Origin: Candidatus Shapirobacteria bacterium | Lineage (GTDB): Bacteria; Patescibacteriota; Microgenomatia; UM-FILTER-40-11 | NCBI GenBank assembly: GCA_020059745.1 | Contig: JAGVBK010000004.1 | Span: 26,932-90,931 of the forward strand | DNA: 64,000 bases | Direction of reading: 5' to 3' | Shown: piece by piece, positions 1-64,000 of the stretch | How positions within the stretch are numbered: the first letter of the stretch is position 1 | Layout of the letters: each line of letters begins with the position of its first letter | Made by a program: the position numbers and the translations under genes | The notes under the pieces: model-generated | The model's database searches: none | What the model was told of the DNA's origin: nothing | The model's input: the letters and a program-made list of their open reading frames with translations, nothing else

Positions 1-1647
1 GGTCTCTGAAGTCTCCCTTTGCGGACCAAGGTAAACTGCTCCCAAGTCGCTCATGCCAAAATCAACTACCATAGCCCGGGCAATTTTTGTAGCCTGGGAA
101 ATGTCGTTGGCAGCCCCGGTAGTCATTTCGGAAAAGATAAGCTCTTCAGCCGCCCGGCCACCAAACATTACGGAAATTTGCTCCAAAAGCCTTGTTTTAG
201 TTTCTTGAAAACGATCTCTAACCGGCGGAATTAAAGTGTGACCAAGGCTAATACCGCGGGCAACAATGGAAATTCGATGAACCGGGTCTGCGTTTTTTGA
301 AAAAAAGCTGACTAAAGCATGGCCCGCTTCGTGATAGGCAGTCATTTTTTTGTCTTCCTCAGACTGAAGCCTTCTTTTTTCCGGACCAAGCTTAACCTTA
401 ATGGCTGCTTCTTCTAAGTCGTTGGTGTCAATTTCTTTTTTGCTTGTTCTGGCTGCCAAAATTGCCGCCTCATTAAGCATGTTTTCTAAATCAGCTCCGG
501 AAAAGCCGACTGTTCTTTTGGAAATTTTATCCCAGTTTACTTCTTTGACAAACTTCTTTCCGCGGGCATGAATTGCTAAAATTGCTTTTCTGCCTTCAAT
601 GTCAGGCACATCTAAGGTAACTCTCCTGTCAAACCTGCCCGGCCTTAAAAGAGCTGGATCAAGCAAGTCGCCGCGGTTAGTGGCAGCAATTACCATTACA
701 TTATCATTTGGAGTAAACCCGTCCATTTCCACCAAAATTTGGTTTAAAGTTTGCTCGCGCTCGTCATGACCGCCGTAAAGGCCAGAACCTCTTTGTCTGC
801 CAATAGCATCAATTTCGTCAATAAAAATTATGGCTGGGGCGGCTTTTTTGGCATTGTTAAAAAGATCCCTGACCCGGCTGGCACCAACACCAACAAGCAT
901 TTCCATAAACTCTGAGCCAGCCATGGAGAAAAAAGGCACTCCTGCTTCTCCGGCCACAGCCTTCGCAAGTAAAGTTTTTCCAACGCCGCTTGGCCCAACC
1001 AGCAAAACCCCCTTAGGTGTTCTTGCTCCTAAAAGGCGGTATTTTTGGGGGTGTTTTAAAAAATCAACCACTTCCTGCAGCTCTTCTTTGGCTTCATCTA
1101 CTCCGGCCACATCGGCAAAAGTAATCGCCTGTTTGCCTTTATTAAAAAGTTTTGCTTTTGACTGGCCAAAAGAAAAAATATTATCCTGAGCGCCCTTCGC
1201 CTGTCTGAAAATAAAAAGGAAAAAAGCACCCATTAAAAGAAGGGGCAACAGTGTTCCTAATATTCCTGAAATTACCTGGGCAAAAGACTGATCAATAATG
1301 TTTATGTTAACCGAGGTTGGGTCAATGTCTGCTGCCGAAAAAGTTTGCATCAGGCTTTCGTTGGCTTCTTTTCTGGTAATGAATCTTGACTCGTCTTTAT
1401 AGGTTAAAAGAAGCCTGTCACCGTCAACCGAGATCTCTTTCACCTTGTCTTCCCTCACGTCCGTTAAGGCCCTGGAAAGATCAATCTCTTCTGCTGCTAT
1501 TCCCGGTCTTAACAAAGAGGACAAAAAAGAAAGACCAAGCATAATGATTAAAAACCACACCAATAAATTTTTAGGCGAGAGATTAAAACGAAGCTCGATC
1601 TTTTTTTGTCTTTTTTTGTCTTGACTGCTCTTATTTACTTTTTCCAT
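1..1647 (-). CDS. ftsH: ATP-dependent zinc metalloprotease FtsH; 3' end (C-terminus) runs off the window
   Basis: Minus-strand translation has an N-terminal TM segment, an AAA+ Walker A (GPSGVGKT), Walker B (IIFIDEID) and the HEAGH zinc motif. ATG at 1645-1647. Absent from the ORF track because the stop lies outside the window. Confidence 0.9.
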
Positions 1648-1717
1648 TTAAATCTGAAAAAGAGGATTTTTACTTGCTTTTTCTGGCTAATTTTACCATC
1701 TTTTTAAGCGTTTCACA

Positions 1718-1743
1718 ATAGCCTCAGATTAGCCTCGGAAATG
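1718..1743 (+). promoter_or_regulatory. two phased direct repeats AGCCTCAGATT / AGCCTCGGAAAT (11-bp register) in the ftsH / secreted-protein divergent intergenic region
   Basis: Seen directly. The same AGCYTCAAATT x2 arrangement recurs at 3368-3390. Confidence 0.4.
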
Positions 1744-1910
1744 CCTGGAAACTGCTCGCTTAAAGGACCCATTTTCTTTATCCTCTCCTTGCCATAACTC
1801 TTCAAGGCGTTACAGAAAAATAACTCTTACTGTCTTCATACACCGCTTTAATTAACCTTTTTTTGAAAAATTATAGTTTGACCCTGCATGAGGAAGGAGG
1901 TGAAAAGATA

Positions 1911-2528
1911 ATGATAAAAAAAAGGCTTCTGATAAGTCTGGTGGGGTTTGTCATGATTATTGCCGCTTTTCTCAGCCCAACCTTTGCCGCAACGCCAGTA
2001 CAAGCTCAAGACCTCACTTATGAGATTTTAAGAGGTATCCCTGTTTTACCTCATTGTCCAAAACCTGGAGGAGAGCTGATTGTAAGCCATGACGAAGGCT
2101 TTCACCAAATTCCCGGCAACGGACTCTTGGAAGGCTCGGACCAGGTTTTCCGGGTCGGAGACAGACTGTTCGTGCAGTGTTATTGTCCTCCCGAAGAATC
2201 GGGAATTACCACCGGGATTGAGGCTCAGTGGATTCATGAATCTTACCTGACCCCAGAACAAGAACAATTCGTGCAAGACCTTGGCTGGATAAGGATTGAA
2301 GACGGCACCCAATGGGGCCTTCCCGCCGGAGTTTATTTTGTCAACAACAGTTTCTTTAAGTGTAAGGAAGAAAAAGCTTGTCCAATTATTGACGACAAAA
2401 TTGTTGAAAAGAAAGAAGAGGTAAAGGAAAGAGTTGCAGAGAGAAAAGAGGAACTTAAAGAAAGACTGGCCGAGAGAAAAGAAGAGATTCAGGAAAGAAT
2501 AAATCAAAGACTAAGTTGGCAAATGTAA
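1911..2528 (+). CDS. hypothetical secreted protein with charged EKKEE/ERKEE repeat tail
   Basis: ORF 1863-2528. Internal Met at 1911 is preceded by GGAGGTG. Signal peptide MIKKRLLISLVGFVMIIAAFLSPTFAATPVQAQ. C-terminal coiled-coil-like KEEVKERVAERKEELKERLAERKEE. Confidence 0.6.
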   Translation: MIKKRLLISLVGFVMIIAAFLSPTFAATPVQAQDLTYEILRGIPVLPHCPKPGGELIVSHDEGFHQIPGNGLLEGSDQVFRVGDRLFVQCYCPPEESGITTGIEAQWIHESYLTPEQEQFVQDLGWIRIEDGTQWGLPAGVYFVNNSFFKCKEEKACPIIDDKIVEKKEEVKERVAERKEELKERLAERKEEIQERINQRLSWQM

Positions 2529-2541
2529 CTTAAGTCAAAAA

Positions 2542-2580
2542 ATGTTAAAACCCCCTTCCCTGGGGGTTTTAACATTTTTG
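2542..2580. terminator. intrinsic terminator hairpin, 14-bp stem (ATGTTAAAACCCCC / GGGGGTTTTAACAT), loop TTCCCT, T-tract
   Basis: Perfect inverted repeat seen directly, followed by TTTTTG. Lies between the convergent 1911-2528 gene and tRNA-Trp. Confidence 0.75.
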
Positions 2581-2651
2581 CAGGGGCGGAGGGAATCGGA
2601 CCCCCGATAGGGGTTTTGGAGACCCCTGTTATACCACTTAACTACGCCCCT
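2581..2651 (-). tRNA. tRNA-Trp (anticodon CCA)
   Basis: Reverse complement folds as a cloverleaf. Acceptor AGGGGCG/CGCCCCT+G (same as E. coli tRNA-Trp), D arm GTTA-AGTGGTA-TAAC, anticodon arm GGGGT-CTCCAAA-ACCCC, T arm GGGGG-TCCGATT-CCCTC. No encoded CCA. T-loop has C at position 55. Confidence 0.85.
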
Positions 2652-2792
2652 TAATAAAAAATCCGCCTTGCTGGCGGAAAACAAAAAAGAAGTCCCAGCC
2701 ATACTTCTTTCTATGATAATTTTAACTATTTCCCTTTCTAAAGTCAAATAGACAGTCTTGCTTTTTAGCCTTAAAAATTGTAAATTCTAGCC

Positions 2793-3089
2793 ATGGGTTT
2801 TATTAAAAGAACCGAAGATTTTGTTTGCGAAAATTGTGGCGCTTTGGTTAAAGGAAACGGCTTTACCAACCACTGCCCTAACTGCCTTTTTAGCAAGCAT
2901 GTAGACAAAGAAACTCCCGGAGACAGGAAATCTTCCTGTCTTGGTTTAATGGAACCTGTAGCAGTTGAAACCAAAGCCGGAAGCTTTAGTGTTGTTCACC
3001 GCTGCCTTAAATGCGGGAAAACCATTAAAAACAAAGCTGGTGATAAGGATAATTTTGAGGAACTTTTAAAACTCTCTCAAAAGGGTTGA
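2793..3089 (+). CDS. RNHCP-domain-like small Cys-rich zinc-ribbon protein
   Basis: 98 aa with a TNHCPNC motif plus CENCG and CLKCG cysteine pairs. Recalled similarity to the RNHCP domain family. Confidence 0.5.
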   Translation: MGFIKRTEDFVCENCGALVKGNGFTNHCPNCLFSKHVDKETPGDRKSSCLGLMEPVAVETKAGSFSVVHRCLKCGKTIKNKAGDKDNFEELLKLSQKG

Positions 3090-3116
3090 CCTTGAAGCTA
3101 TTTAAAGCTATAATAT
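3085..3116 (+). promoter_or_regulatory. sigma70-type promoter TTGACC-17 nt-TATAAT driving the downstream tRNA genes
   Basis: TTGACC (3085-3090), 17-nt spacer, TATAAT (~3108-3113). tRNA starts at 3127. Confidence 0.55.
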
Positions 3117-3126
3117 AGTGTATACG

Positions 3127-3196
3127 CGCGGGGTAGTGTAAAGTCGCACGCGAGGCTCATAATCTCGCAGACCAGGCGCAATTCCTGGCCCCGCAA
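3127..3196 (+). tRNA. noncanonical tRNA-like gene with CAU anticodon (Met / Ile2 / initiator-like)
   Basis: Acceptor CGCGGGG/CCCCGCA with a C1·A72 mismatch. U8. D stem GTGT/GCAC with a 6-nt D loop AAAGTC (no GG). Anticodon arm CGAGG-CTCATAA-TCTCG. T arm CCAGG-CGCAATT-CCTGG (no TΨC-type loop). 70 nt, followed by a weak hairpin + T-tract at 3206-3236. Confidence 0.5.
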
Positions 3197-3260
3197 CAAA
3201 ATAAAGCTCCTTAAATTGTTTAGGGGCTTTTTTATTGATATAATCACCTTACTTTTTTAA

Positions 3261-3334
3261 GGCAAGGTAGCTCAGTCGGTCAGAGCGCGGCACTCATAAC
3301 GCCGAGGTCGAGGGTTCGATCCCCTCCCTTGCTA
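3261..3334 (+). tRNA. tRNA-Met (anticodon CAU; elongator Met or Ile2-lysidine type)
   Basis: GGCAAGG acceptor (G1·U72), D arm GCTC-AGTCGGTCA-GAGC, anticodon loop CTCATAA, canonical T arm GAGGG-TTCGATC-CCCTC, discriminator A. Preceded by TATAAT at ~3239. Confidence 0.8.
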
Positions 3335-3367
3335 CTAAAATCTTTTTAAAAAAGGGTGCATTTTTTT

Positions 3368-3390
3368 AGCTTCAAATTAGCCTCAAATTA
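3368..3390 (+). promoter_or_regulatory. two phased direct repeats AGCTTCAAATT / AGCCTCAAATTA upstream of the FemAB-like gene
   Basis: Seen directly; 11-bp register, like OmpR/PhoB-type direct-repeat sites. Confidence 0.4.
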
Positions 3391-3451
3391 ATGATTGACT
3401 TTTCTTTACTTTTTTTTCTTAATTATTAATGTAAAATACTATTTTTTTTGC

Positions 3452-4489
3452 ATGGCTGACAGTAACGACGAAACACTAAAAGAAGACAGCAAGCCTCCCG
3501 GTTTGGACTTTATCTGCTCTTTTTTTAATGCCCAAACAATCGAACCTCTGGAAAGTAACCTCTTGCAAGTAAAAAGGCAAAATGTGGTGGTCAGGGTAGA
3601 AACTAACCTTGAAGTCTGCCGTCAACTTTTTGAAAAATTCAGCCCTAAAAAAACCCTTTTTGAGCTTTGGGGTTTTCGTTACGCTTTTTACCTTGGCTAC
3701 AAAAACCAGCCTGTTTTTCTTATCTTTGAAAAAGCCGGAGAGCCTTTAGGCTTACTTCCTTTGTGGTATGAGAAAGACAAAGACGAGCTTAGGTGGTTCG
3801 GCTCCTGGTGGCAAGAAGGTAACACTTTCTGGTTTAAGGATAAATCAATAATTCCCCTTGTTTTTTCCCTTTTTGAACAAAAAGTGCTTTTAAACGCTTT
3901 AAGCATGGGGGTGAAAACCGCCAGAAGGCTTGGCCTAACCAGCGATGACCCCAAGTTTTTGTTGTCCCTGGAGCAATACCCTTCTCTTGACTCCTTCCTT
4001 TGCCGATTTAACAGAAAAAAAAAGTACAATCTTAACCGCGACCGAAGAATTATCCTAAGCAAAAACCCTAAAACTATCTTTAACCGTTTCGAAGATATTG
4101 AGAGGCTTTTTGAACTGAGCATTAAAAGGTTTGAAAATAAAGACCTTTCTGCTTTTGTTCAAGAACAAAGAAAACAAACCTTTAGAGAGATTATAAGACA
4201 AAAAGGAGAATATGAAATTAGAACAGTTACCACGGAAATTAATAGTGAAGTTGTGGGGGTTGATTTAATTGCCCTTCACAGGGGCGTTTATTATGCCCTT
4301 AATGGCGCCTATGATATTGAAAAACATCCCGGCCTAGGAAACTACACTAACCTTCTTTTAATTCAGGATGCCATTGACCTAGGTATGAAAGCGGTTGATT
4401 TTCTCGAGGTGTCTTATGGTTGGAAGGAAGATTGGTTTAAGCCAATACCTCTTTTCCAGTTTAATAAAATTGAACCTAAAGCTTCTTAA
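3452..4489 (+). CDS. FemAB-like / GNAT-fold acetyltransferase family protein (Acetyltransf_6, CelD/BioF2-like)
   Basis: ORF 3395-4489; likely start is the Met at 3452 (MADSNDE...). Family resemblance is from recall of FemAB/CelD-like proteins; weak. Confidence 0.45.
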   Translation: MADSNDETLKEDSKPPGLDFICSFFNAQTIEPLESNLLQVKRQNVVVRVETNLEVCRQLFEKFSPKKTLFELWGFRYAFYLGYKNQPVFLIFEKAGEPLGLLPLWYEKDKDELRWFGSWWQEGNTFWFKDKSIIPLVFSLFEQKVLLNALSMGVKTARRLGLTSDDPKFLLSLEQYPSLDSFLCRFNRKKKYNLNRDRRIILSKNPKTIFNRFEDIERLFELSIKRFENKDLSAFVQEQRKQTFREIIRQKGEYEIRTVTTEINSEVVGVDLIALHRGVYYALNGAYDIEKHPGLGNYTNLLLIQDAIDLGMKAVDFLEVSYGWKEDWFKPIPLFQFNKIEPKAS

Positions 4490-4845
4490 AAACCAAAATA
4501 TGAAAGCCATTTTTGGAGATTCGAAGGCTCTTTTGGTGCTTCTTTGGGAATTTCCGTAATAATTGGGTCAAAAGTAATTTCGGCTGCACCACTAGCATCG
4601 CCCACTCCTAAAAGCTTTCTTGCCTCTTCGTCAAGAAATTTTGGACTTTGAACTTCTTGAAGCCTTACTTTTAAAGCTTTATTTTTTTCTTCCAGGCTTT
4701 CAAGCTCTTTTTCCTTATCAACAATTTTTTTAGATATTCTTAAGTAAACAAAAACATGTCTTAAACTGCCTATGGCCAGACTAACAGTTATGATAATTAA
4801 AAAAAGAGGGTATATTTTTTTTGCAAAGGAATTTGTTGACATCAA
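4486..4845 (-). CDS. ftsB: septum formation initiator family protein (FtsB/DivIC-like)
   Basis: 119 aa. N-terminal TM helix followed by a coiled coil (KEKELESLEEKNKALKVRLQEVQSP). Confidence 0.6.
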   Translation of the reverse strand: MMSTNSFAKKIYPLFLIIITVSLAIGSLRHVFVYLRISKKIVDKEKELESLEEKNKALKVRLQEVQSPKFLDEEARKLLGVGDASGAAEITFDPIITEIPKEAPKEPSNLQKWLSYFGF

Positions 4846-4876
4846 ACTTGTCTGATGATATTATGGGACAGTATAA

Positions 4877-5740
4877 ATGAACAATTCTATAACCATTAAA
4901 GATGCTTCGGAAAAATTTTCCGAATTTTTAAAAAACCAGAAAAGAGCTTCAGCTACAATATTAGCATACACCAATGATATTGCGCAGTTGGCGAAGTTTC
5001 TTGAAGGAAAAGGAGTAGCGGCAACCACAGCCGTTAATCAGCCATTGCTTGAAGAATTTAAAGAAAACCTAAATTCAAGAGGCTATACTGCCAAATCCGT
5101 TTCCAGAAAAATAAACTCCATAAAAACTTTTTTCCGCTTTCTTAAAACAGAAGGCTATATTGAAACTGACCCGGCTGTTTCCGTTGCCCACCCAAAATAC
5201 GAGGTAAAACCGCCAAGAGTCCTTTCAAAGCTAGAATACCGAGCTTTAAGAGATGCTTGCCGCGGAGATGCCAGAATTTCTGCCATTGTTGAGTTGATGC
5301 TTCAAACCGGAATCAGGATCGGTGAAGTGGCAAACCTGAATTTAGAAGACTACAAAGGAGACGAAATTGTAATTAAGCCCTACGAATCACACGAAGGCAG
5401 AACTATTCCTCTAAACAAAGCTGCCAAAGAAGCTTTAGAAAAATATTTAAAAGAAAGGCCGGAAGTCAAAGAAAATGCTATTTTTGTAACTAAAACTGGC
5501 AGACCTTTTCTTATAAGAAACATTCGCTCTTCTATTGAGCGCTATTTTGAGCTAGCGGGAATCAAGGACGCAAAAGTAAATGATTTAAGGCACACCTGGG
5601 TTTACCATCATTTAGCAGCCGGTACCCCCCTCATTACCATCTCCAAATTGGCAGGACACAAAAGACTTTCCACTACAGAAAAATACCTGAAACTTCTTGG
5701 CGAGAAAAAAGAAGGCGCCGTTAAACTTGAAGAACTATAA
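4877..5740 (+). CDS. xerD: tyrosine site-specific recombinase (XerC/XerD-like integrase)
   Basis: 287 aa. N-terminal SAM-like domain. C-terminal catalytic motifs R...HxxR...Y (LRHTWVYHHLAAGTPLITISKLAGHKRLSTTEKYL). Confidence 0.85.
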   Translation: MNNSITIKDASEKFSEFLKNQKRASATILAYTNDIAQLAKFLEGKGVAATTAVNQPLLEEFKENLNSRGYTAKSVSRKINSIKTFFRFLKTEGYIETDPAVSVAHPKYEVKPPRVLSKLEYRALRDACRGDARISAIVELMLQTGIRIGEVANLNLEDYKGDEIVIKPYESHEGRTIPLNKAAKEALEKYLKERPEVKENAIFVTKTGRPFLIRNIRSSIERYFELAGIKDAKVNDLRHTWVYHHLAAGTPLITISKLAGHKRLSTTEKYLKLLGEKKEGAVKLEEL

Positions 5741-5754
5741 ATTTTTCATCTTAT

Positions 5755-5795
5755 CAAATTAGACCAATTTGTCTAATTAGACTAATTCGTTCTTC
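5755..5795. repeat. repeat cluster R1 made of AATTAGAC/GTCTAATT units (AATTAGAC-CAATTT-GTCTAATT-AGACTAATT)
   Basis: Seen directly 15 bp downstream of the xer stop. Contains a perfect 8-bp inverted pair plus a third unit. Confidence 0.6.
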
Positions 5796-6329
5796 TTTAA
5801 GAATTCTCGTCTCTTTCTAAACAAATTCTCTCTAAATCCCCCCTCCTCTACAAACTTTTTCTCTTGAGCTCTAAGTAATTGATCCAAAAGAAAGGTTTCT
5901 TTATAAATCAGGCAAATCATTAGGTTTGCAAACCCTTCGGGCTTTTCCAAACTCAAATTTGCCCAATTAGACAAATTAGCCAAATTAGTCTCTTTATCAG
6001 TTGTCTCTCGGAAAGCTCTAATCTTCAAAACCCTCTACTATCATTCTTTGACCAAAGGGAAAGTTTTCTTCTCCTTAGAAAGTCCTTAAAATCTTCGAGA
6101 AGTTCACCATAACTGGCCCTCGCCACCCCGGTAAGTTTAATGTTCCCTCAAAACTTTTTTCAAGAGAACCTTCAACAATATTCTGTTTACCTGATCTTGA
6201 GGCCTGGATCATTTGTTCAACCGTCCTTTTTTCAGAATATTCAGGGAGAAATTTCTGACAGAAGAGGATTGTTCCGTCGTCAATCGTTACCGCCAGCCTA
6301 TAAACAAGTAAGCTTTCACACCCTCCCAT
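5777..6329 (-). pseudogene. disrupted four-helix-bundle protein gene (23S rRNA-IVS protein family) in two ORF pieces
   Basis: ORF 6075-6329 (..LVYRLAVTIDDGTILFCQKFLPEYSEKRTVEQMIQASRSGKQNIVEGS) matches the N-terminal half of this family. ORF 5777-6028 (..LLDQLLRAQEKKFVEEGGFRENLFRKRRE) matches the C-terminal half. They are separated by a stop/gap, and repeat R2 is embedded in the second piece. Confidence 0.4.
5958..5990. repeat. repeat cluster R2 (CAATTAGACAAATTAGCCAAATTAGTCTC)
   Basis: Same AATTAG(A/C/T)C units as R1 and R3. Confidence 0.55.
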
Positions 6330-6334
6330 GTTTC

Positions 6335-6369
6335 CAAATTAGACAAATTTTTCCAATTAGTCAAATTAG
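6335..6369. repeat. repeat cluster R3 (AAATTAGACAAATTTTTCCAATTAGTCAAATTAGTGG) abutting the tRNA fragment 3' end
   Basis: Shares TTTGTCTAATT(T)GG (minus reading) with R1 and R2. Lies immediately 3' of tRNA fragment C. Confidence 0.55.
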
Positions 6370-6410
6370 TGGACCAGCTTGGATTCGAACCAAGGACTTC
6401 CAACTTATAA
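6370..6410 (-). pseudogene. tRNA 3' fragment C: anticodon-loop core TTATAA + GTTGG + variable + T arm (CTTGG-TTCGAAT-CCAAG) + acceptor CTGGTCC-A
   Basis: No matching 5' half with a CCAAC anticodon stem is present. The acceptor is complementary to the GGACCAG of fragment X. Confidence 0.5.
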
Positions 6411-6444
6411 TTTGCTTCGCAAAATATACTCTTTGGACCTTGTG

Positions 6445-6485
6445 TGGACGCGCCTGGAATCGGACCAGGGACCTGTTGTTTATAA
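6445..6485 (-). pseudogene. tRNA 3' fragment B: TTATAA + ACAAC + AGGTC + T arm (CCTGG-TCCGATT-CCAGG) + acceptor CGCGTCC-A
   Basis: No complementary 5' acceptor strand (GGACGCG) exists upstream. The ACAAC would pair with GTTGT of fragment X. Confidence 0.5.
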
Positions 6486-6514
6486 CGCACAAAGCGCGGT
6501 ATACCGAATTTGGA

Positions 6515-6589
6515 TGGTGGAGCCAGATGGACTCGAACCATCGACGGCTACTTTATAAGAGTAGTGCTCTACCACTGAGCTATGGCTCC
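6515..6589 (-). tRNA. tRNA-Ile (anticodon UAU), CCA encoded
   Basis: Perfect cloverleaf on the reverse complement: GGAGCCA-TA-GCTC-AGTGGTA-GAGC-A-CTACT-CTTATAA-AGTAG-CCGTC-GATGG-TTCGAGT-CCATC-TGGCTCC-A-CCA. Flanked by the inverted hexamers CGAATT / AATTCG. Confidence 0.85.
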
Positions 6590-6596
6590 AAATTCG

Positions 6597-6634
6597 TTAT
6601 AAGACAACCGCTCTAACCACTGAGTTACTGGTCC
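6597..6634 (-). pseudogene. tRNA 5' half fragment X: acceptor GGACCAG, U8A9, D arm, anticodon 5' stem GTTGT and loop CTTATAA; no contiguous 3' half
   Basis: Reverse complement of 6591-6640 reads AAGTAGGGACCAGTAACTCAGTGGTTAGAGCGGTTGTCTTATAACGAATT. After the loop the sequence runs straight into tRNA-Ile. Confidence 0.5.
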
Positions 6635-6639
6635 CTACT

Positions 6640-7197
6640 TTAGCCCAAAAAGCTTGTATACTTACTTTCCCTATTATACCAAAACCCAGCCTTGTTTTGG
6701 GTTCTGAAACGGTCAGGGAAAATCGGTTTTAGCCAAGCAGAGTGGTGCTCTTTAGGTATTTGGTGAAAAGATAAAGATAAAGAGAGCTCTTCAAAACTGT
6801 CTGCCGGCATAACGGCAACTGACGGAACAGCTCTTTTTTCCTCTTCGTCTAAAAACTGCTGGTAGGTCGGGTCAACCGCAAAGACCTTATCCTTATAAGG
6901 CAGCCTCAAAAAAACATGTTCTTTGTAAAAGCCATTAGGATAAAAAAGCCTGGTATAAACCGGAGACAAAAGAGGAAAAGCTCTTCTTAGCTTTTGCCTC
7001 ATCGCCCATACTATGGAAAAACATTGCTCTGAATCAGGGCCGACTGGTTTTTGCAGTGTTTGAGAAACAAGAAAAAAAGCTTCTGAAGCCGCCTTGTTGA
7101 TGCTTGCACCAATTCCCGATTCATCGCTTTGGTTTACTCTTTCAAGCATTAGAAAGATAATATTATAACCTGGCTCTTTTGGCAATTTCCGCTTCAA
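6640..7197 (-). CDS. hypothetical protein, last gene of the VirB4-like operon
   Basis: 185 aa. Start overlaps the upstream ATPase gene by 35 nt. No recognisable motifs. Confidence 0.5.
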   Translation of the reverse strand: MKRKLPKEPGYNIIFLMLERVNQSDESGIGASINKAASEAFFLVSQTLQKPVGPDSEQCFSIVWAMRQKLRRAFPLLSPVYTRLFYPNGFYKEHVFLRLPYKDKVFAVDPTYQQFLDEEEKRAVPSVAVMPADSFEELSLSLSFHQIPKEHHSAWLKPIFPDRFRTQNKAGFWYNRESKYTSFLG

Positions 7198-9502
7198 CCA
7201 AAGACCGTTCTTTACCGTACTTAAGCCGGGAAAGCTCTTTTATCTTTTCTGAAAGCTCAGGGCTCATTTCTTTCCAAATTGGTGGCATGTCGTCTTTCAT
7301 GCTAACTGAAAAAGAAGGTACAGGCTCGTTGTTAACAATGGTTTTTATGTAAGCATTAAAAGCCTCAATATTTAAAAGATCGCTTTCTGAAAATGTGGGC
7401 GAAAACTCATGCTGTAAATACTGGGCATCAGTTACTCCCACCCTAAAGGCAATTTTTGTTCCTACATTTCCGAAAACTGCATTTTTCACCTCTTCGTCCA
7501 TCTGGCCAATAAATTGGTTGGCCACACAAAGGCCAAGATGAAATTTCCTCGCTTCAGAAAGGATCTGGGCAAAATCAGGAGTGGCAAAGTTCTGAAACTC
7601 GTCCACATAAAGATAAAAGTCTTTTCTCTGAGCTTCAGGAATATTGGAACGGCTCATTGCAGCCATTAAAATTTTAGGAACAAGGATCAAGCCTAAAAAG
7701 CTCGAGTTTTCCTCGCCGATCTGGCCTTTGGCAAGATTAATGATAAGGATTTTCCCTTCATCCATTACCTTTCTAAAATCAAAAGCGCTTTTTGACTGGC
7801 CGATTATATTCCTTATCATTTTATTGGTGACAAAACGGCCGAATTTAGAAACAATGTAATCAAGGGTTTCTGATTTATGAAAATCAGAGGTTTGGGCAAT
7901 CTGGTCTGTCCAATACCTTCTTACCACCGGATCCTGAACCTTAGGAAGAAGTTCCTGAACATATCTTGGGTCAGTTAAACAGCGAACCACCTCAATAAAA
8001 GTGCTTCCCGGCTCAGACATTACCGTTAACATGGCGTTTCTAATTGCATGCTCAAACCTAGGACCGACAATTCCGGTCTTATAAGGGTCAAAGAGCTTAT
8101 ACATGAGGTTAATAATTGCCGTGGTAATGAAATGCTTTTGGTCCTCTGTCTCTGCCTCAAGCAGATTAAGGCCAATCGGCCGGTCAATATCAGCCGGAGA
8201 AAAGTAAATCACATCATCCGCCCTTTCCGGCGGAATAAGCTGCATTACCTGCTCAAAAGTATCATGAGGATCAATAAAACAAAAGCCCTTTCCGGCCTTA
8301 AGATCTTGGTGCATCATTTTTACCAAAAGCTGTGATTTGCCTGTGCCGGTAGCGCCAATAATATAAATATGGCGCATCCGGTCAGAGTCACCAATATGAA
8401 CCGGTTGCTCAGTACCCCTGAAAACGCTTTTGCCTAAATATATTCCCTGTTTGGGAATTTGCTGGGGAGCCGGCGCTCTTTTGGCATTAAGCCAAAAAAT
8501 ATGAGGTGTTTCCACAGTTTTATTGGGAAAGTGAAAAATAGTAGCCAGCTCTTCACTGCTTAAAACAATTTTGTTGCGGTTAAGATAAAAAAGAGGCTGG
8601 TAGCGGTAAATAAAATCAGTCATAAAAAGCTTGGGCAGTCTCACTTTATAGCTCTTAAAGCCATTTTGATCACCTGAAAGCTGTTCAAAAGCTGCTTTTA
8701 TATTTTGCAGATGGGCTTTGGCGGAAGCTAAGTCGGTAGAAGAGACAACAATTCTTATGTTTGTCTCAAAGTTGGGCTTTGAGCACTTGTTTTCGATTGC
8801 TTCCATTTGTTTGGGGTCAACTTTATAGCTTGCTTTTTCAGGATCGCTCTCGTCTTTTTTCACTTTTGAGATATATTTTCTGCCCGCAGAACGGTTGGTG
8901 TTTCCTGCCGGAGAAATAATCATCTGAATGGCTGCCCCTTCCCCTTCTTTCATTTTGGCCAAAGCCGAGGTAATTGAAGCAAGCGGATCAGTCGGCAAGT
9001 CTTTGTAGACTTTTATCGGCATATAGGAAGAAGACCTGAATTGAAGGTCGGTATAAGTTACTTTTCCTTTTTCAGAAAAAATGTTGTACTCGTTCACCTC
9101 TTTTATGTCTGCTCCGGGGTAGGTGCCGTGAATTTGTTTTTCCACCATATCCCTTAAATTTTTAGGCATGGAAACATAAAAGCGAATATCTTCAGGTAAA
9201 CCCACAATTTCAAAAGAAATGTGGTCCTGAAGTCTTAAAAAAGAAAGCTTCCCGCCTTTGTGGAGTGAAGAAAAAGAAGAAATCATCTGCTCGGCCGCGT
9301 CAATTTTTACTTCGTTGTCCCGGGGGACCGCTACTTGAAGAAGTACATACTCAAGCGATTTCTCTTCCCTTTTTCTGTTCCTGTACCAAATCACTAAAAC
9401 CTGGCCTAAAACCAAACCAAAAAGAGCTGTTAAAGTAGCTGCTAAAGCAGCGTTAATAAACAATCTTAAGTTGCCAATCAAGTCAATTAAATTAGAATTC
9501 AT
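7163..9502 (-). CDS. membrane-anchored VirB4/TraC/TrbE-like conjugative ATPase (AAA_10/DUF87, FtsK-HerA superfamily)
   Basis: 779 aa. N-terminal TM helix, Walker A IIGATGTGKS at ~residue 395, then FIDPHDTF...IGLNLL, Walker B LYVDEFQNF, then ..GTKIAFRV. This motif order resembles VirB4/TrbE more than VirD4. Family call is by recall, not by search. Confidence 0.6.
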   Translation of the reverse strand: MNSNLIDLIGNLRLFINAALAATLTALFGLVLGQVLVIWYRNRKREEKSLEYVLLQVAVPRDNEVKIDAAEQMISSFSSLHKGGKLSFLRLQDHISFEIVGLPEDIRFYVSMPKNLRDMVEKQIHGTYPGADIKEVNEYNIFSEKGKVTYTDLQFRSSSYMPIKVYKDLPTDPLASITSALAKMKEGEGAAIQMIISPAGNTNRSAGRKYISKVKKDESDPEKASYKVDPKQMEAIENKCSKPNFETNIRIVVSSTDLASAKAHLQNIKAAFEQLSGDQNGFKSYKVRLPKLFMTDFIYRYQPLFYLNRNKIVLSSEELATIFHFPNKTVETPHIFWLNAKRAPAPQQIPKQGIYLGKSVFRGTEQPVHIGDSDRMRHIYIIGATGTGKSQLLVKMMHQDLKAGKGFCFIDPHDTFEQVMQLIPPERADDVIYFSPADIDRPIGLNLLEAETEDQKHFITTAIINLMYKLFDPYKTGIVGPRFEHAIRNAMLTVMSEPGSTFIEVVRCLTDPRYVQELLPKVQDPVVRRYWTDQIAQTSDFHKSETLDYIVSKFGRFVTNKMIRNIIGQSKSAFDFRKVMDEGKILIINLAKGQIGEENSSFLGLILVPKILMAAMSRSNIPEAQRKDFYLYVDEFQNFATPDFAQILSEARKFHLGLCVANQFIGQMDEEVKNAVFGNVGTKIAFRVGVTDAQYLQHEFSPTFSESDLLNIEAFNAYIKTIVNNEPVPSFSVSMKDDMPPIWKEMSPELSEKIKELSRLKYGKERSLVEAEIAKRARL

Positions 9503-9855
9503 TAGTTTTCTTCTTTCCTAAATTCCGCTCTTGTTCCAAATATTTTTATAACTCTTAAACACCATTCCGTAAGCCAACGGATTGATTCTGTCACTTTTTG
9601 AGTTAACCCCCTGGCATACTGAGTATGGCTGATTGGTAAGACAATGGTCGGATGCTGCGGTGCCGGAGGAGAAACCAAAGGTTGGTTATTATCATCCGTA
9701 ATTGGTTGAGAAAGATAAATTTCTTTTTCTACCTTTTTTATTGCCGGCTCAAGTTCCGGGCTTAACTCTGGTTCTTCTTCAATTTTTACCGGATAAGTTT
9801 CGCTTTCTTCTTTAAAAAGCTGGTTTAAAATTTCTTTCTCGGGCAGCTCAGGCAT
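9502..9855 (-). CDS. hypothetical acidic/Pro-rich protein, first gene of the VirB4-like operon
   Basis: 117 aa. Its stop overlaps the ATPase start (ATGA-type coupling). An extended -10 (TGTATAAT) sits immediately upstream of its ATG, suggesting a near-leaderless transcript. Confidence 0.45.
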   Translation of the reverse strand: MPELPEKEILNQLFKEESETYPVKIEEEPELSPELEPAIKKVEKEIYLSQPITDDNNQPLVSPPAPQHPTIVLPISHTQYARGLTQKVTESIRWLTEWCLRVIKIFGTRAEFRKEEN

Positions 9856-9898
9856 GGATACATTATACAGCCAAAGGAGACAGGAGAAAAGTTATTGT

Positions 9899-10618
9899 TT
9901 AATACACTCCTCTTAAAAACACCTTAGAAAAGTGTTTTTTAAAAACCCCCAGGAAGTTTTCCATTTCTTCTTTGGAGAAAGGTTTAATTTTTGTAAATTC
10001 AGGATCAAGACAACTGGTAGGACGAAACTGTTGAAGATACCAGCTAAAGTTATCTTCTTTAAAATTTCCGGCTGATTTTACCCATTTGGCCGTTTTTTCA
10101 AGACCTTCACGGTCGTGCAAAGTAGGAACAAGAGTAGAACGAAGTTCAAAAGGAAGGTTGCTTTGAAAAATCAAGGCCAGACTTTCTTTAACTGGTTCAA
10201 AGCCAAAGCTAACTCCAGTATACTTTCCATAATTTTCAAAATCTCCTTTAATGTCCATGCAAAGGTAATTAACCAGAGATCCTTTTATTAGTTCTTTAAG
10301 CATCTTGGGGTTAGTACCGTTGGTATGAACCATGGTTTGGTAGCCAATTTTTTTTAATTTTCCCAAAAACTCCGGTAAATCCTTTTGCAGGGTTGGCTCG
10401 CCACCGGTAATAACTACGGCATCTGCCCACTTTTTTCGTGCTTTTAAGTCTGAAATAATTTCTTCTTCCTCTTTTAAAACAGGCTTTGCTCTTTTTTCTA
10501 CCAGTTCAGGATTGTGGCAAAAAGGGCAACGAAAATTACAGCCAGAAGTAAAAATAACCGAGCTGACCAACCCCGGCCATTCAATAAGCGAAGTCTTAAG
10601 GTAACCAGCAATCTGCAT
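9899..10618 (-). CDS. nrdG: anaerobic ribonucleoside-triphosphate reductase activating protein (radical SAM)
   Basis: CNFRCPFC radical-SAM cluster motif, GGEPTLQ. Confidence 0.85.
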   Translation of the reverse strand: MQIAGYLKTSLIEWPGLVSSVIFTSGCNFRCPFCHNPELVEKRAKPVLKEEEEIISDLKARKKWADAVVITGGEPTLQKDLPEFLGKLKKIGYQTMVHTNGTNPKMLKELIKGSLVNYLCMDIKGDFENYGKYTGVSFGFEPVKESLALIFQSNLPFELRSTLVPTLHDREGLEKTAKWVKSAGNFKEDNFSWYLQQFRPTSCLDPEFTKIKPFSKEEMENFLGVFKKHFSKVFLRGVY

Positions 10619-10765
10619 TTTAAGATTTAAAGGTCTTCCTTATGGAGAATTCCGCCTGTTTGCCGTCATTCCACTGTGATACCGGCCTTAAATAGCCGAC
10701 AATTCTTGAAAAAACTTCGCAGGGTTGCCTTTTTAAAAAAATCTGTTTGGACATTCTCACCTCCT

Positions 10766-12838
10766 TTAGTTTTCAATAATAACTTCAAGTCCTTCTTTCT
10801 CAAACTTTTCTTTCTTTCTTTCAAGCTCTTCGTCGCACTTCGGGCAGAAAAAATGCTCTCCTGAAAGATATCCGTGAACCGGGCATATACTGAAGGTGGG
10901 GGTTAAAGTATAGTAAGGCAAATGAAACTTGTCGGCAATCTTTTTAACTAAGTTTTTCAAGGAATTAATGTCCGGCATACTTTCCCCTAAAAACCCGTGG
11001 AAAACCGTGCCGCCTGTATAAAGGCACTGCAGGTCATCCTGATGCTCTAGAGCTTCGAAAATATCGGAAGTGTAGTTAACCGGCAGCTGGGTTGAGTTGC
11101 TGTAAAAAGGCTCTGCTTTGCCTTCTTTAAAAGCACTATCATTAGCAAAAATTATGTCCTTAAAGCGCTTTCTGTCTTCTCGGGCAAAGCGGTAAGAAGT
11201 TCCTTCTGCCGGCGTGGCCTCAAGATTAAAAAGCTGGTTTGTTTCTTCCTGATATTTGCCCATTTTGTCGCGCATAAAGTTAAGTATCTCAAGAGCAAAT
11301 TTTCTAGCCTCAGGCGAATAAATCGGCTTGTTAAGGAAGTTAAGACAGGCTTCATTCATACCTAAAAGGCCAATGGTGTTAAAATGGTTTTTCCAATATT
11401 CGCCAAACCGTTCCTTTATACCTTCAAGGAAATACTTTGAATAAGGATAAAGTCCTTTTTCGGTAAAATCTTCAACTACCCTTCTTTTAATAACCAAACT
11501 TTCCTTTGCCAAATCCATTAAATTTCCAAGCCTTTCTTTAAAATCAGTTTTGTTTTCAGCTAAATAGCCGATCCTGGGAAGATTAATTGTCACTACCCCG
11601 ATACTGCCGGTTAAGGGATTGGCTCCAAAAAGACCGCCGCCTTTTTTTCTAAGCTCTCTGTTGTCAAGCCTCAGACGGCAGCACATGCTCCTTGCGTCTT
11701 CAGGCTTCATGTCAGAGTTTACAAAGTTTGAAAAATAGGGAATTCCGTATTTTCTTGTCGCCTCCCAGAGGTTTTCAAGATAAGGGTTTTCCCAATCGAA
11801 ATCCTTGGTAATATTTATGGTGGGAATCGGAAAAGAAAAAACTCTGCCTTGGGCATCGCCTTCAAGGTAAACTTCTCCTAAAGCTTTATTAAAAATATTT
11901 ATTTCCTCTTGAAACTCGCCGTATGTTTTGTTCTGCGGTTCCCCGCCGATTATAACCGGCTCTTTTTTCATCATGTCAGGAACTACCAAGTCAAGGGTAA
12001 TGTTTGAAAAGGGAGTCTGAAAACCAACCCGAGTGGGCACATTCATATTAAACATAAACTCCTGCAAAGCTTGTTTAACTTCTTTATATGAAAGCTTGTC
12101 ATAATAGATAAAAGGCGCAAGCAGGGTATCAAAACTGGAAACAGCCTGAGCTCCGGCTGTTTCTCCCTGAAGAGTGTAAATGAGGTTTGTCAACTGTCCT
12201 AAGGCTGTTCTTAGATGCTTGGGGGGCTTTGAATAAATTTTTCCCGGCACCCCGCCAAAACCTTTAACTAAAAACTCTCTTAAATCCCAACCACAGCAGT
12301 AAGCCGCCAAAATCGCCAAATCATGAATATGAAGGTCTCCGCCGACATGAGCTTCGCCAATTTCTCGAGGATATATTTGGTTTAACCAGAAATTTGAAGT
12401 AATTAAGCTGGAAACATGATTGTTAAGGCCTTGGAGAGAATAGGTCATGTTACTGTTTTCTTTTACCCGCCAGTCAAGCTTCTTAATATAGTTGTTAACC
12501 ATCTCGTCACTATCAACCAAGCTGTTTATGTCTCTTATTTTTCGGTGAAGCTCGCGGTAAAGAATGTAGGCCTTGGCTACCGCCACTTGCCGGTTTTTAA
12601 TGAGCACCTCTTCAACAATGTCCTGAATTTCCTCAACGCCGGGAACAGTATGGCCGTCAAAACGCTTTTCCAAAAGCTGAACAACCTGGTCTGTCATTGT
12701 TCCTGCTTTCTCTTTATTAGCCTCTCCGACTGCCCTCATTGCCTTTAAAACGGCAGCTAAAATCTTTTTTTCATTAAAAGAAACAATGCGGCCATCTCTT
12801 TTTTTTATTCTTTTAACGGTAAGTTCGTTTTCTTTCAT
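10766..12838 (-). CDS. nrdD: anaerobic ribonucleoside-triphosphate reductase (class III)
   Basis: 690 aa. C-terminal zinc ribbon CPVHGYLSGEHFFCPKCD with the glycyl-radical region upstream. CCRLRLD motif. Confidence 0.85.
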   Translation of the reverse strand: MKENELTVKRIKKRDGRIVSFNEKKILAAVLKAMRAVGEANKEKAGTMTDQVVQLLEKRFDGHTVPGVEEIQDIVEEVLIKNRQVAVAKAYILYRELHRKIRDINSLVDSDEMVNNYIKKLDWRVKENSNMTYSLQGLNNHVSSLITSNFWLNQIYPREIGEAHVGGDLHIHDLAILAAYCCGWDLREFLVKGFGGVPGKIYSKPPKHLRTALGQLTNLIYTLQGETAGAQAVSSFDTLLAPFIYYDKLSYKEVKQALQEFMFNMNVPTRVGFQTPFSNITLDLVVPDMMKKEPVIIGGEPQNKTYGEFQEEINIFNKALGEVYLEGDAQGRVFSFPIPTINITKDFDWENPYLENLWEATRKYGIPYFSNFVNSDMKPEDARSMCCRLRLDNRELRKKGGGLFGANPLTGSIGVVTINLPRIGYLAENKTDFKERLGNLMDLAKESLVIKRRVVEDFTEKGLYPYSKYFLEGIKERFGEYWKNHFNTIGLLGMNEACLNFLNKPIYSPEARKFALEILNFMRDKMGKYQEETNQLFNLEATPAEGTSYRFAREDRKRFKDIIFANDSAFKEGKAEPFYSNSTQLPVNYTSDIFEALEHQDDLQCLYTGGTVFHGFLGESMPDINSLKNLVKKIADKFHLPYYTLTPTFSICPVHGYLSGEHFFCPKCDEELERKKEKFEKEGLEVIIEN

Positions 12839-13094
12839 CTATACAGAAATAAAAAAATTAATAGATAAAAAAGTAAAAACGAGCGAGGGTTTTTACTTAA
12901 AAGTGAAACCATTATCACCCAAGCGATAGAAGGCCTGTCAACCAGCAATTTTTATATCAAAATAGGTCAAGAGTGGTGAAACGCCTCGATTTTTTGGGAG
13001 AATTTTGGTAATCAGTGGAATTTTTTAAAAAAAAGGTTTAAAAAGATTGTGCTAATTATTTCTTCAATTTGTAAAAAGGATATGGAAGAGTGGT

Positions 13095-13715
13095 TTAAAT
13101 CCCGTTAAGTTTTGCCTTTACCGGAGACATATATTTAAGAAGGTCATCAACTGCTTCTTTGCCTGAAGAATCAACCCTTTCTTTAACTTCTTTTAAAACC
13201 TCCTCATGCTTTAAAGAAGCTTTCCTGAGCGTTTCCCTAAACTCAGCTGTCTCTATTCCTTGGGCTTTTGCTTTTTCCGTCTCAAGAATGGCTTTTTCAA
13301 AGTATCTTTCCGCCTTTACTAAAGTGGGAATTCCCATCTCAGGTTTTCCTCCTTCAACTAAAACTTTTCCTGCCCCCAATCTTTTATCAGAGTAAAGCAA
13401 GAACAAGCTCGCTCTGTCCAGAGTTTTCCTGACAAGCCAAATTTTAACCCTGTCTCTTATCATCTTAATTTTATAAAGAGGGTTATCGGGCAAAATCCCC
13501 GGATAGGCGAGGAAATAATCAGATTTTGGAACAGCCGTGGGGGTTGCTTCCGCCGAAGCGCTTGATTCTTCCGAAACAGTAAGTTTAAGAGAGGTTACGG
13601 CAAAACTGCTTGGAGCACTAATGGTGGCGTTTTTAACGGAAACAAAAAGAACGCTAAAAGCAAAGGTAAAAACCAAAACCAGGGTTAAGACTCTTTTCAG
13701 CATCGGTAAATGCAA
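13095..13715 (-). CDS. hypothetical secreted protein (DUF5667-like)
   Basis: Signal peptide, Ser/Ala-rich linker, helical C-terminus. Confidence 0.45.
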   Translation of the reverse strand: MHLPMLKRVLTLVLVFTFAFSVLFVSVKNATISAPSSFAVTSLKLTVSEESSASAEATPTAVPKSDYFLAYPGILPDNPLYKIKMIRDRVKIWLVRKTLDRASLFLLYSDKRLGAGKVLVEGGKPEMGIPTLVKAERYFEKAILETEKAKAQGIETAEFRETLRKASLKHEEVLKEVKERVDSSGKEAVDDLLKYMSPVKAKLNGI

Positions 13716-13748
13716 TTATACACCCAGGCAAGCGATTGTTGTCAAATA

Positions 13749-16217
13749 TCAGGAAACAACGAAGTTAATAAGCTTTCCGGGGACAAAAATTGTCTTTTTA
13801 AGTTCTTTGTCTTTAAGATATTTTTCCACTTTTTCGCTCTTTTTAGCCCTTTCTTCAACTTCATTCTTATTTTTAGCCAAAGAAAAATCAATTTCCAAAG
13901 TCTCTCTTAACTTACCGTTTATCTGCACAGCAATAACCACCCTCTCCTCTTCAATCAATTTTGGATCATGCTCCGGCCAAGAAGTAGCGTGAATTGAAAA
14001 AGCCTCTCCCAATCTTGACCAAAGCTCTTCGGCTAAAAAAGGAGCAAAGGGAGCCATAGTCTTTAAAAAAAGCAAGGAATCACTTCTTGAAAGGTTGCCT
14101 GATGCTTGCCAGCTGTTGGCAAATTCCATCATTGCCGCCACGGCCGTATTATATTTAAAGTTACCGATGTCTTCCCCTACCTTTTTAATTGTTTGGTGGA
14201 GTTTACGCTTAAGCTTTGCTTCAGTTTCCTTTTCAGAAACCTGGTTTAAAAATAGGTTCCATACTTTTTTTAAAAAGCGGTAAACTCCTTCCAGGCTTTC
14301 CTGACTCCAAACCATGGTTGCATCAAAAGGACCAATAAACATAAGGTAAACTCTCAAGGCATCAGCGCCAAAAGCTTCCCAAATTTCATCAGGGTTAACT
14401 ACATTACCTCTTGATTTACTCATTCTCTGGCCGTCTAGGCCCAAAATCACACCGTGCGAAACCCTTTTATAATATGGTTCTGGCTCTTCTTTGGGAACAA
14501 CACCAATATCCCACAAAAACTGGTAAATAAACCTTGAGTAAAGAAGATGTAAGGTATTGTGTTCGTCTCCGCCGATATAAATATCAACCGGCAGCCAATA
14601 CTTAAGCTTTTTTTGATCAGCCAGGCTTTGATTATTTTTTGGGTCAATGTATCTTAAAAAATACCAGTCACTTCCGGCCCAGTTAGGCATGGTGTCTGTT
14701 TCTCTTCTTGCCTTCCCCCGGCAAGAGGGGCATTTTGTCATTGTCCAATCTTTTATTGAAGCAAGCGGCGACTCGCCTGTTTTGGTTGGTTCATATTCCT
14801 CAACCGGAGGCAGTCTGACTGGTAAATCTTTTTCCTCCACTGGTTGCCAACCGCACTTCTCACAAAAAACCATGGGAATAGGCTCACCCCAATAGTGCTG
14901 TCTGGAAAAAATCCAGTCACGCAAATGATAAGTGGTTGCCTTTTTGCCAATTGATTTTTCTTCCAAATACTTTATCGCTAGTTTTATCGCCTCTGTTGGC
15001 GTAACTCCATTCCAAAGCTCGGAATTAACAGTCGTTCCCCGGTCAGTCTCGGTATAAGCTGATTTAGAAAAGTCCCAATCATTTTCAGGCGGTTCTATCA
15101 CCGGGATAACCGGAAGACCGTATTTTTGGGCAAAATCAAAGTCGCGCTCGTCATGCGCCGGCACGCCCATAATTGCACCTGTACCGTAAGAAGACAAAAC
15201 AAAATCGCCGACCCAAATCGGAATTTCTTTTCCATTGATGGGGTTTATGGCAAAGCTGCCGGTAAAACAGCCTGTTTTTTTCTTGGTGAGTTCAGTTCTT
15301 TCCAGCTCTGTCTTTTTCTGGGCCTGGTCAATGTATTCCTCTACCGCCCTTTTTTGCCCTGGCAAGGTTAGCTCGGAAAGAGAAGAAAGTTCTGGCGCTA
15401 AAACCATAAAAGTAGCACCGTAAAGTGTATCCGGCCGGGTGGTAAATACCCTTATTTTTAAATCTTTACCTTTAACCGGAAAATTAATGTGTGCGCCTTC
15501 TTTTTTACCAATCCAGTTAATCTGGGCTGCTTTTACCTTTTCCACAAAGTTAGTTTTTTCAAGGCCGTTTATCAACCGGTCCGCGTAATCTGTAATTTTA
15601 ACAATCCATTGCTCTAAGTTTTTCTTTGTTACTTCTGCCCCACATCTTTCGCACTTACCGTTAATAACTTCCTCATTAGCAAGACCAATTTTGCAGCTGG
15701 GGCACCAATTGATCGGCATTTGGGCTTTGTAGGCTAAACCTTTTTTAAAAAGCTCAATAAAAATCCACTGGGTCCATTTATAGTAGTCTGGGTCTGTGGT
15801 ATTAATTTCTCTTTCCCAATCAAAAGACAAACCCATTCTTTGCATCTGCTCTTTAAAGCGGGTTGTATTTTCCCTGGTAATTTCCTGAGGGCGGCGCTTT
15901 TCTTTAATGGCATAATTTTCTGTCGGCAGACCAAAAGCATCCCAACCCATAGGAAAAAGAACATTATAACCCTTCATCCTGAAAAAACGGGCTAAAACAT
16001 CTCCTCCGGTAAAAGCAAAGGCATGGCCAACATGAAGACCAAAACCGGAAGGATAAGGAAACTCAACCAAAACATACTTTTTTTGCCTTTTATCAAAATC
16101 AGAAGCTTTGTAGGTAGAAGCTTCCCGCCACTTTTCTATCCATTTGGGTTCAATCTCACGAGGATAATATCTTTCTTTTTTTTCTTCTGCCATTTTAGTT
16201 ATTAAGCTATTATACAA
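13749..16217 (-). CDS. leuS: leucine--tRNA ligase
   Basis: HVGH (HIGH) and KMSKS motifs and the CP1 editing domain. The first ATG is at 16217, but conservation suggests the Met at 16193 (MAEEKKERYYPREIEPKW) is the true start. Confidence 0.9.
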   Translation of the reverse strand: MYNSLITKMAEEKKERYYPREIEPKWIEKWREASTYKASDFDKRQKKYVLVEFPYPSGFGLHVGHAFAFTGGDVLARFFRMKGYNVLFPMGWDAFGLPTENYAIKEKRRPQEITRENTTRFKEQMQRMGLSFDWEREINTTDPDYYKWTQWIFIELFKKGLAYKAQMPINWCPSCKIGLANEEVINGKCERCGAEVTKKNLEQWIVKITDYADRLINGLEKTNFVEKVKAAQINWIGKKEGAHINFPVKGKDLKIRVFTTRPDTLYGATFMVLAPELSSLSELTLPGQKRAVEEYIDQAQKKTELERTELTKKKTGCFTGSFAINPINGKEIPIWVGDFVLSSYGTGAIMGVPAHDERDFDFAQKYGLPVIPVIEPPENDWDFSKSAYTETDRGTTVNSELWNGVTPTEAIKLAIKYLEEKSIGKKATTYHLRDWIFSRQHYWGEPIPMVFCEKCGWQPVEEKDLPVRLPPVEEYEPTKTGESPLASIKDWTMTKCPSCRGKARRETDTMPNWAGSDWYFLRYIDPKNNQSLADQKKLKYWLPVDIYIGGDEHNTLHLLYSRFIYQFLWDIGVVPKEEPEPYYKRVSHGVILGLDGQRMSKSRGNVVNPDEIWEAFGADALRVYLMFIGPFDATMVWSQESLEGVYRFLKKVWNLFLNQVSEKETEAKLKRKLHQTIKKVGEDIGNFKYNTAVAAMMEFANSWQASGNLSRSDSLLFLKTMAPFAPFLAEELWSRLGEAFSIHATSWPEHDPKLIEEERVVIAVQINGKLRETLEIDFSLAKNKNEVEERAKKSEKVEKYLKDKELKKTIFVPGKLINFVVS

Positions 16218-16218
16218 A

Positions 16219-16245
16219 AAAAGCCCCTCAGGGGCTTTGTTTCTT
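16219..16245 (-). terminator. minus-strand GC hairpin (AGCCCC-TGA-GGGGCT) followed by 7 T, immediately upstream of the leuS -10
   Basis: Seen directly. Could terminate a small upstream transcript (29-aa hydrophobic ORF at 16338-16427) or act as an attenuator. Confidence 0.45.
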
Positions 16246-16549
16246 CACTTTTCCAAAGCCCTTTTAAGGGTTCTTAGGGAAAAGTAAAAGGTCTTTTGTC
16301 ATTATGGTCATTTTAAAAAATTCCGCTTTCAAAGTCAATTAGATTGCTGGCAAATTTCCGGTTGCCAAAAGAACGATAATTACGGCTGCTCCAATAAGGG
16401 AAAAACCGGCAAAGCCAACTGTAAACATTAGTACTGCCCAGAAGATATTTTTTATACATTTTTCCGTTTTTGCCGACATAGAGGTATTATATACCATTCC
16501 TTCAACTTAATTTTTTGAATAAAGAAAAGGGAAAAGGTATAATTTTTCC

Positions 16550-18775
16550 ATGCCCGCAAAAAGAAAAAAAGGACGAAGAACAAAAAGAAAAACCAAATCC
16601 TTGTCTTTTTTAAAATCAGTAAGAATAAAACGCGCTTTAATCTTTGGATTTATTTGCCTCATTTTAATTTACTTTTCCATCCTTAAAGACCTGCCTTCTC
16701 CGACAAAGCTTTCCTCTCCCGACAGCTTTCCTGTTTCCACTAAAATTTTTGACCGCAATGGCAAGCTTCTTTATGACATCTATGTGGAAAAGAACCGCAC
16801 CCCGATTACACTTACCGATCTTCCTGACTATGTAAAATATGCTACCATCGCCAGCGAAGACAAAAATTTTTACAAACATAAAGGTTTCGCTATTACCGGT
16901 ATTATCCGAGCCGGTTTTAACACTGTTTTCAGGCGCAAACTTCAGGGAGGTTCCACAATCAGCCAGCAGCTGGTTAAAAACACTCTTTTAACCCAGGAAA
17001 GAACCCTAAGAAGAAAAGTCCGCGAAGCTCTGCTTACCATTGCAGTTGAAATTATCTATCCTAAGGAAAAAATTCTTGAGATGTATCTAAATCAGATTCC
17101 TTATGGCGGCACTGCATACGGCATCGCCTCAGCCAGCCAAATGTATTTTGGGAAAACCCCGGAAGACCTGAGCCTGGCTGAAACAGCGCTTTTGGCAGGG
17201 CTGCCCGCCTCACCAACCCGCTATTCACCTTTTGGCGCCCAGCCAGAACTGGCAAAAAAAAGGCAGGAATATGTTTTAGACGAAATGGCTAAAAATAACT
17301 TCATTTCAGAAGAAGAAGCCGAAAAAGCCAAAGAAGAAGAGCTTGCCTACGCTGAACACGGCAAAGGCATAAAAGCACCTCATTTTGTGATGTATGTCAA
17401 AGATCTTTTAGTTGAAAAATACGGGCAGAAAATGGTTGATCAAGGAGGCTTAAGAGTCCACACTACTTTGGATCTTGAAATCCAAGAGCTTGCCCAGGAA
17501 GCAGTTGCCACTGAAGTGGCTAAACTTAAAAGAGAAAAAGTCTCAAACGGTGCCGCTTTGGTCACTAACCCCCAAACAGGAGAAATTTTGGCAATGGTTG
17601 GGTCAAAGGACTATTTTGCCAAAGACATTGACGGCAATTTTAATGTCACCACCGCCCTAAGGCAACCCGGTTCTTCCATAAAACCACTAAACTATGCCCT
17701 GGCAATTGAAAGAAAAATCATTACCCCGGCAACCGTGATTCTTGATATTCCTACTTGCTTTAAAAATACCGGCTCAAAAGCTTACTGCCCTGACAACTAT
17801 GACAATAGTTTCCATGGCGTTACCCAAATCCGCTTTGCCTTAGGAAATTCTTACAATATTCCTGCGGTCAAAGTTCTTGCCTTAAACGGACTTGAAAACT
17901 TCATTGCCAGCGCCTCAGCCATGGGCATTACTACTTTTAAGGAGCCGAAAGATTACGGCCTTTCTTTAACTTTAGGCGGAGGTGAGGTAAAGATGACAGA
18001 TTTAGCTTCAGCTTTTGGAGTTTTGGCCAATCAGGGAAAAAAGCAGCCTCTTTATGCAATTCAAAAAGTAGAAGATCACACCGAAAAGGTGCTTGAAGAA
18101 AAAAAAGCCGAAGAAGGAGAACAAATTCTTTCTCCGGAAACCGCCTACCTTATTTCCCACATTCTTTTAGACAATAATGCCAGGCAACCAATGTTTGGAG
18201 CTTCTTCATATCTAGTGGTAAGAAATCATCCTGAAGTTTCCGTAAAAACAGGGACTACTAATGACAAAAAAGACAACTGGACTATTGGCTATACCCCCTC
18301 GACCCTAGTGGCAGTTTGGGTCGGCAACAATAACAACTCTTCCATGAGCTATGTAGCCTCAGGTGTAACCGGCGCTTCCCCGATCTGGAACAAAATTACA
18401 AGAGCAGTATTGGAAATCAAAGACAAGGAAAACGGTAAAACCACTCAGGAATGGCCGGTTAAGCCAAATGGCATTATCGGCACCTCGATATGCAGTATAA
18501 GCGGCCTTCTTCCCGGCGACTCGGGCTGCACTACCAGATATGAATATTTTATTGAGGGTACAGTTCCCACTGAAACCGAGTCCTTAAGAAAGCAGATTTT
18601 AATTGACAAAACTAACGGCTCTCCTGTTCAGCCAGGGCAAAATATACCGCCGGAGAATATAGAACCCCAAGAGCATCCGGCAATTGTCGACCTTACTGGC
18701 TCAATTTTTTGCTTGGATTGCCCGATGGCCACCAGTTCAGCCTGGTTTGACGCCAAAAATCTAAAGCTTCCTTAA
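16550..18775 (+). CDS. class A penicillin-binding protein (bifunctional glycosyltransferase/transpeptidase)
   Basis: 741 aa. N-terminal TM, GT51 motifs (EDKNFYKHKGF, TISQQLVKN), transpeptidase SxxK (SSIKP), KTGTT. Confidence 0.85.
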   Translation: MPAKRKKGRRTKRKTKSLSFLKSVRIKRALIFGFICLILIYFSILKDLPSPTKLSSPDSFPVSTKIFDRNGKLLYDIYVEKNRTPITLTDLPDYVKYATIASEDKNFYKHKGFAITGIIRAGFNTVFRRKLQGGSTISQQLVKNTLLTQERTLRRKVREALLTIAVEIIYPKEKILEMYLNQIPYGGTAYGIASASQMYFGKTPEDLSLAETALLAGLPASPTRYSPFGAQPELAKKRQEYVLDEMAKNNFISEEEAEKAKEEELAYAEHGKGIKAPHFVMYVKDLLVEKYGQKMVDQGGLRVHTTLDLEIQELAQEAVATEVAKLKREKVSNGAALVTNPQTGEILAMVGSKDYFAKDIDGNFNVTTALRQPGSSIKPLNYALAIERKIITPATVILDIPTCFKNTGSKAYCPDNYDNSFHGVTQIRFALGNSYNIPAVKVLALNGLENFIASASAMGITTFKEPKDYGLSLTLGGGEVKMTDLASAFGVLANQGKKQPLYAIQKVEDHTEKVLEEKKAEEGEQILSPETAYLISHILLDNNARQPMFGASSYLVVRNHPEVSVKTGTTNDKKDNWTIGYTPSTLVAVWVGNNNNSSMSYVASGVTGASPIWNKITRAVLEIKDKENGKTTQEWPVKPNGIIGTSICSISGLLPGDSGCTTRYEYFIEGTVPTETESLRKQILIDKTNGSPVQPGQNIPPENIEPQEHPAIVDLTGSIFCLDCPMATSSAWFDAKNLKLP

Positions 18776-18836
18776 ATAATAAAAAGATCTATTTTGATAT
18801 CTTCTTTTTTCGGCCTTTAGCGTTTAAAATAAGGCT

Positions 18837-21242
18837 ATGACTGAGAGGACAGGCAAAGTCAGGCAGAGAAAAAAGGTTAAAAAGCTCTCTTCTGAGGGTA
18901 AAATTCTCTACCAAAAACCCTCAAAAAAACAGGTAATAATTACCACGCCGCTAAGACAAATCGGAAAACCTATATTTAGGGGTTTTCTTTTTTTAGGCTA
19001 CGGCTTTCTTTTACTTATCTCCTTTGTCAAAAAAACACTCGGCTTACTGTCGCAGATTAAAAATAATGTAGAGAAAATTTCTTTACCAAAACCAAACTTA
19101 CCTTCTTTTTCTTTTCCCAAAATAAATCTCCCCCGCCTTTTTCTGCCTAAAATCACTCTCCCAAGACTAACAATTTCTAAAAGCAAGGAAGAGAAGTCGG
19201 TAAAAAAAGAGGCTCTTCAAAAAATCAAAGCAAGCTTTGTGGTTAAGGTCACTTCTTTTACTCTCGGTTCTTTTTTTGCCATGTTTTTAATCTTTTACTT
19301 TTCTTTCGTGGTTTTAAAAGATCTTCCTTCGCCTGAAAAACTAGCCAAAAGAGACCAAAACATGACTACCAAGATTTTTGACCGCAACGGCAAGCTTCTT
19401 TATAAAATTTATCAGGAAAAAAATCGTACCCCTATTTCTTTACAAAAACTGCCAACCCACCTTATTCAGGCCACAATTTCCATTGAAGATAAGGATTTTT
19501 ATCATCACCAAGGACTTTCTTTCCGCGGCATTGTAAGAGCTGCTTACAAAAACATTTTTAAAGGAGGCAAAACCGGCGGCTCCACCATTACCCAGCAACT
19601 GATTAAAAACGCTCTCCTTTCTCCAGAAAAAACCTGGGAAAGAAAAATCAAAGAAGCGGTGCTTGCTTTGTTGGTGGAAAAGAAATACTCAAAAGACCAG
19701 ATTCTTGAGATGTATTTTAATGAGGTTGGTTACGGCGGTTCGGCTTACGGAATCGAGGAGGCTGCGCAAAAATACTTTAATAAGCACGCCAGTGAACTTA
19801 GCTTGGCTGAAGCAGCGCTCCTGGCAGGACTACCGGCTTCACCAACCCAGTTTTCCCCTTTAGGTAATAATCCTCATTTAGCCAAAGAAAGACAGGCTTT
19901 GGTGTTAAGAAGAATGGTCGAAGACGGATATATCACTGAAAAACAAAGAGAGGAAACGCTTAAGCAGGAAATAATCCTGGCCCCGCAGATAACTGAAATT
20001 TATGCTCCTCACTTTGTCATGTATGTTAAAGATTTTTTGATTGAAAAATACGGCGAAAAAATGGTCGAGCAGGGCGGGCTTGAGGTAAAAACCAGTTTAG
20101 ATCTTGACCTGCAGGAAAAAGTCCAGGAAATTGTGGCAGAGGAAATAAATAAATTAGGCCACTTTAACATCTCAAACGGTGCCGCTTTGGTCACTAACCC
20201 CCAAACAGGAGAAATTTTGGCCATGGTTGGGTCAAAAGACTATTTTGCCAAAGACATTGACGGCAATTTTAATGTCACCACCGCCCTAAGGCAACCCGGT
20301 TCTTCCATAAAACCGATTAATTATTCCATTGCTTTAGAAAACGGTTTCACTCCTGCAACCTTAATTGACGACACTCCTATTACCTATAAAATTCCCGGGC
20401 AGCCGCCTTATTCTCCAAAAAACTATGACAACCGCTTTCATGGTAAAGTTACTCTAAGAACCGCCTTAGGCTCTTCCTATAATGTCCCTGCTGTTAAAAT
20501 TCTGGCTTCTTTTGGAGTTAAAAGAATGGTGGAAAGAGGCAAAGAAATGGGAATTACCACCTGGGAAGACTCAAGCCGGTTCGGCCTTTCTTTAACTTTA
20601 GGTGGAGGCGAGGTAAAAATGACGGATTTAGCAGTTGCCTACGGCGTTTTTGCCAATAACGGCATCAGGGTGGATATTAACCCAGTGCTTGAAATTAAAA
20701 ACAGTGAAGGGAAAATTATTGAAAAAAATTATCAAGGTAAAGAGACTCCGGTTTTAAGCCCAAGCATTGCTTTTCTGATTAACGACATTCTTTCTGACAA
20801 CCAGGCCCGCTCCCCTGCTTTTGGCTTTAGCTCTGTTTTAAATATTCCCGACAGAAAAGTAGCAGTTAAAACCGGCACCACCCAAAACATGAGAGACAAC
20901 TGGACTATTGGCTATACCCCCTCAACCCTAGTGGCAGTCTGGGTTGGCAACAACGATAACTCTCCCATGAGCTATGTTGCCTCGGGCATAACCGGCGCTT
21001 CCCCGATTTGGAGAAAAATTACAGACACCTTACTTAGAAACAGGCCGGAAGAAGTCTTTATCAAACCCGAAGAAATTAAAGAAGTAGCCATCTGCCAATT
21101 AACCGGAACTCTTTTTTGTGAAGGCTGTCCCTCGCCTAAGAAAGAATATTTCGTTGCGGGTACCGAGCCTAAGTTTTCCTGCAATGAAGAAATTCTTAGA
21201 AACTCAACCGCTACCGCAGAAATAAACCTGCAGCGCCGTTAA
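18837..21242 (+). CDS. class A penicillin-binding protein, tandem paralog with a long N-terminal extension
   Basis: 801 aa. Same GT51 and transpeptidase motifs. Shares ~145-bp near-identical DNA tracts with the upstream paralog. Confidence 0.85.
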   Translation: MTERTGKVRQRKKVKKLSSEGKILYQKPSKKQVIITTPLRQIGKPIFRGFLFLGYGFLLLISFVKKTLGLLSQIKNNVEKISLPKPNLPSFSFPKINLPRLFLPKITLPRLTISKSKEEKSVKKEALQKIKASFVVKVTSFTLGSFFAMFLIFYFSFVVLKDLPSPEKLAKRDQNMTTKIFDRNGKLLYKIYQEKNRTPISLQKLPTHLIQATISIEDKDFYHHQGLSFRGIVRAAYKNIFKGGKTGGSTITQQLIKNALLSPEKTWERKIKEAVLALLVEKKYSKDQILEMYFNEVGYGGSAYGIEEAAQKYFNKHASELSLAEAALLAGLPASPTQFSPLGNNPHLAKERQALVLRRMVEDGYITEKQREETLKQEIILAPQITEIYAPHFVMYVKDFLIEKYGEKMVEQGGLEVKTSLDLDLQEKVQEIVAEEINKLGHFNISNGAALVTNPQTGEILAMVGSKDYFAKDIDGNFNVTTALRQPGSSIKPINYSIALENGFTPATLIDDTPITYKIPGQPPYSPKNYDNRFHGKVTLRTALGSSYNVPAVKILASFGVKRMVERGKEMGITTWEDSSRFGLSLTLGGGEVKMTDLAVAYGVFANNGIRVDINPVLEIKNSEGKIIEKNYQGKETPVLSPSIAFLINDILSDNQARSPAFGFSSVLNIPDRKVAVKTGTTQNMRDNWTIGYTPSTLVAVWVGNNDNSPMSYVASGITGASPIWRKITDTLLRNRPEEVFIKPEEIKEVAICQLTGTLFCEGCPSPKKEYFVAGTEPKFSCNEEILRNSTATAEINLQRR

Positions 21243-21243
21243 T

Positions 21244-22209
21244 TCACTGCGAAAGCTCGTAAATTTTGGCGGAAATTTCAGGAAGGGCTTTTTTTGCTTC
21301 TATCTCATTAACATCCTCTGAAAGAATCACCAAAATAAAGGGGTTATCGCTAAAAATAATTCCGGCATCAGATATCACCCTAAGTTCGGTGCCGATTTTG
21401 TGAGAAACCTTTATTCCTTCAGGAATTCCGGCAGGGATCCGGTCTTCCCAAATAGTATCTGTTAGAACAGATAATATTTCCTCCTTGCTTTTGTCAGTCA
21501 AAACCTTTCCCCGGTAAAGCCTTTCAAAAAAGAAGCCAATATCCTCAGGGGTTGTTTCGTTTTCTTTAAAAGAAGTGCTTCTCATTCCCAAAGCCTCAAT
21601 AGTTGCCTCTATTTTTTCTTTTCCTAAAAGCCTGGTAATAATGGTGTAGGCAGTATTGTCTGATTGTTTACCCATAAGTTCTGCCAATTCCCGATAGGTA
21701 ACTTGGTAACCGGTTGGTTTATTGCCAAGAGAGCCGGCCCCACCGGTTCTGTCGCTATCTTTTAAGCTATAAACTGTATCTAAATCCACCCTGCCGGCAT
21801 CTGCCTCACGATACAAAGTCAGCATAACCGGCAGTTTGATTAAGGAAGCGGCCGTAAAAACTTCCTTGCCGTTTATACTAAAAGATTCATTTGTTCCTAA
21901 GCTCTGAAAATAGACTCCGTAAACACCCCGTAAGGGAGAAAGCATTTCCTCAACGCTTTTTTTAAGACCGGAAAACTTGGGCGTTGGTGTTGCGGAAGGA
22001 AGTTGGTTAAATTGCTGGGAAACTACGGTAGCTGAACCCCCCATTTCTTTAAAAAACCTCGGTACTTCCCGATAGGCAATAGCAAGAACTGTCAAAAGAA
22101 CGGTTAAACCAAACAAAAAAAGAACGGTAAACCTTATTTTTTTCTTGTCTTCCGAAGATTTTTCCTGATGAAAATCTTTTAAGAGGCTGTTTTTGACTTT
22201 CTCGGCCAT
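21244..22209 (-). CDS. serine hydrolase, class A beta-lactamase-like
   Basis: SxxK (ASLIK), SDN, TM/signal N-terminus. Convergent with the PBP pair. Confidence 0.6.
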   Translation of the reverse strand: MAEKVKNSLLKDFHQEKSSEDKKKIRFTVLFLFGLTVLLTVLAIAYREVPRFFKEMGGSATVVSQQFNQLPSATPTPKFSGLKKSVEEMLSPLRGVYGVYFQSLGTNESFSINGKEVFTAASLIKLPVMLTLYREADAGRVDLDTVYSLKDSDRTGGAGSLGNKPTGYQVTYRELAELMGKQSDNTAYTIITRLLGKEKIEATIEALGMRSTSFKENETTPEDIGFFFERLYRGKVLTDKSKEEILSVLTDTIWEDRIPAGIPEGIKVSHKIGTELRVISDAGIIFSDNPFILVILSEDVNEIEAKKALPEISAKIYELSQ

Positions 22210-22239
22210 ATCAATATTGTCGCCGTTTTCGTTAAAAAA

Positions 22240-23217
22240 TCAATGATTAAATACTTTCTCTATTTGAAGCTCTCCTTTGGGCCAACGACTAAGTTCGCTT
22301 TCCAAAAGAATTCCTTTTTTGGCGCCAACCCGGCTTACCACACTAGTGGCGTTTGCAGAAGCAAGATGCAAACACTCTTCCGTGCTTTTTCCTTTTATGA
22401 ACCCGGTGACGAGCCCTGAACCAAAACTATCTCCGGCTCCTGTTGTTTCTTTTCTCGGCGATTTTTCGTAAATGCCGGCATGCCACCAGGTCGCTTTTTC
22501 TCTTTCCCAAACATAAGAACCTCTCCTGTCGTCGGTTACCACAATAAACTGGCAAGGCAGTTTTTGGGCCATTTCCAATAGTCCTTTTATTTCCTTAGGC
22601 TTGCCTTCGTTAAGTAATTCCTCCATTTCCTCTTTATTGACATTAAGCTGGGTAATATTGGGCAACAGGGAAAGGAGTGTTTCTTTTTGACTAAGTTCCC
22701 GGCTTCCCGGGTTCCAAGCAATTTTTGCCTGGGGAAAACGGGAAATTATTTCTTCTACAATTTCAAGGTTGCCTTCAAGCGAAGAAAGGTAAAACCACTT
22801 TGTTTCCAGTTTTTCCCAAGGAACATCTTTTTTCTCAAGTCTGGTTTTGCCTCGATAGATTAAAATGGTTCTGCCTCCGTCTTCGGCCCAAAGAACGGTT
22901 GAGTAATCGGTGTGGCTATTTTGGACATTAAGAAAAGAAGTTTCTACTCCTTCTTTCTTTAAATCAGCAGTAATTTTTTCTCCGGCAAAATCATCTCCTA
23001 TTTGCACAATTGAAGCCGCTTTAAGCCCCTGCCTGGCAAAGGTCACTGCCGAGTTGGTACCTCCACCGCCTGATTCGAAATATATTTCATTGACCTCTAT
23101 TTTTGCTCCATAGCGAACACATATGTCTTTTTCTCCGTTTTGGGTTTCCACATCCAAACCGGTTGACCTTAAAAAAACATCTAAAGTGGCTGTTCCAAAG
23201 GAAATCACATCAAACAT
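22240..23217 (-). CDS. PfkB/ribokinase-family sugar kinase
   Basis: GGGGTNSA and TGAGDSF motifs. The start at 23217 overlaps the fba stop by 8 nt. Confidence 0.75.
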   Translation of the reverse strand: MFDVISFGTATLDVFLRSTGLDVETQNGEKDICVRYGAKIEVNEIYFESGGGGTNSAVTFARQGLKAASIVQIGDDFAGEKITADLKKEGVETSFLNVQNSHTDYSTVLWAEDGGRTILIYRGKTRLEKKDVPWEKLETKWFYLSSLEGNLEIVEEIISRFPQAKIAWNPGSRELSQKETLLSLLPNITQLNVNKEEMEELLNEGKPKEIKGLLEMAQKLPCQFIVVTDDRRGSYVWEREKATWWHAGIYEKSPRKETTGAGDSFGSGLVTGFIKGKSTEECLHLASANATSVVSRVGAKKGILLESELSRWPKGELQIEKVFNH

Positions 23218-23974
23218 TTTTCTGTCCCCAAATAATTTCCGACAAGCTGCGGCTAACAAGCAACGGCTCCTTAGACTGCCAGATGTTTCTGCCTACGGCA
23301 AAACCAATTGCTCCGGCAGCCATAATTTCTTTGGCTTTAACCAAAAAGTCTTCTTCCGCCTCTTTAGAACCGCCCATGGCAACCACTTTTGTCTTTCCCG
23401 CACTTTCCACTACCCAGCGAAAGCTTTCAAGGCTGTCAGTATAACGGACCTTGACAATGTCTGCCCCAAGCTCCAAGCCTGCCCTTGCTGCATAGGCAAT
23501 CACCTTGGGGTCTGATTCACTGTTAACATTTCTTCCCCGGGGATACATCCAAGCAATAACAGGCAAGTCCCTGTCGTGAGCCTCTTCCTGGATTTTTCCG
23601 AATTCTGCAGTCATAAAAGATTCAAACTCAGAACCAAGATAAATGGTGTAGCCAACAGCCGAAGCGCCTAGGTCCAACGCTTCTTTTATCGAACAAATCT
23701 GCGGGGAATACGGATCTTCGTCTTTGACAAGATTTGTTTTGCCGTTAAGTTTTACAATTAAAGGAATCTTGTTTCTTTTTTTGTCGTAGTATTTTTCCGC
23801 CACCCCTTTTTGAAAAATTATCCCAGTAAAACAACCTTTTTCTGCAATCTCAAGAATTCTTGCCGGATTGACATTTGAGTCATTAAAATCAGTGGGGCCG
23901 TGCTCAATTCCCTGATCATAAGCCAGAAAAAGAGCCTTCCCCTGTCTGGTAATTTTTTCAAGATTTACTGTCAT
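23210..23974 (-). CDS. fbaB: class I fructose-bisphosphate aldolase, archaeal DhnA type
   Basis: 254 aa. DhnA/ADH-synthase-like motifs (VKLNGKT, VKVRYT). Confidence 0.7.
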   Translation of the reverse strand: MTVNLEKITRQGKALFLAYDQGIEHGPTDFNDSNVNPARILEIAEKGCFTGIIFQKGVAEKYYDKKRNKIPLIVKLNGKTNLVKDEDPYSPQICSIKEALDLGASAVGYTIYLGSEFESFMTAEFGKIQEEAHDRDLPVIAWMYPRGRNVNSESDPKVIAYAARAGLELGADIVKVRYTDSLESFRWVVESAGKTKVVAMGGSKEAEEDFLVKAKEIMAAGAIGFAVGRNIWQSKEPLLVSRSLSEIIWGQKNV

Positions 23975-23975
23975 T

Positions 23976-24935
23976 CTAAAAAACCAAGTTTAAGGGTTTT
24001 CTGCCGTTTAAGGCTTCAACAATGTTTTTAGCTGCCATAATGGCCATCTCGTCTCTTACCGTGCGCACTGAAGAAGCAATATGGGGAGTTAAAACCACAT
24101 TCGGCAAACCACAAAGTTCCGGGTTAACCGCAGGCTCATATTCGTAAACATCAAGACCGGCGCCTTTGACATGGCCCGAGCGTAAGGCCTCAACCAAAGC
24201 CGCCTCGTCAACCACTTTTCCCCTGGCAGTATTAATAAGGTAAGCCCCTTTTTTCATCATTCTTAATCTTTCGGAATTAATTAAGTACTCGGTTTCTTTT
24301 GTTAAAGGCACATGCAAGCTGACAATATCAGCTTCCCGAAGCAAGTTCTCCAAAGTCATGTATTCAATTCCCAGGTTTTTTTCCGCTTCCAAATCCCGGC
24401 TTCTTTTGTTATAAATTACTCTTAAGCCAAAAGCGCGAGCCATTTTTGCCACTAAAGAGCCGATTTGCCCTAAGCCGATAATACCCAATGTTTTTCCTTC
24501 CAGGTTTTCACCTAAAAAAATCTCTGGCTTCCAACCTCCAAAATGGCCTTTGCGGTTAAACTCATCTCCTTCTACAATTCTTTTTAAAACCGTAAAAATT
24601 AAAGCGATTGTAAACTCCGCCACTGCCCGAGCGGAAAGATCGCTCGGAGTATTTGTAACCAAAATCCCTCGTTTTTTAGCAACTTCAATATCAATATTGT
24701 CAAAGCCAACGCCAAAATTGGCAATGATTTTGAGATTTTCACCAGCAGCTTCAATTACCCCCTCGGTAATACGGTCTAAAATAAGGCAGTAAAGGCCGTC
24801 AGCGCCTTTGACAAATTCTTTTAGCTCCTGTTCGGTAAAAAGCCTTTCAGTGGGATTGCCAATCACCTCAAAACCAGCGTCTTCTAAAACATCAATTCCC
24901 ACTCTTGGGATTTTGGTGGTAACAACTACTTTCAT
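23976..24935 (-). CDS. D-isomer-specific 2-hydroxyacid dehydrogenase (glyoxylate/hydroxypyruvate reductase-like)
   Basis: NAD-binding GLGQIG plus catalytic R/E/H. Confidence 0.75.
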   Translation of the reverse strand: MKVVVTTKIPRVGIDVLEDAGFEVIGNPTERLFTEQELKEFVKGADGLYCLILDRITEGVIEAAGENLKIIANFGVGFDNIDIEVAKKRGILVTNTPSDLSARAVAEFTIALIFTVLKRIVEGDEFNRKGHFGGWKPEIFLGENLEGKTLGIIGLGQIGSLVAKMARAFGLRVIYNKRSRDLEAEKNLGIEYMTLENLLREADIVSLHVPLTKETEYLINSERLRMMKKGAYLINTARGKVVDEAALVEALRSGHVKGAGLDVYEYEPAVNPELCGLPNVVLTPHIASSVRTVRDEMAIMAAKNIVEALNGRKPLNLVF

Positions 24936-24947
24936 TCTCTTTTGATT

Positions 24948-25853
24948 TTAAAGACTTTTTGCTTCTCTGGCAATATCTTCAGAAGTCAGACCATATCTTT
25001 CAAGAAGTTCACTATAGCTTCTGGCCGACTGGCCAAAGCTGTCGGCAATACCCATCATTTTCAAAGGTACCGGATCTTGTGCCAAAGCTTCCGCTACTGC
25101 AGAACCCAACCCCCCAAAAATTGAATGCTCTTCTACGCTTAAAACTTTTCCAGTTTTTTTAGCTGAGTTTAGTATTGTTTCTCTGTCAAAAGGTTTTAGG
25201 GTGTGCAGGTTAATTACTTCAGCGTCAAGCTGTTCACCTACCTTAAGGCAGTTATAAACCAAAGAGCCGCAGCTTATTATTGTAAGCTTTTTTCCCTTTC
25301 TTAAAACTTCTGCCTTGCCAAAGGAAAATAAATCTTTTTCGTTTGTAAAAACCGGAGTTTCGGCCCGGGAAAGCCTAAGGTAAACCGGCCCCTCGATCTT
25401 GGCGGCGGCAAAAACTGCTTTTTTAACTTGGTTGGCATCTGCCGGGCAAATTATTTTCATTTCCGGCAAAGCCCGCATTAAGGCCAAATCACAAACACTC
25501 TGTGCCGTAGCGCCGTCGCCGTAGTTGCTCAAACCAGCATGAGAACCTACCAATTTAACGTTTGCTTTGTTCTGGCAAACTGATACCCTTATTTGATCAA
25601 AGCACCGGCCCGGTAAAAAAACTGCAAAAGAGGCAGCAAAAGGAATAAACCCCTCCAAGGCCAAACCCACCGACACACCGATTAAGTTTGCCTCAGCCAC
25701 GCCAACATTAAAAAATCTGTTTGTAAATTTTTCGCCAAAAGCTTCAAGCCTAACTGAAGAGCTTAAATCAGCAGTAAGGCCAAAAACTCTTTCGTTTTTT
25801 TCTGCCAGCTCCAGCATGGCTTCGCCAAAAGCATCTCTCATTGATTTTTCCAT
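24948..25853 (-). CDS. transketolase C-terminal subunit
   Basis: Pyrimidine-binding and C-terminal domains; pairs with the upstream N-terminal subunit. Confidence 0.8.
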   Translation of the reverse strand: MEKSMRDAFGEAMLELAEKNERVFGLTADLSSSVRLEAFGEKFTNRFFNVGVAEANLIGVSVGLALEGFIPFAASFAVFLPGRCFDQIRVSVCQNKANVKLVGSHAGLSNYGDGATAQSVCDLALMRALPEMKIICPADANQVKKAVFAAAKIEGPVYLRLSRAETPVFTNEKDLFSFGKAEVLRKGKKLTIISCGSLVYNCLKVGEQLDAEVINLHTLKPFDRETILNSAKKTGKVLSVEEHSIFGGLGSAVAEALAQDPVPLKMMGIADSFGQSARSYSELLERYGLTSEDIAREAKSL

Positions 25854-25856
25854 TTT

Positions 25857-26684
25857 TTACCCCTTTACAAGCTCATTAAGAGCACGCTTGCATTCTTCCT
25901 CGCTTAGAGTGCAAGCGTGGTATTTTTCATTTCCTTCCATAAAAGAAACACCCTTCCCCCTTATCGTCCTGGCAATCACTACCCTTGGCTTGTTTCCTTT
26001 ATTGTTAAAGTTGCTAAGACTGGTGAGCAGCCTTCTGAAATCATGGCCGTCAGTTTGGTAAACATCCCAGCCTGAAGCATGGTATTTTTCCGCCAAAGGC
26101 TCAAGGTTTAAAACTTCAGTTGTCATGCCGCCAACCTGCATACAGTTTTGGTCAATAATTAAATTAAGGTTTCCTAAAGAGTGGTGGCCGGCAAACATAA
26201 CTGCCTCCCAATGAGAGCCTTCGTTTTGCTCTCCGTCAGAAGATAAAACAACAACTTTTTCTTTGGCTTTTTTGCTTTTTAGAGCCAAAGCCATACCTGC
26301 CCCCACAGAAAGACCTTGGCCCAAAGAACCGGTTGATGTTTCCACAAAATCAGCATGAACTTTTGAAGGATGCCCCTGAAGAGAGCTGTCCAGACTTCTT
26401 AGGTTTAAAAGCAAATCTTCGTTAAAAACTCCCATTTCTGCCAAAACAGCATAATAAGCAGGAGCAACATGGCCGTAGGAAAGAATAAAACGATCTCTTT
26501 TTTCAGCTTTTGGATTCCGGTGATCAAACTTTAAAATGTTACCAAAATAAAGGGAGACAAGAATATCGGTAGCAGAAAGACTTCCTCCCGGGTGGCCTGA
26601 ACCTGCAGCATGAATCATCTCAATTACATGTCTTCTTATCTTAAGGGCAGTTTTCTCAAGTTCAGGGAGAGTCAAAGGAACCAT
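25857..26684 (-). CDS. transketolase N-terminal (TPP-binding) subunit
   Basis: GHPGGSLS and GDGE motifs. Confidence 0.8.
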   Translation of the reverse strand: MVPLTLPELEKTALKIRRHVIEMIHAAGSGHPGGSLSATDILVSLYFGNILKFDHRNPKAEKRDRFILSYGHVAPAYYAVLAEMGVFNEDLLLNLRSLDSSLQGHPSKVHADFVETSTGSLGQGLSVGAGMALALKSKKAKEKVVVLSSDGEQNEGSHWEAVMFAGHHSLGNLNLIIDQNCMQVGGMTTEVLNLEPLAEKYHASGWDVYQTDGHDFRRLLTSLSNFNNKGNKPRVVIARTIRGKGVSFMEGNEKYHACTLSEEECKRALNELVKG

Positions 26685-26722
26685 TAGCTATATAATACCA
26701 CTTTTGAAGCTGGCTTAACAAC

Positions 26723-27262
26723 CTAAAGTTTCCGTATCTCGTCTAAAACTTCTTGAGGGGTGGTAACAATACGGTAAACTCTAATTTCCTCTGATCTTAT
26801 CAGCATATTCCGGCCAAAAGCCTCGAGGATATCGTGCCAAAAGCTGCCGAAAAGAATAAGCGGTTTATGGTGGCCAAAATAAAGCCTGGCTAACCCCCAG
26901 GCCATACCAAACTCGGAAATTGTTCCAGTGCCGCCATTAAAAAGAACATAAGCATCGCCCATTTCCAAAAGCTTAAGTGTTCTGCCGACATAATCATCAA
27001 GCATAATTTCTTGGTCCATGGGGTTAAGTGGATCTTTCCCTTCAAAATGAGTCATGTCTTTGGGGTTAAAGGTAATACCAATGCATTTTCCTTTACCGGC
27101 TTTAGCCCCTTCTGAGGCTGCCCGCATAATGCCTGGACCGCCTCCGTTTATAATCAGGTATCCATTTTGAGCCAAAAGCTTAGCTGTCTGAAAAGAAGCA
27201 TCATAGTCCAAAGAGCCAGGCTTAACTTCTGAAGAACCAAAAAAAGTTACATTTTTTATCAT
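26723..27262 (-). CDS. LOG-family (TIGR00730) nucleotide 5'-monophosphate nucleosidase-like protein
   Basis: GGGPGIM and GGTGTISE motifs. Confidence 0.7.
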   Translation of the reverse strand: MIKNVTFFGSSEVKPGSLDYDASFQTAKLLAQNGYLIINGGGPGIMRAASEGAKAGKGKCIGITFNPKDMTHFEGKDPLNPMDQEIMLDDYVGRTLKLLEMGDAYVLFNGGTGTISEFGMAWGLARLYFGHHKPLILFGSFWHDILEAFGRNMLIRSEEIRVYRIVTTPQEVLDEIRKL

Positions 27263-27283
27263 TTTAGTCTCTACAATTAAACT

Positions 27284-27943
27284 TTAAGCAATTAAGGCTG
27301 TCAAGTCGTTATATCTTTTAAGCACGCCCTCTTTATCCAAAAGACCGTTTTCCGGCTGCCAAAAACTGCTTCCGATATAAAAAATATCAACTCCGGCTTT
27401 TTTACAAGCCAGAATGTTTTGTTCCTGAATACCGCCGTCAACTCCAATCTCAACCAGATCTCCGACAATTGCTTTAACTGTTTCGATTTTTGAAAGCACC
27501 CTTTGATCAAACTGCTGCCCGCCAAAACCAGCCTTAACTCCTAAAAGCAAAACCATGTCAGAAAGATGATAAACTTCATCAGCAATTGACTCAACCGGAG
27601 TTTCAAGATCCAAAGCAATTCCCGCTTCCATTCCCGCTTCAACCGTCTGATTAATAAAAATAAGCGGGTCCCTCATCATTTCAACCTGACCGATCAGCCG
27701 GTCAGGCAATATTTCCAAAGCCCGATTTATCCACTCTTCAGGCTCCTTAACCATCAAATGAAGGTCAAGCTTGGGCCTAATTTCCAGATCCTTTAAGGAC
27801 TCAAGAGAAACTGTCTTATTATTACTAAACTTACCGTCAACAATGTCAATCTGCACCCGAGGGCTAACTTCCTTTAAAAGCTCTAGCTTCTGGGAAAGTT
27901 GGGAAAAATCAGAAGTTAAAATTGTGGGCACAATTTCTGCCAT
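27284..27943 (-). CDS. rpe: ribulose-phosphate 3-epimerase
   Basis: 219 aa TIM-barrel. DLHLMV, VDGGI. Confidence 0.8.
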   Translation of the reverse strand: MAEIVPTILTSDFSQLSQKLELLKEVSPRVQIDIVDGKFSNNKTVSLESLKDLEIRPKLDLHLMVKEPEEWINRALEILPDRLIGQVEMMRDPLIFINQTVEAGMEAGIALDLETPVESIADEVYHLSDMVLLLGVKAGFGGQQFDQRVLSKIETVKAIVGDLVEIGVDGGIQEQNILACKKAGVDIFYIGSSFWQPENGLLDKEGVLKRYNDLTALIA

Positions 27944-27961
27944 TTATAAAAGAAATAAACT

Positions 27962-28990
27962 TTACTTTTTACAGATATGGACCGCCTCCTCAAGCAGCCG
28001 CCTGGCATAAGCCCATTCATTATCATACCAAGCACCGATTTGGATAAAATCATCAGCAACAACCGTCGTCATTCCCAAATCAACCACACAAGAAGCAGGA
28101 TTACCGATAATGTCACCGGAAACAAGCGGTTCTGAGGTGACTGCCAAAATTCCTTTCATTTTTTTCTCAGCTGCTCTGAGAAAAAGGCTATTTAACTCGT
28201 CAATCGTTGTTTTTTGGGAGATTCTAAAGTTTAAGTCTGAATAAGAACCACAGATAACCGGCACCCGGATCGCTGCACCTGCAAATTTACCTTTCAGATC
28301 AGGGAAAAGGGCCACCACTGATTCTGCTGCTCCGGTTTCCGTAGGAATAATGTTTTGCGCCGCTGCCCTGGCGCGATGCAGATCTTTGTGTGAACCGTCT
28401 ATCAGTTCTTGGTCTGAGGTATAGGCGTGAATAGTGGTTAAGGCCGCCTGCTCAATCCCATATTTTTCTTTAATAAGTTTCACAATCGGAGCCACACAAT
28501 TGGTGGTGCAGGAACCATTGGAAATCACCTTTTCTCCTTTATAGCGGTTTTCGTTTATTCCCATTACATAAAGCGGTACTTCACCGCCCTTTGGCGGAGC
28601 GGAAATAATCACTTTTCCGGCTCCTGCTTCCAGGTGTTTTTCCGCCTCACTTCCTTTTCGGAAAACACCGGTTGACTCAATCACCACATCCGGCTTATAG
28701 GCAAACCAGGGAATTTTTATCGGTTCTTTTTCTGCAAGTAAAGGGAAAAGCCTGCCGTCAATCAATAAAGAACCGGTTTCCCGCGAACCCTGAGCTTCGG
28801 CAACTTTTACTTCCTTGGGAAAAGCACGGTAAGTTGAATCATACTTTAGAAGCGTTGCCCAGCCTTCAGTCTCCATTGAACCGGAAGTATTTATTGCCAC
28901 CACTTCAATTTCATTCTGAAAATCAAGGATTGCTTGCCTGAAAACAATGCGACCAATTCTACCAAAACCATTAATTGCTAATTTAATCAT
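27962..28990 (-). CDS. gap: glyceraldehyde-3-phosphate dehydrogenase
   Basis: INGFGRIGR and SCTTNC motifs. Confidence 0.9.
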   Translation of the reverse strand: MIKLAINGFGRIGRIVFRQAILDFQNEIEVVAINTSGSMETEGWATLLKYDSTYRAFPKEVKVAEAQGSRETGSLLIDGRLFPLLAEKEPIKIPWFAYKPDVVIESTGVFRKGSEAEKHLEAGAGKVIISAPPKGGEVPLYVMGINENRYKGEKVISNGSCTTNCVAPIVKLIKEKYGIEQAALTTIHAYTSDQELIDGSHKDLHRARAAAQNIIPTETGAAESVVALFPDLKGKFAGAAIRVPVICGSYSDLNFRISQKTTIDELNSLFLRAAEKKMKGILAVTSEPLVSGDIIGNPASCVVDLGMTTVVADDFIQIGAWYDNEWAYARRLLEEAVHICKK

Positions 28991-30005
28991 TTTTCCCTCT
29001 TTTTAGAGCTTCAATTCCGGGAAGGGTGCCCTTAGCTAAAAACTCAAGACAGGCTCCTCCGGCAGTGCTTACATAATCCATCTTATTAAGAAGCTTAAAT
29101 TTGGTCAAGCTGGCAATTGTGTCTCCACCCCCAACAATTTTTAAAGCCAAAGAATCTGCCACTGCTTGGGCAACCTCTCTGGTCCCTTTCTCAGAACCCG
29201 GCTCTTCGTATTTTCCCATCGGTCCGTTAAAAACCAGGGTTTTTGCTTCTGAAATTATTTTTTTAAATTCTTCAATTGAGCTTTCGTCGATATCAGTGCC
29301 ATTTTTATTTAAAGAGGCCCAGATAATGTTTTCTTTGTCTTTTTCTTTTTGTAAAGGCAAAAGTCCGCCGACTAAAACCCAGTCAGCTTTTTGGGCAAAC
29401 TCATAAACATAAGACAGTTTTGTTTCCGGCTTAGCGCCGCCAATAATAAAAACCAGCGGCTTTTTGGGATTTTCTATTGTTTTTGAAAGGCTTGTCACTT
29501 CTTTTTCAAAATGAAAACCAGAAGCAGAGGGTAAAACCAAAGGCACACCCACAACCGAAGCATGCTTTCGGTGGCTAACTGCAAAAGCCTCATTAATATA
29601 AATTTCAGCAAGTGAGCTTAATTTCTCTGTAAACTCGGGACTATTTTCTTCTTCTCCTTTAAAAAATCTTAAGTTTTCCAAAAGAAGCAAATCCTCTCCT
29701 AAATCATAAAAAGAAAAAAACTTCATTTTTTTATATCCGGCAAGGCTTCTTTTCATCAGGCGGGAAATTTCTCTGGCCACAGGAAGCATTTTAAGTTCCT
29801 CTACTTCTTTGCCTTGCGGCCTGCCTAAATGACCGGCAAGAATTATAAAAGCTTTTTTTTCAAGCAAATATTCAACCGTGGGCAAACACTCTTTTATCCT
29901 TGAATTTTCCGCGACCTCTCCCTCTTTCAGGGGAACATCTAAATCACAGCGCACTAGCACTCTTTTTTCTTTAAAATCAAAATCTTTAAGCCCTGGAAGT
30001 TTCAT
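28983..30005 (-). CDS. pgk: phosphoglycerate kinase (short form)
   Basis: N-terminal RCDLDVP..., AGHLGRPQG. Confidence 0.75.
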   Translation of the reverse strand: MKLPGLKDFDFKEKRVLVRCDLDVPLKEGEVAENSRIKECLPTVEYLLEKKAFIILAGHLGRPQGKEVEELKMLPVAREISRLMKRSLAGYKKMKFFSFYDLGEDLLLLENLRFFKGEEENSPEFTEKLSSLAEIYINEAFAVSHRKHASVVGVPLVLPSASGFHFEKEVTSLSKTIENPKKPLVFIIGGAKPETKLSYVYEFAQKADWVLVGGLLPLQKEKDKENIIWASLNKNGTDIDESSIEEFKKIISEAKTLVFNGPMGKYEEPGSEKGTREVAQAVADSLALKIVGGGDTIASLTKFKLLNKMDYVSTAGGACLEFLAKGTLPGIEALKRGKND

Positions 30006-30008
30006 TTT

Positions 30009-30452
30009 CTATTTTTGGTTTTTTTCAATTTCCTTAATTTTTTCCACTCTTCTTTGATATTTGTCACTTCCGGAAAACTGGGTTTCCAAAAACATCTGAA
30101 TTATTCCCAGGGTCTCTGTTTCAGAAAGAAAATCCGCAGGGATTGCCAGACAATTTATATCATCATCCCTTTTAGCCACTCTTATTTGCTGCTGAGAAAA
30201 GCCAAGACCGCAGCGAATACCGGAAAATTTATTGGCAACAATGTCTACTCCCACTCCTGAACCGCAAAAGAGAATGCCAAAGTCGCCTTTGCCTAATTTT
30301 TTAGCCACTTCAACGGCAAAGTCGGGGTAATCATCTTCGGGAGAAAGATGATCGCTGCCTAAATCCTCATACTGGTAACCTGAAGATTCAAGCCATTTTT
30401 TTACCTTTTCTTTAAGCTCAAAGCCCCGATGGTCCGCACCAAGATAAATCAT
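30009..30452 (-). CDS. rpiB: ribose-5-phosphate isomerase B
   Basis: GADHRGF..CGSGVG motifs. Confidence 0.8.
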   Translation of the reverse strand: MIYLGADHRGFELKEKVKKWLESSGYQYEDLGSDHLSPEDDYPDFAVEVAKKLGKGDFGILFCGSGVGVDIVANKFSGIRCGLGFSQQQIRVAKRDDDINCLAIPADFLSETETLGIIQMFLETQFSGSDKYQRRVEKIKEIEKNQK

Positions 30453-31117
30453 TAGTTTTCCTCAGACAAAGCGCTTAGTAACTCTCTTAATTTTTGTTCT
30501 TGGTTTTCTGCCAAAACCACAGCTGAAGAAATTAATACTCCCCTCGCCCCCAATTCTTTGGCCTTTACCAAATCTTCCTTCTTGTTGATTCCAGCGCCCA
30601 CAATTAAAGGAATTTCCCCGCAAATTTTTACTGCCTTGGCAACTGATTTGGGACTTACCTCTGTGATTGAGGTGGCAGTACCAATAAATTCGCTTATCTC
30701 ATAACCCAAAAAATCCGGTTTAAACTTAACCAGCCTTTTAAGCTGGCCTAATGTTTTAACGCAAACCATTGTTTTCAAACCATTTTGTCTGGCTTTAGAA
30801 ACCAAGTGCTTAACTGTTCCCGGAGGCAAAGGATGCTCGCTGTGGTTTAAAAGAGCGCCTTCTCCACCTGATTCTTTTACCGCCTCAGGCGTAATCCAGC
30901 CGGTAAATTTTCCGGGCAAAACATCGTCAAAATGCTGGACCCAAACCGGTTTTTTGATTTGGCTGGTAACCCGGTAAAGGTCAAGAGCCTGAACCACAGG
31001 AATAACGGAAAAGCCTTCTTCAGAAAATTTAAGGCAAATTTTGGCCAAGTTAAGGCTGTTTTCTCCGCTTGCTTCTTTGTAGGTTTTGAAGTTAACAAAA
31101 ACGCTAAAGTCTGACAC
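30452..31117 (-). CDS. tpiA: triose-phosphate isomerase, short archaeal-type
   Basis: 221 aa; VNFKTY..NHSEH motifs. Confidence 0.65.
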   Translation of the reverse strand: MSDFSVFVNFKTYKEASGENSLNLAKICLKFSEEGFSVIPVVQALDLYRVTSQIKKPVWVQHFDDVLPGKFTGWITPEAVKESGGEGALLNHSEHPLPPGTVKHLVSKARQNGLKTMVCVKTLGQLKRLVKFKPDFLGYEISEFIGTATSITEVSPKSVAKAVKICGEIPLIVGAGINKKEDLVKAKELGARGVLISSAVVLAENQEQKLRELLSALSEEN

Positions 31118-31121
31118 TAAC

Positions 31122-31652
31122 CTATTTTAACTCAAAATCAGCCAATTTGGTATAGACCGGGCCTTGGGCCGTTAGCACACTTTGGTAAAGGGATAAAACC
31201 CTTACCTCAAAATCAAGCTTAAGATCTAAAAAGGGTGGTTTGTTTACCCCCTTTTTAAAGCGATATAAAGTGACATGAGGCGTAAATTCAATCTTCTCCC
31301 TAAGTAAAAACCCGTTTTTTAAAAAACTATCAACCAATTTTTTATAAAGTCTAAAAAGCTTTTCTTTTTCACCGCCAACTTCAACCCAAACACCTTCAGG
31401 CTTGCTTTTCTTGCCAAAAAGACTGACTTTCCCAAGACTTAGCTTTATTTTTCCGGAAATTAAGTTTTCTTTAATAATTTTTTTAATCTTTTTAAGGTCA
31501 AAAGCATCAATTTCACCTATGAAAAGAAGGGTTAGGTGCAGGTTTTGTTTCTCAACCAACTTGGCACTTGCCCCTTTTGAGATTTCTTCAGAAAGAAAGT
31601 GAAGCCTCTCTTTAAGTTCCTCCGGTAAAAAGATAGCCACAAAAACTCTCAT
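31122..31652 (-). CDS. thpR: RNA 2',3'-cyclic phosphodiesterase (2H family, LigT/ThpR)
   Basis: Two HxT/S motifs (HLTLLF, HVTLYR). Confidence 0.7.
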   Translation of the reverse strand: MRVFVAIFLPEELKERLHFLSEEISKGASAKLVEKQNLHLTLLFIGEIDAFDLKKIKKIIKENLISGKIKLSLGKVSLFGKKSKPEGVWVEVGGEKEKLFRLYKKLVDSFLKNGFLLREKIEFTPHVTLYRFKKGVNKPPFLDLKLDFEVRVLSLYQSVLTAQGPVYTKLADFELK

Positions 31653-31672
31653 GCCTAGATTATAATACGGTT

Positions 31673-32617
31673 ATGGAAAACAAAAGAAAACTTCTTCTGA
31701 TTGTCCTTGTTCTTTCTTTGTTTACCTTGCTTTTCTTTAGGCTTTTTTTCCCAAAACCAGCTGTGTCTCCTTTAAAAAAAGAATCAGGCGAAAAAGAATA
31801 TTTTCCTTCCTTGCCTCCCCAAAGAACAATTGTTTTAAGAGCGGTTGGCGATGTCATGCTCGGCAGAATGGTAAATGTCAAAATGCTTGAAAATAATGAT
31901 TTTAAATACCCTTTCCTAAAAACAGCAGAACTTCTTTCCACAGCTGACCTCACTTTCGGCAACCTTGAATCCCCAATTATTGATAACTGCAAAACCACAA
32001 AAACTGGCATGGTTTTTTGCGGAAGAAAAGAATCAATAGAAGGCCTGTTTTTTGCCGGTTTTGATATTGTTAGTATCGCCAATAATCATATTCTTAATCA
32101 GGGGCGCGAAGGAAGAAAACAAACCATAAAGCTGCTTTCTGAAAAAAATATTCTTGCCTCAGATTCTGAAAATCTGGCAATTGTTAATGTAAACGGCGTT
32201 TCTTTTGGTTTTCTATCGTTTGATTTAACTGTTACAAACAACCCTGAACCTCTGGTTAAAAAAGTAAAAGAAAGTGTTTCAAAAGCAGACTTGGTGATCG
32301 TCTCCCTTCACTGGGGCGCGGAATACTTAAAAGAACCATTCCCTTGGCAAAAAGAGCTGGGAAGAAAACTAATTGATGAGGGTGTAAAAGTCGTTATCGG
32401 CCACCACCCCCATGTTACCCAACCAACTGAAGAATACAAAGACGGTCTTATTTTTTATTCTTTAGGCAACTTTGTTTTTGACCAGATGTGGAGCGAGGAG
32501 ACTAAAAAAGGCCAGATTGCCGAGATTTTCTTTGAAGAAAAACAAATTAAAAGCTACAAAACCATCCCTATTTACATTACCGACTACTGCCAACCTGTAT
32601 TAGGAAGTAGTAGGTAG
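31673..32617 (+). CDS. CapA-family metallophosphoesterase (poly-gamma-glutamate capsule biosynthesis-like)
   Basis: GDVMLGR, HWG, GHHPH motifs. The last codons and the stop lie inside the left inverted repeat of the neighbouring element. Confidence 0.75.
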   Translation: MENKRKLLLIVLVLSLFTLLFFRLFFPKPAVSPLKKESGEKEYFPSLPPQRTIVLRAVGDVMLGRMVNVKMLENNDFKYPFLKTAELLSTADLTFGNLESPIIDNCKTTKTGMVFCGRKESIEGLFFAGFDIVSIANNHILNQGREGRKQTIKLLSEKNILASDSENLAIVNVNGVSFGFLSFDLTVTNNPEPLVKKVKESVSKADLVIVSLHWGAEYLKEPFPWQKELGRKLIDEGVKVVIGHHPHVTQPTEEYKDGLIFYSLGNFVFDQMWSEETKKGQIAEIFFEEKQIKSYKTIPIYITDYCQPVLGSSR

Positions 32618-32986
32618 GTTGTAGTTAGTAGTAAATTGATTAATTAATTTATTAAGCATTTTCATGACTTCTTCTAATAAACTATCCACTTTCTCATAAT
32701 TCAAATTTTTTCCAAAAGATAGCTCTTTTAAAATTTCTATCTGAGTCTCAAGCTCTGCTCCAGACCCAAAAGCAATTCTTAGAAATTGACAATAATCCTT
32801 CTTGCTCCCGCGCCTACTTCCCTCAGCTATATTTGAAGGAATAGAAACAGAGCATCTTCTCATTTGAGAAACAAGACCATAAATTTCCGATTTGGGAAAA
32901 TTTTCTGTCAACTCGAAAATAGCAATAGCCAACTTCTTGGCTTTCTGCCAAACTATCAAATCTTTATAATTGCTTACTTTGTTCAT
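32600..32986 (-). CDS. four-helix-bundle protein (23S rRNA intervening-sequence protein family)
   Basis: DLIVWQKAKKLAIAIFELTENFPKSEIYGLVSQMRRCSVSIPSNIAEGSRRGSKKDYCQFLRIAFGSGAELETQ — textbook family signature. Confidence 0.8.
   Translation of the reverse strand: MNKVSNYKDLIVWQKAKKLAIAIFELTENFPKSEIYGLVSQMRRCSVSIPSNIAEGSRRGSKKDYCQFLRIAFGSGAELETQIEILKELSFGKNLNYEKVDSLLEEVMKMLNKLINQFTTNYNLPTTS
32603..32632. repeat. left arm of an imperfect inverted repeat flanking the 4HB gene (GGAAGTAGTAGGTAGGTTGTAGTTAGTAGT)
   Basis: Its reverse complement aligns with 32993-33030 (core ACTACAACCTAC plus flanks). Confidence 0.6.
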
Positions 32987-32992
32987 TTTGAA

Positions 32993-33030
32993 CTACTCCT
33001 ACCCACTACAACCTACTTACTACTCCCTAC
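32993..33030. repeat. right arm of the inverted repeat flanking the 4HB gene (CTACTCCTACCCACTACAACCTACTTACTACTCCCTAC)
   Basis: Pairs with 32603-32632. Overlaps the last codons of the ZIP transporter gene. Confidence 0.6.
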
Positions 33031-33749
33031 TCCAAAAACATCCCTGCTATAAAAGGAAAAAGAACCCCAAAAAATGTTAGAACTATATTCAAAACCTTGC
33101 TTTTTTTGTGAATTTCCGGGATCAGGTCTGAAGCAGCGACATATAAAAAACTGCCCGCAGCAACGGCTAAAAGAAGCCCAACCACCTCTCCATTAACTTC
33201 TCTTAAAGCAAAAGAAGAAATAACCGCACCAAAGGGTGTGGCCAAGGCAACGGCCGAAGAATACTTGATTGCTTTGTTAACCGAGTATTTGCCATAAAGC
33301 ATAACTGCCATTGAGGAAATCCCCTCCGGAAACTCATGAAGTAAAACCGCCAAGGTAGAAAGAATCCCCAAACTAAAAGATGCTTCAAAACCAGCTCCAA
33401 TCACAGCGCCGTCAATTAAGGAGTGTACCAAAAGCCCGACCCAGGAAACTAAAGTAAAGGTTTCATGGGCTTCACAGTTTTCCTTTTCTTTGCAGACATG
33501 AAGAGATAAAGAATGCTCCAAAATATAAAAAAGTAAAAAAGAAAACAATACCACCGTAAGCGCTCCTGGATAAAGCTCCAAAGACTCGGGCAGTAAGTGA
33601 AGAAAGGAAAAAGAAAGTAACACCCCAGCGGAAAAAGAAATAAGGTAAATCAGGTTTTTTTGCGCCCAATCTGCTTTTTTAGCCATCAGGTAAACACCCA
33701 AAAAAGTGGCCAGACCAGCCAACATGCTAAAAAGAAAGGTGTTGAGCAT
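33027..33749 (-). CDS. zupT: ZIP-family metal transporter
   Basis: HEFPEG motif, 8 TM helices. Confidence 0.8.
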   Translation of the reverse strand: MLNTFLFSMLAGLATFLGVYLMAKKADWAQKNLIYLISFSAGVLLSFSFLHLLPESLELYPGALTVVLFSFLLFYILEHSLSLHVCKEKENCEAHETFTLVSWVGLLVHSLIDGAVIGAGFEASFSLGILSTLAVLLHEFPEGISSMAVMLYGKYSVNKAIKYSSAVALATPFGAVISSFALREVNGEVVGLLLAVAAGSFLYVAASDLIPEIHKKSKVLNIVLTFFGVLFPFIAGMFLE

Positions 33750-33750
33750 A

Positions 33751-34458
33751 CTATTTATTATAGAGGATTCCCCAAAGGTCGTGCCGGCCCAGAAAGCTTT
33801 CTCTTTTAGTAAAAGGTTCTTTTACCCACTGTCCGCTTGGCTTAAGCAGCTCTTTTGTCCAAATCACGCAAGGCTGGATTATTTCCACCAAGCTAAAGCC
33901 TTTATGTTCAATGGCTTTGGCAATTATTTCTGTGGTTTTATTAAGATCAGAAACTGGCGTTCTTGCCAAAAAAGAGCCTCCGGAAACAACCGCCAAGTCA
34001 ATAGCAGAAAGCGGCTCAAAAGGGTTACCCTGCAATGTAGTTCTGGTTTTTAGCCCCTTGGGGGTGGCAGATGAAGCCTGGCCGGTAGTTAAGGCAAAAA
34101 CATAGTTGTTGTTTACCAGGACCGTAATATCGTCATTCCTTTGGGAGGCATGAACAAGGTGGTTTCCGCCTTCACTCACAATCCCACCATCCCCCCCCTG
34201 CGCAATCACAGTTAGTTTTGGGTTTGCCGTTTTTACGCCTACGGCAACAGGGATAGAACGACCGTGCAAAGTAGCAAAACCACAGAGATTAATGAAATTA
34301 ACCATGTTTGCCGAGCAACCAATATCATAGGTAATCACCACATCTTTAGGAGCCAAATTATTTTTAATAATGGCTTTCTTAACAGCAGTCAAAAAACTAT
34401 ATCCTCCGCAGCCCGGGCACCAGGTGGGAAGATTTGGGGTGCTTAAATCTGTGTTCAT
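33751..34458 (-). CDS. korB: 2-oxoacid:ferredoxin oxidoreductase beta subunit (TPP-binding)
   Basis: CPGCG, GDGG motifs. Confidence 0.85.
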   Translation of the reverse strand: MNTDLSTPNLPTWCPGCGGYSFLTAVKKAIIKNNLAPKDVVITYDIGCSANMVNFINLCGFATLHGRSIPVAVGVKTANPKLTVIAQGGDGGIVSEGGNHLVHASQRNDDITVLVNNNYVFALTTGQASSATPKGLKTRTTLQGNPFEPLSAIDLAVVSGGSFLARTPVSDLNKTTEIIAKAIEHKGFSLVEIIQPCVIWTKELLKPSGQWVKEPFTKRESFLGRHDLWGILYNK

Positions 34459-36071
34459 CGTTCTGCCTTTCTAAGCCTTTCTCTTATCTCGTGGTAAAAA
34501 AGGGGTCGGCCGTCATCTTTAAGAATTTTTTCCGTTTTAAGCTCGGTTTCTTTTTCAAGCAGGGAAGCAAGCTGCCCGGAGAAGTTACCTTCAATAACAA
34601 TAACCTTTTCAGCTTCTTTTAAAATGGTTTTTACCTCTTTCGGAAACGGCCATGGCCGCCAGAAATGAAGGTAGCCTAATTGAGGAAAATCATCAATAAG
34701 GTCAAGTAAAATTTCTTTGGTTGAACCCCAACCGACAAGAAAGGTTTTTGCTCCTTTTTTTCCGAAAATTTCAAATCCGCCTTTAAGGCTTTCTAGCTTT
34801 TTTGCCCTTTTTTCCATCATCTTTTGTCTATTTTGACTGTCATCATCAGAAAACCCATACTCGTTATGTTCATAGGAGTTGGTAATAAAAGCGGTTTGGC
34901 CGGGAAAAGCTCTTTTGGAAATACCATCTAACGAAAACTCGTATCTTTTGTAGCCATCAAGTTCTTTTCCTTCGGCTAATTTTCCCCTGTCAATTTTTAC
35001 TTTTATTTTTCCCAAAACATCTTTTAAAATGCTTAACCTGTTTTCCGCCAAGTATTTATCGGTCATTAAAATCACCGGAACTTGATAGCGCTCGGCTAAA
35101 TTAAAAGCCTCCAGGCCCAAACGATAAAGCTCCTCGGCGTCTCCTGGGGTTAAAACAATCCTGGGAAACTCGCCATGACCGGCATTAATAGCAAAATTAA
35201 GGTCAGCCTGAGAGGAAAAAGTAGCCATCCCCGTAGAAGGGCCTGTTCTTTGACCAAGCACTAAAACCAGCGGAATTTCCGCCATTCCAGCCAGCCCCAA
35301 ACCTTCAACCATTAAGCTGAACCCACCGCCCGAAGTGGCAACCATGCTTCTTTTACCAGCATAAGAAGCACCAATCGCAGCCATTATCCCGGCAATTTCA
35401 TCCTCAGGTCTAAAAAGCTTAATTTCCCTGTCAGAAAGCAGAGTTAAAATTGAGTTTATTGGTGTCATCGGGTAAATGGAAGCAAAGCGGCAATCTGCAT
35501 TTAAAATTGCTTTTGTCAGAATTTCGTTTCCGGAATAGTTTTCAATTTCTTTTTTTGTTTTTGGGGTCTCAATTTTAAAGCTTTCTTTCTGGTTTAAACC
35601 AAAGCCCTGAAAAACTGCCTTAAGATTAAGGTCAAGTACCTTTGGTTTGTCTTCAAAATCTTTGTTGACTTGTTCTTCAAGGATTTCTCTTTTAAACCCC
35701 AAAACACTCCATAAAAAGCCCAAGCCCGCAGTATTGATAACCAAAGGGTTACCGATTTCCTCGGCAATCTTTTCAAGGCCAATTTCCGAAGATTCAAAAC
35801 CTAAGCCGTTTTCTTTTAATTCCCCTTTATGCTCTTCAAAGTTTTTTTTACCAAAAGCAAGAAGAATATCAATTTTTTCCCGAGGCGTTAAAAAAGGCTT
35901 TTGAGAAAAAATGATTTGTATGTGGTTGTCTCCTCCTCTGATTCGGGAAGGGTACTCAGGATAAACCAAAGTAAAAAAACCAAGCCGGTTTAAGGCTTTG
36001 CTTAAAGTCTCTCCAGCTTGCATAACTCCTGCTCCCGCCGGACCTGATATTTTTAAAGCATATCTTTCCAT
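34455..36071 (-). CDS. korA: 2-oxoacid:ferredoxin oxidoreductase alpha subunit (fused gamma-alpha)
   Basis: 538 aa; KorA/PorA-type domains. Confidence 0.8.
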   Translation of the reverse strand: MERYALKISGPAGAGVMQAGETLSKALNRLGFFTLVYPEYPSRIRGGDNHIQIIFSQKPFLTPREKIDILLAFGKKNFEEHKGELKENGLGFESSEIGLEKIAEEIGNPLVINTAGLGFLWSVLGFKREILEEQVNKDFEDKPKVLDLNLKAVFQGFGLNQKESFKIETPKTKKEIENYSGNEILTKAILNADCRFASIYPMTPINSILTLLSDREIKLFRPEDEIAGIMAAIGASYAGKRSMVATSGGGFSLMVEGLGLAGMAEIPLVLVLGQRTGPSTGMATFSSQADLNFAINAGHGEFPRIVLTPGDAEELYRLGLEAFNLAERYQVPVILMTDKYLAENRLSILKDVLGKIKVKIDRGKLAEGKELDGYKRYEFSLDGISKRAFPGQTAFITNSYEHNEYGFSDDDSQNRQKMMEKRAKKLESLKGGFEIFGKKGAKTFLVGWGSTKEILLDLIDDFPQLGYLHFWRPWPFPKEVKTILKEAEKVIVIEGNFSGQLASLLEKETELKTEKILKDDGRPLFYHEIRERLRKAER

Positions 36072-36079
36072 TTTTTGGA

Positions 36080-36475
36080 TTATTTCTTTCTTCTAAAATC
36101 TTCAATCGCTTTTTTGACCGCATCGGCAGCCAGAACAGAGCAGTGCATCTTTGCTTTTGGCAACCCGCCTAAAGCTTCAGCAATGGCTTTATTAGTTAAG
36201 GCAAGTGCCTGGGAAAGAGGTTTACCTTTAATAAGTTCTGTTGCTATCGAACTGGTAGCAATTGCCGCTCCGCAGCCAAGTGTCTGAAACTTAACATCCT
36301 TAATTATTTCTTCACCGTTCTTTTCCTCGACCTTAATAAAAAGCCTCATAATGTCTCCGCACACTCTGTTGCCAACTGTCCCCACACCATCGGGGTTTTT
36401 TATTTCCCCTAGATTTCTTGGATTCTGAAAGTGATCAAGGACTTTTTCTGAATATAAATTACTTAAATCTGACAT
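36080..36475 (-). CDS. iscU: Fe-S cluster assembly scaffold IscU/NifU-like
   Basis: Conserved Cys triad (VCGD, LGCGAA). Confidence 0.85.
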   Translation of the reverse strand: MSDLSNLYSEKVLDHFQNPRNLGEIKNPDGVGTVGNRVCGDIMRLFIKVEEKNGEEIIKDVKFQTLGCGAAIATSSIATELIKGKPLSQALALTNKAIAEALGGLPKAKMHCSVLAADAVKKAIEDFRRKK

Positions 36476-36496
36476 AAAATAGCTCTAAATATTAAA

Positions 36497-37672
36497 TCAT
36501 AACTTTGGCGTCATTTTCCTTATATCCTCAATTACCCGGGGAAGCTTTTCCAAAACATAGTCAATATCTTCTTTAGTGGTTTCTCTTCCCAAGGAAAACC
36601 TAACTGAACCATGAGCTTCTTCCGGAGGTATTCCCATTGCCAAAAGAACATGGGAAGGCTTAAGCTCTCCCGAAGTACAGGCCGAACCCGAAGAAGCAGC
36701 AATTCCTTCTTTGTCCAGTCTTAATAAAACCGCCTCGCCTTCAACATCTCTAAAACTGAAAGAGGCAAGGCCCGGAAGCCTTCTTTCCGCATCTCCAGTT
36801 AAAAATACTCCCGGAATTTTTTCCAATACCCCCTTAATAAGCCGATCTCTTAAAACCGTTACTCTATTTTTGTTTTCTTCTTTTTCTTTTGAAGCAAGCT
36901 CAAAAGCTTTTGCTGCTCCCACAATTAAAGGCACTGCTTCCGTACCCGGACATAAACCAAATTCCTGGTGGCCACCAAAGTAAAGCGGGCTTAAGCTGAC
37001 ATCTTTTTTAACATACAAAACACCAACCCCTTTTGGCCCGCCAAACTTGTGCGGACCTAAGCTTAACAAATCCACTTTCAGCCTTTTAACATCAAGAGGT
37101 AAATATTCAAAAAATGCAGCGGCGTCGGTATGGAAATAAACCCGCCAGTCTTTTTTGCCTTTATTAAAGGCATTTATTATTTCTCCGATTTCTTCGACCG
37201 GCTCAATGGTCCCCACCTCGTTGTTGGCAGACATAACGGAAACCAAAAGGGTTTTTGTTCTTAAGGCCTCTTCTAAAGCTTTAAGGTTAACCTGTCCTTC
37301 CTGGTTAACCGGAAGATAGGAAACTCGGTAACCTCTTTTTTCTAGAGTAATGAAAGTGTCTAAAACCGCATGATGCTCAATTTCGGAGGTTATAAGCTGG
37401 CCAACTTTTTCAGGAAACCTGCCGGTTAAGCCCAATATTGCCAGATTATCGCTTTCAGTAATTGAGCCGGTAAAAACAATCTCTTCCGTCTCGGCATTAA
37501 GAATAGAGGCGATTTTTTCTCTCGCTTCTTCAACCGCAATTCTTGCTTCCTTGCCAAAAGAATGAAGGCTTGAGGCATTGCCAAACTTTTCCCCCCAGTA
37601 AGGCCTCATTGCCTCAACAACTTCAGGCCTTACTGGAGTCGTTGCCGCGTAATCAAGGTATACCTTATCCAC
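36497..37672 (-). CDS. iscS: cysteine desulfurase
   Basis: PLP fold; SGSACTSG active-site loop. Confidence 0.85.
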   Translation of the reverse strand: MDKVYLDYAATTPVRPEVVEAMRPYWGEKFGNASSLHSFGKEARIAVEEAREKIASILNAETEEIVFTGSITESDNLAILGLTGRFPEKVGQLITSEIEHHAVLDTFITLEKRGYRVSYLPVNQEGQVNLKALEEALRTKTLLVSVMSANNEVGTIEPVEEIGEIINAFNKGKKDWRVYFHTDAAAFFEYLPLDVKRLKVDLLSLGPHKFGGPKGVGVLYVKKDVSLSPLYFGGHQEFGLCPGTEAVPLIVGAAKAFELASKEKEENKNRVTVLRDRLIKGVLEKIPGVFLTGDAERRLPGLASFSFRDVEGEAVLLRLDKEGIAASSGSACTSGELKPSHVLLAMGIPPEEAHGSVRFSLGRETTKEDIDYVLEKLPRVIEDIRKMTPKL

Positions 37673-37677
37673 CTGTC

Positions 37678-37944
37678 CTATGCTCCAAAACAGCTCCCCC
37701 CCTCAGGGCAAAGCAGTTTAACACGATAATAAACTTCCCGACCTTCTTTTCTGCTGGCCAGCAATCCTTCTCCCTTCATCTCCTTGAGATGATAGGAAAC
37801 TGTTGGCTGTTTTAACTTCATTATTCTGGTAATATCAGCCACTGTTTTTTCGCCGTGGGTATAAAGGTACTCATAGATCTTCCTCCGCGAAGGGTCCGAC
37901 ATCTGGGGAATTGCAAACGGGCAATGAACATCAATATTAGTCAT
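37678..37944 (-). CDS. ArsR/SmtB-family transcriptional regulator
   Basis: 88 aa winged HTH; C-terminal CPEGGSC. First gene of the isc-kor-zip operon. Confidence 0.7.
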   Translation of the reverse strand: MTNIDVHCPFAIPQMSDPSRRKIYEYLYTHGEKTVADITRIMKLKQPTVSYHLKEMKGEGLLASRKEGREVYYRVKLLCPEGGSCFGA

Positions 37945-38017
37945 ATTTATAGATGATAATCTATACTTTAATTGCCTGTCAAGAGGGAATTTAACTATTT
38001 TTGCTAGAATATGCTAA

Positions 38018-38791
38018 ATGAGCACACAAATCTCAGTAATCATTCCTGCTTACAATGAAGAAAAAAATATCAAAAAATGTCTTCAGTCATTAAAAGCCCA
38101 AACATTCCCTGAAAATAATTTTGAGATTATTTTGATTGACAACAACTGCCAGGATAAAACAGTGGAAATTGCTTCATCGTTTAAGGTAAGGGTAATTAAA
38201 GAGAAAAAACAAGGCATAACTTACGCCCGGATTAAAGGTATCAACAATAGTCTTGCGCCGATTGTCGCTTTCCTTGACGCCGACAGCTCGGTTAACCCTA
38301 ATTGGCTTGATTTTATATACCAAACATTAAGCAAAACCCCGAAGCTGGTCGGCATTGGTTTTGAAGGCAATCTTGAACCTAAAAACAGACTGGTCAAAAT
38401 TGCGGAAAGTTTTCTTCACTGGTTTTATTTTATCAATCCAGTTATGCCCGGGTATTGTTTTTCCTTTAAAAAAGAAGTTTATTTCGCCTGCGGCGGGTTT
38501 AAGCCTGAAGTAAAATTCGGAGAAGATGTTTTTATTTCAAAAAAACTTAAAAGATTCGGCAAAATTATGGTTAAACCCGGTTTTGTAACCACTTCGTCGC
38601 GGCGTTACCTTAATTTCCTCTCTTTAATAAACTATGCTTACAAAACCATTATCTCTTTTATTGCCATTACTCTTTTTGATAAGTCACCGGTAGAACTGAA
38701 AGCTTTTTCCAAAGAAAAATTCCAATTAAACCTTCTTAAAAACAAGAATTTCCCTGGAAACAGTTTGACCGGGCCTGAAGAAAATAACTGA
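38018..38791 (+). CDS. family 2 glycosyltransferase
   Basis: SVIIPAYNEE; DAD motif. Confidence 0.8.
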   Translation: MSTQISVIIPAYNEEKNIKKCLQSLKAQTFPENNFEIILIDNNCQDKTVEIASSFKVRVIKEKKQGITYARIKGINNSLAPIVAFLDADSSVNPNWLDFIYQTLSKTPKLVGIGFEGNLEPKNRLVKIAESFLHWFYFINPVMPGYCFSFKKEVYFACGGFKPEVKFGEDVFISKKLKRFGKIMVKPGFVTTSSRRYLNFLSLINYAYKTIISFIAITLFDKSPVELKAFSKEKFQLNLLKNKNFPGNSLTGPEENN

Positions 38792-40006
38792 ATATCTTTG
38801 GGTTAGGTTAAGATTCAGCTTTTCCCAGCCTTCTGGTTTTTTAAAAAGATAATCTATTTTTTCAAAACCCATTTTTTTAAGTTCGTCCATTATTCCCAAG
38901 CTAAAAAATTCACTTTTAAAACGAAAAACAGGAAAGATAATGACAACACCCCCCCCATCTTTAAGGATTTTTCTAAACTCTAAAAATGCTTTAAGATAAA
39001 GCTCCTCAAGCTTTTTTATTTCTTTCTTTACTTTTCCCAAGTCAAAAGATCTTGCCATAGGCGAGCCTAAATAGGGCTCGGTAACAATTGCGCTTACGGT
39101 TTTGAAGTTTACTTTTGAAGAGATTTTAGTAACATCAGCTTGAAAAAGCTCAATCTTAAAGTCTTTTTTATTAAGATTAAACCTGCTAAAAAGCCACTCC
39201 AGGTTAAGCTTGGTATCGTTTATTGATTTTGCGCTTGAATCAGAACCAATCAAATTTTTATAGCCTAAAAGAGAAAGTTCCTGAAGCATGGTGCCGCTGC
39301 CGCAAAAGGGGTCCAGAAAAAGTTCTTTTTTTTCTTTGCCCGCCAGGTTAATCATCATTTTAGCAAGCTTTGGCGGAACCATTCCCGCCTTAGGATCTCT
39401 TGCCGGCCGACCGTAATCTCTTAAGCTATAGCTTTCATAATCCTGAACTATCTCTGTTTTACCAAGGTAAACACCTTCTTTGGCAGAAAACAAAACCATC
39501 TCAAAGCCTTCAGAAAGAAGATTGTGTTCTTTTACGGCCACGCTCGAAAACTCTCTTTCTTTGCGGGAAAGATAATTTATATTTATGCCTTCTTCCTCAA
39601 AAAGCGACTTTATCTTTCTTAAACTGGAAGGAACTTGATAAAAAATTTCATTAAGCCTCTTAAACCCGCCCCCTGCGCCGTAAACACTAATACCAAAACG
39701 GTAACTTTCTTTTTTTTGAGGAAGGAAAAATTCTTGAAATTCTTTGCTCTTAACTTCGGCAATAATTTCCTCAACACTTTGCTTTAAGGAAAAAATTCTG
39801 CCAGCCTTAACCACGCTTCCCAATTCTGCCATTAGAAAATTAATCTTAAAACTATCTTTGGTTTCAATTAGAAGCACTTCTTCTGAGGCAGCTAAAATCA
39901 AGAAATCATGTCCTTCTCTGGTAAGGGTATTAACCACATCAATTTTGCATAGCGTGTGGTTGGTTCCTAAAACAAAGAAATATATATTTTTTTCCATCAC
40001 GCTCAT
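38726..40006 (-). CDS. THUMP-domain class I SAM-dependent RNA methyltransferase (putative tRNA m2G-type)
   Basis: DPFCGSGT (motif I) and TEPY (DPPY-like). Confidence 0.55.
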   Translation of the reverse strand: MSVMEKNIYFFVLGTNHTLCKIDVVNTLTREGHDFLILAASEEVLLIETKDSFKINFLMAELGSVVKAGRIFSLKQSVEEIIAEVKSKEFQEFFLPQKKESYRFGISVYGAGGGFKRLNEIFYQVPSSLRKIKSLFEEEGININYLSRKEREFSSVAVKEHNLLSEGFEMVLFSAKEGVYLGKTEIVQDYESYSLRDYGRPARDPKAGMVPPKLAKMMINLAGKEKKELFLDPFCGSGTMLQELSLLGYKNLIGSDSSAKSINDTKLNLEWLFSRFNLNKKDFKIELFQADVTKISSKVNFKTVSAIVTEPYLGSPMARSFDLGKVKKEIKKLEELYLKAFLEFRKILKDGGGVVIIFPVFRFKSEFFSLGIMDELKKMGFEKIDYLFKKPEGWEKLNLNLTQRYSVIFFRPGQTVSREILVFKKV

Positions 40007-40022
40007 TTTCCCTCAAACCAGA

Positions 40023-41276
40023 CTAATTAGCAAATCTGTATGCTTTATCTCCTAAAAATCCATTTACTTCGCTTTTAATCATCTTCCCTTTTAAAAGCAC
40101 GGCCGGGTAAACCGTTAGTTCTCCAAATTCCTTATTAACCTTATCCATAGCCCAGGTCAATTTCTCTTTCTTTTGTTCTTCCGGAAAAAGGCTTAAAGTA
40201 AGAATCTTTTTATCGGCAAGAAGCCCCATCCAAACCCCCAAAAACCTGACTGAGCCCGGCCATTTCATTTTCAAAAAAAGCTCCCAAACAATCTCAAAAA
40301 GGTCACTTCCTTTATCAAGAAAGTACCTAACTGTTTTGTGTCTCCCGTCTCCTGTCCTTTCTCCGTTGGCAAGCTCGCCCCTAACGCTCAAACCCACCAT
40401 TCGGCCTGCCATTTTCATTTCTCTTGCTTTAAAAGCAGCTTCCTCGCAAAGATTCCTAAGAGTTGCTTTAATAAGATCAACTTCTTTTGTGTTTTCATAA
40501 AGAGTAAAGGTCCGGGAAACTGATTTTGCCTTGGAAATCTCACCCACCCTGGTAAGAAAAGAGTCATCCTCACCACAAGAAAGCTTTTTAAGCTCCTTGG
40601 CCCAAAAGGGGCCAACTCCTATTTTTAAATTCTCGATAGGAATTTCTCTTAGACTTTTAAAATTGGTTATTCCCATACTAAAAAGCTTTTTTTCCAAACG
40701 ATGGCCCAAACCACAAACATCGGAAAGTTTGGCTTTAAACAAAACCTTGTCTCGATTTTCAGGAGTGATTGCAAAAACCCCATTTGGCTTATTTATAGGC
40801 GAAGCTAGTTTTGCCAATAATCGGTTATAAGAAATGCCAATAGAACAAGTAATGTGTTCACCAACTTCTCTTTTTAAGTCTTCTTTTATTTTCTGACAAA
40901 TACCCGAAACTCCACTAAAAAAAGCTTGCGTTTGGGTAACATTCAAAAAAAGCTCGTCAATGGAAAAGACTTCTAAATCCGGAGAGTAACGGGAACAAAT
41001 CTCAATAAATCTTTTGGTTACTGAATAGTATTTATCAAAATCCGAAGGAACCAAAGCAATTCCTGGGCAAATTTTTTTAGCCTCATAAGAAGAAGTCCCT
41101 GTTTTTATGCCAATTTTTTTAGCTTCTTTAGAAGCAGCAATAATACAGCTCCTGCCCTCGCCTTTAATTATTCCCACTGGCCTACCTGCCAAGGCTGGGT
41201 TAGCCTGCTGTTCAACAGAGGCAAAAAAAGAATCCATGTCCAGATGCAAAATAATTGGCATAAACTTAAAACTCAA
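40023..41276 (-). CDS. dinB: Y-family DNA polymerase IV
   Basis: N-terminus ILHLDMDSFFASVE; little-finger domain. Confidence 0.85.
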   Translation of the reverse strand: MSFKFMPIILHLDMDSFFASVEQQANPALAGRPVGIIKGEGRSCIIAASKEAKKIGIKTGTSSYEAKKICPGIALVPSDFDKYYSVTKRFIEICSRYSPDLEVFSIDELFLNVTQTQAFFSGVSGICQKIKEDLKREVGEHITCSIGISYNRLLAKLASPINKPNGVFAITPENRDKVLFKAKLSDVCGLGHRLEKKLFSMGITNFKSLREIPIENLKIGVGPFWAKELKKLSCGEDDSFLTRVGEISKAKSVSRTFTLYENTKEVDLIKATLRNLCEEAAFKAREMKMAGRMVGLSVRGELANGERTGDGRHKTVRYFLDKGSDLFEIVWELFLKMKWPGSVRFLGVWMGLLADKKILTLSLFPEEQKKEKLTWAMDKVNKEFGELTVYPAVLLKGKMIKSEVNGFLGDKAYRFAN

Positions 41277-41379
41277 AATTCTAAACTCTAAATAATTTCA
41301 AAAATCAAATTTTAAATGTCAAAATTTTTGATTTTAAACATTTGAGTTTATTTAGGGTTTTGTGTTTGGTGTTTAGTGT

Positions 41380-41619
41380 TTAAAATATCTTCGTTATTTC
41401 CCAAGAAAATTTCTGTTGATTAAAAGCAAGCTCAAATACCGCATTTCCAGTATCAACTGAAAAGTAAGTAATTTTATCGCTGCCAATGTTTTTGGAGTAA
41501 ATAAAAACAGTTTGAAGAATTTTATAGTTCCGGTTGCGCCAGGAAAAAACAAAGGGTTTAATTCTTCCGTTTTCAAAGAGACAAACTACCCTGACTTTTT
41601 CGTTGATCTTTGTATCCAT
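41380..41619 (-). CDS. hypothetical small protein downstream of dinB (possible YolD-like partner)
   Basis: 79 aa; position only. Confidence 0.3.
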   Translation of the reverse strand: MDTKINEKVRVVCLFENGRIKPFVFSWRNRNYKILQTVFIYSKNIGSDKITYFSVDTGNAVFELAFNQQKFSWEITKIF

Positions 41620-41661
41620 AGACCAACTTTAACCGAAGAAAACCCGAAAAGTCAAGTACTT

Positions 41662-41823
41662 TTAAACCGGAATTTCGTCGTCAACCGGCTTTTGTTCAGT
41701 AGCGCCAAAAAGACTCATTTCCTGACCGCAACAAAATAAACTTCCTCTGCCAACTTTTATGACCTTTACCTCATTGCCGCAAACGTTGCAGCGGTAATGC
41801 TCACCAACGGTCTTAACTGCCAT
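41662..41823 (-). CDS. desulforedoxin-like small protein (53 aa); shorter than the ORF-track cutoff
   Basis: MAVKTVGEHYRCNVCGNEVKVIKVGRGSLFCCGQEMSLF with the CxxCG...CCG rubredoxin-like centre. Strong SD AAAGGAGGTG 7 nt upstream. Confidence 0.6.
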   Translation of the reverse strand: MAVKTVGEHYRCNVCGNEVKVIKVGRGSLFCCGQEMSLFGATEQKPVDDEIPV

Positions 41824-41919
41824 AAACACCTCCTTTAAAGGATTGTAACCAAAAGGATAGCTCTAGTCAAAAAAACAGGTAGCCTTAAGGCTACCTGTTA
41901 AAGGAGACAGCAACTTTTT

Positions 41920-42066
41920 TTATTTGTTTTTATTATTGTTGTATTTTCTGCTTCTGGCCAGTCCGCCTTTTCGGCCTGCTTCAGCATGAGCTTTTGGGTT
42001 GCCAAACCAACCTCTGCCCCGGGGTGTTTGATTATCCATCATTTGCACATCGTCTTTATCTGCCAT
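41920..42066 (-). CDS. KGG-repeat stress-induced protein-like (48 aa); shorter than the ORF-track cutoff
   Basis: MADKDDVQMMDNQTPRGRGWFGNPKAHAEAGRKGGLARSRKYNNNKNK; AEAGRKGG matches the YciG/KGG motif. SD GGGGGGTG upstream. Confidence 0.5.
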   Translation of the reverse strand: MADKDDVQMMDNQTPRGRGWFGNPKAHAEAGRKGGLARSRKYNNNKNK

Positions 42067-42232
42067 TTTTATCACCCCCCTTCAAAAATAGATTTTTCAT
42101 TACTAAGCAAAATCTTATTGTGCTTGATTAAGTTAATTGCTAAGGATCAGTAAGAGTTTTGTAAGAAAGATTGAAATCGCCTCAAAAATAGCGTACGATA
42201 GCCATGATTAAAAAAATGGAGGGGTAAAAAAA

Positions 42233-42904
42233 ATGGTAAGAAATATACTGGTAATTGAAGACGAAAAAGATCTAAATCGCTACATAAAAGAGCTTCTTAC
42301 CGACAACGGCTATTCGGTCCAGGCAGCCACAAAAGGAACAGAGGCTTTGGAAATCATTAAAAAAACCGAGCCTGATTTAATTATTCTTGACCTAGGTCTT
42401 CCTGATATTGACGGCGAAAACATCTGCCGGCAAATTAAAAAAGAGCACCCTGATCTTCCCATCATTATTCTGACTGCCAAGGACGGAGTTTCCAACATTG
42501 TTCACGGCCTTGATATTGGCGCTGACGATTACATGACCAAACCATTTGACGGCGATGAGCTTTTAGCCCGGATTAAAGCAAGGCTAAGAAAAGTGCCAGG
42601 CTCAGCCGAAAGACTCAAAATTGCTGATCTTGAACTTAACCCCACTAATCACGAAGTTAAAAGAGGCAATAAAATTCTCAGGCTTACACCCCAAGAGTTT
42701 AAATTGCTTCATTATTTAATGGTTAACAAGGGGAGGATTTTAACCAGGGACATGATCTTAAGCCGACTTTGGGATTCTTCTCCCGACATTGAAACCAGGG
42801 TAGTTGATGTTTACATCGGTTACTTAAGAAAGAAAATTGATGTTGATTTTGATAAAAAGCTGCTTTATTCTGTCCGTGGTTTTGGTTATATGATTAAAGA
42901 ATAA
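42233..42904 (+). CDS. OmpR/PhoB-family response regulator
   Basis: Receiver domain with D at ~53; C-terminal winged helix. Confidence 0.85.
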   Translation: MVRNILVIEDEKDLNRYIKELLTDNGYSVQAATKGTEALEIIKKTEPDLIILDLGLPDIDGENICRQIKKEHPDLPIIILTAKDGVSNIVHGLDIGADDYMTKPFDGDELLARIKARLRKVPGSAERLKIADLELNPTNHEVKRGNKILRLTPQEFKLLHYLMVNKGRILTRDMILSRLWDSSPDIETRVVDVYIGYLRKKIDVDFDKKLLYSVRGFGYMIKE

Positions 42905-44157
42905 AGCTCGTCTTTTTTCCTTTCTTTAATCTTAAGCGGCAGAGTTACCCTAAAGATAGAACCTTTGCCCAAAGTGCTCTCAACTTCAATTTTCCCCCGG
43001 TAATAGCGCAGAATTCTTTCCGTAATATAAAGGCCCAAACCTACTCCTGAAGAAGATTTTTTCCCTGAAACTGAGCGGTAAAAGGGCTGGAATACTTTTG
43101 TTTTATCCTCTTTGCTTATGCCAACTCCAAAGTCCTGAACCTCAATCTGAAGACTGCTTTCATCCGAAGAGAGTCTGACAACAACTTTATCAGCTTCCGG
43201 CGAATATTTAACCGCGTTTGAAAGAAGATTATTTATAGCCTGAGTTATTCTGGTTTTATCAGCAAAAATCTTTTTTTGAGTTTGTCCCTCAAGAACAATT
43301 TCATGCCGATGCTCGTCAATGAGACTAGCCTGAAAATCCCTTACAAGTTCTTTTACCAAGCGATCAAAACTAAAAAGCTCGTCGCTAAATTCCATTTTTC
43401 CGGCTCTTAGCCTGGAAAGATCGGTAATGTCGTTTATTATCTTTGTTAAGTGGTTGACTTTTTTGTCAATTTTTTTTAGATAAGAGACTGTCTCGACATC
43501 ACCCCTTTTTTCTAGTTTCTTAATTAAAAGCTGAGAAAAGCCTTTAATCGTGGCCAGTGGATTTTTAAGCTCATGCCCTAAAAAAATGTCTTTTTCCTTT
43601 TCTCTTTCTTTCCTCTCAGAAATATCAACAACATAGCTTATGCCCCTGTAATCCTCTGCTTCAATAAAAGCGCCACCGACTAAAACCGGAACGGTTTGAC
43701 CGTCTTTCCCAAGAAGCTCTTTTTCATAAGGTTTGCAGGAACCGCTTTTTGCCATTTGTCTATAGGCTCTCTCGTCCGCTTCCCAAAATTCAGGCGGAGT
43801 CAGCTCTTTTAAGCTAAACCTTTCTTTAAGAACTTCTTGCCTTTGGTAGCCAAGAATGTTTAAAAAAGCATCATTAAAATCAACAATTTCTTGCTTTTCG
43901 TTCCATAAAACAAGACCGATCATGTTTGACTCGGCAATCACTTTGAATTTTGCCTCACTTTGAGCCAGTCTTTCTTTTAGATAATTTCTCTCTGCAAATT
44001 CTTCTTTTAGAGTTATCTCCTCAACCGTTTTTTCTTTCACAGGCAGTGAAGTGTCAGAAGAAACATATTCTCTTTGGGCAGGTATATTTCTTTTCATTCC
44101 AATTTTCTTTCTAACTAAGCTGATTTTATCATCATTGCAACTTGTAAAAGAAATCAC
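42886..44157 (-). CDS. sensor histidine kinase with PAS domain (cytoplasmic)
   Basis: H-box HELKNPL; N, G1 and G2 boxes. Confidence 0.8.
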   Translation of the reverse strand: MISFTSCNDDKISLVRKKIGMKRNIPAQREYVSSDTSLPVKEKTVEEITLKEEFAERNYLKERLAQSEAKFKVIAESNMIGLVLWNEKQEIVDFNDAFLNILGYQRQEVLKERFSLKELTPPEFWEADERAYRQMAKSGSCKPYEKELLGKDGQTVPVLVGGAFIEAEDYRGISYVVDISERKEREKEKDIFLGHELKNPLATIKGFSQLLIKKLEKRGDVETVSYLKKIDKKVNHLTKIINDITDLSRLRAGKMEFSDELFSFDRLVKELVRDFQASLIDEHRHEIVLEGQTQKKIFADKTRITQAINNLLSNAVKYSPEADKVVVRLSSDESSLQIEVQDFGVGISKEDKTKVFQPFYRSVSGKKSSSGVGLGLYITERILRYYRGKIEVESTLGKGSIFRVTLPLKIKERKKDELYSLII

Positions 44158-44252
44158 AGCTTAGCCGTTAAAAAATGAAGTTTCTTTCTGCCTCATTGTC
44201 TTTTTAAGGAATTAAAATTAAGTCGCAGAAAGGTAATAATTAGGTAAGAAAC

Positions 44253-45059
44253 CTATTTTTCTTTTTTGAGAGATGAAAAAATACCAGTTTTTTTTATTGC
44301 CATATCTAAGCTTTTCTCAAGTTCGCTTTCAATTTCTTGCTCGGGAGTTGGGGCCGGTAGCTCACCCTTAGGCGGAGGCAGACGATCCTGGACCTTCTCC
44401 TCAATCAGGTTTAAAAGATCATCAGTATATGTGTCTTCGTAAAGCTCCGGCCTGAAGGGAATAGTTAAGCTGTCAACCAAACGAAGAGCAGTATCAAGTT
44501 CTTTTAGGGTAATTTCCTCTGACTTGGGAAGATTAAGTTCTTTTTGTTTTTTTATCTCCCAATCAAAACGCATTTGGTTAAGAAAAATTACGTTATCTTC
44601 AGCCTTAAGGATTCCCAGATGCTCTCTTGTTCTTATTACAAATTTGACAACACCAACCTTTTCCGAACGCTTAAGCGCTTCCCTTAAAAGGGCATATGAT
44701 TTTCTGCTCCCCTCCTCAGGTTCCAAAAAATAAGGCTTTTCCAAATACTTGGGATTAATTTCCTCTTCCTTGACAAAGTTCATCACCTCAATAGCTCTTG
44801 TCCGGTAAACATTGGCCCTTTCTAAGTCGTCATCCGTAACAGTCACATATTTTCCTTCTTTATACTCATACCCTCTTACAATATCGCTAAAAGCAACCTC
44901 CTCCCCTGTTTTGGCGCAAACGCGCACATATTGAATCGGACATAAATCTTTTTTTCTTAAAAAGAAAAATCTAAGTTTTTTTTGGTCCGTGGCATTATAA
45001 ATCTTAACCGGTATTCTCACCAAGCCAAAATCAATAAAACCGATTTTGATAGGCTTCAT
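44253..45059 (-). CDS. ku: Ku protein (NHEJ DNA end-binding)
   Basis: Ku core (IGFIDFGLVRIPVKIY) with an acidic C-terminal tail. Start taken as the Met at 45059. Confidence 0.8.
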   Translation of the reverse strand: MKPIKIGFIDFGLVRIPVKIYNATDQKKLRFFFLRKKDLCPIQYVRVCAKTGEEVAFSDIVRGYEYKEGKYVTVTDDDLERANVYRTRAIEVMNFVKEEEINPKYLEKPYFLEPEEGSRKSYALLREALKRSEKVGVVKFVIRTREHLGILKAEDNVIFLNQMRFDWEIKKQKELNLPKSEEITLKELDTALRLVDSLTIPFRPELYEDTYTDDLLNLIEEKVQDRLPPPKGELPAPTPEQEIESELEKSLDMAIKKTGIFSSLKKEK

Positions 45060-45165
45060 AAAAAAAACCTTATCTTTTAGGCTTAAACCCCAAGTCAAAA
45101 CCTGGTAATAAGAAGGAAAGATTTTACTATTGCATTTAAAAGAAAGTTAAGGTTAAATCTCAATT

Positions 45166-45639
45166 ATGCCTTTAATCGGGTTTTTTGACCAAAAAGACCA
45201 AAAAGAAGTAAATGGATTTATTGACGAAATTTTTTCGGAAATGGGTTGGAAAAAAGATTTTCTTTACGGAACAGAAGACATTGCCTCCTTTTTTAGCGGA
45301 AAAAGGGACGCTTTTTTTGTGGTAAAGGAAAATAACCAAATCACTGGAACCCTGGGCCTCAAAGAACTTGAAAACGGTAAAGGACTTTTAAAAAGGTTTT
45401 ATCTTGACAAAAATTGCCGGGGCCGGGGCGTTGCCCAAGATTTGCTAAAAAAAGCAGTTGAGTTTGCCCGAGAAAAAAGCTATGAAACTCTGGTTTTAGA
45501 CACCCAAGCCGATAACCTAAGGGCCCAAAGATTTTATGAAAAAAGCGGTTTTGTTCCTTTTAACCCTGAACCCAACCAAAAATGGCCTGAGTCGCTTCAT
45601 CCTGATATTTTTGTCTACAGAATGCTTAAACTGTCCTAA
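45166..45639 (+). CDS. GNAT-family N-acetyltransferase
   Basis: RGRGVAQ motif A. Confidence 0.75.
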   Translation: MPLIGFFDQKDQKEVNGFIDEIFSEMGWKKDFLYGTEDIASFFSGKRDAFFVVKENNQITGTLGLKELENGKGLLKRFYLDKNCRGRGVAQDLLKKAVEFAREKSYETLVLDTQADNLRAQRFYEKSGFVPFNPEPNQKWPESLHPDIFVYRMLKLS

Positions 45640-45693
45640 TTTACTAATTTGTTACAGATTTCATAACTAATCTTTGGAAGTTAAGCTTAGGCT

Positions 45694-46041
45694 TTGGCTA
45701 TGGCTGGTTTTAAATGGGGAAACTGGAATTATCCCCCCTGGGGCAGGGGTGTTTACACGCTTCCTTACCGGGCTTATCAGGAGGGCTCTTGTGCAGATTA
45801 TCAAGCTCTTGACCTGCGCTTAATGACAGACGAGGACTTAAGAGAAAATGTTATTTGGGCAATTTATGCCAATCCGGAAATTCCCAAAGAAGAAAAAGAC
45901 AAGATTGAAGTTAAAGCAAAAAATAAAACAGTGGTTCTTTCAGGAAAAGTCAAAAACCGCAAAAATAAAATCAGGGCATTTGTCTCGGCTCTGCAAACAC
46001 CCGGAGCAAGAAGTGTTAAAAACAACATCAAAGTAGCTTAA
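45694..46041 (+). CDS. BON-domain protein with aromatic-rich N-terminus
   Basis: C-terminal BON-like segment (IEVKAKNKTVVLSGKV); N-terminal W/Y/P-rich. Confidence 0.55.
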   Translation: MAMAGFKWGNWNYPPWGRGVYTLPYRAYQEGSCADYQALDLRLMTDEDLRENVIWAIYANPEIPKEEKDKIEVKAKNKTVVLSGKVKNRKNKIRAFVSALQTPGARSVKNNIKVA

Positions 46042-46137
46042 GATTAGTCCTTTTCCCATTCTCCAGTCGGGGTCTTTGTACTGATCCCAGGCACTATTAA
46101 AGGCCTCACGGTAAATGTCTTTTGCCTGCTCAGGCAA
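46042..46137 (-). pseudogene. ChaB-family gene remnant (N-terminal and C-terminal motifs only; middle deleted)
   Basis: TTG...PEQAKDIYREAFNSAWDQYKD matches the ChaB core. A frame shift gives ..GEWEKD, resembling the ChaB C-terminus. About 40 aa are missing. Confidence 0.35.
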
Positions 46138-46250
46138 GTCAGTTTTATTTAGATTAAAAATAAGTTATAAAAAAATAAGGGCTTCTTACTTTTTTATTAC
46201 CACCTTATTTTCCCCGGTTAAACATAAAAAAATATCGTTAAAAAAAGGAG

Positions 46251-46730
46251 GTGATAAATATGTTTCCATACGGATACGGCTATGGCGGTTATGGAGGTTA
46301 TGGCGCCCCTTACGGCGGATACGGCTATGGCGGTTATGGAGGTTATGGCGCCCCTTACGGCGGTTATGGTTACGGCGGTTATGGACCTGGTTATTGGGGA
46401 TACGGGCCCGACTGGGACTATACAGACTATTATGACTACAACAGAAACCTTGTTCTTGACGATAATGAAATTGAAGATCTGGTAAGTGACAATATCGCCT
46501 CTGACCCCTATATTCCCCAAAGGGATGTTAACAGTATTGAGGTAAAAGTAGAAGATGGCGTAGTTCACCTTTCGGGAACTGTACGCAATCGAAGAAGCAA
46601 GCCTCTTGCTTACGCTGATGCTTTTTGGAGCCGGGGGGTGGTTGATGTGCAAAGCAATATCAAGGTTGAAGAAAGAAGCCGGGAAAGAGAGGAAAGAGGA
46701 AGAAAGAAAGAAAAAGAAGAAAGACAATAA
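46251..46730 (+). CDS. Gly/Tyr-rich low-complexity + BON-domain protein
   Basis: N-terminal (GYG)n repeats; BON-like segment (VHLSGTVRNR); basic/acidic tail. Confidence 0.6.
   Translation: MINMFPYGYGYGGYGGYGAPYGGYGYGGYGGYGAPYGGYGYGGYGPGYWGYGPDWDYTDYYDYNRNLVLDDNEIEDLVSDNIASDPYIPQRDVNSIEVKVEDGVVHLSGTVRNRRSKPLAYADAFWSRGVVDVQSNIKVEERSREREERGRKKEKEERQ
46274..46363 (+). repeat. exact 45-bp tandem duplication encoding YGYGGYGGYGAPYGG
   Basis: ATACGGCTATGGCGGTTATGGAGGTTATGGCGCCCCTTACGGCGG occurs twice back-to-back. Confidence 0.8.
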
Positions 46731-46736
46731 CCAAAG

Positions 46737-48275
46737 ATGAAGGCAGATCAACCGAAAAAAGAAAGCAGCTTGCCGGGAAAACCAAGCTCTTTTTGGCTGG
46801 AAACAGCCCCAGATAAACAGTTCCCAAAAGCTAAGGGCTATTTTTCTTTGGATGTTGCCGTTATTGGCGGTGGTATTGTGGGAATAACTACAGCCTACCT
46901 TCTTGGCAAAGCCGGATTAAAGGTAGCGGTTTTGGAAAAAGATAAAATTCTTCATGGCGTTACCGGCCATACCACCGCCAAGCTTACTTCCCAGCACGGA
47001 CTTATCTATCGCCATTTGATTAACAATTTTGGCCGGGAAAAAGCACAAACTTACGCAGAGGCCAACCAAAAAGCCATAGAAAAAGTGTTCGAAATCGCTG
47101 AAAAAGAAAAAATTGAATGTGATCTTAAAAGGGCCCTTGCTTATACTTACACAGAAGAAGAAAACGACAGAAAGGAAGCTTTAGAAGAAATAAAAGCCTG
47201 CCAAAGCTTAGGCTTGCCGGCAAAACTTAAAGAAGAAATTTCTTTACCTTTTAAGACCAAAGGCGCAGCCTGTTTTGAAAATCAAGCCATTTTTCATCCC
47301 TTAAAATTCCTTTACTCTTTGGCAGAAATTGTTTCAAAAAACGGCGGCTTAATTTTTGAAAATTCAAAAGTCATTAAGGTTAATGAAGGCAAAGAATGTC
47401 TTATTAAAACAGAAGAGGCAGAAATTAAAGCCAAAAAGGCAATTTTAGCCACCAACTTTCCCATTTACGATCAATGCTATTTTTTTGCCAGAATGTGGCC
47501 AAAACGCTCTTACGCTTTGGCGGTCAAGCTTAGAGAGAAGCTTCCTGAGGATTATTTTATTAGCTCAAGAAAAAAATTCCACTCCATCCGCCCGCATTTT
47601 TACGATAAAGGCTCAATTCTTATTATCGGCGGTGAGCCACACCGCACTGGACAGGGAAACGATACGGTCAAGCTCTATAAAAACCTTATTGAATTTGCCC
47701 AAAAAAATTTTGAAGTTGATTCTGTTTTATACCGCTGGTCAACTCATGACCAAATGCCGGCAGACAATGTCCCTTTTATTGGCAGAAGCTCCTTAAGGTC
47801 AAAAAACATCTTTGTTGCCACTGGTTTTAAAGGCTGGGGGATGTCTCACGGCATTGTGGCAGCCATGCTTTTTTTAGATTTAGTCAATGAGCAGAAAAAC
47901 CCCTGGGGTGAGCTCTATGATCCCTGTCGGTTTGAAGGAAAAGCGTCCGTAAAGACAATCATTGATCAAGGTATTACTGTTGCCAAAGAATATTTAGGGA
48001 ACCGTTTTCCCGGAAGAAAGCAGCAATCTCCCAGAGAATTAAAAAAGAAAGAAGCCGCAATAGGAGAAGAAAACAGCCAAAAAATTGCAATTTATAAAGA
48101 CGGTGAGGGGAAAAGCCATAAGGTCTCGGCTGTCTGTACTCACATGGGTTGCACTGTTTCCTGGAATAATGCTGAAAAAAGCTGGGACTGTCCTTGTCAT
48201 GGCTCAAGGTTTAACCATAAAGGTGAAGTTATTCATGCACCTGCAGTTAAAAATCTAAAAAAAATAAAGACTTAA
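46737..48275 (+). CDS. FAD-dependent oxidoreductase fused to a C-terminal Rieske [2Fe-2S] domain
   Basis: GGGIVG dinucleotide fold; CTHMGC...CPCHGS Rieske motifs. Confidence 0.75.
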   Translation: MKADQPKKESSLPGKPSSFWLETAPDKQFPKAKGYFSLDVAVIGGGIVGITTAYLLGKAGLKVAVLEKDKILHGVTGHTTAKLTSQHGLIYRHLINNFGREKAQTYAEANQKAIEKVFEIAEKEKIECDLKRALAYTYTEEENDRKEALEEIKACQSLGLPAKLKEEISLPFKTKGAACFENQAIFHPLKFLYSLAEIVSKNGGLIFENSKVIKVNEGKECLIKTEEAEIKAKKAILATNFPIYDQCYFFARMWPKRSYALAVKLREKLPEDYFISSRKKFHSIRPHFYDKGSILIIGGEPHRTGQGNDTVKLYKNLIEFAQKNFEVDSVLYRWSTHDQMPADNVPFIGRSSLRSKNIFVATGFKGWGMSHGIVAAMLFLDLVNEQKNPWGELYDPCRFEGKASVKTIIDQGITVAKEYLGNRFPGRKQQSPRELKKKEAAIGEENSQKIAIYKDGEGKSHKVSAVCTHMGCTVSWNNAEKSWDCPCHGSRFNHKGEVIHAPAVKNLKKIKT

Positions 48276-48901
48276 ATACTCTGGATTATTTCAATGGTAT
48301 TTAAAATCTCTTCAACCTGAAAAAAGCTCTCACTTTCAGAAGAAGTAATAATGCCTGAAATCTCATAAATTTTACCGTTTTTAATAGTGGTCAGATTAAT
48401 ACCCTGGCTTTCGTTTCCTTTGGTTAGAGTCTTTTTAAAAACAACTCCGTTTATAACTACATTCTCACATTTTTCAAAAGAGCCTTCACAATCTAAATGA
48501 TTTTTTAAGGATTGCTTTATTCCCTCGGTTACAATATTAAAATTAATAACTACCGCATCTGCCGGCAAAATAAAAGCACTTTTTTGCTCCTGATAGTCAA
48601 AATTTGCCAGAGCCCAAGACTCAACAGGAACCCGAAAACTGCTTTGTGCTTTTGGAGAAACTTCAACAACTTTCCATTCCGGGGGGTAGCTGAATTTAAA
48701 AGAATTGTCCTTACTTAAAAAAGCCTTCCACCCCTTTTCGTCTAAATCCTCAATTCCCCCCTGGTCTTGCCAAGAGTAAATTTCCTCCTTAAATGTAAAA
48801 ATCTCCTCAAAAAAGCGGTCGGAAAACAAAAAATCAAAAGACAATAAAAAGACAATAAAAAAAGAAAGAAACAAAAAAATTACGAGGGCTACTTTCATCA
48901 A
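48272..48901 (-). CDS. hypothetical secreted protein
   Basis: Signal peptide/TM at the N-terminus. Confidence 0.45.
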   Translation of the reverse strand: MMKVALVIFLFLSFFIVFLLSFDFLFSDRFFEEIFTFKEEIYSWQDQGGIEDLDEKGWKAFLSKDNSFKFSYPPEWKVVEVSPKAQSSFRVPVESWALANFDYQEQKSAFILPADAVVINFNIVTEGIKQSLKNHLDCEGSFEKCENVVINGVVFKKTLTKGNESQGINLTTIKNGKIYEISGIITSSESESFFQVEEILNTIEIIQSI

Positions 48902-49012
48902 GCTAACTTAGCGTTTGGGGTTGATAAAGGGATAAAAGCCGAGCAAGAGATTAGTAAGAAACATTGAAAAAGCCAAAGTTTCCCAATAGAATAAATATAC
49001 TGTAAAAAATAT

Positions 49013-49558
49013 ATGTCTTTTACCAACATTGACACCGGCAATAGGAGTCCTGAAATTATAAATGTGGTGGTGGAAATCCCCAAAGGCTCTCACAACAAAT
49101 ATGAATATGACGAAAAAACCGACGAAATCAGGCTGGACCGCGTTCTTTATTCTGCTGTTTTTTATCCCTCCGACTATGGCTTTGTTCCCCATACCCGCTC
49201 TGAAGACGGTGACCAGCTTGATGTGATGGTGATCATCTCTGAGCCTCTTTTTCCGGGTTGTGTTTTGCCGGTAAGGCCAATTGGCGTTTTAAGCATGGAA
49301 GATGAAGAAGGCAATGACGACAAGGTGATTGCCGTGGCCTTAAAAGATCCCAGGCTTAAGCAAGTTAATTCAATAAACGACCTTGACAGTCATTACAAAA
49401 AAGAGATCCAGAACTTTTTTGAAATGTACAAAAACCTGGAAAAAAAACCAGTTAAAGTTCACCGCTGGCTTGGCAAAGAAGAAGCTTTTAGGATAATAAA
49501 TAAAGCCAAGGAAAGATACGAAAAAGAAATAAAGAAAGAGCCTGAAAAAAAAGATTAG
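49013..49558 (+). CDS. ppa: inorganic pyrophosphatase (family I)
   Basis: DGDQLDVMV; conserved acidic triads. Confidence 0.85.
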   Translation: MSFTNIDTGNRSPEIINVVVEIPKGSHNKYEYDEKTDEIRLDRVLYSAVFYPSDYGFVPHTRSEDGDQLDVMVIISEPLFPGCVLPVRPIGVLSMEDEEGNDDKVIAVALKDPRLKQVNSINDLDSHYKKEIQNFFEMYKNLEKKPVKVHRWLGKEEAFRIINKAKERYEKEIKKEPEKKD

Positions 49559-49559
49559 T

Positions 49560-49823
49560 TTATTTTTTGCTATTTTTCTTCTCGATAAAGGAAAGCAGTC
49601 TGCCGTTATCAATATCCCAACGGTTAAGCCAGAAAATATATAAAATTTCCAAAATCCCTAAAGTGTTAAAAACCAAAATAACAATAAACCAAAGAAGGTG
49701 TCTTTTACCGGCTGCCTTCCAAAGAGCCCAACCTTTCCAGAAAAGAGCCCATAAAAGAAAGAAAGTCTTTACTCCCGGGTCTGACAAGAAATTCACTACC
49801 TGACTCTCAAAATTGTTCATCAA
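49560..49823 (-). CDS. small integral membrane protein (DUF5652-like)
   Basis: Two TM helices, W-rich. Confidence 0.45.
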   Translation of the reverse strand: MMNNFESQVVNFLSDPGVKTFFLLWALFWKGWALWKAAGKRHLLWFIVILVFNTLGILEILYIFWLNRWDIDNGRLLSFIEKKNSKK

Positions 49824-49835
49824 ACCAGTATAACA

Positions 49836-50063
49836 TTAAAGCTTTCGCCGGCAAAAGACCGGAGACACAAAAGCAAGGTACAACCCAGCCAGTCCGACCA
49901 GCACATATATTGTCCGCGTGATTGAACTCATCACTCCGAAAAGAGCAGATACAAGATTATAATTAAAAAGGCCAACAGCTGCCCAATTAAGAGCTCCTAC
50001 AATCACTAAAATCAAGGATATCCAGTCAAGCACATTAAGCCTTCCGACATTATTTACATCCAC
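49836..50063 (-). CDS. DUF378-like small membrane protein
   Basis: 75 aa, two TM helices. Confidence 0.5.
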   Translation of the reverse strand: MDVNNVGRLNVLDWISLILVIVGALNWAAVGLFNYNLVSALFGVMSSITRTIYVLVGLAGLYLAFVSPVFCRRKL

Positions 50064-50160
50064 TTTGACTCACCTCCCTCATCTTAAGATAACTTTTTTA
50101 AATCTATATTCGGGTTATGAGAAAAAAATAAAAAACAGGTAATAAAGAGGTAAGCGCTTC

Positions 50161-51663
50161 CTAAGGAAAATTTAAGAAAACCTCTTTGAGTGTTTGCTTC
50201 TCTAGGTTAAACACTCTTATCAAGTGATTATTGGTATCTGAAATATAAAGGTTGTCTTTTGAAAAATAAACATCATTAGGTTCAAAAAGAGGTAAAACTT
50301 CACAAGACCTGTCGTTTATGGTGCAAAACCGGGGAGAATCCTCTCTTTTAATAAGGGAAGTCACTTTTCTTTCCCGAAGACTAAGATTCCTAATGGCATG
50401 ATTATAGGTGTCGGCTACAAACACCTCTCCTTCCTTAGCAAAAATCCCTAAGGGGTGCTGAAATTCCGCCTCGCCGAAAGAGCCATCTTTAAAACCAAAT
50501 TCGAACAAACCTTTGCCAACAAGGGTTTTTACCTCACCCTCTCTAAGGTCAATGTACCTGATGGCAGAAACCTCGCTGTCGGCAAAATATATTCTTTCTT
50601 TATAAATGCTTATTCCGCTGGGCTGAGCCATCTGGCTTGCAAGAAGACTTGCATCAACAATATTTTCAAGACCGCTTCCGGCAAAAACCCTAATCAGGTT
50701 TTCCGCAATATTAAGGCTAAAAATCTGATGGCTTCCGGCCATAGCTATATAAAGATAGCCTTCGGCATAATCAAGGTCCCAAGGCGAATTTAAACTAATC
50801 TCTAAAGATTTACTTTCACCCGAAGGAGCTACCCCTTGTCTGCCGTTTCCCGCCACCGTCTCCACCTCTTTTTTTCTTAAATCAACCCTTCTTAAAAGGT
50901 GGTTTTCCGTATCACAAATATAAAGAAAATCGCCTACCAAGCAAAGCCCTTGTGGCTGGTTAAAAGAAGCGTTTTCAAGAGAGCCGTCTCTATCTCCTTT
51001 TTTTCCTGAGCCAATAATCTCGGTCACTTTCACCTGGTCAGGAGAAAGAAATCGGCTTTCTATTATCCGGTGATGATTTGAATCAGAAATATAAAGATAT
51101 TCTCCCCGGGAATCCAGTGTAATTTTTGAAGGAAATGAAAGCGTGCTTTTTAAGACTGGCGTTTTTTTAATAAATTGAGGCGGAGCTTTTGCCAAAATCC
51201 CTCGATTTTTTCCTTCCTTAAGCAAACCTTCAACTGTTTTATCAAGCTGCAAACGCCAACCTTCTCCAGCCACCTGGCCCCTGATTGCTCCCTCTCCGTC
51301 AAGTAAAACAAAAGTGGGCCAAGCCCGCACAGTGTAGGCCTCCCAAAGCTCCCGGTTATTATCAAGAACAACCGGATGCTCAATTCCGTAGCGGGCAACG
51401 GCAGAGACAACATTTTCCTTCTTTTTTTCATTGGCAAACTTTGGCGAGTGAACACCAATAACTAAAAAGGGCTCATTTTTATACTTGTCCTCTAGATACT
51501 TAAGATCAGGAAGAATGTGAATACAGTTTATGCAACAGTAAGTCCAAAAATCGAGCAGAACTACATATCCTTTTAAATCTTTTAGGCTTAAGTCTTTTGA
51601 AGTGTTTAACCAAGTAGCTTCCTTAGGTAAATCCGGAGCATAGAGATTGTAAGCTTCAACCAT
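50161..51663 (-). CDS. thioredoxin-fold (redoxin) + NHL-repeat beta-propeller protein
   Basis: N-terminal CxxC (CCINC); C-terminal NHL-like repeats. Confidence 0.65.
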   Translation of the reverse strand: MVEAYNLYAPDLPKEATWLNTSKDLSLKDLKGYVVLLDFWTYCCINCIHILPDLKYLEDKYKNEPFLVIGVHSPKFANEKKKENVVSAVARYGIEHPVVLDNNRELWEAYTVRAWPTFVLLDGEGAIRGQVAGEGWRLQLDKTVEGLLKEGKNRGILAKAPPQFIKKTPVLKSTLSFPSKITLDSRGEYLYISDSNHHRIIESRFLSPDQVKVTEIIGSGKKGDRDGSLENASFNQPQGLCLVGDFLYICDTENHLLRRVDLRKKEVETVAGNGRQGVAPSGESKSLEISLNSPWDLDYAEGYLYIAMAGSHQIFSLNIAENLIRVFAGSGLENIVDASLLASQMAQPSGISIYKERIYFADSEVSAIRYIDLREGEVKTLVGKGLFEFGFKDGSFGEAEFQHPLGIFAKEGEVFVADTYNHAIRNLSLRERKVTSLIKREDSPRFCTINDRSCEVLPLFEPNDVYFSKDNLYISDTNNHLIRVFNLEKQTLKEVFLNFP

Positions 51664-51671
51664 AGCGGTAG

Positions 51672-52148
51672 CTAAAGATTAAAACGGTCAAGTTCAGGCC
51701 AATAAACATCACCTGCCACTCCTAAAAGAGAGGCGCATTTTTTCAGGCAATCACTCGCGGCCGATTTAAGATCATCGGCAATACTGATAAGCTCACCGTT
51801 TCGGGTGTATTTTATGTCAGAACCGCCATACTGCGCCTTAACAATGGTATGGTCTTTTATCCTCACGGTTAGCTCTCCCCTAACCCAGACCTGTTTTTTC
51901 CCTACCTCCTGATCTAAAATCCGAAAATCCCAATCCCAACCAAAAGCCTGATTTAAAAGATTGACTACATACCCGATTTCCACATAGTCAAGCTCTTTGC
52001 CGCCCGGACCTGGTCTTTTTTTTATAAACTGCTTGGGTGTCTTTTGGGTAATAAAACTGCGCTGGGCCTGGTTTAGATTTTGCGGCAACTGGTTAAGTTT
52101 AAGGTCTTTTTCATTATTCTCTTCCATACGGTAAATATGAATTTTCAT
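51672..52148 (-). CDS. hypothetical protein; weak Rad52/22-like single-strand annealing protein resemblance
   Basis: 158 aa; FGWDWDFRI..VWVRGELTV..YGGSD. Recall-level similarity only. Confidence 0.3.
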   Translation of the reverse strand: MKIHIYRMEENNEKDLKLNQLPQNLNQAQRSFITQKTPKQFIKKRPGPGGKELDYVEIGYVVNLLNQAFGWDWDFRILDQEVGKKQVWVRGELTVRIKDHTIVKAQYGGSDIKYTRNGELISIADDLKSAASDCLKKCASLLGVAGDVYWPELDRFNL

Positions 52149-52252
52149 AATAAAAGAACCCTTAAAGCAAGGTAAGACCTTGGTAATAGATTCTTACTTT
52201 TGTCTTACCTTCTTTAAACAAAGGGTTTGGTTTTGGCTTTTAAGATAAAAGG

Positions 52253-53023
52253 GTGGTATTTTTTGAGTTTAAAGACGGCAGTAAAGTTCCGGCATTAGGC
52301 TTGGGAACCTGGAACCTAACCGGAGAAAACGGTAAAAGAGCAGTCGCCAAAGCGTTGGAAATCGGCTACCGCCATTTTGACACCGCAGAAGCTTACGGCA
52401 ATCACCGTATTGTCGGCGAGGCAATCGCGGAAAGCGGGATAGAAAGAAAAGAAATATTTATTACCTCAAAAGTACCGTCAAGAAGTCTTTTAAAAGAGGC
52501 GGTTATTGAAAGCGGTAAAAGAGCTTTGGACGAACTTAAAACAGATTACCTTGACCTTTTTCTAATCCACTGGCCAAACCCTTCAGTTCCGATAAAAGAA
52601 ACACTTTCCGGTTTTAGTGAGCTTAAAGAAAAAGAATTAATTCGTTCAATCGGAGTTTCCAATTTCGGCATCGAAGAGCTTAAAGAAGCTTTAAAAGAAG
52701 GAGTGAAAATTGTAAATAACCAAGTGGAGCTTCATCCCTCTTTTAACCAAAGCAGGTTGAAGAGCTATTGTGCTGAAGAAAAAATTATAATCACCGCCTA
52801 CTCGCCTTTTGCCCAGGGAAAGGACCTCAAGCTCAAAGAAATAAATAAGCTTTCAGAAAAATACAACCATCCGGCTTCACAAATTATTATTAATTGGATT
52901 ATCCAAAAAGAAATGATTGCCATCCCAAAATCAGGAAACGAGGAACATCTTAGAGAAAATTTCAATGCCTTAGAGTGGAAACTGGCAAAAGAAGATATTG
53001 ATTTGATTGATAAAATTAGTTAA
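52253..53023 (+). CDS. aldo/keto reductase (2,5-diketo-D-gluconate reductase-like)
   Basis: LGLGTW; catalytic tetrad; IPKS. Confidence 0.8.
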   Translation: MVFFEFKDGSKVPALGLGTWNLTGENGKRAVAKALEIGYRHFDTAEAYGNHRIVGEAIAESGIERKEIFITSKVPSRSLLKEAVIESGKRALDELKTDYLDLFLIHWPNPSVPIKETLSGFSELKEKELIRSIGVSNFGIEELKEALKEGVKIVNNQVELHPSFNQSRLKSYCAEEKIIITAYSPFAQGKDLKLKEINKLSEKYNHPASQIIINWIIQKEMIAIPKSGNEEHLRENFNALEWKLAKEDIDLIDKIS

Positions 53024-53091
53024 ATTATAAAAACTCCCCTTGTTGTTTAAGTTTTGTTTGGTATAATTATCGACTTAACCGGAGTCAAAAA

Positions 53092-53727
53092 ATGATTCAA
53101 AAAATTAAAAGATGGTACAAAGAACTTCCCGATAATAAGCGCTACTTTGAACTTTTAAGCGCAGTGCTCTCTATTCCTGTTTTAGTTACGGTGATTCTTT
53201 TAAATGTTAACAATCTCGAAAACATGAGAAGCAGGTCAGTGGAAAAAGAAGCGGCCGGAAAAGCTCCGGAACCCACTGTCATTGAAAGAATTATTGAAAA
53301 AGAGGTTTCTCCCACCATTGAGCCGTCTCCTTCCCCAACCCCACCCGCTACTACCCCACAAGAATGCATTAAAGAAATCGGGCCGGTGGAAATAATCACT
53401 CCTTCTGAAAACGAAGTCATTGCCAAAGACCCAATTTGCATTGAAATCTCGCGCTCAAACAAGTATTGTTCTGTAGTCTGGTCCTATAGAATTAACGGAG
53501 GGTCTTGGTCTGATTTTACCGATAAGTCTATTTGCATCTACAGTCTTTCCCCTGGAGAAAAAAAGCTTGAGCTGAGAGTCAAAAGTTTAGTTTCAAACGA
53601 GCAAGTCTTACTTGAAAGAAACTTTACTATTAAAAGTGAGGAAATTCCTACCCCCGGACCAACCATTGAACCCGTTTCTGTGGAACCAAACAAAGAAAAC
53701 GACCCGAACAAAGTCTCGGAACTATAA
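53092..53727 (+). CDS. hypothetical membrane-anchored, Pro/Thr-rich protein
   Basis: N-terminal TM helix; PT-rich linker. Confidence 0.45.
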   Translation: MIQKIKRWYKELPDNKRYFELLSAVLSIPVLVTVILLNVNNLENMRSRSVEKEAAGKAPEPTVIERIIEKEVSPTIEPSPSPTPPATTPQECIKEIGPVEIITPSENEVIAKDPICIEISRSNKYCSVVWSYRINGGSWSDFTDKSICIYSLSPGEKKLELRVKSLVSNEQVLLERNFTIKSEEIPTPGPTIEPVSVEPNKENDPNKVSEL

Positions 53728-53826
53728 TTCCTCTTACAAATTCCCTACAAGTTATTAAAAAAAGCTTTAAGTATGCCGGTTAAGCTAGCTATAGATTGTT
53801 TTGAGAGCTCAAAGGAGGTGAAGATA

Positions 53827-54075
53827 ATGAATTTACTTTTGTGGATACTGCTCGGCCTTATTGCAGGCTGGCTGGCCTCAGTTATTGTCAGAACCAACCG
53901 CACCCAAGGACCGCTTATGGATATTATCCTGGGGGTTTTAGGCGCTTTAGTAGGAGGCTTTATTATGAGCTTGCTTGGTTTTGGCGGCATTACGGGATTT
54001 AATATCTATAGCATTATTGTGGCTACCCTGGGTGCTATTCTTCTTATTGTCTTGCGCCGGGCTTTATTAAGATAA
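53827..54075 (+). CDS. GlsB/YeaQ/YmgE-family stress-response membrane protein
   Basis: WILLGLIAGWLAS...G-rich TM helices. SD GGAGGTG upstream of the Met at 53827. Confidence 0.65.
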   Translation: MNLLLWILLGLIAGWLASVIVRTNRTQGPLMDIILGVLGALVGGFIMSLLGFGGITGFNIYSIIVATLGAILLIVLRRALLR

Positions 54076-54116
54076 AGGTTGTCCTAAAAAGGAGGTTGTG
54101 ATAAGGTAAAGTACTA

Positions 54117-55232
54117 ATGAAGTATCGGAGTTTTGGCAAGCTTGAGTATCAGCCTTCAGCTTTGGGGTTTGGAGCAATGAGGCTCCCTGTCTTAGGAGAC
54201 CCCCCAAGAATTGACGAAGAAAAAGCAATTAAAATGATTCACCGGTCAATTGAGGGCGGTGTCAATTATATTGACACCGCTTTTCCTTATCATAAAGGAG
54301 AAAGTGAAATCCTGGTCGGGAAAGCGCTTAAAGGCCAATACCGAAAAAGGGTAAAACTCGCCACCAAACTTCCCTCCTGGCTAGTAGAGGACAAAGCAGA
54401 CTTTGACAAGTTTTTAAACAAACAGCTTGAAAAATTGCAAACCGACCACATCGACTTTTACTTATTGCACAGCCTAGACAAAGAAAAATGGCAAAACCTT
54501 AATCGGCTTTCAGTCTTTTCTTGGGCGGAAAAAGCTGAAAAAGACGGAAGAATCGGTCATCTTGGCTTTTCCTTTCATGACCAGTATGAGGTTTTCAAAG
54601 AGATTGTTGACGGTTATGACAAGTGGACCTTTTGCCAAATTCAACTAAACTACATGGATGAAGATTTTCAAGCAGGGAAAAGGGGGCTAAAATATGCCTC
54701 CCAGAAAGGATTGGCCGTAGTGGTCATGGAGCCTTTAAAAGGAGGCAGGCTTGCCAACCCGCCAGAAGCTGTTAAGAACATCTTTGAAAGCGCCGGAAAG
54801 AAAACCCCGGTTGACTGGGCTTTGGGGTGGGTTTGGAGTCATCCAGAGGTTTCTTTGCTCTTAAGCGGCATGAGCAGCTTAGACCAAGTTGAAGAAAATC
54901 TTGCCATCGCTGACCGCTCGGCTGCCAACAGTCTTACGGAAAGAGACCTTAAAATAATCAAAAAAGCAAAGGAAAAATATCTTTCTTTCAAGCCTGTTCC
55001 CTGCACCGGATGTGAATACTGTCTTCCCTGCCCGCAAGCAATTAATATTCCCAAAATCTTTGAGATTTACAACGATGCAGTCATGTATGGCAATTTAAAG
55101 CAGGCAAAGGAACAATACCAAAGACTTAATGGCGTGGAAAATTGCTTAAAGTGCTTTCGCTGCGAAAAGCTCTGTCCTCAGGGTATAAAAATTACGGAGC
55201 AATTAAAAAAAGCCCAGGAGCTCTTGGCCTAA
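54117..55232 (+). CDS. aldo/keto reductase fused to a C-terminal 2x[4Fe-4S] ferredoxin-like domain
   Basis: AKR N-terminus; CTGCEYCLPCP and CFRCEKLCP. Confidence 0.75.
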   Translation: MKYRSFGKLEYQPSALGFGAMRLPVLGDPPRIDEEKAIKMIHRSIEGGVNYIDTAFPYHKGESEILVGKALKGQYRKRVKLATKLPSWLVEDKADFDKFLNKQLEKLQTDHIDFYLLHSLDKEKWQNLNRLSVFSWAEKAEKDGRIGHLGFSFHDQYEVFKEIVDGYDKWTFCQIQLNYMDEDFQAGKRGLKYASQKGLAVVVMEPLKGGRLANPPEAVKNIFESAGKKTPVDWALGWVWSHPEVSLLLSGMSSLDQVEENLAIADRSAANSLTERDLKIIKKAKEKYLSFKPVPCTGCEYCLPCPQAINIPKIFEIYNDAVMYGNLKQAKEQYQRLNGVENCLKCFRCEKLCPQGIKITEQLKKAQELLA

Positions 55233-55497
55233 AAGCCGAGTATCCCCAACCTTGAAAGTGCAGCCCCAATCAGTCCAGCCACTAACCCGCACCAAAAAGG
55301 CAAAAGATTTAAAGAAGAAAAACCTTCTTTGTCAAAATCACAGCAAATCTTTAATTTTAGCTTTTTCATTTTTCTAAAGTAGCCCACCCTAACATCGGGT
55401 TAAAAAAATGTCAACAGGAAGTAAGGATTTTGTAAGAAAAAAATTGTAAGAGTTTTTTCTATGTTTACCTCTTTTTATTAGAGTTTTAGGAGAAATG

Positions 55498-56321
55498 TCA
55501 AGCTTTTTCTCTAATTAACTGAAAAAAGTTTTCAAAATAACGAGGAAAGACTTCTCCTGAGTAATACATTTTTCGGGAAAAGCTTAAGAGCTTTTCCACT
55601 AAATTTTTTTCCGTTCCCCTTGATTGGTACCACTTTTGCCTAAGATTGCTTTCAAGTGATTCCCAGTTGCTTTCTTTGGTAGTGTTCCAGATTTCATAGA
55701 CAAACTCTCGCGAAGCATTCATCCCAATCCCCTTATCCACAAACTTTGGTGGAAATCCAAAACGCAGTTCCAGCCTTTAAAGGAGAGATATTTTTTGGAA
55801 AGCGCTGTTTTTCCGCCGTTAGGATACCAGTTGTCATCAAGAAGAATTATTCCCTTAGGAGAGGTTTTGGGAAAAGCAAGCAAAAGTTCCTTAAGGTTAT
55901 GCTCCTGGGCTAAAGAAGCATCACCTTCCGGGATAGGGCCAAAGCTGTTAAGAAAAAGAAGATCGATTTTTTTGTCAAACTTCTCAATAAAACCTAAAGG
56001 GTCTTCACAGATATAAGTGATGTTTTCCGCATATTTCTTTGTTTCTGTTTTGGCCGTTTCAATAACCTCTTCGTTACTGTCGCAGGTCCAGAGGTGACCT
56101 CCATACCTTGATACAAATTCGCCAAAAACAATGGTTGAATTACCCTCCTTCCACCTATGACCCAAACTTCGGAGCGTCCCTGTTTTCACAATTGTTCGGC
56201 CGTCATTTTGTAAAAAAAGGTTTAAGGCGGCTTTAATAGTGGGAAACCTGCTTCCCAGCTTTTGCTCGTATTTTTTAAAAGGCCCGTTCCAATAAAGAAA
56301 TTCCCTTTCTTGTTCTTCCAT
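55498..56321 (-). pseudogene. TylF/MycF-like class I methyltransferase split by a frameshift into two overlapping ORFs
   Basis: ORFs 55719-56321 and 55498-55740 overlap by 22 nt in different frames. LLFLNSFGP motif. Confidence 0.35.
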
Positions 56322-56375
56322 GCCAAAAAACTAACAAAAAAGGTTATTAAAAATGACAATAACTTGTAAGGAAAA

Positions 56376-57068
56376 CTAAAGAAGATCCCAACCTCTTTTT
56401 AACCTGAAAAGTGCCCGATTGTATTCCGGACTTAAAACAAAATAGCCGTCACTGCTTAAAAGAGCAATTCCGTTCCCCAAAAAAGACCGGGCCATAAAAC
56501 CTTCAGGAGAGCGGTTAACTAAAATTAAGTTTTTACCTATTAAAAAGCCCCCCCTGCCCTGACTCTGGCAAGAAAGAGAATCAACTTTAGCCAGAAAAAA
56601 GCTGGTTTCATCAAAATAGGCTAAAGATAAATGTCCGGAACGCCTTAAACCTTCAATTCCTGAACCTTGCTGGTTTAGATAATCATGAACCTTGGCGTTT
56701 TGATTAAAGGAGTTAATCTTTCCCCACTGCACCGTTACTCCTTCCTCGGAGATGAAATAGTAAGCGGAAACACCCCTTTCCAAACAGAGCTTACCGGTTT
56801 TTTTAGGAGAGTTGTTGTCAAGATGAAAGACCAAAGACTGCCTTTCTGCTGGTTCCAAAGAGAGCCTGCTTAGAACTTTAACCAAGCTGAGGCCTTTTAC
56901 TGTAGGTAACATTCTGCCTTCAATCATTTTTGTACCCACAGAACTTCCGCAATTATTCCAAAACTCAAAATAAATTTCTTTTTCTTTCATATTAACGAAA
57001 AAGCCCCGACTTTTTAGCCGGGGCTCTTGGTTTCTTTTAAAAGACCTTATACCATAACCCCTTCCCAT
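56376..57068 (-). CDS. hypothetical protein
   Basis: ORF only; probable start at the Met MKEKEIYF. Confidence 0.4.
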   Translation of the reverse strand: MGRGYGIRSFKRNQEPRLKSRGFFVNMKEKEIYFEFWNNCGSSVGTKMIEGRMLPTVKGLSLVKVLSRLSLEPAERQSLVFHLDNNSPKKTGKLCLERGVSAYYFISEEGVTVQWGKINSFNQNAKVHDYLNQQGSGIEGLRRSGHLSLAYFDETSFFLAKVDSLSCQSQGRGGFLIGKNLILVNRSPEGFMARSFLGNGIALLSSDGYFVLSPEYNRALFRLKRGWDLL

Positions 57069-57145
57069 TTAAGGGAAATAAGGTTAAGGAGCAAAACTTT
57101 TGTAAACATAGAAGCAATTATATAAAAAAAGCAGAACAGTGGCAA

Positions 57146-57427
57146 TTAAGAAGACTCTTCAATTCTGATCGCCATCCCGTTAACAATGGCTTTGGCTACT
57201 TTGGAATGAGCGCTATCAATCAATCTGGCAAAAGTAGGCTGAGAAATTTTCATCATTCCCGCGGCTTTTGTCTGTTCATTTTCCTCAACATCATAAAGAC
57301 GCAAAGCCTCAAGCTCGTCAGGCTGAAGAACAACCTCATCAAGCAGCCTTAAAGGAATTCCCTGAGGCTTAAAATAATAAACATCAGGTTTAAATCTGAT
57401 GAGCCTTTTAACTCTTGGTCTTGGCAT
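57146..57427 (-). CDS. DUF134 (UPF0251) putative DNA-binding protein
   Basis: 93 aa; sigma70-region-4-like HTH (EQTKAAGMMKISQPTFARLI). Confidence 0.65.
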   Translation of the reverse strand: MPRPRVKRLIRFKPDVYYFKPQGIPLRLLDEVVLQPDELEALRLYDVEENEQTKAAGMMKISQPTFARLIDSAHSKVAKAIVNGMAIRIEESS

Positions 57428-57479
57428 AGCTAATTATAGCAATTAAGGCAAACGGCCCTTATCTTAGGGCCGTTTACTT

Positions 57480-57725
57480 TTATTTGCCCGTCTCTCCTTC
57501 TTCGCTTTTAACATCCTCAAGCTCTTCTTCTAAAGCTTGGCGGTATTCGGAGAGAGCTTTTTTTTGCTCTTCCCTGGTTTGTGGCCAACTCCAGCCAAAG
57601 TATCTGCCCAAACCGCGACCTGCACCAAATCTTCTTCTCCATCCGAGGCCTAAACCGCATGGTCCAAAACCTCTTCCTGTACCTGGTCCTCTTCCAAGAG
57701 GGCCGGATCCGTCAAATCCTGGCAT
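57480..57725 (-). CDS. DUF5320-like Gly/Arg-rich protein with C-terminal acidic coiled coil
   Basis: MPGFDGSGPLGRGPGTGRGFG...EEQKKALSEYRQALEEELEDVK. RBS AGGAGGTG upstream. Confidence 0.55.
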   Translation of the reverse strand: MPGFDGSGPLGRGPGTGRGFGPCGLGLGWRRRFGAGRGLGRYFGWSWPQTREEQKKALSEYRQALEEELEDVKSEEGETGK

Positions 57726-57748
57726 TTTTATTCACCTCCTTAGGAATA

Positions 57749-57772
57749 TATTATGAATATATATTCATAATA
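57749..57772. promoter_or_regulatory. perfect 24-bp palindrome TATTATGAATATATATTCATAATA (candidate operator)
   Basis: Verified base by base. Lies 24-47 bp upstream of the DUF5320 start codon. Confidence 0.6.
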
Positions 57773-57806
57773 CACCCACAGAAATTGATTGTCAAGCTTT
57801 TTTGTT

Positions 57807-58418
57807 TTAAAACAAACGGAAAAGCCAACCAAAAATTCCGGGGTTATCTTCCTCAAAACTGATTCTTTCTTGCAAGGAAGTATTTTCTTGAACCAGTGCT
57901 TTAACCATTTCCTCAACCGTGCTAATTTCAGTCTGATTAACAAGTTTACTCTTCAGCTCTTCAAGCTTTGTTATTCTAACTTGGTTTTGCTCAACTTCCT
58001 GTCTAATATTTCTAATTGCCTTAAAATCAGGACCAATAACAGACCTTAACCAGCCTGGCCGTGTATCCAGCTTTCCTATGTGTTCCCGGATTTCCTCTTG
58101 GGCTTGGTTTTGAGAACGAGCTATTTCACTTACCTCCTCTCCTATCCCACCTTTCGGCGTGCCAGAGGCTAGTATTTCTTGCACTTTTTGGGAAACAATA
58201 TTCATATGTTCTTTTTCAACTCTGCTGTCCAAAAGTCCTTCTTCGTCTTGGGTTCTTACTTGGTTTTGCTCTTCATTTCTAACCTGAGCTCCTGTTACCA
58301 TCGGAGAAATCCTCAGCCTTTGCTGTTCTTGGGTCCTTGCCTCAGTTTGGGCAAGAGCAGTCCTTGCTAAAGTCAAGGAAAAGGCAAAAAGACTGACAAA
58401 CAAAAAAATTTTTCTCAT
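57807..58418 (-). CDS. hypothetical secreted coiled-coil protein
   Basis: Signal peptide; Q/E-rich. Confidence 0.5.
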   Translation of the reverse strand: MRKIFLFVSLFAFSLTLARTALAQTEARTQEQQRLRISPMVTGAQVRNEEQNQVRTQDEEGLLDSRVEKEHMNIVSQKVQEILASGTPKGGIGEEVSEIARSQNQAQEEIREHIGKLDTRPGWLRSVIGPDFKAIRNIRQEVEQNQVRITKLEELKSKLVNQTEISTVEEMVKALVQENTSLQERISFEEDNPGIFGWLFRLF

Positions 58419-58540
58419 CCTTCACCCCCTTTCTTAAAGCAATCCATTGCTTGAAAAATTTTAAAAATCTGGTAAATAGTATAGCATACACACCAAAGGC
58501 CTGGTTAAATAAAGTCATGCTATAATTCGTAAGAAATCTT

Positions 58541-60040
58541 ATGAAACCTGCCCAAATTAAGCAAAAATTATTAAAAAAACTTCCATCCGCATTGCCTCCG
58601 ATGATTGTGATCCTTCTGCTTTTTGCAGCTCGAAGTTACAGCTATCTTCTTTTCCATACTACTGTTGAAGCTTTCAGTTTTGTAATCGCCATATGCCTTT
58701 TTTTGTTTGCCTGGAATACCAGAAAAATTGTCAAAAATCATTTCTTTTTGTTTTTAGGTATTGTCTTTTTATATGTCGGGTTACTAGACTTCGTTCATTC
58801 TCTTTCTTACAAGGGAATGAACATATTCCAGGGGTTTGATGCCAATCTGCCTACTCAGCTTTGGGTAGCCGGAAGGTACATCCTTTCTGTCTCCTTTTTA
58901 ATTTCCCCTGTTTTTATTGAAAAGAAATTAAATTATAAATCAGCCTTTATTGCGTATACTACGGTAACCGTTTTAATCTTAATATCCATCTTTAAATGGA
59001 AGATTTTTCCTGATGCCTATATCGAAGGAGTCGGATTAACTGTATTTAAAAGAATAAGCGAGTTTGTGTTTTCCCTTGTATTCCTAGGAGCCATTTTAAA
59101 GTTAAATCGCAAAAGGGGAAATTTTGACCCAAAAACCTTCAGGCTACTTACTTATTCCTTGACCCTAAATATAATTGCCGGCCTGCTCTTCACTCTTTAC
59201 TTTGATGTTTATGACATCTTTAACATGCTTGGCCACACAATCAGGATGGGGGCTTATTATCTTGTTTATAAAGCCACCATTGAAATTGGTTTAACCCGTC
59301 CTTATAATCTTCTCTTTTTAGAACTGGAAAATTTAAACAAACGCAAGGATGAGTTTATCAACATCGCCGGCCATGAACTAAAAACACCGGTCACCAGTAT
59401 TAAGCTTTACTCACAACTGCTCGGAAAGGAGCTTTCTCGGGATTCGCAAAAAGTTTCCTTTGCCAATAAAATCGACTATCAGGCCGACAGAATGACCAGC
59501 CTCATAAATGAAATTCTTGACATAAGCAGGATAGAAAAAGGCAATCTCTCTCTTGAAAAAAGAGTGTTTGATATTAACGAATTGGCAAAATTGACTATTG
59601 ACGACATTAGACAAAACAACCCAAAACACAAGTTAATCTTCAAAGGCGGACGGCGAATTGAAATTAATGCCGACATCTTAAGAGTTAGTCAGGTGCTGAC
59701 AAATCTTATTAATAATGCCATAAAATATTCACCAGAAGGAAAAAGAGTTATTGTTGGCCTGCAGAAAAACGGGAAAGAAGTGGTAGCAAGTGTCAAAGAC
59801 TTTGGTGTTGGCATTCCTAAAACAGAACAAGAAAAGATATTTGATAAATTTTACAGGATAGAAAAAGAACAAAAAAACTCCAGCGGATTCGGCTTGGGGC
59901 TTTATATTGTGAAAGAGATAATTGAAGGCCACGGAGGCAAAATTTGGGTTGAAAGCAAAGAAGGAAAAGGCTCCACATTTTACTTCACCCTGCCCCTAAG
60001 CCCTTCTTCCTCTAAAACAAAGCCTTTTGAATTTCCATAA
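58541..60040 (+). CDS. membrane-embedded sensor histidine kinase
   Basis: ~7 TM N-terminal sensor; H-box HELKTPV; N/G boxes. Confidence 0.8.
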   Translation: MKPAQIKQKLLKKLPSALPPMIVILLLFAARSYSYLLFHTTVEAFSFVIAICLFLFAWNTRKIVKNHFFLFLGIVFLYVGLLDFVHSLSYKGMNIFQGFDANLPTQLWVAGRYILSVSFLISPVFIEKKLNYKSAFIAYTTVTVLILISIFKWKIFPDAYIEGVGLTVFKRISEFVFSLVFLGAILKLNRKRGNFDPKTFRLLTYSLTLNIIAGLLFTLYFDVYDIFNMLGHTIRMGAYYLVYKATIEIGLTRPYNLLFLELENLNKRKDEFINIAGHELKTPVTSIKLYSQLLGKELSRDSQKVSFANKIDYQADRMTSLINEILDISRIEKGNLSLEKRVFDINELAKLTIDDIRQNNPKHKLIFKGGRRIEINADILRVSQVLTNLINNAIKYSPEGKRVIVGLQKNGKEVVASVKDFGVGIPKTEQEKIFDKFYRIEKEQKNSSGFGLGLYIVKEIIEGHGGKIWVESKEGKGSTFYFTLPLSPSSSKTKPFEFP

Positions 60041-60582
60041 GCAATAAAGCCGTTAAAATCAAGAATCGTCCCTTCTGTTTTTGAAGAATTAAAGTTTACT
60101 GCCGAAATTTCAGCTCCGGTAAAATTAGTATTTTTAAGATTGCAATTTTCAAAAACCGCACCTTTAAGGTTAGCATTCAAAAAACTTACTCCGGACAAAT
60201 CACAAGCAAAAAAGACAGAGTTTTCAAGCTCGGTTTTTTCAAAAACATTTCCCTTTAAGTCAAGCTTTTCTTTAATAAAACTGCTTCCTTCTTTAAGTTT
60301 CTGGAAAGTGCAGTTTATCATGATTGCTTTTGAAAAGTCGCAGCTTTCAAAACTTGTCTCGGAAAAATCAAGGTTACTTAACTTGCTTTCGGGAAAAAAA
60401 CAGCCAAAAAAGCTGGTCAGCTCAAAAAAGCAGCCGGAGAAATCACATAAGCTAAACTCGCAATTCTTAAAAGAAGTAAATTTAAGCTTGGCTCCGCCAA
60501 ATCGGCAGCTTAAAAAAGTATCTTTCTCAAAATCCTGTCCCTTTATCTCCTTTCCGGAAAAGACCTTGTTTTTATAAACCAC
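59980..60582 (-). CDS. pentapeptide-repeat protein
   Basis: Tandem A(D/N)LxF-type pentapeptides; convergent 61-bp overlap with the kinase gene. Confidence 0.65.
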   Translation of the reverse strand: MVYKNKVFSGKEIKGQDFEKDTFLSCRFGGAKLKFTSFKNCEFSLCDFSGCFFELTSFFGCFFPESKLSNLDFSETSFESCDFSKAIMINCTFQKLKEGSSFIKEKLDLKGNVFEKTELENSVFFACDLSGVSFLNANLKGAVFENCNLKNTNFTGAEISAVNFNSSKTEGTILDFNGFIAYGNSKGFVLEEEGLRGRVK

Positions 60583-60613
60583 CTTTTAATTTTATCATTA
60601 GACACCAAGAGAC

Positions 60614-61093
60614 TTAAGCTCTTGAAGTTTGTTTTTTAATTTTTTCAGCCCATTCTAAAGCTCTCTTAAGTTCTCCTTCTTCCAAAGGCCCTTCTTTGTC
60701 TCTAACCGCAAATCCCTCTGGCTCTAAAATTAAACTTCCTCCTTTTAATTTAAGAATTTTGGCAATGCGGGAAGCTGCATAACCAAGTACTTGTACTAAA
60801 AGCTTAAGGCCAAAGCCTTTGTCCTTAGCTAAAATTCTGGTATCAAAGGCGGTTACTTTAACTCCAGAAAGCGCATTCGGCTCAAGACCGCCTAAAAATT
60901 TCGCTACCGCCGGCGTTGGTCTTCCTCCATGGGTTGGCGAGCCAACAATAAAAAGGTCAAGAGCTTTTAAATCTTGCTTTTTGAGCTCTTTTATTTGAAG
61001 AAGCTTAACTTGGTTGGAAAAAGCTTCAGCTATGGCCCGGGCAACTTTTTCCGTGTTTCCGTAAACAGAATCATAAGCTATTAAAATGTTCAT
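60614..61093 (-). CDS. flavodoxin-like fold protein
   Basis: MNILIAYDSVYGNTEKVA. Confidence 0.65.
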   Translation of the reverse strand: MNILIAYDSVYGNTEKVARAIAEAFSNQVKLLQIKELKKQDLKALDLFIVGSPTHGGRPTPAVAKFLGGLEPNALSGVKVTAFDTRILAKDKGFGLKLLVQVLGYAASRIAKILKLKGGSLILEPEGFAVRDKEGPLEEGELKRALEWAEKIKKQTSRA

Positions 61094-61178
61094 AGTTTAA
61101 ATCTATCCTAAAAAGAGTCTTTGCTCAAGCAAAAAAAACAGCAGCTTCAAATAAAATAAATTAAAGTATAATTAAAAG

Positions 61179-63155
61179 GTGAGGAAGTTATGGCCAATTT
61201 TACTGATAACGACAATTTTTTTCGTTCTCTTTCAATCCCGCTATATTTTTTTCTTTAAGTATGAACCTGAATATTACGAAGGTTTGTATTACCATTCCCA
61301 ATGGATATACCCAAGTAGCACTCGCGGGATTTCCGATGGGGAGCTTTACAAATTTGTAGGTTACCAGCTAGCAAACGGTGAAAACCCTTTTAATATAAAC
61401 TTCGAAATTCCACCTTTGGGTAAGTACTTATATGGTTTGGCAGAAAAGTATCTTGGCAACCCATATTGGGTTAGCGTTCTTCTTTTTCTCTTATCTACCG
61501 CAGTTATGTTTTTTTTAACGAAAGATTTGCTAAAAAACGAGTCCCTTTCTTTTTTGGCTGCCCTTCTTTTTACCACTACCCCTTTTGTCGCCACCCAGGT
61601 TTCTGAAACAATGCTTGATTTACCTTTGATGTTTTTTTACTTAGTTCAGGTTTTTTGTTTTACAAAATACCTAAAAAAACAAAACCTTAAGCATCTTATT
61701 CTTGCCGGGATATTTCTGGGACTCGCAACCGGAACAAAACCAGGCGTTTTTACTCCGGTAGTAGCTCTATTCGGGTTTTTAATGATTGGTTTTCTAAGCC
61801 GGAAAGCTATTCATCTTTTTACCTACCCGATTTCAATTTTTTCAGGTTATATTTTGGCTTTTTTTTGTTATTTTATAAAACACCCTAACCCGATTCCTTG
61901 GCTTAAACTTCACCAAAAATCACTGGAATTTTATCTTTTGCCTGAAAACGCTATTGACCACCTTCATGTTTGGAAAAGTGTTTTTCTGAACCGATATCAA
62001 GGGTGGTGGTGGAACGACAGGGGCACTGTCGGCGGTGCTTCCCCCGTTCTGCCTCTTGGTGTTTTAGCGCTTTTTCCTGTCTTTTATCTGGCAATTAAAA
62101 ATAAGAATTTTCCGATTCTTTACCTATCGGCAATAAGCTTAATTTTTTTGATTGTTAACACTTTTATTCCCTTTTTTCCCCGCTATTTAATGACAATTGT
62201 TCCTTTACTTATAATCCTCACTGTTTTTTTATTTAAGAAATTGCCCTGGCTTTTGGCATTTTTTGTCCTTGTCAACCTGCCCTTTTTAGTCTCAATTTTT
62301 TCACCCTGGCCTAACGGCGATGCTTTTGCCCTTGCCAGGTTTTTTTCCACCCGGGCCAACCATGAGCTTTACCGAAGCTTGACACCTGGACAAAGAAACC
62401 AAATTCCAGAAACTGATTTTATTGAATTAAATGAATCCTTTTTAGAAGGCTTGGGGGTAAGAAAAATAAACGCTGAAGTTGTTGATATTTCAAGGTCGGG
62501 AAATAAAGCAGAAGTGAAATACCAAATCAGCCTTGAAACAAAGTATGGATGGGTAGAACACAAACCAACCCTTAACTTTATTAAAAAGAAAAACCAGTGG
62601 CGGGCAGAATGGCAGTGGAGCTTTTTATGGCCCGGGTTTGGTCCTGGAAGTAATTTAACCATTAAAGAAGGCTCAATTCCACTCGCAAAGATTGAAACAA
62701 CCAAAGGGCAAACTTTGGCGATAAAAAATCCCGGAAAGCTGGTTTATGTCTTTCCAAGGGTGATGTTCGACTGGAACAAACACCTAAAGCTGCTTTCAAA
62801 TATTACCGGTGAAACCGAAAAGGAAGTTAATGAAAGAGCCAGAAGAGCGGTCCCTGATCACAGAGTAAGATACATAGGTTACCTTAACCCTGCTTTTGAC
62901 AAGGAAGGAATTGAAAAAGCTTACCAAGTTCCTGGAGTTGAATTAAAAGAAACAAGCTACCTTACAGTTTTAAAAGAGCCAGAATTAACTGCAAAGCTTA
63001 TTGGAAAATTACAAAAAGAAAAGCCTGAGCTTTTTTATGTAAGAGCTGAAGCATTTGTTGAAAATTCCCAAGGACAAAAATACCCAATTTTGTTTAAAGG
63101 CGTAGAGCAAAAAGAAACAATAATAAAAGTGGCACCAGACTACCAGCCGCTTTAA
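61179..63155 (+). CDS. GT-C (PMT_2/ArnT-like) membrane glycosyltransferase fused to a PBP-type NTF2-like (MecA_N-like) domain
   Basis: ~11 TM N-terminal half with a GT-C-like loop; C-terminus (..KAEVKYQISLETKYGWVEHKPTLNFIKKKNQWRAEWQWSFLWPGF..) matches the NTF2-like N-terminal domain of class B PBPs. Confidence 0.5.
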   Translation: MRKLWPILLITTIFFVLFQSRYIFFFKYEPEYYEGLYYHSQWIYPSSTRGISDGELYKFVGYQLANGENPFNINFEIPPLGKYLYGLAEKYLGNPYWVSVLLFLLSTAVMFFLTKDLLKNESLSFLAALLFTTTPFVATQVSETMLDLPLMFFYLVQVFCFTKYLKKQNLKHLILAGIFLGLATGTKPGVFTPVVALFGFLMIGFLSRKAIHLFTYPISIFSGYILAFFCYFIKHPNPIPWLKLHQKSLEFYLLPENAIDHLHVWKSVFLNRYQGWWWNDRGTVGGASPVLPLGVLALFPVFYLAIKNKNFPILYLSAISLIFLIVNTFIPFFPRYLMTIVPLLIILTVFLFKKLPWLLAFFVLVNLPFLVSIFSPWPNGDAFALARFFSTRANHELYRSLTPGQRNQIPETDFIELNESFLEGLGVRKINAEVVDISRSGNKAEVKYQISLETKYGWVEHKPTLNFIKKKNQWRAEWQWSFLWPGFGPGSNLTIKEGSIPLAKIETTKGQTLAIKNPGKLVYVFPRVMFDWNKHLKLLSNITGETEKEVNERARRAVPDHRVRYIGYLNPAFDKEGIEKAYQVPGVELKETSYLTVLKEPELTAKLIGKLQKEKPELFYVRAEAFVENSQGQKYPILFKGVEQKETIIKVAPDYQPL

Positions 63156-63170
63156 GCTTTTAACCTCTTT

Positions 63171-63509
63171 TTAATTTCTTGCGGCTTCACAGTTTTCTTT
63201 TGTTCCTGGAACCTGACTGTGAAATTTTACAATTGCCTCGCAAGGATAATCCTCACACTGACTGCAGCTTGTTAAGTTTTTTTCTTTGGCACAAAGCCTG
63301 TATGAACACTTAAAGCAGTGCTCATACCAAGGGCCTTCAGAATTACACCCCAAGCAATTTAAGTCTTCGGGGTTAATACCGGGGTGGCTATACTCTTTTT
63401 CCCATTTTCTTGCAGTTTTTTCCCTAAGAGAGTCGTCATCCTTAACCGTTGCTTGATAACAGTCACATTTTGAGCAGTCTAAACCGCAAACGCCAATATT
63501 TTTATTCAT
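63171..63509 (-). CDS. DUF3795-like Cys-rich protein
   Basis: CGLDCSKCDCY...CLGC...CFKC...CSQCEDYPCE; start taken as the internal Met at 63509. Confidence 0.55.
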   Translation of the reverse strand: MNKNIGVCGLDCSKCDCYQATVKDDDSLREKTARKWEKEYSHPGINPEDLNCLGCNSEGPWYEHCFKCSYRLCAKEKNLTSCSQCEDYPCEAIVKFHSQVPGTKENCEAARN

Positions 63510-63591
63510 ATTACTATTATAAACATTAATTTCGTTAATATGCTTTATATTTTTAAAAAGTTTTATAATAATAGAAATGAAAGGAGGAAAA

Positions 63592-63762
63592 ATGAAAAAA
63601 GCTTCCGGCACAGGCGCGGTTTACGGCCTGGGTTTTTTTGGCGCCTTGGTTTACTTTCTCCAACAGGCAACTTCATTTTGGGAGGGAGTACTTGGTGTCT
63701 TAAAAGCAATTTTTTGGCCAGGATTTTTAGTTTATGAGCTTCTCAGTTTTCTGGGAGTATAG
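63592..63762 (+). CDS. small membrane protein (56 aa)
   Basis: GGAGG RBS before MKKASGTG...; two hydrophobic segments. Confidence 0.4.
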   Translation: MKKASGTGAVYGLGFFGALVYFLQQATSFWEGVLGVLKAIFWPGFLVYELLSFLGV

Positions 63763-63783
63763 AAGTAGCCCTAAAATTAGATT

Positions 63784-63990
63784 TTAAAAAGACAAATAGC
63801 GTGCAATACCCGTTAGTGCGATTGCAGCAGCAACTCTTTTTAAAAATATTCTTCGCGACAGCTCTTTCGGCGACATCAGCCTTAAGGCTAATTTTTTTGA
63901 TTCACTTGATGATAACCCTGGAAAAATAATTTGATCAGCTAAATCCCAGGCCTGAGCCCCAAGAACAGCAAATCCTAGCCCTTTACTCAT
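63784..63990 (-). CDS. hypothetical protein (possibly longer, start uncertain near window end)
   Basis: ORF only. Confidence 0.25.
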   Translation of the reverse strand: MSKGLGFAVLGAQAWDLADQIIFPGLSSSESKKLALRLMSPKELSRRIFLKRVAAAIALTGIARYLSF

Positions 63991-64000
63991 TTGATTAGGA

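Follow-up and report, generated by a model that had tools for sequence, protein, structure and literature searches.

It was found that a perfect 24-bp palindrome is superimposed on the promoter of a two-gene locus of the window, that is, the whole 64-kb stretch of DNA analyzed here. This palindrome is probably the operator of the DUF134 protein encoded by the second gene, and a DUF134 dimer would repress the promoter. The palindrome lies at positions 57749..57772 and consists of TATTATGAATAT followed by ATATTCATAATA (TATTATGAATATATATTCATAATA when written whole). Its halves, 57749-57760 (+) and 57761-57772 (−), are 12 nt each and are exact reverse complements with 0 mismatches. In the whole window, perfect palindromes with arms of 12 nt or longer occur only twice, while 0/100 dinucleotide-preserving shuffles yield any. 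The 24-bp palindrome is more than a chance occurrence, and its perfection, claimed in the original prediction, was confirmed. Both genes are encoded on the minus strand. The first (57480..57725) encodes an 81-aa DUF5320 protein with a Gly/Arg-rich N-terminus and an acidic coiled-coil tail, and the second (57146..57427) encodes the 93-aa DUF134 protein. This gene pair had been described correctly, as the matches to PF17253 and PF02001 show.

A promoter scan found a −35 hexamer TTGACA (57790..57795, minus strand) and a −10 hexamer TATTAT (57767..57772, minus strand) separated by 17 nt, which together match 11/12 consensus positions. Read in the direction of transcription, the palindrome begins with the −10 hexamer: its first six bases are TATTAT, and its left end doubles as the −10 element. 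The palindrome centre is at 57760/57761, and minus-strand transcription is predicted to begin at 57760. The DUF5320 gene is thus predicted to have a strong, near-consensus σ70 promoter on which the palindrome is superimposed. The palindrome is 8 nt from the Shine-Dalgarno sequence AGGAGGTG of the DUF5320 gene (57733..57740, minus strand) and 23 nt from the ATG (57725). The palindrome had been placed "just upstream" of the ribosome-binding site, which holds for the distance; however, the conserved 20-bp element in it is centred on the predicted +1 and is fused to the −10 hexamer.

Is this arrangement common in other CPR/Patescibacteria? I compared about 90 related loci in total. The footprint set comprises 66 loci, namely the window and 65 other CPR/Patescibacteria loci whose DUF134 is 57-72 % identical to that of the window. 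Across these 66 loci, conservation is 94-100 % for the −35 hexamer (at −35 to −30 from the palindrome centre), the −10 hexamer and the core TGAATA-NN-TATTCA, whereas the sequence around them is uninformative. The matrix of the 66 loci defines a 20-bp conserved element (57751-57770) containing the invariant core TGAATATATATTCA (57754-57767). T, A, and T are found at −12, −11, and −10 in 65, 64, and 60 loci, respectively, and T at −7 in 66/66. The A at +10 (63/66 loci) is the mirror of the T at −10. The two central bases of the palindrome vary, and the residue at +1 is a purine in 65/66 loci. In 383 kb, 61 exact cores were observed against 0.25 expected, nearly always one per locus and before the DUF5320 operon. 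One locus (L047) has the order operator, CDF, DUF5320, and DUF134, and two others (L018 and L055) have the order operator, DUF5320, NifX, MinD (then CDF), and DUF134. Thus, the operator stays at the first gene of the operon despite the changed gene order. The original prediction was open to refutation by the absence of the palindrome from orthologous DUF5320/DUF134 loci; 66 such loci carry it, and operator and DUF134 also occur together in DPANN archaea.

The DUF134 protein matches Pfam PF02001 (UPF0251, COG1342) over residues 3-90 of 93 (71.6 bits, cut-off 27, E 8e-20), a family of 2656 clusters at 50 % identity (E ≤ 1e-3). In the AF2 model of the monomer, residues 31-80 have a pLDDT of 90-96, and the highly conserved N-terminal 17-30 residues are of low confidence. 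Foldseek superposed the model on 2h27, 2o8x, and 7bhy at an rmsd of 0.6-0.7 Å and a probability of 1.0, with E-values of only ~1e-2 to 1e-1. The structures matched are σ region 4 bound to −35 DNA and the operator-bound DNA-binding domain of DeoR; the latter domain was also found by a PDB profile search (E 1.7e-4; 38 % identity over 40 residues). As judged from these superpositions, DUF134 has a σ70-region-4-like helix-turn-helix with the recognition helix ISQPTFAR, and this is the sole DNA-binding fold of the conserved DUF5320/DUF134 pair. The closest solved relative by both sequence and fold (rmsd 0.7 Å) is Bacillus subtilis DeoR of the SorC family (PDB 7bhy and 8r7y), which has the same type of helix-turn-helix and binds its operator as an oligomer. 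However, SorC/DeoR members are recognized by a C-terminal sugar-phosphate-binding domain of ~250 aa, while DUF134 has an Arg/Pro-rich N-terminal arm and a C-terminal β-strand in its 93 aa and aligns in the helix-turn-helix alone; membership in this family was rejected. The three-helix geometry is also shared with σ70 region 4/ECF σ4 and the LuxR/GerE helix-turn-helix (Foldseek 0.96-1.0, rmsd 0.6-1.1 Å over 45-49 residues). Unlike these proteins, DUF134 has no σ2, receiver or ligand domain, and its proposed target is a palindrome at +1, not the −35 element. An ECF/σ70 sigma factor was rejected as well, since σ2 is lacking and the matches to TIGR02937 and PF08281 are partial and below the cut-offs. 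The original statement that both families lack an assigned function holds: their Pfam and NCBIfam entries read just DUF or "hypothetical protein", and no functional study of DUF134/UPF0251/COG1342 or DUF5320 was found in the literature searched.

The 20-bp operator also precedes DUF134 genes in DPANN archaea, where a TATA box lies before it and a leaderless ATG after it (L123, L204, L205, and L214). In the archaeal loci and in L155, DUF134 begins 1-2 nt past an operator. I examined the co-variation of the recognition helix and the half-site by sampling protein-first. Helices of the type SQPT(F/L/Y)xR pair with TGAATA..TATTCA in 4/5 loci, the fifth gene being operon-internal. Helices of the type HQST(F/Y)QR pair with TGCATT/AATGCA-type half-sites in 5/5 distinct loci, and HQSTFHR pairs with TGCATA..TATGCA. 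No cross cases were found, and the 80 CPR loci have 0 H-type sites versus 60 exact S-type cores. Thus, S or H at helix position 1 is associated without exception with A or C at half-site position 3. A simple one-residue/one-base recognition code fails at half-site position 6: one locus combines SQSTFQR with TGAATA, whereas under such a code the Q at helix position 6 would require a T. Since different recognition helices of DUF134 go with different half-sites, this co-variation, the strongest evidence obtainable in silico, points to DUF134 as the binder of the palindrome. The H-type version is present in a Methanosarcinaceae MAG, and the methanogens of this family are genetically tractable.

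The DUF5320 protein matches PF17253 over residues 1-74 (E 8e-14, 53 bits, cut-off 27). Its N-terminal motif MP.fD.TGP.G.Gp.TGrG.GpC includes Cys23, and both the motif and Cys23 are conserved in at least 90 % of 64 sequences. In archaea, the conserved N-terminal motif of DUF5320 is fused to DUF134 and a six-cysteine domain. The DUF134-DUF5320(N)-Cys6 type is common, and one DUF134-DUF5320-NifX-like triple fusion was found. Because of these fusions, I propose that DUF5320 is a functional partner of DUF134 and no bystander. The six cysteines of the archaeal fusion are invariant (C-x-C-x2-C-x11-C-x4-C-x2-C) in a domain folded with a pLDDT of ~80. In the AF2 model of the fusion, the Gly/Pro-rich segment is disordered (pLDDT <50), and no docking onto the helix-turn-helix can be deduced from it. 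A scan of viral contigs with the archaeal fusion alignment yielded the Cys-rich module alone and never DUF134. DUF5320 has been listed as a predicted G-quadruplex-binding motif (PMC7565180).

A symmetric site lies over the core promoter of the regulator's own unit and is conserved at the orthologous loci, as in an autoregulated unit. The original claim of a dimeric-repressor operator with DUF134 as a plausible autoregulator thus gains support from the conservation of the palindrome at the orthologous loci and from the co-variation of helix and half-site. I infer binding, the dimer stoichiometry, repression rather than activation, and the nature of the effector, as follows. A DUF134 dimer would bind the 20-bp T(A/T)ATGAATA-NN-TATTCAT(A/T)A element by means of its σ4-like helix-turn-helix (helix ISQPTFAR). 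The element shares its left end with the final four bases of the −10 hexamer and is centred on the predicted transcription start; a dimer bound there would occlude RNA polymerase. When the promoter is free, DUF5320 would be strongly expressed because of its perfect Shine-Dalgarno sequence. DUF134, which lacks one, would be weakly expressed, from transcripts that extend beyond a 12-bp hairpin or from an internal promoter of low strength. The outcome would be a negative autoregulatory loop. Release of the repressor is probably signalled through DUF5320, and the gene neighbourhood suggests that this signal may be the status of a transition metal (Fe/Zn) or of an Fe-S cofactor. This scheme resembles LexA/TetR-type autoregulated helix-turn-helix repressors in the ~20-bp symmetric site over the core promoter of the regulator's unit, in half-sites about one helical turn apart, which implies a dimer, and in the combination of a strong promoter with a poorly translated regulator gene. 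It differs from them in that the first and, as predicted, highly expressed gene encodes a small Gly/Arg-rich partner, and in that the DUF134-operator pair occurs under bacterial (−35/−10) as well as archaeal (TATA) promoters. A possible functional analogy to DUF5320/DUF134 is found in CopY-CopZ, in which the small partner CopZ is co-expressed with the repressor CopY.

It is unlikely that DUF134 acts at this site as an activator or a σ-like factor, or that DUF5320 is the DNA-contacting subunit. The σ70 region 4-like fold, the weak profile matches to σ70_r4_2 and ECF σ, and the Arg/Gly-rich composition of DUF5320, which is typical of nucleic-acid-binding tails, would fit such roles. However, with its centre at +1 and a reach from −10 to +10, a bound dimer would occupy the very DNA that RNA polymerase must melt, and a near-consensus promoter (11/12) needs no activator. 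In addition, the 93-aa DUF134 has no σ2 domain, the archaeal site occupies the stretch from the TATA box to the start, which is a classical repressor position, and the co-variation concerns the helix of DUF134, not DUF5320.

Genes for ZIP, CDF, ABC-3, Fur, FeoA, EncFtn, ArsR, NifX or MinD-FeS are located within 2.5 kb in 38/80 loci, a raw count without a matched background. Archaeal DUF134 loci carry NifX, MinD-FeS, and FeoB. Clusters of a NifX-like (PF02579) gene and a MinD/ParA-ferredoxin ATPase gene are found in anaerobes and archaea, and DUF134, with or without DUF5320, lies directly in front of them in the archaeal and several CPR loci. In contrast, the window's own locus has neither of these genes and no metal gene within 2.5 kb; a ZIP homologue 24 kb away has no operator. 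The effector of DUF134 may be metal- or Fe-S-related, as the gene neighbours of the related loci suggest. With 0 Cys and 1 His, the DUF134 of the window is unlikely, by its sequence, to be a classical metal sensor alone. A broader reading, which is possible but which I regard as doubtful, is that DUF134 and the DUF5320 module form a previously unrecognized class of regulators sensing metal/Fe-S-cofactor status. The DUF5320 module is a separate protein in CPR and is fused to DUF134, along with a Cys6 or NifX-like domain, in DPANN/methanogens; the class would be exchanged between the domains together with its operator, under σ70 and TATA promoters. It would then be among the few widely conserved transcription factors of reduced genomes.

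Could the palindrome be a box of another regulator of the Fur/Zur/PerR family, with the DUF5320-DUF134 operon as just one member of a metal regulon? In favour of this, the palindrome is rich in A and T, and the outer heptads of the classical Fur box, the consensus of which I take to be GATAATGATAATCATTATC, recur in it as ATAATGA/TCATTAT. The palindrome overlaps the −10 hexamer, as Fur boxes often do, Fur-family genes adjoin the operon in 6/80 loci, and metal transporters are frequent neighbours. However, TGA and TCA are 8 nt apart here but only 3 nt apart in the Fur box, which displaces them by half a helical turn, and inspection against GATAATGATAATCATTATC did not reveal the 19-bp box with 7-1-7 or hexamer-repeat geometry. 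Unlike Fur/Zur operons, which are similar in the AT-rich palindrome over the −10 hexamer and in the metal-homeostasis neighbours of related loci, the DUF134 system has no Fur, ArsR, CsoR or DtxR domain, and the DUF134 of the window has no Cys. Moreover, the site is nearly always missing from ZIP, ABC-3, and Fur genes next to the operon; in Bacteria and Archaea alike, it goes with the DUF134/DUF5320 promoter. A Fur-type binder could not explain the co-variation of half-site and DUF134 helix, and this alternative is very improbable.

That the palindrome is a nucleic-acid structure (a hairpin in the 5′-UTR of the mRNA, a terminator for the gene upstream, which ends 35 nt away at 57807, or a cruciform) is scarcely credible: a fully transcribed palindrome would fold at −13.5 kcal/mol (z −3.1), but the conserved −35/−10 elements put the start at the centre so that one arm alone is transcribed, the arms are invariant in 66 loci without compensatory substitutions while the centre varies, the archaeal site is entirely upstream of the leaderless ATG and untranscribed, each arm has one G-C pair and no U-tract follows, and there is no Rfam match at the palindrome. 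With Rfam 15, four tRNAs were the only matches in the window, and nothing was found in seven related loci.

The original prediction of a two-gene operon is correct in that DUF5320 and DUF134 are consecutive on the minus strand; however, a hairpin lies between them, and DUF134 has no Shine-Dalgarno sequence and maybe its own leaderless start. An SD-like motif precedes DUF5320 in 62/66 loci and DUF134 in only 5/53 loci. The intercistronic hairpin (57448..57477, minus strand) is a GC-rich 12-bp stem with a ΔG of −25 kcal/mol (z −5.9), and all intergenic gaps of at least 40 nt (32/32 loci) fold to −12 kcal/mol or lower. Judging from folding, this hairpin may act as a partial terminator or as an attenuator and thereby determine how much DUF134 is made relative to DUF5320. 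An extended −10-like element, TGCTATAAT (57433..57441, minus strand), is located 5 nt before the DUF134 ATG and might, purely as a hypothesis, drive a leaderless DUF134 mRNA from within the unit. A −10-like hexamer 3-10 nt before the DUF134 ATG was found in 11/32 long versus 7/21 short gaps, which is not better than background. The unit is likely to end at a predicted intrinsic terminator (56994..57028, minus strand), a hairpin GAGCCCCGGCU-AAAA-AGUCGGGGCU followed by UUUUU; the fold of 56985-57112 has a ΔG of −44 kcal/mol (z −4.2).

CPR bacteria and DPANN archaea have very few recognizable regulators and are not known to be cultivable alone. The present analysis provides a first functional handle on DUF134 and DUF5320, namely a DNA target, a mode of action, a partner, and an iron/zinc/Fe-S context, all of which are predicted. 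The 93-aa protein and the 20-bp site can be assayed in vitro or, because the promoter is of the σ70-consensus type, in E. coli. The natural S-type (TGAATA) and H-type (TGCATT) variants constitute a built-in specificity swap: if the model is true, changing the helix ISQPTFAR to IHQSTFQR would shift the preference to TTATGCATTATAATGCATAA. The occurrence of one operator under bacterial and archaeal promoters would be an example of a regulatory module transferred between domains.

Does DUF134 have further targets? The palindrome is the sole site with two or fewer mismatches in 64 kb. Thus, DUF134 looks like a single-target local regulator on the present sequence evidence. In the window, the half-site TATTATGAATAT with up to two mismatches has 14 matches versus 6 expected, none of them convincing beyond the palindrome. 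The 14-bp core with up to three mismatches has 36 matches versus 43 expected, and no regulon is visible in the 64 kb. The half-site enrichment considered in the original prediction was thus not seen in the window, which has one site only. A metagenome scan with ATGAATANNTATTCAT revealed no new regulon members; only 19/122 sites flank DUF5320/DUF134, and the remaining 103, from unrelated organisms, are matches by chance. A weak promoter context surrounds three of them, and two of the three are the MNIYS start of a TetR gene. In the 80 loci, secondary sites with one mismatch are not enriched (6 versus ~4.5 expected). A weaker candidate for a secondary site is found upstream of Trx (L037, position 327). 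Only one secondary site has the full −35/−10/operator architecture (L066, position 3641), and it is located upstream of a gene for a 444-aa membrane protein.

The palindrome proposed before the DUF5320 gene was confirmed by sequence reading and a half-site search: the 24 bp at 57749-57772, TATTATGAATAT followed by ATATTCATAATA, are perfectly palindromic. The whole window has just one other perfect palindrome with arms of 12 nt or longer, and 100 dinucleotide-preserving shuffles of the window contain none. A database protein identical to one from the window carries the label Candidatus Microgenomates, which places the organism among the CPR/Patescibacteria bacteria. A promoter scan revealed, on the minus strand, a -35 hexamer TTGACA (57795-57790) and, after 17 nt, a -10 hexamer TATTAT (57772-57767), which match the consensus at 11 of 12 positions; the palindrome opens with the -10 hexamer, and its centre (57761/57760) lies 7 nt past it, at the predicted transcription start. 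A perfect Shine-Dalgarno sequence, AGGAGGTG (57740-57733, minus strand), serves the DUF5320 ORF (81 aa; 57480-57725, minus strand; PF17253, E 8e-14), which is Gly/Arg-rich with an acidic C-terminus and precedes the DUF134 ORF (93 aa; 57146-57427, minus strand; PF02001, E 8e-20), as had been predicted. A 16-bp AT-only palindrome, TTTGTTTTAAAACAAA (57801-57816), overlies the upstream gene's stop codon (57807-57809), with 5 nt between it and the -35 hexamer. The other long perfect palindrome, AACAGGTAGCCTTAAGGCTACCTGTT (41874-41899), with a T-run behind it on the minus strand, is an ordinary intrinsic terminator; it lies after a small KGG-motif stress-protein gene (41920-42075), with a desulforedoxin-like ORF adjoining. 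Two everted degenerate half-sites (two mismatches each) inside a DUF3795 gene (63502-63526) were judged to be due to chance.

Is the operator found with DUF134 in other genomes? A scan with one genome per species gave 80 Patescibacteria loci, whose DUF134 is 57-72% identical to that of the window; DUF5320 lies immediately 5′ of DUF134 in about 63 of them. When the DNA before DUF5320 was aligned, TTGACA-17-TAT(A/T)AT-GAATA-NN-TATTCA(T/A)(T/A)A was found nearly everywhere between unalignable flanks. In a position matrix of 66 loci (the window included), numbered from the palindrome centre, the -35 hexamer occupies −35 to −30 and the -10 hexamer −12 to −7 (T in 65, A in 64, T in 60, A/T, A in 57, and T in 66 of 66). 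The core consists of TGAATA (−7 to −2) and TATTCA (+2 to +7), each position being conserved in 62-66 of 66. Position −1 is variable, and +1 is a purine in 65/66 loci, as expected for the initiating nucleotide. Since the A at +10 (63/66) mirrors the T at −10, which promoter function does not explain, the symmetric element extends from about −10 to +10. Exact cores occur 61 times in 383 kb (0.25 expected from local shuffles), nearly always as one copy per 5-kb locus. Among 13 loci without a site, six are incomplete upstream, and in four more DUF134 is the last gene of a longer operon starting beyond the fetched DNA. Where the gene order has changed, the operator remains at the first gene of the unit: operator→CDF→DUF5320→DUF134 in L047, operator→DUF5320→NifX-like→MinD→CDF→DUF134→EncFtn in L018, and operator→DUF5320→NifX×2→MinD-FeS→DUF134 in L055. 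The co-occurrence of operator and DUF134 across genomes thus holds in this matrix as well as in the archaeal loci described below.

Some loci carry additional elements. Tandem operators 5′ of DUF5320, two 60 bp apart in L129 (2061-2136) and three within 125 bp in L212 (955-1077), suggest that binding in these lineages is cooperative or involves several dimers. In L066 (3641-3654, minus strand), the complete promoter-operator arrangement, TTGACA-17-CATAAT-GGATACGTATTCA, recurs before a gene for a 444-aa membrane-anchored protein without a family match, whose homologues are likewise found beside the operon in L001 and L053; this second operator marks the sole convincing candidate for an additional regulon member. 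Three loci (L028:2135-2245, L032:1822-1930, L055:243-352) carry a structured element, about 110 nt long, between the operator/transcription start and the DUF5320 Shine-Dalgarno sequence, with the common core CGCCTTAG(T/C)AGAT…TGCGGCT, no Rfam match, and compensatory changes in 8 of 23 predicted pairs among only three sequences; this insert may represent a riboswitch-like leader not described before. In L064 (1910-2101) and L071 (1298-1483), a small Cys-rich ORF (61-63 aa, C..C.YCI.PDE; no Pfam match) lies between operator and DUF5320, starting 4-5 nt past the right arm TATTCA.

Which protein recognizes the palindrome? Within the pair, only DUF134 has a DNA-binding fold. Its AF2 core is confident (pLDDT 90-96; β31-34, H36-47, H52-58, H63-83, β86-89), and its 17 N-terminal residues, Arg/Pro-rich, are highly conserved yet disordered in the model. 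Foldseek matched the model to σ70 region 4 on −35 DNA and to the Bacillus subtilis DeoR DNA-binding domain on its operator (rmsd 0.6-0.7 Å; 38% identity to DeoR over 40 residues), and a PDB-sequence profile search also found the latter (E 1.7e-4). The DeoR (SorC) domain is thus the nearest solved structural relative, although DUF134 lacks the SorC effector domain that DeoR has. A σ factor, despite the region 4 match, is rejected because there is no σ2 domain.

I then compared recognition helices with half-sites in loci that were chosen by the helix alone, the contigs being fetched afterwards. The helix SQPT(F/L/Y)xR goes with TGAATA..TATTCA in L204, L205, L212 (three sites), and L214; no site was found in L206 of this class, whose DUF134 gene is operon-internal. 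The helices HQSTFQR and HQSTYQR go with the TGCATT/AATGCA type in L201, L203, L208, L209/L210, and L211, including TTATGCATTATAATGCATAA in L208 and L211 and TTTTGCATTATAATGCAAAA in L201, a Methanosarcinaceae MAG; HQSTFHR goes with TGCATA..TATGCA in L216/L217. H-type palindromes are absent from all 80 CPR loci, in which every helix starting with S is paired with TGAATA, and S-type (TGAATA) sites are absent from the H-class loci. All classes share the same geometry, 20 bp with outer TTATG…CATAA. Inner half-site bases that vary with the recognition helix of the adjacent HTH protein are what one would expect of direct readout. The annotated starts of P0240 (L201:2175) and P0149 (L216:1501) look wrong, lying inside the operator upstream, or downstream; a canonical MVRPR/MPRP start is found 1-2 nt past the palindrome in both loci.

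Such co-variation would not be expected if a Fur-type protein or another third party bound the site. Nor is the site itself a Fur box: it shares the outer heptads, but its TGA and TCA are 8 nt apart, against 3 in the Fur consensus. The palindrome is read as a DNA rather than an RNA element. In bacteria transcription is predicted to start at its centre, so that only one arm would be transcribed; in archaeal loci the site starts about 4-6 nt past the TTTATATA box and, in leaderless examples, ends 1-2 nt before the ATG, and is thus entirely upstream of the transcript. Fully transcribed, the palindrome would form a hairpin of merely −13.5 kcal/mol; its arms are invariant within a class, without co-variation in the 66-locus matrix, and Rfam gave no match. 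The helix/half-site partition is the decisive evidence supporting DUF134 as the putative binder. The original prediction of a palindromic operator with DUF134 as a plausible autoregulator is supported and sharpened.

A DUF134 dimer on +1 would span −10 to +10 of a near-consensus promoter, a repressor position, as would be the archaeal site between the TATA box and the start. DUF134 may thus repress its own unit in an autoregulatory loop, the mechanism of a classical autoregulated HTH repressor with its operator. I infer repression as the sign of regulation, as well as physical binding and a ligand. The unit is built like such a loop: an SD-like motif precedes DUF5320 in 62/66 loci vs DUF134 in only 5/53, all 32 DUF5320-DUF134 gaps of at least 40 nt contain a stable hairpin, and in L155 a second operator directly adjoins the DUF134 ATG. 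In the window, whose DUF134 ATG lacks a Shine-Dalgarno sequence, the gap holds a GC-rich 12-bp hairpin (57448-57477, minus strand; ΔG −25 kcal/mol, z −5.9) and a -10-like element, TGCTATAAT (57441-57433, minus strand), five nucleotides before the ATG; such a hexamer is not enriched before DUF134 across loci. DUF134 may be expressed either through read-through or, if TGCTATAAT acts as a promoter, from a leaderless mRNA. Directly past the DUF134 stop lies a promoter-like TTGCCA-17-TATAAT (57145-57117), followed by a structured stretch of about 120 nt (z −4.2); RNA folding showed that a hairpin with a U-run (56994-57028, minus strand) closes this 3′ region, some 5 nt ahead of the next ORF's likely ATG (56992). 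The segment 56985-57145 could be a 3′-UTR with a terminator or a leader/attenuator for the downstream gene.

CPR DUF5320 proteins combine the motif MP.fD.TGP.G.Gp.TGrG.GpC with an acidic coiled-coil tail behind it; Cys23 is conserved in at least 90% of them, and His is almost absent. An exact-match metagenome scan with ATGAATANNTATTCAT gave 122 sites, 103 by chance and 19 true; the latter include L123 and L136, which encode DUF134 fusions carrying the N-terminal DUF5320 motif and a Cys-rich tail. A protein search with the fusion revealed that Woesearchaeota, Nanoarchaeota, Micrarchaeota, and other archaea commonly encode it, in the order DUF134, DUF5320 motif, and a six-Cys domain (C-x-C-x2-C-x11-C-x4-C-x2-C, all six invariant). 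In the AF2 model the Gly/Pro segment is disordered and the Cys domain is a small folded unit (pLDDT about 80); the fusion P0183 has an added NifX-like domain. Judging from the fused sequences, DUF5320 is likely a signal-transmitting partner of DUF134. The Cys motif replaces the DUF5320 coiled coil in L058 and L063 and recurs at the C-terminus of CDF transporters adjoining DUF134 in several CPR loci (L005, L006, L018). The fusions' Cys-rich module (…RG.PC….CP.C) was also found, without DUF134, in 145 stretches of IMG/VR viral contigs (L219-L298); with these occurrences it behaves as a mobile mini-domain.

Both families lack an assigned function in Pfam and NCBIfam, as originally stated, and no functional paper on either was found; the only paper found to mention both (PMC7565180) lists them among proteins of Methanosarcina mazei predicted to bind G-quadruplexes. 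What would be new for DUF134, a family of 2656 clusters at 50% identity, is a DNA target, an autoregulatory role, and a partner in DUF5320. Also new is that the same operator-regulator pair is common to CPR bacteria and DPANN archaea. The system is an instance of a well-known kind and is immediately testable.

What might the signal be? In a neighbour census (within 2.5 kb, 80 loci; raw locus counts without background control), a YibE/F-like membrane protein (PF07907) was commonest (35 loci), lying directly downstream of DUF134 in 23, where it starts no more than about 20 nt past the DUF134 stop; it was followed by ZIP (19), a thioredoxin-fold membrane protein (18), thioredoxin (11), CDF and ABC-3 permease (7 each), the Fur family and MinD/ParA-ferredoxin ATPase (6 each), EncFtn-like and ArsR (4 each), and FeoA and NifX-like (3 each). 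Archaeal DUF134 loci have NifX-like, MinD-FeS, and FeoB genes. These neighbours point to homeostasis of transition metals or Fe-S cofactors or, alternatively, to thiol redox. In L005 the YibE/F-like protein is apparently fused to, or read through from, DUF134. The 64-kb window has no YibE/F-like protein, its DUF134 has no Cys, and none of the census gene types is near its locus; the neighbours are a secreted coiled-coil protein, a MASE3 histidine kinase, an unassigned ORF, and a methyltransferase. The first of these, encoded upstream of the operon (57807-58418; about 200 aa), has no family match, and its homologues (39% identity) lie near the DUF134 operon in L012, L015, and L058.
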